Positions 1 to 20,000 of a stretch of 20,000 bases of DNA are shown here, piece after piece. The notes under the pieces were generated by a model. That model ran no database searches. It had not been told where the DNA came from and saw only the letters and a list, made by a program, of their open reading frames with translations. The DNA lies in the sequence record SRR31156797_6573. The stretch is one strand, 5' to 3'. The translations under genes were made by a program, and so were the position numbers. Numbering within the stretch: the first letter of the stretch is position 1; each line of letters starts with the position of its first letter.

Positions 1-1258
1 TGTTTGCCTTTTGCTCTTCCTTTGCAGCTGAACTCTCTTCCGCTTGTGGCGCTTTAGGTTTTTTCGGTTTCTTTGGTTTTTTCGGTTTAATCGGACGCGT
101 ATTTAAAACAGACTCTGGCACTTTATTGGTCGGTGCAAAGCCTTGTAGTTCCATTCTTGGTAAGAGCTGTTGAATCAAACGTTCGATAGCAAACAGCTCT
201 GGAGCTTCAATTGCAGAGACCAGCGTGATTGCTTTGCCGACTTCACCCGCGCGGCCTGTTCGTCCGATACGGTGGACATAATCTTCAGCCACTTTTGGTA
301 GTTCAAAGTTCACCACTTGAGGCAATTGAGGAATATCGATACCGCGAGCGGCGATGTCAGTGGCAACCAATACGCGAACCGCGCCTGATTTAAAATCGGC
401 TAACGCTTTAGTTCTTGCGCTCTGGCTCTTGTTACCGTGAATTGGCGCGGCAGTAATACCTTGCTCATTTAAGAACGCCGATAGCTTATTTGCTCCGTGT
501 TTGGTTTTACTAAAGACCAACACTTGCTGCCAGTCGCCATCTTTAATGAGCTTAACCAGCATTGGAGCTTTCTTTTTCACATCTGCAGGGTAGATACATT
601 GTTCTACAGTTCTGGCCGTCGAGTTTGCTGGGTTGACCGAAATCTCAACAGGGTTGTTGACCATGGTCTTTGCTAAAGCGCGGATTTCATCAGAGAAAGT
701 CGCTGAGAATAGTAGATTCTGACGTTTCTTAGGCAGTAACTCTAAGATCTTACGGATATCGCGAATGAAGCCCATATCCAGCATGCGGTCTGCTTCGTCC
801 AGTACCAGTACTTCTAGTTGATCAAACTTAACTGCGTTTTGGTTGTATAAATCGAGCAATCGGCCAGGAGTCGCAACTAACACGTCCGCACCTTTGCGCA
901 GTCGCAACATTTGAGGGTTGATTTTTACGCCACCAAATACCACCGCACTGGATAATCGCATATGGCGACTATAGGTAACGACGTTTTCTTCTACTTGTGC
1001 TGCAAGTTCGCGCGTTGGCGTTAGAACTAAAGCGCGGACCTGATTACCACGAACTTTAGGGCCTTGCGATAAACGCTCAAGAATAGGCAATGTAAAGCCT
1101 GCGGTTTTACCTGTTCCCGTTTGCGCTGCTGCCATAACATCTTTGCCTTCTAATACAGCAGGGATTGCTTGAAGCTGTATTGGTGATGGTGTGGAATATC
1201 CTTTTTCTTGGATAGCTTTCAGGATTGGAGCAGACAGACCTAACGAGGTAAAACCCAT
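1..1258 (-). CDS. rhlE: ATP-dependent DEAD-box RNA helicase, RhlE-like (3' end runs off the window)
   Basis: Not in the ORF track. Manual translation from ATG at 1258 gives [28 protein letters not shown] (Q motif), AQTGTGKT (motif I), PTRELA (Ia), [11 protein letters not shown] (II), SAT (III), ARGID (V), [10 protein letters not shown] (VI) and a basic [12 protein letters not shown] tail. Confidence 0.93.
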
Positions 1259-1329
1259 ATGTGATTCTCAGTTGTTAACGTATAAGAGCAACACCTTTCG
1301 GATACGAATTGGTGTGCGAAAAGTGCGAC

Positions 1330-1358
1330 ATTCTGAGGCTTTCAACCCTTCCTAGCAA
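1330..1358 (-). promoter_or_regulatory. putative sigma70 promoter of the helicase
   Basis: Minus strand TTGCTA-17 nt-CAGAAT, about 70 nt upstream of the ATG. Confidence 0.4.
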
Positions 1359-1503
1359 CTTATTATTTGCTTTTGTGGCATTTTAGTTAATTAAGTTTGC
1401 ATATGATTGGTTATGTTTTGGGGTTAAATATTGCCCTTATCTATTGATCTAATTTAAAACTATGGCAAGTTAGTTAAACAATACACTAAACGTATTAGAT
1501 TGG

Positions 1504-2457
1504 ATGGACGAGCTCATAAAAAGAATTAGGCAGTTAGAGGATCAAGTTGAGCAGCTAACTCGCGAAAATCGACGCTTAGAAGAGAAATTAAATGTTGCCT
1601 TAGACGGAAATGGGCTCTGTCTTTGGGAGCAACATTTGCCTACCGGAAAACTCACAATATTCAATATGGAGTGGGGCAAGATGCTCGGGTTCCAGCCTCA
1701 TGAGCTTGAGGCGACGGTTGATATTTGGAAAAGTCGTTTACACCCAGAAGATTATGATTTGGCAGTAGGGGCGTTTGAAGACCATATCAACGGCAAAGTG
1801 GATACTTATCAGGTTGTCCATCGAATGATTCATAATGATGGCAGCAGTAGTTGGGTCTCTGACCGTGGTCGTATCGTAGAGTACGATGAAGATGGTAAAC
1901 CACTGCGTATGATGGGAACACATATCGATATCACCAACGAAAAACGTTATGAAATGGAGCTCGCTAAACTTGCAACGCTCGATCCATTAACGAATTTACT
2001 CAATCGAAAAGTATTGGTAGAAAAGTGCGATGAGCTGTTTACGAACACGGAACAATCATCGGCTTGTTTGGTTTTTATTGATCTTGATAATTTTAAAACC
2101 GTGAATGATCACCTCGGCCACAAAGCGGGTGATTCGGTGCTTATGAAAGTGGCGGATTGGCTTAGACAGTATGCGCCCAATGATTCTATTATTGCCCGTT
2201 TAGGCGGCGATGAATTTGTTTTGTTGTGTCTTGAGCAAAGCCAGCAAGAGATTACTGCGTTCATCGATAAGGTGTTATCTGAGGTCAGTGAGCCAATGAG
2301 GTTGGATAATGGTTTAGCTGAAATCGGGCTCAGTATTGGGGTATGCGAATTTAACGCGGCGAATTATCATTTTGAGACACTCTACGAGTTGGCGGACAGA
2401 GCCATGTATCAGGTCAAACGCAGTGGCAAAAATGGGGTGAAATTTGTCACTGCATAA
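1504..2457 (+). CDS. cytoplasmic diguanylate cyclase (coiled coil + PAS_3 + GGDEF)
   Basis: N-terminal heptad coiled coil; PAS-like segment WKSRLHPED...WVSDRG...GTHIDIT; DPLTNLLNR, FIDLDNFKTVNDHLGHKAGD, RLGGDEF and ADRAMYQVK motifs. Confidence 0.93.
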   Translation: MDELIKRIRQLEDQVEQLTRENRRLEEKLNVALDGNGLCLWEQHLPTGKLTIFNMEWGKMLGFQPHELEATVDIWKSRLHPEDYDLAVGAFEDHINGKVDTYQVVHRMIHNDGSSSWVSDRGRIVEYDEDGKPLRMMGTHIDITNEKRYEMELAKLATLDPLTNLLNRKVLVEKCDELFTNTEQSSACLVFIDLDNFKTVNDHLGHKAGDSVLMKVADWLRQYAPNDSIIARLGGDEFVLLCLEQSQQEITAFIDKVLSEVSEPMRLDNGLAEIGLSIGVCEFNAANYHFETLYELADRAMYQVKRSGKNGVKFVTA

Positions 2458-2463
2458 TCCAGC

Positions 2464-3438
2464 TTAATTTGCTTGACTGCTCTTATTCTGGTTTGGAAAA
2501 AACTCTGGCCAGTACATTCTCACGTAGCCAGCCGAAACCCAAACAACCAGCAGAGTTGCGATTGTGAGTTCCAAAAATCCAAAATTATGCAGCCAGTGCC
2601 AGTGAGGATGTTCTTCAGCAAAGAAACTGGTCAGCCTGTGCATCGCAATCGCACTGATAACCGAAGGGAAGGTAACAGCTGCAATAGAGGGTTGAAATCT
2701 CAGCCGTAGCAGACGGATATAGCAAAGGTAGATCAACAGTGTCATGGTGATCGCAGTTCCCGCTAATGCACCTGTCAGTATCGGATCTGGAGTGGGAAAG
2801 TTCACCAAATAAGTCGCAAGAGTTAAGTTAATTGGCGCTGCCATGATGGCAAGAGTGGGTCTTGACCGGCGTGGAAGCGTGCCAAAAAACACCAGCCGAT
2901 ATAATACGACCGGTAACATGATGAAATAGATGGCTACGCACACCTGCACTAAGGTTTCAGAAAACAAGTTGTGGCCAAATTGAGTACCAGCCAAAGAGCT
3001 ACTAATCACACCAACGGGATACAGAAACCAACTGGGCACAATACTCGCCATTTTAAAGTTTGTGAGTTGAAAGCTGAAGAACAGAACCATCATGGTTAGG
3101 TGTAAGAGTAACGATAATGCCCACAGAGGGTAGGCGATAAATGGGGAGATAATCGCTAAATAGTCACAAAGGATTAAAAGCGCCATACTCATTGGCGCCA
3201 TTAAGCTTCCTGAGAGCGGGTGACGGATATCCGCCATAAACGTTTTATAACTGGTGAGGTAACGAGCCAGAACGGGGATAAGAAGGATTGCGCCCGCCGC
3301 TGCAAGATAAGGACGAATAGCTTCCCCAATTATTGGAAAATATAGGGCCCATGCCTGGCCTAAGCCAATCATACCGAGAGCAAGGGCTGCTTGAGAGGGT
3401 GGGACGCTTTGTACTTGAAGAAACCTTTTCCAGTTCAA
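2464..3438 (-). CDS. TDT (tellurite-resistance/dicarboxylate transporter, TehA/SLAC1) family membrane protein
   Basis: About 10 hydrophobic segments with motifs HPLSGS, PSWFLYPVG, LAIMAAP and AAVTFP. TTG start preceded by GGAG. Confidence 0.85.
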   Translation of the reverse strand: MNWKRFLQVQSVPPSQAALALGMIGLGQAWALYFPIIGEAIRPYLAAAGAILLIPVLARYLTSYKTFMADIRHPLSGSLMAPMSMALLILCDYLAIISPFIAYPLWALSLLLHLTMMVLFFSFQLTNFKMASIVPSWFLYPVGVISSSLAGTQFGHNLFSETLVQVCVAIYFIMLPVVLYRLVFFGTLPRRSRPTLAIMAAPINLTLATYLVNFPTPDPILTGALAGTAITMTLLIYLCYIRLLRLRFQPSIAAVTFPSVISAIAMHRLTSFFAEEHPHWHWLHNFGFLELTIATLLVVWVSAGYVRMYWPEFFPNQNKSSQAN

Positions 3439-3531
3439 CGATGACTCCGTATCACGACGTTAAACAGTGGTAAAAGGGAGCGAAAGTTGCCATTTAATCT
3501 GACATCGAGACCACTGTCTTAATGGCTGGCG

Positions 3532-3575
3532 ATATTAACAAGTTTCCCGAACAGATGTATGAAAATATTCGTACA
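3532..3575 (-). promoter_or_regulatory. putative extended -10 promoter plus inverted-repeat operator for the TDT gene
   Basis: Minus strand TG-T-TAATAT at 3540-3532. Imperfect palindrome TGTATGAA-AATA-TTCGTACA at 3556-3575 overlaps the expected -35. Confidence 0.35.
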
Positions 3576-3601
3576 GTTGTCACAAATTACACAGCAAGTC
3601 G

Positions 3602-4999
3602 TTACTCTTGCTGTGGTAGATCTTGTTGTTGTAACTTGGCGTTTTTCAGCGTTCGGTTCAGTAATTGGCTGTAAATTGGTTTTCCACCGAGTAACTGAGC
3701 AAAAATTACGGCCCCAAGGCAGGTGATGATCAACGGCAAAATTAAGTTGTAGTTATTGGTCATTTCTATCACCAATAAAATACCGGTAATCGGTGCTCGA
3801 ACAGTAGCAGCAAACAGTGCCCCCATACCTGCGATGGCAAACATGCCTGGTTCGATTTCTAGTTCAGGGAAAAGATTTTTCATTGTTAAGCCAAACGCAT
3901 AACCAAATAGTGTTCCTAGCGCTAGCATTGGCGCAAAAATACCACCAGGAGCACCTGAACCGAAACAAACAATCGTTGTGAAAATACGACCGATGAACAA
4001 CAGCAGTAATAGCGCTGCGCCATAGCTGCCATTGGTGATATCTGGAATGAGGTTGATCCCCCCACCAGTAAGTTGTGGAACGTACAACAGCGTTAATCCA
4101 AAACAGCCACCGAGTAATGAACCGGTAATTAAATAACGTTTACGCTGGTTTTTATGGATTCGCACAAATACATCTTGCGATAAGGTAATCAGGCGATTGA
4201 AAACCACGCCAAAGATACCAAACAAAACACCAAGCAATAGAAAAAGCCCTAAAGCAACAATTTCAGGTGCTTCATAAGTTGGCATAGTAATAACGGCTTC
4301 TTGACCGTTAATGAGACGAAAAACAATGTTCGCTGAGACAGCAGAGATGATGACTGCTTTAATGGAAATTAATGAGTAGCGGAATTGAGGACGCATCTCT
4401 TCAACAACAAACATGATGCCTGCCAGAGGAGCATTGAATGCAGCCGCTAAACCGCCGGCAGCCCCTGAAGCGAGTAGAGAGTGTCTTGAGTCGTCGTTTT
4501 TCAGTCGAAATACATCAGAAATCATACGACCAATAGCACCACCCATTTGTACCGTTGGTCCTTCACGCCCAAGAACCATACCCGAACCTAACGCCCCCAT
4601 ACCACCAAAGAATTTAACAGGTAATACACGCCACCATCGTACTGGGCGTATGCCATCCATTGCCCCTTCAATTTCTGGAATACCAGAACCGGCAGCTTCA
4701 GGAGCGAAACGGTGAACAAGAAAATAACCGATAAAGGCAAGGCCAGCACTAATCAGGAAAGCCGCAAGCCATAATGGCAATACATTACCAATTTCGCTTT
4801 TTAACCACTCTGTTCGGGTTTCTGAAACTAAATGTACAGCTTTTTCAAAATAAGTCCCTGCAATCCCAGCTAGAATGCCAACTATAAGGGATAGAAAAAG
4901 CACTGAAATGGGCGTTTTATCCAAAGAGAGAAACTGGTTAATAGCATCTTTTGGTACTTTAGCTAATAAACTTTTCTTTAACTTCTCTTTTGGGGACAT
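3602..4999 (-). CDS. clcA: H+/Cl- exchange transporter ClcA
   Basis: ClC signatures GSGIPE, GREGPTVQ (gating Glu), VEEMRPQF (proton Glu), GGIFAP and KPIY. Confidence 0.96.
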   Translation of the reverse strand: MSPKEKLKKSLLAKVPKDAINQFLSLDKTPISVLFLSLIVGILAGIAGTYFEKAVHLVSETRTEWLKSEIGNVLPLWLAAFLISAGLAFIGYFLVHRFAPEAAGSGIPEIEGAMDGIRPVRWWRVLPVKFFGGMGALGSGMVLGREGPTVQMGGAIGRMISDVFRLKNDDSRHSLLASGAAGGLAAAFNAPLAGIMFVVEEMRPQFRYSLISIKAVIISAVSANIVFRLINGQEAVITMPTYEAPEIVALGLFLLLGVLFGIFGVVFNRLITLSQDVFVRIHKNQRKRYLITGSLLGGCFGLTLLYVPQLTGGGINLIPDITNGSYGAALLLLLFIGRIFTTIVCFGSGAPGGIFAPMLALGTLFGYAFGLTMKNLFPELEIEPGMFAIAGMGALFAATVRAPITGILLVIEMTNNYNLILPLIITCLGAVIFAQLLGGKPIYSQLLNRTLKNAKLQQQDLPQQE

Positions 5000-5038
5000 T
5001 TAAAAGGGCCTCATTTTTGGCATGCTAGGGAGATGACG

Positions 5039-5093
5039 ATTATACGCGCCACATAGCTCAACTATAGTTGTAAAGTTGCAAATTAGAATTGCA
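5039..5093 (-). promoter_or_regulatory. clcA promoter region: TATAAT -10 and LysR (AphB-type) dyad
   Basis: Minus strand TATAAT at 5044-5039; perfect palindrome CAACTATAGTTG at 5059-5070; perfect TGCAA-N7-TTGCA at 5077-5093. Confidence 0.6.
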
Positions 5094-5253
5094 GATATGA
5101 TTTTCGTGTTGTTCGTATAGGAGACAATGCCGTTGTCATAAAAGTGATCTAGGTAAAAATTTAACCAATATTATTACTAGCAAAACTTGTATTTCTCTGG
5201 GATTGGACCATATTTAAAGGGTAAGGCATTTATCGAAATTTCTTACGGAGGAT

Positions 5254-5373
5254 GTGAAAGGCCTTACAGACAATTTGGAAGGAATCAAACAACATTCTAC
5301 TCGATTTGCCTCGTATTTGATTCTGATTCGCCTAGCTACAGGTGATAGAATCCGCAAACTCACGATTGAGTAA
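5254..5373 (+). CDS. putative 39-aa small protein (MKGLTDNLEGIKQHSTRFASYLILIRLATGDRIRKLTIE)
   Basis: GTG start just after ACGGAGGAT (SD-like, short spacing), open to TAA at 5371-5373, and followed immediately by a terminator hairpin. Below the ORF-track length cut-off. Confidence 0.4.
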   Translation: MKGLTDNLEGIKQHSTRFASYLILIRLATGDRIRKLTIE

Positions 5374-5381
5374 CGAGGAAT

Positions 5382-5410
5382 AAGGCGCGCTCATGCAGTG
5401 CGCCTTTATA
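5382..5410 (+). terminator. putative intrinsic terminator
   Basis: AAGGCGCGC-TCATGCA-GTGCGCCTT 9-bp stem (one G-U pair) with a short T-rich tail. Confidence 0.6.
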
Positions 5411-5567
5411 CATTCTGATGTTCCTATTTTTATCCGCTTACTCTTTCTTTTCCGCTATTAAAGTCGTATCAACATTCCGTCTAAACATCTGCTCATAGTT
5501 TATCGATTGCGAGTATGTAGCAAGCAGTGTGGCTCCTAGGTATACTCCTTGGAAAAGGAGTAGCACT

Positions 5568-6554
5568 ATGACAAATAAAGTCCCAACCAATATTATTACT
5601 GGTTTTCTTGGCGTAGGGAAAACCACAACGATATTGAATCTATTAAAGAATAAGCCAGAAAATGAAAAATGGGCTGTTCTGGTTAATGAATTTGGTGAAA
5701 TTGGTATTGATGGGGCAATGATGTCTGATCAAGGTGCTTTGATTAAAGAAGTACCGGGTGGATGTATGTGTTGTACCGCTGGAGTACCTATGTCTGTGGG
5801 CATCAATGCCTTGTTACGTCAGAAGCCAGATCGCTTAATCATCGAACCGACAGGTCTTGGACATCCTAAGCAGGTTATTGCAACGTTAACTTCTGAACAA
5901 TACATACCCTACGTGAACCTAAAAGCGACGGTTGGCTTAGTTGATCCACGCAATCTGAGCAATGAGAAGTATACTAGCAACCAAAACTTCAATGATCAGT
6001 TAGGTGTTGCAGATGTCATCATTGGTAATAAGATTGATGAGTGCACCTCACACGACATTGATGTATTCAATGACTGGGTTACCGATCAAACGCCTGCGAA
6101 GGTGTTCCACAAGTTGGTGACACAAGGGCTGCTACCAATCGAAGTCTTGGACATTGAACGAGTTCATGGTGGTGCCTCTTCGCATGTTGAATCACATCAT
6201 CACCATCATGCTGAGATGGAGCCGGAGTTCCAGCTTGATCCTAACCAAGCTTATGCTCGTAAAGAGAATAAAGGACAGGGCTACTTCAGTTGTGGTTGGT
6301 TGTTTGGTGCGGAACACAGTTTTGACTTTGATGAGCTGTTTTCGCTTATCAATGATCTCACTGCCGAGCGTATTAAAGCGGTGATTAATACCAGTAAAGG
6401 TTGTTACGCTTTCAATAAAGCCAATGGTGTGGTGTCAGTCAATGAGTTGAGTTTGGAAGGTTTTGAATCACGTTTAGAAGTGATCGATTCACAACTTATG
6501 CCTTGGGACCAACTTGAAGGTATCTTGCTTAAGCTAGCGGGAATTTCTCAGTAG
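5568..6554 (+). CDS. COG0523/CobW-family (G3E) metal-binding GTPase, YeiR-like putative Zn metallochaperone
   Basis: GFLGVGKTT Walker A, VNEFGEIGIDG, GCMCC (CxCC), IEPTG, NKID and a His-rich HVESHHHHH segment. ATG 5568 follows AAGGAG and is preferred over the GTG at 5529. Confidence 0.9.
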   Translation: MTNKVPTNIITGFLGVGKTTTILNLLKNKPENEKWAVLVNEFGEIGIDGAMMSDQGALIKEVPGGCMCCTAGVPMSVGINALLRQKPDRLIIEPTGLGHPKQVIATLTSEQYIPYVNLKATVGLVDPRNLSNEKYTSNQNFNDQLGVADVIIGNKIDECTSHDIDVFNDWVTDQTPAKVFHKLVTQGLLPIEVLDIERVHGGASSHVESHHHHHAEMEPEFQLDPNQAYARKENKGQGYFSCGWLFGAEHSFDFDELFSLINDLTAERIKAVINTSKGCYAFNKANGVVSVNELSLEGFESRLEVIDSQLMPWDQLEGILLKLAGISQ

Positions 6555-6575
6555 TGGCTGCTGAGGTTGGAACTG

Positions 6576-6607
6576 AAAAGGGCGACATGAGTCGCCCTTA
6601 GTTTTTT
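6576..6607. terminator. bidirectional intrinsic terminator between convergent genes
   Basis: AAGGGCGAC-ATGA-GTCGCCCTT perfect 9-bp stem, with an A-run on the left and a T-run on the right. Confidence 0.8.
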
Positions 6608-6620
6608 AAACAAGAAGATA

Positions 6621-7565
6621 TTAACGCTTGTTACGCAGGTAACGCTTACGACGTTCTTCTTTGTGTTTGGCTTTTTCTTCTGCTTTACGAGTTTCTTCGA
6701 TTTCGACATCAATCAGCTCTTGAGTAATCATTTCCGGGTGCTCAAGTGTGATTTGACCGATGATTCCTTGACGTAACTCGTGAAGAAGAATTTCGGAAGC
6801 TTTGTGCAGATCGACACGACCGCCAGCACGTAACGCGCCACGTTTGCGACCGATCTCTTCCATCCACTCTAAATCTGATTCTGGTGATTCTTCAATGTTG
6901 TAACGTGCTTTTAATAGCTCAGGATAGCGCTCAGCAAGATACTCAACCGTATAGAATGCCACTTCGTCGTATTCCATTGCTGTGTCTTTTATCGCCCCAG
7001 TTGCCGCTAATCGGAAACCGCTGTGTGGATTTTCCACTTTTGGCCACAAAATTCCAGGGGTGTCAGAAAGTACAATGCCGTTTTGCAGATTGATACGTTG
7101 CTGGCGGCGAGTCACCGCTGGCTGGTTACCCGTTTGTGCAATAGTACGACCGGCTAAGCAGTTGATAATGGTTGATTTACCAACATTTGGAATGCCCATG
7201 ATCATGGTGCGAATGTTCTTGCCAAGCGTTTCGCGATTCGGAGCCAGCTTGCGGCACAGTTCCATAATCTGCATCACTTCATTTTGGTTTGAAGTGGTAA
7301 TCGCCATCGCTTTCACACCTTGTTCTTTTTCTAGGTGCTCTATCCAAACCTGAGTCATTTCTGGGTCAGCTAAGTCACGCTTGTTCAGCACTTTGACACA
7401 AGGCTTTTCCTTACGAAGTTTGGAGATCAGAGGGTTTTCACTACTAAAAGGAATGCGAGCATCCAAGACTTCAATGATGACATCAACTTGAGGGATGACT
7501 TCTTCGATTTCCTTACGTGCTTTATGCATATGCCCAGGAAACCACTGAATTTTGTTGTTAACCAT
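6621..7565 (-). CDS. ylqF: ribosome biogenesis GTPase YlqF/RbgA (circularly permuted GTPase)
   Basis: IQWFPGHMHKA N-terminus, DARIP, NKRD (G4) preceding GIPNVGKS (G1), and DTPG (G3). Confidence 0.96.
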   Translation of the reverse strand: MVNNKIQWFPGHMHKARKEIEEVIPQVDVIIEVLDARIPFSSENPLISKLRKEKPCVKVLNKRDLADPEMTQVWIEHLEKEQGVKAMAITTSNQNEVMQIMELCRKLAPNRETLGKNIRTMIMGIPNVGKSTIINCLAGRTIAQTGNQPAVTRRQQRINLQNGIVLSDTPGILWPKVENPHSGFRLAATGAIKDTAMEYDEVAFYTVEYLAERYPELLKARYNIEESPESDLEWMEEIGRKRGALRAGGRVDLHKASEILLHELRQGIIGQITLEHPEMITQELIDVEIEETRKAEEKAKHKEERRKRYLRNKR

Positions 7566-7643
7566 TTGAATTTATTGCCTTAATATTCATCCAAATCTAC
7601 ACAATCCAAATTTAGATGATTATTGGTTAATTTAATGGCCGAC

Positions 7644-7672
7644 ATTGTACGCGAGATCGCTAGTTGTATCCA
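7644..7672 (-). promoter_or_regulatory. putative sigma70 promoter of ylqF with GC-rich discriminator
   Basis: Minus strand TGGATA-17 nt-TACAAT followed by GTCGGCC. Confidence 0.5.
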
Positions 7673-7707
7673 ATTTGTCAGTATTCCAGGGGGACTGATA
7701 GTTTGGA

Positions 7708-7733
7708 CCTTGGCTAACAGTTATTAACCAAGG
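7708..7733 (-). terminator. hairpin downstream of the FGE-domain gene (possible terminator or 3' stabiliser)
   Basis: Minus strand CCTTGGTTAA-TAACTG-TTAGCCAAGG forms a 10-bp stem with one U-G pair; the + strand would have a C-A mismatch there. No clear U-tract. Confidence 0.35.
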
Positions 7734-7806
7734 CAGGGTTATTGAAGGTTACGATCGACAAACGAAATTAGTTTGCCTTTAGGGGCATTTTTAATCGATT
7801 TCTAGC

Positions 7807-8595
7807 CTACTCAGCATCTTTAGCTAGTCGGAAACCAAGATCTGCCATCACGACGGATTGGCTGACACTATCGCGACGGAAATTTTCGGATTCGTCCGCG
7901 CCAAAAGAGTAGCTTCCTCCGCGTACTGCTTTTTGAGCTAGCGTTGCCTTTTCATCTTTGGCGTTGACAGGGTTTTCTTTCGGGCTGTGGGAATAGTAGT
8001 TTTCGTCAAAGGCGTCGATGACGTACTCGCCGACGTTGCCTGTCATGTCATAAAGCCCGAGTTCATTGGGTTGTTTGAGACCAACGGGGTGCGCTTTATT
8101 ATTTGCGTTGCTTGCGTACCACGCGACATCATCAATGTTGTTTGAGCCGGCGTAAGTGTATTGATTGCTTTTGACGCCGCCTTTCGCTGCAAACTCCCAT
8201 TCAGCTTCCGTTGGTAGACGGTAATGCTCGCCCGTTATTTGATTCAGTTTTTTGATGAACAAGTTAACTTGTTTCCAACTGATGTTGTTAACTGGAACTT
8301 TGGGATCAGGGAAATAACTTGGTGAGTAGCCTGTGACTGATTCAAACAGCTCTTGGGTCATTTCAAACTTGGCTAAATAAAAGCTGTTTACTTTCACTGT
8401 GTGGGCCGGTTTTTCATGACTTTTTGCGGATGGGCTGTCTGAACCCATCGAGTATTGCCCCCCTTCAATGAGTATCATGTCTTTTGCAATAGCCTGAGTA
8501 ATTTGTTCAGTGTCGGCAACCGCGATACCGCTACACAGAAGAGTAACTATAGATACAGAAAGTGACGAAATGGACTTACTTGATAAGCGTTTCAT
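7807..8595 (-). CDS. secreted formylglycine-generating enzyme (FGE-sulfatase/SUMF1) domain protein
   Basis: Signal peptide (…SGIAVA-D), GGQYSMGS, EKPAHTV, YRLPTEAEWEFAAKGG, PNELGLYDMTGNV, RGGS and LGFRL motifs. Confidence 0.9.
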   Translation of the reverse strand: MKRLSSKSISSLSVSIVTLLCSGIAVADTEQITQAIAKDMILIEGGQYSMGSDSPSAKSHEKPAHTVKVNSFYLAKFEMTQELFESVTGYSPSYFPDPKVPVNNISWKQVNLFIKKLNQITGEHYRLPTEAEWEFAAKGGVKSNQYTYAGSNNIDDVAWYASNANNKAHPVGLKQPNELGLYDMTGNVGEYVIDAFDENYYSHSPKENPVNAKDEKATLAQKAVRGGSYSFGADESENFRRDSVSQSVVMADLGFRLAKDAE

Positions 8596-8962
8596 TGAAC
8601 AACTCCAGCAAAATCGTTGGGTGAGAGTTTACGACAAAATTCAGATACGAGGTTACAAGTTGAAAAGAGGCTCAGTTTGCAAACAAGAGTTCGAATTATA
8701 TTAGGTACTCTAAAGTCTGATATCAACAGAAAGTAAAATGTTTGGTTGCAAGCAACACCATGATTTTAATAATTAATATTCTGTTGGTGAATGATATTCT
8801 ACAGTTTTAATACATTTAACTAGCTCAATCTTTGCGGTGGTTAAATTGCACACCTTAAACGTATAGTCTAATCTGATTCCACTTCAGGTTTTTTAAATTT
8901 TTATTTTAATGCTTTGATAACTATTAATTTCTCTATCAAACAGTGACGAAGGGATTTCAGCT

Positions 8963-9988
8963 ATGCACAAACTATGGGTCGTTGTTGCTTTATTTTGGAG
9001 TATTTCTCTTCGTGCTGAAAGTTTGCTAATTGGAGAAGTGGTCGTTGATGGTGTCTCATATTTTGATATTGAAAATGCACAGGAACATATTGCCAATAAT
9101 AGTGTTATTTATTTAGGCCCTGGTGATTTCACAAAAGGTTTGGTGATTAATAAGGACAATGTTGTCTTATCCGGTAGCCAGGGCACTAAATTTGTAAATG
9201 TAGTGATGCACGGTAAAGGAAGTATTATTACTTCAGGCAAAGATATTACCATTGAAAATATAGAGTGCAGCGGTGTTAGCGTGAGCGCTGGTAACGGGGC
9301 CTGCATCCGCCATGAGGGGCACAATCTTACGCTTAACAATGTGTATTTTCACGACAGTCAGCAAGGTTTGCTAGAAGCAAAAAATGATGGCTACCTAGTG
9401 ATTAAAAATAGCCGTTTTGAGCGATTAGGTCATAAAGGTAGAGCGCACGGTATATATACTAATGGGGCAAAGTTGGTAGTTGAAAACTCAACGTTTGAGT
9501 CGATGGTGAGCCAAGGGCATGCAATAAAGTCGCGTTCAAAAATTACCATTGTAAAAAACTCACTGCTATCCACTGGAGAAGGTAAAGATAGTCGACTCAT
9601 GGATGTTGCCAATGGTGGTGAGTTACATGTGTCTAACAGTGTTCTTTATCAAAACGATCGAACGGTCAACAGGCAGGTGATTGGTTACGGGTTAGAAAGC
9701 TTTGATCAAAACGCGGCGAACAATATTTCTATTCTCAATAACCTATTTGTGATGGAAAGAGTTCGCGGTAACGAATTTTTAGCATTGCCCAAATCTTTAG
9801 ACGCGCAAACCATTATTTTTGTCGATAACAATATTTTTGTCGGGGAATTTTTTGATAGCGAAAATTGGCAAAATAACAACTATCAGTTTAAAAACCGTCA
9901 GGAAGCGATGTTAATGGATTCGGAATTACCTGATGTTTCTTTGCTACCCAAACTTTTCGATTTTTATAAACAGTTAGAGCGTAATTAA
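8963..9988 (+). CDS. secreted right-handed parallel beta-helix repeat protein (pectin-lyase fold)
   Basis: Sec signal (…SISLRA-ES); repeated strands ITIENIEC, LTLNNVYF, LVIKNSRF, LVVENSTF, ISILNNLF; polar motifs HGIY and GHAIKSR. Confidence 0.75.
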   Translation: MHKLWVVVALFWSISLRAESLLIGEVVVDGVSYFDIENAQEHIANNSVIYLGPGDFTKGLVINKDNVVLSGSQGTKFVNVVMHGKGSIITSGKDITIENIECSGVSVSAGNGACIRHEGHNLTLNNVYFHDSQQGLLEAKNDGYLVIKNSRFERLGHKGRAHGIYTNGAKLVVENSTFESMVSQGHAIKSRSKITIVKNSLLSTGEGKDSRLMDVANGGELHVSNSVLYQNDRTVNRQVIGYGLESFDQNAANNISILNNLFVMERVRGNEFLALPKSLDAQTIIFVDNNIFVGEFFDSENWQNNNYQFKNRQEAMLMDSELPDVSLLPKLFDFYKQLERN

Positions 9989-10173
9989 TTTCTTATTAGC
10001 TAATGGTCCTTTAATTTATCAAAGCGAACTCAATAGCGCTTTTGGGCTATGTAGGTGGCTAGATTGCGTACATAAACTTGTTTTTACTGCTAATATCATA
10101 TTTGCGTCAGTGTGCGTTGAGCCCAACGAGTACAATGGAATATTCGTATAGAGGAGGCATTTAAGGCTAGTAT

Positions 10174-12513
10174 ATGGACCAAAACAAAGGGAACTTGCGA
10201 AGTTACATCGATGATGTGCTGGCGCTAACGGTTAAATTTCCGGTTTCGATACTGCTACTGAGCCTTTTGGTGGTTATCGTTTCTACACTTGGCTTAAAGA
10301 ACCTGACCTTTAGAGGTGAATATAATGTGTTCTTTGATCCTTCTAACCCTCAACTCAAAGCCTTTGAAACCATTCAAGCCCGTTTTTCTAAAACGGACAG
10401 TATGGCGATAGTCATCGCACCGAAAGATGGTAATGTTTTTGATTCTAACACGCTTAAGTTAATAAAAGAGATAACGGAAGATGCTTGGCAGACGCCTTAT
10501 TCTAGCCGGGTGGACTCTTTATCCAACTACCAACATACTGAAGCTGAAGAAGATGATCTGTTAGTTGCGGATTTGATTGCTCACGATTTTGCCTATAGCC
10601 CAAACGAAATCGCAAAAGTTAAACAGATCTCATTAAGCTCCCCAGAAACCCAAAATTCTATTGTATCGGCCAATGGTGATGTGGCCGTTATCAATATTAC
10701 GGTTCAATTACCCGAAAAGAACATGACGGGTGAAATTGTTGAAGTGTATGACTTTGTGAGTCAGTTTCTTCAACCCTATCAAGCTGAATACCCGGATATC
10801 GCTTTTTACAAAGCGGGACTAGTTGCAATGAACTATTCATTTATGGACTCAGCGCAAAAGGATATTACCACCTTAGTACCCATTATGATGGTGGTCATAT
10901 TGGTGTTCTTGACCCTGATGCTTCGCTCCATATTCTGTGTTCTTGCAACAATGATTGTCATTACCTGCACCGTAGCAACAACAGCTGGGCTCGCGTCATG
11001 GGCTGGCGTGGCGATGAACATTGCTTCAGTAAACATCCCAACATTGATTCTTACTTTGGCCGTAGCCGACTGTGTTCATATTGTTGTGACTATGCGCCAT
11101 CAGATGGCGAAAGGTGAATCAAAAAGTAACGCGATTGTGTATAGCCTTAAGGTCAATTACGTCCCTGTGCTGATTACATCCATCACCACGGCCATTGGTT
11201 TCTCAATGATGAATATGTCGGATTCACCCGCACTACGATCATTTGGCAGTTTAGCAGCGGTCGGGGTGATGCTGGCGTGTGTTTTTGCACTTATATTACT
11301 GCCAGTACTTCTCAAACTGTTTCCAATTGCGAATGCCACTCTTCACAAAGAAGACGCGCCAAATAGTATGGATACGTTCGGCGATTTTGTAGTTAAGCAC
11401 CAAAATTTATTGCTGGTAGTTTCAGTTGTTACCATTGCTGTTTCAGCATGGCTGATAACGTTGAATCGTATCAATGATGAACCTGCAAAATACTTTGGTA
11501 GTCAAAGTGAGTTTAGGCAAGCCGCTGATTTCATGCAGGACCATATTAGTGGTATGGGCACTGTCAGTATCTCGATTGATAGTAGGCAGGAACACGGAAT
11601 TGTTGAACCTGAATTTCTCAACAACATAGACGCGTTCACCGACTGGTTGAGAGTTCAGCCTGAAGTGGATCATGTTACGTCGCTGACGGATATACTGAAA
11701 CGTTTAAACATGAACATGCATGCAGATGAGTCTTCTTTTTATCGGCTACCTGGAAGTTCAGAACTTGCTGCACAGTACCTTTTGATGTACGAAATGTCGT
11801 TACCTTATGGCCTTGATTTAAATAATCAGATCAATATTGATAAGTCAGCGTTGAAAATACAGGTTGTGACTAAAAATCTCGGTAGTGAAGAGTCCATCGA
11901 CTTGGAACAACGTATCTACGACTGGTTTGATAACCTACCTGATTCGAATGGTGGTTATCATGTTCAGGCATCGAGTCCTTTTATGATGTTTGCGCATATA
12001 GGGGCTACCAACATGAAAAGTATGTTGATTTCGTTGCCGATCAGTTTAGCGATGATCTCAGCGTTACTGATGTTGTCACTCCGTTCTTTTAAACTTGGTT
12101 TAATCAGTATTATTCCAAATATGGTACCGGCAGTGATTGGCTTTGGGGTGTGGGCTTTGATTTCCGCTGAAATTAATCTTGCTCTGTCAGTTGTCGCCTC
12201 ATTAACGCTGGGGATTGTTGTGGATGACGGCGTACACTTTTTGTCTAAGTACAAAATTGCCCGACAGCAAGGGTATGATTGTGAAAATGCCGTTCGTTAT
12301 GCATTTCATCACGTTGGTCGGGCGCTTTGGATAACGACTGTGGTGTTGGTTGCAGGGTTTTCCGTGCTTGCGATGTCAACATTTAGACTAAACTCTGACA
12401 TGGGGATATTGAGCAGTATTATCATATTCATTGCACTCATCATTGACTTCTTTTTCTTACCTTGTCTTTTGATGTTTTTCAGTCGTTCTCGTCGTCAACC
12501 GATAGGGAAGTGA
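10174..12513 (+). CDS. MMPL/RND-family inner-membrane transporter
   Basis: 779 aa with two internal repeats, each a TM helix, a large periplasmic loop and about 5 TM helices. Acidic motifs LAVADCVH and GIVVDDGVHF. Confidence 0.9.
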   Translation: MDQNKGNLRSYIDDVLALTVKFPVSILLLSLLVVIVSTLGLKNLTFRGEYNVFFDPSNPQLKAFETIQARFSKTDSMAIVIAPKDGNVFDSNTLKLIKEITEDAWQTPYSSRVDSLSNYQHTEAEEDDLLVADLIAHDFAYSPNEIAKVKQISLSSPETQNSIVSANGDVAVINITVQLPEKNMTGEIVEVYDFVSQFLQPYQAEYPDIAFYKAGLVAMNYSFMDSAQKDITTLVPIMMVVILVFLTLMLRSIFCVLATMIVITCTVATTAGLASWAGVAMNIASVNIPTLILTLAVADCVHIVVTMRHQMAKGESKSNAIVYSLKVNYVPVLITSITTAIGFSMMNMSDSPALRSFGSLAAVGVMLACVFALILLPVLLKLFPIANATLHKEDAPNSMDTFGDFVVKHQNLLLVVSVVTIAVSAWLITLNRINDEPAKYFGSQSEFRQAADFMQDHISGMGTVSISIDSRQEHGIVEPEFLNNIDAFTDWLRVQPEVDHVTSLTDILKRLNMNMHADESSFYRLPGSSELAAQYLLMYEMSLPYGLDLNNQINIDKSALKIQVVTKNLGSEESIDLEQRIYDWFDNLPDSNGGYHVQASSPFMMFAHIGATNMKSMLISLPISLAMISALLMLSLRSFKLGLISIIPNMVPAVIGFGVWALISAEINLALSVVASLTLGIVVDDGVHFLSKYKIARQQGYDCENAVRYAFHHVGRALWITTVVLVAGFSVLAMSTFRLNSDMGILSSIIIFIALIIDFFFLPCLLMFFSRSRRQPIGK

Positions 12514-12563
12514 AACCATAGATGTTTTTAAGTTCGACGATAAAAAGTGAGGAGCCCTTAATT

Positions 12564-13379
12564 ATGAATTTCTTGTTGGTACCAATGCGAAAACGCGGTA
12601 CTGGTGTAATCGCAGCGCTCAGTGTGTTGTTAATGTGTGTTGTATCTCCGGCGTCGATAGCAGATAGCGCAAAAGGTTTGACTATCGCAAAAGAGAGAAA
12701 GGCTCGCGATGTCGGTTGGAGTGATTCGACTGCGACTGTGACGATGATTTTGAAAAATGCGCAGGGCGATCAAAGCATTCGTAAAATGAGAATGATGTCA
12801 TTAGAAGTTAAAGACGATGGCGATAAAGGACTAACCATTTTTGATGAACCTGGTGACGTAAGGGGCAGTGCGTTTCTTAGCTACTCTCATATTGATGGCG
12901 CGGATGATCAGTGGCTATATTTACCCGCTTTAAAAAGGGTTAAACGTATTTCCTCTCGGAACAAATCTGGCCCTTTTATGGGCAGTGAGTTTTCTTACGA
13001 AGATCTCAGTTCATTTGAAATAGAAAAGTATCAGTTCAACTATCTTAAAGACGAAATGGTAGAAGGGGTGGATTGTTTCTTGGTCGAGCAAAAACCAGTT
13101 GATTCAAACTCAGGTTACACTCGAGAACTGGTTTGGATTGATAAAGCGGAATACCGTCCAATAAAAATGGAATATTATGATCGTAAAAATGCGTTGTTGA
13201 AGGTTCTGACTTTATCCGATTATAAACTGTATAAAGATAAATACTGGCGTGCGCATACACTGAATATGGTCAACAACCAGACTGGAAAAAGTACAGAGTT
13301 GAAGACTGAAGACATACAGTTTAATACTGGCTTGCAGGAACGAGATTTTCATAAAAATGTTTTAACGAGATTGCGCTGA
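12564..13379 (+). CDS. periplasmic outer-membrane lipoprotein-sorting (LolA-like) protein
   Basis: Signal peptide; DDQWLYLPALKRVKRI, FMGSEFSYED and YYDRKNALLK motifs typical of the family. ATG 12564 follows GAGGAG (the ORF track starts at 12522). Confidence 0.85.
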   Translation: MNFLLVPMRKRGTGVIAALSVLLMCVVSPASIADSAKGLTIAKERKARDVGWSDSTATVTMILKNAQGDQSIRKMRMMSLEVKDDGDKGLTIFDEPGDVRGSAFLSYSHIDGADDQWLYLPALKRVKRISSRNKSGPFMGSEFSYEDLSSFEIEKYQFNYLKDEMVEGVDCFLVEQKPVDSNSGYTRELVWIDKAEYRPIKMEYYDRKNALLKVLTLSDYKLYKDKYWRAHTLNMVNNQTGKSTELKTEDIQFNTGLQERDFHKNVLTRLR

Positions 13380-14569
13380 TGGCTTTTAATTCGAAGAGCT
13401 TAATACGTGTTAGTACATCGTTGTGCAGTGTTTTTTGTGTCTTCTTGGCTCAAGCCACAGAGAGTTTAGATTTTCGAGGTCAATTGGGGCTTGAGTTAAG
13501 GCAGTTTCTTGAATCTGGAAAAGACCAACAAGACTCATCGCAAGCTTCTGCTTATGTTCAGCCCGAGTGGAGCTGGTATCTGGATGATGCCGATATCGTG
13601 TTTGTGCCGTTTTATCGTTACGATAATATGGATGACGAGCGTTCTCATGGTGACATAAGAGAACTGTATTATTTTACTTCCCGTGGCGATTACAACCTGA
13701 CGGTGGGTATCAATAAAGTCTTTTGGGGAGTAACAGAGTCTGCACATTTAGTTGATGTGATTAACCAGACAGATTCTATCGAATCGGTTGATGGTGAAGA
13801 TAAACTTGGTCAACCGATGCTGCATTTGACGGCAGTAAAAGATTGGGGCGTGACGGAGTTTTTTATTCTGCCTTATTTTCGGGAAAGAACTTTTTCTGGC
13901 CAAGATGGACGTCTAAGAACGCCTGTACCTATTCAAACAGACCATGCGCAATATGAGTCTGCGAGTAACGAAAAGCACGTTGATTATGCTTTTCGTTACT
14001 CAAATACCTTTGGGGATTGGGATTTTGGTGTCAGTTATCTTGATGGTACAGACCGGGAGCCAAGTCTCTTGGTTCAGGGGGGCGAGATAGTCCCTTATTA
14101 TTCTCAAATGCAGCATGTAGGCGTTGATGTTCAAGGCATCATCGGTGACTGGTTGTGGAAGCTAGAGTCAGTATATAAGAACAGCTATCAAGAGTACGTT
14201 GCTAGTGTTGGTGGGTTTGAATACACGCATGTGGGGCTATTTGGCAAGGTTTGGGATTTAGGATTACTGGCAGAGTATTTATACGATTCTCGAGGCGAGA
14301 ACTCGTTTGCTGTTGGTCAAAACGACTTGTTTGCCGGTTTTCGTTTCGCAATGAATGATGAAGCGAGCAGTGAAGTACTGTTCGGTATGGCCCTGGATTT
14401 AGATAATAGTCGCAGTCAGTATTTTAAGCTTGAGGCCTCTACACGGATATCACAAAGTATGAGCCTTGCTATCGATGCTTGGGCTGCGGATAGCGATAGT
14501 TCTCTTGACCCGCTCTACTCGCTGAAAAACGATGATTTTGTCCAAGCATCGTTAGAATACTATTTTTAG
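13379..14569 (+). CDS. outer-membrane beta-barrel protein
   Basis: Signal peptide (…FLAQA-T), amphipathic aromatic-rich strands, the motif FWGVTESAHLVDVINQTD and a C-terminal beta-signal ASLEYYF. TGATG coupling to the upstream gene. Confidence 0.8.
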   Translation: MAFNSKSLIRVSTSLCSVFCVFLAQATESLDFRGQLGLELRQFLESGKDQQDSSQASAYVQPEWSWYLDDADIVFVPFYRYDNMDDERSHGDIRELYYFTSRGDYNLTVGINKVFWGVTESAHLVDVINQTDSIESVDGEDKLGQPMLHLTAVKDWGVTEFFILPYFRERTFSGQDGRLRTPVPIQTDHAQYESASNEKHVDYAFRYSNTFGDWDFGVSYLDGTDREPSLLVQGGEIVPYYSQMQHVGVDVQGIIGDWLWKLESVYKNSYQEYVASVGGFEYTHVGLFGKVWDLGLLAEYLYDSRGENSFAVGQNDLFAGFRFAMNDEASSEVLFGMALDLDNSRSQYFKLEASTRISQSMSLAIDAWAADSDSSLDPLYSLKNDDFVQASLEYYF

Positions 14570-16038
14570 TTGGCAACAAAACAGCCTTTTTCGTCTTTGA
14601 ATGCTCCTAAGTATATTTCTTTGCCAGTTACAGGCTGACCACAGAAGTCAGTGATTTGTGAAGCTGAATCAATAGGGTAGGGCAGTGCAGTTTTATGGAT
14701 GTCGATACTGTCGTCTCGGATAGTGAAGTTGCCAATTTCTGGAGAAAGGAACACTTGGTTGAGTTTGTCATCATTGTGCCAAAAACCTCTTCCATAGACC
14801 AGATTACCTTCATCTTTTACTAGGCGACCTTTGTCTCTTTCACGTAATTTGCCGCTTACCATATTATTAACGATGGTTGCAGAGCTTTCGGGGAAACGAA
14901 TATCGATGCCTGATGTGTTGTAAATAGTGTTGTTATTAATAAGGCTGTTTTGGCCTCGATTGATATAAATACCCACATCATTGCAATGAGAGATGATGTT
15001 GTTGCGTATGATCGTGTTATTTGCTTCATACGGTGCTTTGTTACGACGATCTTTCATGCCACCGCCCCCAATAGAGAGCCCGACTTGAGAGCCCGTATAC
15101 CGTGTTTTAGATGTATTGCAGACAATTAAATTGTTCTCAAAAATACCGCTGGTTGTACCGCCTTTCATAAAAGCGCCATAGCTAATTTTGTTGCCTCCAG
15201 TCTTAATAAAATCACGAATAATATTTTTACTGACATGCCAGTGATCGCCGTGATCGATATTAACTGGGGTGACGGGTGATCCTGTTTTTTGTGGAGAAGT
15301 AGAATAGAAGTAGTTATTTGTTACCGTACCATTGTCTGGGTATAAGTTCTGGTCGGTATAGCCATTTATCTTCAATGCAGCATTGAAATTGACAAATTCA
15401 TTGTTGGAGACAGTTGTATGATCGGCATCGCTGACAATATGAATCGCGTGTTCGCATTTTGAACTGGTACACTCAAATCGAAAACCGTTAATCGTCCAAT
15501 AGGGTTGGTGAAGAAAAATACCTTCAGATGTCTGCATTAACAGGTTTACGCTTCCTGGCTGTTCAGCTAGCAGTGTAATAGGATTATCGGCAGTTGCGAT
15601 TTCGCTACTGGTATTAAACCTTTTGCTTTTTAGTACATAGTCACCTGCAGCAACCACAATGGTTTCTCCAGGTTTGACTTGACGAAGAGCTTCAAGTAAC
15701 GCTTTTGAATCAGAGACATACAAAGTTGCGTTGGACATCAAGTTGAACTTAGTGTCTTGCACGGAAAAGTCTGGGCCAATCATTGGCCAGTGTTCTCTTT
15801 GAAAGGGTTTCCATTGATAGGAAGGGCGGTCGAGTGATTGTGCTGTACTTTTTAGAGTAGGACCGAGTCGATTAAATACAGGTATATCGCTCACTCTATA
15901 AGCTAAGGTGCTTAGTGCATTTGGAACAGTACCAAGTTGGCGAACTAAGTTGGCGAAAACATACGCTTCGTACATAATAGCTAGGTTCAGTATCACGCCC
16001 ATAAACATTAGGTAATAACGTAACCACTTGAAATGCAT
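14566..16038 (-). CDS. N-terminally membrane-anchored right-handed beta-helix protein (chondroitinase-B/PL6-like polysaccharide-modifying enzyme)
   Basis: N-terminal TM segment; ALRQVKPGETIVVAAGDY and TADNPITLLAEQPGSV resemble beta-helix lyase caps; Asn-ladder repeats (VSNNEF, VTNNYF, IFENNLI, IIRNNII, LINNNTI). Confidence 0.75.
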   Translation of the reverse strand: MHFKWLRYYLMFMGVILNLAIMYEAYVFANLVRQLGTVPNALSTLAYRVSDIPVFNRLGPTLKSTAQSLDRPSYQWKPFQREHWPMIGPDFSVQDTKFNLMSNATLYVSDSKALLEALRQVKPGETIVVAAGDYVLKSKRFNTSSEIATADNPITLLAEQPGSVNLLMQTSEGIFLHQPYWTINGFRFECTSSKCEHAIHIVSDADHTTVSNNEFVNFNAALKINGYTDQNLYPDNGTVTNNYFYSTSPQKTGSPVTPVNIDHGDHWHVSKNIIRDFIKTGGNKISYGAFMKGGTTSGIFENNLIVCNTSKTRYTGSQVGLSIGGGGMKDRRNKAPYEANNTIIRNNIISHCNDVGIYINRGQNSLINNNTIYNTSGIDIRFPESSATIVNNMVSGKLRERDKGRLVKDEGNLVYGRGFWHNDDKLNQVFLSPEIGNFTIRDDSIDIHKTALPYPIDSASQITDFCGQPVTGKEIYLGAFKDEKGCFVAN

Positions 16039-16096
16039 AGCAAGTATTCCTCTTCCTTTGGATGTCCCAACTCATACTGAATTGACGAGAGTTTGT

Positions 16097-17185
16097 TTAA
16101 ATCCAAGCATCCTCATTCTTTTCCTTTACGGTGAGAGTGACGAAAGCCTTTCTCAATAGATGTGGTACCAGTAACTTTACGGGCATACGCTTTAGATGCC
16201 CACGAATGTAAAGAACCCAAACAGCAGCATGATGGCCTGGCAATCTATTTGGAGGGAAAGAATGGAACAATGCTCGCTTAAAAGCGAAATCAGCCACTGC
16301 CAGTTTGAGACGACTTGGCTTGTATCGTTGATAAAACACCTCCACATGCTGAGGCACGACTAAATCGAAGGCTTGTTGGCAATAGCGTAATGCGTAATAC
16401 ATTGAGTCTCCGTTTCCTATTTGCGTTTGCAGCTCCTTGAGTTGGTTCCAAAACTCTGGTTGACTGGAAAAACGGATGAGCAACAGATATAGGTCGTAGA
16501 GATCTCTGATGCCTTTATTGTATTCGCTTTCGTAAAATAGGTGTATTGCACTGTGAATAACCATCGCAGCCGGACTTAATATCTTACCTGTATTTTCATT
16601 GTCATCGATATTTATCGCTTGTGATCTTAACAGTGAAGGGTCGGGCGATTCCTTAAGCGTATTCGGTAAGATATTAAAGTGTAAATCTAACTCAGTACGT
16701 CGCTTAAGGTGGCGCATCGGTGGTATCTCTTGAGACCATTGGCGATAGAATTTTTGGTCATAATCATTGAGGTGTGTAGAGAGCCAGCCTTGCTCTCTCA
16801 ATGTTTTTTCTACGTTAGCTAAGACTGCTTCTGAGACAAGAATGTCAATATCACTCATTAGCCTGCCTGAAAACTCGTTAAAACCTGCGAAATGGTATGC
16901 AGACCCTTTCAAATACACCCATTCGATATTTAGAGCGGTAAAGATCTTTTGAAACTGGCGTTTTTCAAAATACAGTTGGTCTTGTTGGTGAACGAAAATA
17001 GCATGGGCAGCATAGATATGTTGCCTGATACTGGAAGGAAGTTGTTCCCATTGACCCATTTTCTCGAACGCGGGCTTGAGTTGAGCAAGCATATTGAAGT
17101 ATCGCGCTTCTGCGATTACTAACGATTGTTGTTTCTTCGTTAGGGTTAAAAAACATGCAGGATCAGCTAGACAATTAATAAGCAT
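16097..17185 (-). CDS. nucleotidyltransferase family protein (NTP_transf_5-like)
   Basis: LKGSAY…GRLMSDIDILV (DxD catalytic motif), ELDLHF and IRDLYDLY. ATG 17185 has a GAGGT SD; the ORF-track start at 17197 is the alternative. Confidence 0.85.
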   Translation of the reverse strand: MLINCLADPACFLTLTKKQQSLVIAEARYFNMLAQLKPAFEKMGQWEQLPSSIRQHIYAAHAIFVHQQDQLYFEKRQFQKIFTALNIEWVYLKGSAYHFAGFNEFSGRLMSDIDILVSEAVLANVEKTLREQGWLSTHLNDYDQKFYRQWSQEIPPMRHLKRRTELDLHFNILPNTLKESPDPSLLRSQAINIDDNENTGKILSPAAMVIHSAIHLFYESEYNKGIRDLYDLYLLLIRFSSQPEFWNQLKELQTQIGNGDSMYYALRYCQQAFDLVVPQHVEVFYQRYKPSRLKLAVADFAFKRALFHSFPPNRLPGHHAAVWVLYIRGHLKRMPVKLLVPHLLRKAFVTLTVKEKNEDAWI

Positions 17186-18104
17186 CGGCAACCTCATTTT
17201 TTAAGGTGTTGTTCATTGCCGAAAGAATCGCTTGTTCGCAAGAATGAAAGTTATTGTATTCGATATAACTAGCAGGGGTTTGAGTCACAAGCTCTTTTGC
17301 ACATTGAAATCCTGCCTTATTTAACACGTTAATATTAAAGCTATTTCTTATTATTTCAGTTAACGCAATAGCAGGTTCAACGGTTTCTGTGTAACAGTTT
17401 TCATCCTTGGTGTAATGGACAAACACAATTTGAGCAGGCCGTACTGGAGCGTTAGAAACCTTTGCATCTGATGAATACGCTTTTAACAAGCTGATGGTTC
17501 CTTTGTGAGTGTCTTTGACCACTTTGCTGAACTGTTCGTCTTTATAATACTCGCGTAGCAACTCGATTGAATTGTTTTTAAGATTAATCGGTCGGCCTAA
17601 ACCGTAAAGTTGCATGGTATTGGGGTCTATCAATGCAAGTTCATCAGATAAAAGTTGCCATCCTTTTGAGACGAGGTAAGCACATAAAGTGCTTTTACCT
17701 GATCCAGAAGGCGCTGAGATGATGATAGCTTGGTCACCTTTAGCCACAGTCGCGGCGTGTAAGATAAAGTATTGGTGTGCTTGACTCGCAATAACCCAGT
17801 TCATCCCCCATTCTAAGAATGCGTGCGCTTGATCAAGTGGTAGGGGCTTAAATGGAGATTGATGATTAAATTTAAAGTTGGCCTGTGGTTTGTATAAACG
17901 TCGATATAGGCTGCCATGATTGACCTCAACGTAATAGTCAACAAAGTGGTCGCCACTAGATTCTAACAAGCAATCACTATAATGATGTTCTATATAGCGG
18001 TGGAGAGAGGAGATATCCGAACGAACGGAAAAAACAAAGGGACCAACGGTAATACAATACTCTTTCGTTTTTTTCACTCTGAATGCTCTAGCTTTGGATT
18101 TCAA
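17175..18104 (-). CDS. HprK-related kinase (HprK-rel-A type)
   Basis: LEWGMNW, LHAATV, Walker A APSGSGKST, LLSDELALID, RPINLKNNSI and THKGTI. The start is TTG 18104 or GTG 18077. Confidence 0.85.
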   Translation of the reverse strand: MKSKARAFRVKKTKEYCITVGPFVFSVRSDISSLHRYIEHHYSDCLLESSGDHFVDYYVEVNHGSLYRRLYKPQANFKFNHQSPFKPLPLDQAHAFLEWGMNWVIASQAHQYFILHAATVAKGDQAIIISAPSGSGKSTLCAYLVSKGWQLLSDELALIDPNTMQLYGLGRPINLKNNSIELLREYYKDEQFSKVVKDTHKGTISLLKAYSSDAKVSNAPVRPAQIVFVHYTKDENCYTETVEPAIALTEIIRNSFNINVLNKAGFQCAKELVTQTPASYIEYNNFHSCEQAILSAMNNTLKNEVADAY

Positions 18105-18375
18105 TGATGTGTAGCTCAGCTAGTTGCTGAATGACGTTTTTAGCTTTAGCTGGATGAGTTTTAAGTAGGTGCTTAAAAGACATATCTGGTTCAGCAGTAA
18201 GCTGAACCAGATAATCAATCACTGACGGTTCACAAAGAAGTGTTTCACCAATAAAAGGACTATAAATTACACCACGCCCTTCACTCAAAAAAGTGCACTC
18301 ATTAATCGAAAAAGAAGGGTGTATGGTAATTTTGCTCTCTTCAGTGAGCATTAAGTCCGTTTTATTCTGTTCCAT
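18088..18375 (-). CDS. PqqD/RiPP-recognition-element (RRE)-like small protein of the HPr-rel-A cassette
   Basis: 95 aa with three short beta-strands (GVIYSPFIGETLLC) followed by helices ending IQQLAELHII, the usual PqqD pattern. It lies directly upstream of the kinase. Confidence 0.65.
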   Translation of the reverse strand: MEQNKTDLMLTEESKITIHPSFSINECTFLSEGRGVIYSPFIGETLLCEPSVIDYLVQLTAEPDMSFKHLLKTHPAKAKNVIQQLAELHIIEIQS

Positions 18376-18378
18376 CGA

Positions 18379-19284
18379 TCAGTAGTGGTTTTGCCAAGTT
18401 TTATTCAAGTTATCTCTTAAGTTCGATAGCGGAGAGTTAAAAGATGATTGATAATTTCGACCATCTCTAGCGATACCTTCCGCCATGTGAGAAATAGCTG
18501 CCATAAATCCGTTTACAATATCCGTTTGGGTAAATTGATAATTGATGACGTTTGGAGCAAGAAGGCCATTTAAATATCCACAAGTTAAGTACTTATGTAA
18601 GTTAGTATCGGAAATATTGACATCAAAGCATCTGTCGTTATCCCTACTAGTGATGTTGTAACCGAAAGAACCGAAGTGGCTATTTTGATGCCCGTGGTAA
18701 CCGCCAGAGCTGATCATTGAGCTATTATGCTGTATTCGCAAAAGGATATTTAAATTATTGGATTGCAAAGCTCCATGGACTGTTGGAGCGTCACTTTGAC
18801 TGGCTAAGATTTTGTATTTCCAATGAGTTTGTGTTCTGCAAGAATTCCAACTGGAAAGTTCATTACAAAATAGACCCAAAAACGATGTGTAGGAGTGTAT
18901 CCCGCAAATCGCTAACGCATCTTTAACCGATTGAGAATTCACATGGCCCCTGTCTTTGAATATATCCCACAAATTCCCTTTACCTGAAAATTTGCCATCG
19001 AAAACATCACACCAATCGATAGGTTTTTTGGGTTTACAATTCGAGCTACTAGCTGTTGAAACGTTACCAGATATTTGACCAGCAACACTGGTGTTAGTGA
19101 TATTAGCACCTGTCCACGATGCCGGGCTTTTGACTGACATTAATAATGGTGAAGCGGCAATTCCGGTTTGGATAAATCGACGTCTAGAAAAGCGAGAAGA
19201 CTGAGGCTCTCTTTTTTGTCCTGCAGCTAATGGCGCTTGTACTTTATCATCCGTTTTTTCAGTTGGAGATGGTTGAGTATCCAT
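18379..19284 (-). CDS. hypothetical exported protein with twin-arginine-like leader and Ser/Thr-rich segment
   Basis: AAGGA SD; SRRRFIQTGIAASPLLMSVKSPAS; 11 Ser/Thr in residues 56-81; 7 Cys. The stop is 3 nt before the PqqD-like ATG. Confidence 0.75.
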   Translation of the reverse strand: MDTQPSPTEKTDDKVQAPLAAGQKREPQSSRFSRRRFIQTGIAASPLLMSVKSPASWTGANITNTSVAGQISGNVSTASSSNCKPKKPIDWCDVFDGKFSGKGNLWDIFKDRGHVNSQSVKDALAICGIHSYTSFLGLFCNELSSWNSCRTQTHWKYKILASQSDAPTVHGALQSNNLNILLRIQHNSSMISSGGYHGHQNSHFGSFGYNITSRDNDRCFDVNISDTNLHKYLTCGYLNGLLAPNVINYQFTQTDIVNGFMAAISHMAEGIARDGRNYQSSFNSPLSNLRDNLNKTWQNHY

Positions 19285-19363
19285 AATCCTTTCCTAGTGT
19301 TTAGCTGACGTACTTGAACTTATAACTACCCAGCGTTAACGTCATTTGTTTTCCGATTACACG

Positions 19364-20000
19364 TTATTTTTTTAACGCATACTTATCCATTAATGAGTAT
19401 AGCGTAGGCCTGGTAATTCCCAACAAATTCGCTGTATTAGAAATATTGCCATCCATAATTGAAATCGCCTGACTAATTGCCCATTTTTCAGCATCTTCCC
19501 TGACTTTCTTAAGATTCAGATCTAGGGTTGTTGCTTTTTCATCTATGTTAAGCGCGAGATCATGTGCGGTAATTTGTTTCCCGTCTGACATAATACTCGC
19601 CGCTTTGACTTTATTCTGCAGTTCACGCACGTTACCTGGCCAAGGATATTTTATAAGTGCATCAACAGCTTCGTCATTAAATCCGTTAATTTGCTTACCT
19701 ATAGCTTGGCACTGGCTTTGTAAAACAGCGCGTGCAATTAAAATAATATCACCATCTCTTTCCCTTAGTGGGGGTATTTGAATGGTAATCTCACTTATGC
19801 GATAAAATAAATCTTCTCTAAACAGCTTTTCATTGACCATATGCTCTAAATTTTGGTGCGTGGCACAAATGATGCGGATATCGACCGGGATATCTTCGCG
19901 GCCGCCGACGCGAGTGATGACCTTTTCTTGTAAAAAGCGCAGCATTTTCGCTTGGAGTGCTAAAGGCATATCACCAATCTCATCCAGAAAAAGCGTACCG
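19364..20000 (-). CDS. prsR: sigma-54-dependent enhancer-binding response regulator, PrsR (PEP-CTERM-box regulator)-like; 5' part lies outside the window
   Basis: The frame is open to the window edge: GTLFLDEIGDMP (Walker B), LQAKMLRFLQE, FREDLFYRI, WPGNVREL and a Fis-type HTH ending LLGITRPTLYSLM. The VGGREDIPVD and YRISEITIQIPPLRERDGD segments match PrsR as I recall it. Confidence 0.75.
   Translation of the reverse strand, partial: GTLFLDEIGDMPLALQAKMLRFLQEKVITRVGGREDIPVDIRIICATHQNLEHMVNEKLFREDLFYRISEITIQIPPLRERDGDIILIARAVLQSQCQAIGKQINGFNDEAVDALIKYPWPGNVRELQNKVKAASIMSDGKQITAHDLALNIDEKATTLDLNLKKVREDAEKWAISQAISIMDGNISNTANLLGITRPTLYSLMDKYALKK

Follow-up and report, generated by a model that had tools for sequence, protein, structure and literature searches.

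A conserved RRE, HprK-related kinase and NTP_transf_5 cassette paired with a candidate exported substrate

Gene content of the cassette

The window, a 20,000-nt stretch of record SRR31156797_6573, contains four adjoining minus-strand ORFs (Table 1). The gene for a 301-aa protein is followed downstream by an RRE-like gene and then by that of a kinase, with a transferase gene last. By ORF coordinates, 3 nt separate the 301-aa and 95-aa ORFs, and the flanks of the cassette measure 79 nt upstream and 58 nt downstream. The more probable kinase start, judged from sequence, is the GTG listed in Table 1, since the resulting 300 aa equal the length of a 93%-identical relative (P0001); for the transferase, the listed ATG is more probable because it lies 6 nt downstream of a GAGG.

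Table 1. Positions of the cassette genes, of features within the 301-aa protein and of the neighbouring prsR fragment.
Feature	Position	Strand	Basis
301-aa candidate substrate, unnamed family	18379..19284	-	ORF; without Pfam/NCBIfam match
Leader, residues 33-58	19111..19188	-	sequence; conservation in 223 relatives
Ser core, residues 65-83	19036..19092	-	family pattern C-x2-S-x3-S-x3-S-x6-C
C-terminal folded domain	18391..19038	-	model; motifs [ST]PG[YF]W ... HxxAAxLNA
95-aa stand-alone RRE, PqqD-like winged helix, divergent TIGR04353 orthologue	18088..18375	-	hhalign to positional homologues
HprK-related kinase A, 309-aa ORF, probable start GTG 18077	17175..18104	-	TIGR04352
NTP_transf_5 nucleotidyltransferase-fold enzyme, 366-aa ORF, probable start ATG 17185	16097..17197	-	PF14907
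prsR 3' part, PEP-CTERM-box sigma-54 response regulator (context)	19364..20000	-	TIGR02915 best match

The kinase scores 293.4 bits against TIGR04352 (HprK-related kinase A), for which the cut-off is 200. Its Walker A sequence, APSGSGKST (residues 131-139, positions 17688-17714), is intact, and across 42 aligned kinases residues H116, G134, G136, K137, S138, T139, D154 and E155 are invariant, and H116 aligns to the 'MHG' histidine of HPrK. The transferase scores 135.7 bits against PF14907 (NTP_transf_5; cut-off 31.2). Both Asp residues of its DxD motif (D116 and D118, positions 16844-16852) are invariant in 75 sequences, as are K97-G98, R112, D171 and H173, while its profile found no match at E<=1 among solved structures.

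Assignment of the 95-aa protein follows a less direct route. It has no Pfam or NCBIfam match at E<=0.1, missing TIGR04353 (35-bit cut-off), a model that is matched in none of three Vibrio cassette genomes although 66 of 76 positional homologues do match it. When the six Vibrionaceae homologues were compared by hhalign with the 70 others, the two groups aligned with a probability of 95.6% (E 1.3e-8). By ESM features the protein is nearest to MftB, and its family profile matches TfuB1 at E 0.0026. The single-sequence model is of beta3-alpha3 form (pLDDT 76) and resembles the solved RREs PqqD (Z 6.4, rmsd 2.9, 82 residues aligned), PbtF (6.2) and TbiB1 (5.9), matches that all fall below Z 8 and tie with non-RRE winged-helix domains. 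Since there is no Pfam or NCBIfam match, the description 'PqqD-like' rests on profile-profile, ESM and model evidence, and on these sequence grounds we call the protein a divergent RRE, an orthologue of the TIGR04353 proteins rather than a member of TIGR04353.

An earlier note on this DNA had described four abutting minus-strand genes with the positions and gaps given above, an HprK-like kinase with intact Walker A and DE motifs and a DxD nucleotidyltransferase, and had suggested searches with the corresponding HMMs; the ORF list, the two profile scores and the residue conservation bear all of this out. Its PqqD-like RRE is upheld by the alignment to TIGR04353-type homologues, but not by the search with the TIGR04353 model itself.

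Leader, Ser core and C-terminal domain of the 301-aa protein

Profile scans of the 301-aa protein gave no Pfam or NCBIfam match, and the ESM Atlas returned unnamed clusters only (recognition 2014, under the 2300 mark). A profile of 69 non-Vibrionaceae relatives recovers it among 13,911 ORFs with an E-value of 5.6e-10, and its family comprises 3,862 clusters at 50% identity (E<=1e-10), proteins consisting of the C-terminal domain only being included. The architecture consists of a disordered N-terminus, a twin-arginine-type leader, a Ser core and a folded C-terminal domain. In the structural model pLDDT is below 60 for residues 1-80 and, bar a few loops, mostly 83-96 beyond.

The leader opens with the twin-arginine motif S33-R-R-R-F-I-Q, continues with 15 uncharged residues, in which the family alignment has the h-region pattern P-[VL]-[LI]-[LM]-[TS]-[LV], and ends in a basic c-region. 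Among 223 relatives R34 and R35 are conserved at 100%, T/S50 at 96% and S53 at 91%, and the mean top-residue frequency is 0.54-0.62 in leader and core as against 0.11 in residues 1-32, figures that are partly circular in that 149 of the 223 sequences were picked by the same profile. A Tat signal carries an S/T-R-R-x-F-L-K-like motif followed by an uncharged h-region. Applied strictly, this rule is passed by 36 of 74 and 62 of 149 relatives (shuffled mean 2.4 for the 74); relaxed at position +3, it is passed by 72 of 74 and 141 of 149. The [YW]xxPx[LVIAFY] RRE-binding motif of lasso and LPP leaders was found in the leader of just one of the 223. We propose from the sequence that residues 33-58 act as both RRE-binding and export signal.

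The window carries a Vibrionaceae variant of the cassette in which T65 and A68 stand in place of the core's first Cys and first Ser; S72 (19069-19071), S76 (19057-19059) and C83 are retained. The S72 column holds Ser in 213 of 223 relatives and Thr in none. Both core Cys residues are present in 193, neither in 10 and one in 13 of 216 relatives, these being raw counts in which four of five 'first Cys only' rows proved by eye to be regex misses. That the Cys are mostly present or absent together is as expected of a disulfide. The protein itself ends in QNHY, and a C-terminal Ser occurs in 29 of 223 relatives. In precursors of a divergent type, a Ser occupies one alignment column in 17 of 19, three residues past a likely A-x-A site; the count comes from the alignment column, the cleavage-site regex being circular as it demanded a downstream Ser. 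The domain behind the leader is thus exchangeable among precursors; the Ser stays.

Copies of the C-terminal domain also occur as tandem repeats and within giant SdrD_B adhesin-like proteins. When the 301-aa model was used for fold searches, the best Z was 3.9 and there was no Foldseek match at E<=0.001, which does not of itself show a new fold, and the precursor profile found a single match, at E 0.85, among solved structures.

Co-occurrence and genomic context

The cassette gene order is recurrent across Proteobacteria and is thereby far beyond chance. A member of the 301-aa family is the partner in 76 of 80 loci selected by their kinase; two of the remaining four are truncated upstream and two have a divergent or broken RR-leader ORF. 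An NTP_transf_5 gene lies downstream of the kinase, likewise in 76 of 80, with three misses truncated and one real (L072, a full-length locus having no adjacent transferase). An even sample of 301 genomes from one order, with counts that ignore kinship, yielded 56 carriers of the kinase, 51 of the precursor and 48 of both, and all eight kinase-only genomes have an RR-leader ORF of the same type directly before the RRE. The precursor profile matches lie within 3 kb of a kinase in 50 of 57 cases, so that ordinary Tat substrates are not being picked up by it. The cassette had been termed 'orphan' in the earlier note, which also advised a check of neighbourhood co-occurrence; the association is confirmed, and the term must be dropped because the 301-aa protein is a conserved partner. 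The four-gene unit is real, widespread and so far unstudied.

Kinase loci are tightly linked to PrsK and EPS genes, PrsK being present in 54 of the 56 kinase carriers. In the window, the prsR fragment scores 314 bits against TIGR02915 over a truncated 211 aa (whole-protein cut-off 502.6), and at the matching place in L001, a syntenic Vibrio locus, lie prsK-prsR and a gene for a PEP-CTERM protein. Conservation of the 79-nt upstream gap was seen with this locus only. The PEP-CTERM box TGT-N11-ACA, a motif described previously (PMC1569441), is found ahead of the first gene at 36 of 71 loci compared with 4.8 in shuffles, where the test was for a 17-nt box ending TTTACA plus a sigma-54 site upstream of the operon. 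The box is absent before the window copy and four other Vibrionaceae loci tested, and in Vibrionaceae loci of this kind prsR is mostly directly upstream. Scans for sigma-70 promoters (10 against 14.1) and terminators (6 against 4.6) were at chance level. Contigs from two RNA-library runs of one study (X12 and X16) span parts of the region, although contigs cannot show transcription.

Precedents, proposed route and alternatives

The enzyme trio is catalogued in NCBIfam without a function, as the HPr-rel-A system (TIGR04352, TIGR04353 and PF14907); the earlier note had described the HprK-rel-A/PqqD cassette as a family of unknown function. Kinase family, gene order and position of the RRE orthologue are common to both; the differences are that the RRE of Vibrionaceae does not reach the threshold of the TIGR04353 model and that the fourth, precursor gene has no family model. 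In print we found neither a function nor a substrate for this system, nor a paper joining a twin-arginine signal, RiPP recognition element, kinase and precursor, in searches of literature where the family names are absent from main texts and subscription journals are mostly uncovered.

The linear polyphosphorylated peptides (LPP) of Bacillota (Popov et al. 2026, PMC13381572) share with the cassette a stand-alone RRE, a kinase resembling HprK and an NTP transferase without cyclase, as well as a conserved leader, variable C-terminus, Ser near the leader and location in polysaccharide loci. LppK and PbaK are labelled TIGR04352 in the supplement of that paper, LppA is modified at core S3, S3T is rejected by LppK, and deletion of lppN was without effect in a heterologous host. 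The cassette appears to work as LPP clusters do but does not belong among them: it is proteobacterial and PrsK/PrsR-linked, has no YxxP motif and combines a twin-arginine leader with a folded adhesin-type domain. An SpI-like leader peptidase, an LPP trait, was found neither in 11 window proteins and four upstream L001 proteins nor among those clusters of recurrent neighbours that were scanned, while an MsbA-like exporter, another such trait, is absent from the scanned window proteins and occurs at a distance of up to 10 kb in 8 of 83 loci.

In phosphorylated and phosphoglycosylated lasso peptides (paeninodin PadeK; pseudomycoidin PsmK/PsmN; PMC8498205, PMC6993621) an HprK-type kinase and then a DxD NTP transferase act on Ser, as proposed here. 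The DxD-requiring PsmN is needed for additions of 162 and 324 Da to phospho-Ser, though it might only make the substrate of a host glycosyltransferase (PMC6993621). Lasso-locus enzymes are distant homologues of those in the cassette, which differs in having no cyclase or B2 and in its internal rather than C-terminal candidate Ser. Bufferins, MNIO-modified and Sec-exported small proteins, offer a precedent in which a folded protein bearing an export signal of the general type undergoes RiPP-type modification and a partner contains an RRE, and modification there does not need the signal peptide (PMC11626156); they differ in their Cys thiooxazole chemistry and in using Sec, not Tat.

We suggest from sequence comparison that the RRE, Ser kinase and transferase probably decorate a Ser near the start of an exported protein, and that the cassette probably borrows a modified-peptide natural product toolkit within an exopolysaccharide programme. 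That the 301-aa protein is the substrate is very likely, and on balance we favour a five-step cytoplasmic tailoring line serving this one exported protein. The precursor would be made with an N-terminal segment acting as Tat signal and probably also as RiPP leader. The RRE, whose fold has indirect support, would with reasonable likelihood bind the conserved hydrophobic part of this leader and present the adjacent disordered Ser core; a complex prediction for the RRE with precursor residues 26-95, made without alignments and with controls not folded, scored 0.00 twice and counts neither for nor against this. Phosphorylation, perhaps polyphosphorylation, of S72 and possibly S76 by the kinase is likely by analogy with LppK, PadeK and PsmK, the site being intact. 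The NTP_transf_5 enzyme would then cap the phosphate, for which a hexose, as for PsmN, has about an even chance, an NMP or other group being possible. The folded, decorated protein would exit via Tat and lose its signal to a housekeeping signal peptidase, the Cys pair would form a disulfide in members having both Cys, and the adhesin-type domain might present the modified tail within the envelope or the EPS matrix, with expression alongside the PEP-CTERM/EPS regulon. The leader-directed Ser/Thr modification of a full-size exported protein within a surface/EPS regulon, envisaged earlier, is supported by co-occurrence, Ser conservation, the PrsK/PrsR link and the lack of lasso machinery, but for Ser only, not Thr; of the nucleotidylation or phosphodiester linkage put forward as the next step, hexose capping of phosphate is by precedent likelier than NMP.

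It is unlikely that the kinase and transferase act elsewhere in the EPS/PEP-CTERM system, on a sugar, on a lipid carrier or on different surface proteins, with the 301-aa protein a co-regulated structural partner or chaperone client. The tight PrsK/EPS linkage would fit, as would a possible role of PsmN in making a sugar donor rather than in acting on the peptide (PMC6993621) and one genome, possibly incomplete, in which two precursors lie in tandem but kinase, RRE and transferase have no match (G256). Against it, a Vibrio alfacsensis plasmid and a Sphingomonas replicon each carry the four-gene set by itself, with no EPS genes alongside, and the Ser is strictly conserved beside an exchangeable domain. 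A stand-alone RRE, moreover, implies a ribosomal peptide ligand.

An LPP-like short product, with the phosphorylated Ser core cut out and the C-terminal domain serving only as carrier or follower, is distinctly unlikely. Exchangeable C-terminal domains, the 65- and 79-codon RR-leader ORFs of a related, more distant cassette (G303) and a trypsin-like peptidase gene no more than 10 kb away in 21 of 83 loci speak for it; the peptidase and exporter results given above do not, and the domain is conserved, is modelled as folded with high confidence and recurs in adhesins. We consider it very unlikely that the twin-arginine segment is solely an RRE-recognition leader, the modified protein being cytoplasmic or exported otherwise. 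In about half of relatives a large hydrophobic residue at position +3 gives way to T, A or G, and the h-region is position-conserved, but the invariant RR, uncharged stretch, basic c-region and A-x-A-like end argue for Tat, as do the paired Cys and the recurrence of the domain in extracellular adhesins. Conversion of phosphorylated Ser to dehydroalanine and addition of Cys, giving lanthionine-like cross-links in the Ser-core loop with the transferase as activating enzyme, is highly improbable: Cys and Ser are indeed conserved together in a short loop, but the Ser is kept in the 10 sequences that have neither Cys, the Cys co-vary with each other, no lyase or cyclase was seen among scanned neighbours and characterised relatives leave the phosphate on (PMC13381572, PMC6993621).

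That these are tailoring genes of a lasso pathway with cyclase, peptidase and precursor elsewhere in the genome is close to refuted: among proteins encoded next to B2 genes, locus profiles do weakly match transferases, RREs and kinases (the last at E 2e-6 to 2e-15), but in the genome-wide search, which covered relatives of the window's strain, PF13471 (lasso B2 peptidase) had no match in any of five cassette genomes, the closest Vibrio included, and B2 exceeds the cut-off in only one of 56 kinase carriers. The cyclase search covered the scanned window proteins, namely 11 (the four cassette ORFs, six neighbours as far down as position 7807 and the prsR fragment) selected for Pfam/NCBIfam scanning from a list of ORFs of at least 60 aa; none is a lasso cyclase or peptidase, in agreement with the earlier note.

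Returning to the tailoring line, we tentatively extend it to a widespread and so far undescribed bacterial form of protein O-phosphoglycosylation (Ser-phosphate-sugar). A single N-terminal peptide would double as Tat signal and RiPP leader, the RRE would be a Tat proofreading chaperone holding export until tailoring is complete, and any fused domain would be decorated and sent to the biofilm matrix. A catalogued cassette lacking an assigned function, present in 56 of 301 genomes of the sampled order, here gains a concrete candidate substrate and residue. Should the proposal hold, leader logic of the RiPP kind would be tied to the export of folded proteins by Tat, a defined substrate would be at hand on which to test the NTP_transf_5 reaction, and a modified matrix protein would be added to the biology of PEP-CTERM/EPS flocs and biofilms. 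That the domain is exchangeable further suggests a portable tag for site-specific phospho-decoration.

Identity of the cassette and its RRE

The four minus-strand ORFs of the cassette were confirmed from the ORF listing and the sequence, with gaps of 3, 58 and 79 nt; the likely true starts of the kinase and transferase are GTG 18077 and ATG 17185, respectively. Both enzyme assignments of the earlier note were borne out by HMM search, the HprK-like kinase matching TIGR04352 with 293.4 bits (cut-off 200) and the last gene product, proposed as a nucleotidyltransferase, matching PF14907 with 135.7 bits. Both enzymes are intact, and their catalytic motifs are invariant in alignments of relatives. 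The family-model search gave no match for the 95-aa and 301-aa proteins. The closest named relatives of the kinase are from Vibrio, and a Vibrio locus (L001) is syntenic with the window; upstream, L001 carries prsK-prsR and a gene for a PEP-CTERM protein. The system is real. It is the form that the catalogued HPr-rel-A cassette (TIGR04352, TIGR04353 and PF14907) takes in Vibrionaceae; a literature search found no paper on it within the limits of the library searched.

The 95-aa protein had been described as PqqD-like. Its predicted structure (pLDDT 76) has three strands followed by helices; top structural matches include PqqD, PbtF, TbiB1 and TfuB1 (Z 5.5-6.4), with which unrelated winged helices tie, and Foldseek gave no match at E≤0.001. 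The nearest protein by ESM features is MftB. TIGR04353 is matched by 66 of 76 positional homologues. A profile of the 70 non-Vibrionaceae homologues reached the window protein only at E 2.1, while profile-profile alignment with them gave a probability of 95.6% (E 1.3e-8). By sequence comparison it is a divergent RRE orthologue: the homology stands, membership of the TIGR04353 model does not.

The precursor as a conserved partner

Among the best 80 of 435 loci confirmed in a kinase-profile scan, the precursor is present in 76, the RRE in 75 and the transferase in 76, iterated profiles having been run over 13,911 ORFs. The four precursor misses comprise two truncated loci and two with a divergent or broken RR-leader ORF; transferase misses comprise three truncated loci and one (L072) truly without an adjacent transferase. 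A profile built without Vibrionaceae detects the 301-aa protein at E 5.6e-10. The cluster of enzyme trio and exported-type protein is real, as first described, but the label 'orphan' is not apt, the 301-aa protein being an obligate-looking partner.

Co-occurrence across genomes, a check suggested earlier, agreed. From one order, that of genome G004, 301 genomes were drawn evenly; the kinase exceeded its cut-off in 56, the precursor profile matched in 51 and both were found in 48, counts that ignore kinship and genome completeness and, for the precursor profile, cover only 10 candidates per genome. All eight kinase-only genomes have an RR-leader ORF ahead of the RRE, and 50 of 57 precursor-profile matches lie within 3 kb of a kinase. 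The three precursor-only genomes are G141 and G303, with weak matches, and the draft genome G256, with two strong tandem full-length copies, where kinase, RRE and transferase were sought with no match. That the 301-aa protein is the substrate of the cassette enzymes we regard as highly probable.

Gene order varies occasionally (table), being kinase-transferase-precursor-RRE at locus L101. The distant cassette of G303 is possibly a short-peptide version.

Precursor anatomy and proposed modification

Residues 1-80 of the 301-aa model are predicted to be disordered and the remainder mostly folded. Across 223 precursors (74 from loci plus 149 profile-selected, hence a partly circular set), R34-R35 is invariant and the h-region is conserved by position (T/S50 96%, S53 91%). 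Ser occupies positions 68, 72 and 76 in 212, 213 and 188 of these, with no Thr at 72. Since the flanking Cys residues co-vary (both in 193, neither in 10 and one only in 13 of 216 precursors) while Ser persists without them, a disulfide is favoured over a thioether. The window precursor has T65 and A68; S68 is missing from the other Vibrionaceae copies too, making S72 the best single candidate. A basic c-region is a feature of Tat signals. A Tat rule was satisfied in relaxed form by 72/74 and 141/149 precursors of the loci and profile-selected sets, and in strict form by 36/74 and 62/149 (shuffled means 2.4 and 5.4); the lasso/LPP leader motif occurs in 1/223.

Precursors of a second type share the leader but carry unrelated domains; in 17 of these 19, a single alignment column holds Ser, three residues past a likely A-x-A site. 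The C-terminal domain of the 301-aa type occurs as six repeats in protein P0129, there Cys-bracketed, and within proteins of 2,878 aa (with 17 SdrD_B stretches) and at least 1,597 aa; structure searches with the 301-aa model matched no solved fold, and no Pfam model fitted.

The RRE would bind the precursor leader, the kinase would phosphorylate S72, the transferase would cap the phosphate, and the decorated precursor would leave by Tat export. The leader-directed modification proposed earlier keeps its footing in the intact enzymes, RRE homology, obligate-looking partner, conserved Ser, export-type motif and regulon link; the chain as a whole we consider somewhat more probable than not. The RRE can be likened to Tat proofreading chaperones.

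Precedents exist for individual steps. Passages of PMC13381572 describe LppK as polyphosphorylating core S3 and rejecting Thr, and lppN deletion as silent. Its supplement labels LppK and PbaK TIGR04352, despite which lasso-locus kinases scored far below the window kinase family in our searches. According to passages of PMC6993621 and the review PMC8498205, phospho-Ser acquires one or two hexoses only when PsmN, with its DxD, is present. Bufferins, in passages of PMC11626156, exemplify RiPP chemistry on folded, signal-bearing proteins, the signal being dispensable for modification; the bufferin passages of PMC12452194 do not mention Tat. The cassette resembles LPP systems in its probable way of working but, having no SpI among the proteins scanned, no core MsbA and no YxxP motif, falls outside them. 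It also falls outside lasso peptide clusters: B2 peptidase occurs in 0/5 cassette genomes and 1/56 kinase carriers.

Regulon context and neighbouring features

The comparisons show a link to the suggested surface/EPS regulon. Genes of the XrtA/PEP-CTERM system recur around the cassette: of 83 loci, 33 have a PrsR-like gene nearby, 29 PrsK and 24 PrsT. PrsK is present in 54/56 kinase carriers, yet 42/96 PrsK carriers lack the kinase, and the cassette is thus an accessory of the PrsK/PEP-CTERM system. TGT-N11-ACA lies upstream of the first cassette gene in 36 of the 71 loci tested out of 83 (shuffle mean 4.84, maximum 10), 81-106 nt from a sigma-54 site in 13 cases, and agrees with the 17-nt motif ending in TTTACA described for the PEP-CTERM system in passages of PMC1569441. 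The window cassette directly follows prsR, with no such box upstream. EPS genes do not accompany the four-gene set on a Vibrio alfacsensis plasmid, whose setting L004 resembles, or on a Sphingomonas replicon. The 490-aa gene may be co-transcribed with the cassette.

Features of the window and of compared loci
Feature	Location	Strand	Remarks
Cassette	window 16097-19284	-	
FGE-sulfatase-domain protein	window 7807-8595		signal-like N-terminus; syntenic in L001 too
Beta-helix protein	window 8963-9988	+	flanks MMPL/RND trio
Beta-helix protein, 490 aa	window 14566-16038	-	Chondroitinase B-like match; flanks MMPL/RND trio; 58 nt downstream of cassette
Block of the two beta-helix genes and, between them, an MMPL/RND, LolA-like and unassigned outer-membrane-like trio	window 8963-16038		block syntenic with L001, partially with L002
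Inverted repeat (tgacgt...acgtca)	window 19295-19345		in 79-nt prsR-cassette gap; kept in L001 only
Tandem precursors, G256	L083:5901-7688		
Tandem precursors	L027:8113-9548		
Inverted precursor	L042:12060-12659		downstream of transferase
Second cassette copy	L039:5664-8231		partial or broken
Distant cassette, G303	L105:11523-14662		kinase far below TIGR04352 cut-off, with RRE and transferase; preceded by two short ORFs (65 and 79 codons), same RR-leader type, Ser soon after leader
[ST]PG[YF]W...HxxAAxLNA domain	L103:2016-10652; L104:3-4796		giant adhesin-like proteins
Plasmid cassette, NZ_AP024168.1	L081:18908-21987		alone among catabolic genes
Plasmid RRE ORF	L081:19757-20011		absent from gene table

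Follow-up and report, generated by a model that had tools for sequence, protein, structure and literature searches.

The stretch of DNA analysed here (20,000 nt, referred to as the window) carries on its minus strand a gene for a 301-aa precursor-like protein and, behind it, genes for an RRE/PqqD-fold protein, a kinase and a nucleotidyltransferase (NTase). By its kinase, the gene is assigned to the HPr-rel-A cassette. The features are given below; counts refer to alignment A3, which combines the window protein with 123 of the 163 retrieved proteins (n = 124).

18379..19284, minus strand: precursor-like protein of 301 aa, leading the HPr-rel-A cassette (ORF and homologues)
19111..19284, minus strand: predicted leader, residues 1-58 (family register, alignments)
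19180..19185, minus strand: twin arginines R34-R35 (121/124 and 124/124 in A3)
19141..19149, minus strand: Pro46-x-Leu48, predicted RRE-docking motif at -13/-11 from the predicted cleavage site (alignment and LPP register)
19036..19110, minus strand: core, residues 59-83, predicted to be disordered, with Ser66, Ser72-Gly-Asn-Val-Ser76 and Cys83 (AlphaFold2 and alignments)
19069..19071, minus strand: Ser72, best candidate phospho-acceptor (122/124 in A3)
18382..19035, minus strand: body, residues 84-301, poorly conserved, containing a non-conserved Gly/His insert (AlphaFold2 and alignments)
18088..18375, minus strand: 95-aa RRE/PqqD-fold protein, divergent positional equivalent of TIGR04353 (Foldseek and hhalign)
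17175..18104, minus strand: HprK-related kinase A (TIGR04352, 293 bits, cut-off 200)
16097..17197, minus strand: NTP_transf_5 nucleotidyltransferase (PF14907, 136 bits, cut-off 31)
19364..20000, minus strand: 3' portion of prsR (gene for a PEP-CTERM-box response regulator), listed as context (TIGR02915 best match, partial)

The leader and core region under study comprises codons 1-83 of the 301-aa ORF (19284-19036, minus strand). A contig of run X1, possibly the source of the window, is identical over positions 16000-20000 with zero differences, and a contig from another study spans 18746-19164 with one letter different. The protein belongs to no Pfam or NCBIfam family, apart from weak Tat-signal matches in its family, and the ESM Atlas returned only unnamed Pseudomonadota clusters. 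We found 24 close homologues, the named ones from Vibrio and Photobacterium. Searching 1.84 billion representatives with a profile yielded 165 matches; among the 150 listed, most of the distant ones cover only the N-terminal ~95 positions.

The original prediction had described a Tat-like S33-R-R-R-F-I-Q motif, the AASPLLMSVKSPAS stretch and an SGNVS segment, all of which are present in the ORF. It had also placed about 30 disordered residues at the N-terminus; the residues are indeed disordered, but AlphaFold2 assigned a pLDDT below 50 to residues 1-80, so that disorder reaches well beyond the first 30. Residues 81-300 were modelled as folded. Other features noted at that time were counted correctly. 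The 11 Ser/Thr in residues 56-81 (11/26 residues vs 19% overall) occupy positions that are not conserved, and we rejected general Ser/Thr richness as a signal. The seven Cys (83, 92, 127, 140, 149, 219, 235) were ruled out as a modified core, since only one of them, C83, forms part of the family pattern. The Gly/His insert (residues 194-209; 18658-18705) is present, but it is found in the closest relatives only and its His residues vary, which rules it out as a metal site.

Residues 1-83 are the best conserved part of a large unnamed family, with the twin arginines, Pro46, Ser53, Trp57 and Ser72-Gly-Asn-x-Ser76 standing out. Among the 24 close homologues, 16 of 18 invariant columns (a count that may or may not include Met1) fall in residues 1-76, the other two being W91 and N239. 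A3, which left out 40 proteins (near-duplicates of the close group, short fragments, P0081, P0101 and P0152), showed the same concentration: besides the arginines and Ser72, it retains P46 in 120, S53 in 113, N74 in 112, S76 in 122 and W91 in 113 of 124 rows. Mean top-residue frequency was 0.53 for residues 30-57, 0.45 for residues 58-91 and 0.16 for the body. The leader and the SGNxS segment, on whose conservation the original prediction depended, are therefore conserved in both sets.

Within the HPr-rel-A system, NCBIfam models cover the kinase (TIGR04352) and a PqqD-family chaperone (TIGR04353) only. The window kinase passes its model and has intact motifs (His116, Walker A at 131-138, LLSDE at 151-155); a sequence comparison with solved structures gave 0 matches at E<=0.1. 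The 95-aa protein is by position, and probably by fold, the equivalent of the chaperone but is too divergent to match TIGR04353 directly, and 1 of its 19 relatives does so (E 0.029). Its model (pLDDT 82.5) retrieved the lasso RRE TbiB1 as the top Foldseek match (prob 0.98, TM 0.52, E 0.046), followed by other RRE domains. Using hhalign, its alignment matched the set of positional equivalents (82%, E 1e-5); 18/18 members of this set match TIGR04353 at E<=0.01, and the set's profile finds the lasso RREs TfuB1 and TbiB1. The ESM Atlas pointed to MftB-type PqqD chaperones at 0.92, which we treat as a lead only. The RREs of the window and of loci L003-L022 share two conserved cysteines (C27 nearly invariant, C48 invariant); these columns hold Trp and His/Leu in other HPr-rel-A RREs, and the RREs of the window's family sit on a long kinase branch. 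The nucleotidyltransferase has an intact DxD at residues 116-118 (located without alignment to PsmN).

Two described systems use comparable enzymes. According to the study of the linear polyphosphorylated peptides (LPP) of Bacillota (PMC13381572), the LPP leader carries P-13, V-11 and T-1; in the structure Y-16, P-13 and V-11 are bound by the RRE, which also pairs with the segment from -12 to -7; cleavage follows T-1, and Ser+3 is the only phosphorylated residue. The same text states that LPP is limited to Bacillota, with precursors of 35-200 aa, and that deletion of the NTase gene (lppN) changed nothing detectable. For pseudomycoidin, a phospho-glycosylated lasso peptide, PMC6993621 reports that the HprK-type kinase PsmK acts on a precursor Ser and that PsmN, an uncharacterised NTP transferase with a catalytic DxD, is required for the addition of one or two hexoses to the phosphorylated peptide. 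The window system shares with LPP a stand-alone RRE, an HprK-like kinase and an uncharacterised NTP transferase without a cyclase, a conserved N-terminus with a variable C-terminus, Pro at -13 and an aliphatic residue at -11, signal-peptidase-type cleavage (predicted for the window protein), a frequent link to polysaccharide loci and, in the type II precursors described below, Ser +3. It differs in that Tyr-16, the dedicated SpI-like peptidase and the MsbA-like exporter of LPP are absent, and in having twin arginines, an SGNxS core at variable distance, a folded 220-aa body and an occurrence in Pseudomonadota. Neither such a peptidase nor such an exporter is encoded among the window ORFs at 7807-20000 or, judged by eye, next to the cassettes of L001 and L143-L145. 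Paeninodin- and pseudomycoidin-type clusters likewise have an HprK-type kinase acting on Ser and an NTP transferase with DxD; unlike these, the window system has no macrolactam cyclase, B2 peptidase or ABC exporter, and its target Ser would be internal instead of C-terminal. A cyclase or B2 peptidase was found neither among the 11 window proteins scanned nor by eye in L143-L145. The system would resemble LPP in its working but lacks two LPP-defining features (the YxxP tyrosine, and a peptidase and exporter of its own), and it is not a lasso system.

The kinase is common, and the precursor gene accompanies it almost everywhere. At family level (family of G001), the precursor is matched in 20 of 301 genomes, and the identical 20 have the kinase, in adjacent position. 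All 20 loci are ordered precursor-RRE-kinase-NTase, with the kinase interrupted in L016 and the precursor cut by the contig end in L022. In L016 (G017:C29) the kinase is split by a stop or frameshift and prsR is fragmented too, reflecting either decay or an assembly error. At class level the kinase occurred in 27/351 genomes; it is preceded by an RR-leader gene at 25 of 26 new loci, the remaining one being cut by a contig end. A3 found a match in 31 of 350 scored class-level genomes (one was not scored), comprising 22 cassettes, 7 body-only matches and 2 RR leaders without kinase A. At phylum level the kinase was present in 56/341 genomes; among the best-scoring 28 of 53 new loci, a leader gene was present in 25 (in one case on the opposite strand, together with the RRE gene) and absent within 1.5 kb in 3. 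Altogether, 69 of 74 kinase-anchored loci carry an RR-leader gene, and 2 of the other 5 are cut by contig ends. A related-locus search with the kinase gave one locus, a Vibrio MAG; together with the named homologues, this makes a Vibrio relative the probable origin of the window. The co-occurrence of homologues and kinase cassette on which the original prediction depended is seen. The four genes travel together, and the conserved Tat-like front end, with RRE, kinase and NTase as near-constant neighbours, makes the 301-aa protein the likely substrate of an uncharacterised pathway, one that would phosphorylate a single serine ahead of export.

The leader is built from a variable n-region, the RR motif, 15 uncharged residues (37-51) and Lys52-Ser53-Pro54, and cleavage is predicted after Thr58 (or after Ala60). 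All 69 kinase-anchored precursors have the arginine pair, one of them as KR, and 63 of them have the leader Pro. When Pro46 is set to -13, small residues occupy -3/-1 in 118 of 120 rows, compared with 0-40 of 120 at six other offsets; a signal-peptidase-type site thus lies exactly 13 residues past Pro46 in 118/120. The window itself has Ser/Thr at -3/-1, which is atypical, Thr at -1 being unique among the 120 rows; Thr58-Gly-Ala60 forms a second small-x-small site two residues further on. As controls we used ordinary Tat signals (40 TIGR01409 matches in 5 genomes, of which 30 were fetched and 29 parsable). Cassette leaders share with these RRxF/L, an uncharged h-region and a basic residue plus Pro preceding the small-x-small site, but differ in the fixed mid-signal Pro at -13 and in fixed length: Pro in the -13 register was found in 0/29 controls.

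The original prediction had seen a short, weakly hydrophobic stretch interrupted by Pro and Lys. The stretch is there, but Lys52 and Pro54 belong to the cleavage region and, judged from the alignments, Pro46 is likely the docking residue rather than an interruption of the h-region. Position -16, where LPP and lasso RREs are reported to need Tyr or Trp (PMC13381572), is Ala43 in the window; in the family it is A in 43, V in 23, I in 17 and L in 14 of 120 rows. The window leader therefore departs from the LPP-type YxxPx[V/L] motif, with Pro and the aliphatic residue in register and Ala at -16. The arginine pair at -25/-24 lies outside the segment covered by the LPP RRE. From this position and the -13 register shared with LPP, we infer that the signal peptide carries a second code, meant for the RRE. 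Short RR-leader peptides (75-94 aa) that combine Pro at -13 with a Tyr at -16 occur at L080:3609-6141 (G558:C15), L081:4127-4411 and L052:1414-1641; read by eye, these three related leaders (G558, G553) keep the full YxxP motif. The L080 leader has a PqqD-like gene on one side and, on the other, the gene for an HprK-like kinase outside TIGR04352. Possibly, these peptides bridge lasso/LPP leaders and HPr-rel-A leaders.

Kinase-anchored precursors with an N-terminus fall into two types, 41 of type I and 28 of type II. Type I, to which the window protein belongs (42 loci, 41 with N-terminus), has Cys-x-x-Ser-x-x-x-Ser-Gly-Asn-x-Ser or variants thereof. Ser72 is its sole invariant serine, kept in 41/41 (40 aligned, plus L077 from pattern and profile results), next to Ser76 in 39, Asn in 35 and Pro in 35. 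Type II (28 loci) has no SGNxS; it has the Pro in 28/28 and Ser in the +3 column in 25/28, followed by Cys, and its existence rules out SGNxS as a universal mark of the cassette. The alignment of kinase-adjacent homologues proposed with the original prediction confirmed the arginines and the Pro, and Ser72 within type I, but showed SGNxS to mark one of two precursor types. The window protein has Asn at +3. A type I profile made from 22 kinase-anchored precursors, none of them of the window's family, gave its N-terminus 42.7 bits, compared with 10.8 against type II, and the 29 ordinary Tat signals reached at most 17.4 bits on the same type I profile. A score of 56.5 bits against a profile of 108 distant homologues, with shuffles of the first 100 residues reaching at most 10.0 (722 of 1000 shuffles got any score), is partly circular because that profile was gathered by similarity to the query. 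In a quick IQ-TREE analysis of 74 kinases, type I forms one side of a branch with an SH-aLRT of 100, and precursor type tracks the tree with one change; types were assigned by pattern and, for a further 24, by hand before the tree was made, two of these being moved from II to I. A single split speaks for association, not for co-evolution. The shortest precursor, a 74-aa protein at L069:787-1011 (G377:C33), extends 12 residues past the predicted site, with two Cys and three Ser; the body is therefore dispensable in at least one locus, and this mini-precursor is the simplest experimental target.

On the basis of this conservation, Ser72 would most likely be the serine of the disordered segment that is phosphorylated. 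The protein might also be an RRE-recruited, phosphorylated substrate in which SGNxS is structural or modified after export and the kinase addresses another serine such as S66 or S76. SGNxS lies inside a Cys-Cys loop in most homologues (Cys before the segment in 96, after it in 109 and both in 102 of 124 A3 rows), its spacing from the cleavage site ranges between +5 and +23, Asn74-x-Ser76 forms a sequon of the N-glycosylation type, and N74 and S76 are nearly as conserved as S72 in the set found by similarity. Ser66 is invariant in 24/24 close homologues, a conservation confined to the window's family. We nonetheless regard this possibility as unlikely: kinase-anchored type I precursors always keep S72 while 6 of 41 lose the Asn, the x is Pro in some members, which breaks the sequon, and the first Cys is missing in the window protein, which has Thr65 instead, as well as in 7 other of the 24 close homologues.

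The genomic surroundings bear on whether the precursor is modified at all. At family level, 10 of 20 loci lie directly behind prsR and 9 do not; in L001 a PEP-CTERM protein, a histidine kinase and a regulator stand in front of the same genes. Annotation by eye placed the L144 cassette in an exopolysaccharide locus, and those of L143 and L145 among unrelated catabolic or transport genes. In the latter two (L143:7283-10353, L145:12148-15227) the four-gene cassette stands alone beside an aromatic/acyl-CoA catabolic gene cluster, with prsR elsewhere in the genomes. Signal-binding proteins of the TorD/DmsD type are Tat proofreading chaperones, and the RRE could be nothing else, serving an ordinary exported protein while kinase and NTase have another target, such as a small molecule or a component of an exopolysaccharide or PEP-CTERM system. 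The loci behind prsR and the exopolysaccharide locus of L144 would fit this idea, as would the finding that the folded body domain also ends large DUF7507/DUF11 proteins without cassette (7 of the 31 A3-positive genomes). We consider it quite improbable, since the four genes are also found together outside such loci (9/20 not next to prsR, L143 and L145), since a 74-aa precursor with a 12-residue Ser-bearing core leaves nothing to proofread, and since the same kinase/NTase pairing is reported to modify an RRE-bound precursor in LPP (PMC13381572) and pseudomycoidin (PMC6993621).

Export by Tat is the part of the substrate reading on which profile models and motif rules differ. A simplified TatFind-type rule (RR-x-F/L, at least 13 uncharged residues) was passed by 113 of 124 family members including the window protein. 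The latter matches no Tat-signal HMM (TIGR01409, PF10518), and TIGR01409 matched only 12 of 124 members at E<=0.05. The h-region is moderately hydrophobic (mean Kyte-Doolittle 1.42). TatC is encoded in 5/5 cassette genomes examined, which is not specific. That the arginines form an enzyme-recognition leader without export function, the modified protein staying in the cytoplasm or leaving otherwise, would agree with the weak HMM matches, the Thr at -1 and the moderate hydrophobicity but is very unlikely given RR with F/L at +2, a run of 13 or more residues without charge, a -3/-1 site whose register is constant throughout the family, a mature part with paired Cys and stand-alone cassettes without another exporter.

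We therefore return to the 301-aa protein as a substrate of the adjacent cassette. Counting for this reading are the co-occurrence, the stand-alone cassettes, the N-terminal conservation, the Pro register, the LPP parallel, the leaders with Tyr at -16, the type II Ser +3, the kinase-tree split, the L069 precursor, the TatFind-type rule and tatC. Counting against it are the missing Tat-HMM match, Thr at -1, Ala43 at -16, the RRE without TIGR04353 match and its fold E of 0.046, the absence of Pro in 6 of 41 type I precursors, the variable spacing between site and SGNxS, the single tree split, the ineffective lppN deletion in LPP and the 3 of 28 phylum-level loci without leader gene. With these reservations, and in line with the original prediction, we think it probable that the protein is modified by the RRE, kinase A and NTase, its Tat signal doubling as RRE leader, with Ser72 being phosphorylated and receiving a group that depends on the NTase before Tat export. 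In the cytoplasm, the RRE would grip Pro46-x-Leu48 and the strand after it, and the kinase would (poly)phosphorylate a serine within the disordered stretch, Ser72 being the most likely one. A further group on the phosphate, a hexose as in pseudomycoidin or possibly an NMP, might require the nucleotidyltransferase. The folded protein would exit by Tat, and housekeeping signal peptidase I would remove residues 1-58; Tat and signal peptidase would take over the tasks that in LPP fall to an ABC exporter and a dedicated leader peptidase. The outcome would be an extracytoplasmic protein carrying a phospho decoration, in many cases linked with matrix loci of the PEP-CTERM/exopolysaccharide kind.

A wider version of this model is more tentative, and we offer it as a possibility towards which we do not yet lean. 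Pseudomonadota might run a widespread RiPP-style pathway on whole proteins, in which a Tat signal and an RRE leader of the LPP/lasso type have become one and share the -13 register. One 25-residue segment might then recruit kinase and NTase to build a phospho-glycan or phospho-nucleotide on one serine (of the Ser72 or the Ser+3 type, each with its own kinase clade), retain the protein until modified and release it folded into the biofilm matrix. We found no description of an HPr-rel-A cassette substrate in the open literature, subscription journals lying mostly outside the search. With a candidate substrate family, a predicted docking residue (Pro-13) and Ser72 as candidate site now named, a single co-expression of the four genes could test the system. 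If true, this would provide a context for finding what NTP_transf_5 enzymes add, which the LPP work left unanswered, as well as a naturally occurring leader with which to modify and export folded proteins.

A sigma-54-type motif had 24 matches vs 18.4 expected, with none in 19285-19363; sigma-70 sites numbered 2 vs 3.3 expected, and no terminator was found. Contigs from RNA libraries of relatives span parts of the stretch, but their depth is low and they cannot show expression.

For the body itself no fold match emerged, the best E being 0.074 with Foldseek and the best Z 4.1 with VIA-align among 48,161 chains; this does not by itself make it a new fold. By sequence it is a weak, insertion-rich relative (14 bits; close homologues up to 41) of the small domain mentioned above, for which there is no Pfam model. 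In L041-L046 and L048 this domain, which in distant homologues starts with Cys-x-Gly-x-Ser/Thr-Pro-Gly-Tyr-Trp, ends DUF7507, DUF7467 or DUF11 repeat proteins. Beyond the cassette, secreted-looking beta-helix proteins (8963-9988 and 14566-16038, within 8963-16038) lie on either side of an MMPL/RND transporter, a LolA-like protein and an unannotated 396-aa protein (10174-14569), and a protein with a formylglycine-generating-enzyme-like domain (PF03781) is encoded near the locus at 7807-8595. The gene for the 490-aa beta-helix protein comes after the NTase in L001 and L144 too.
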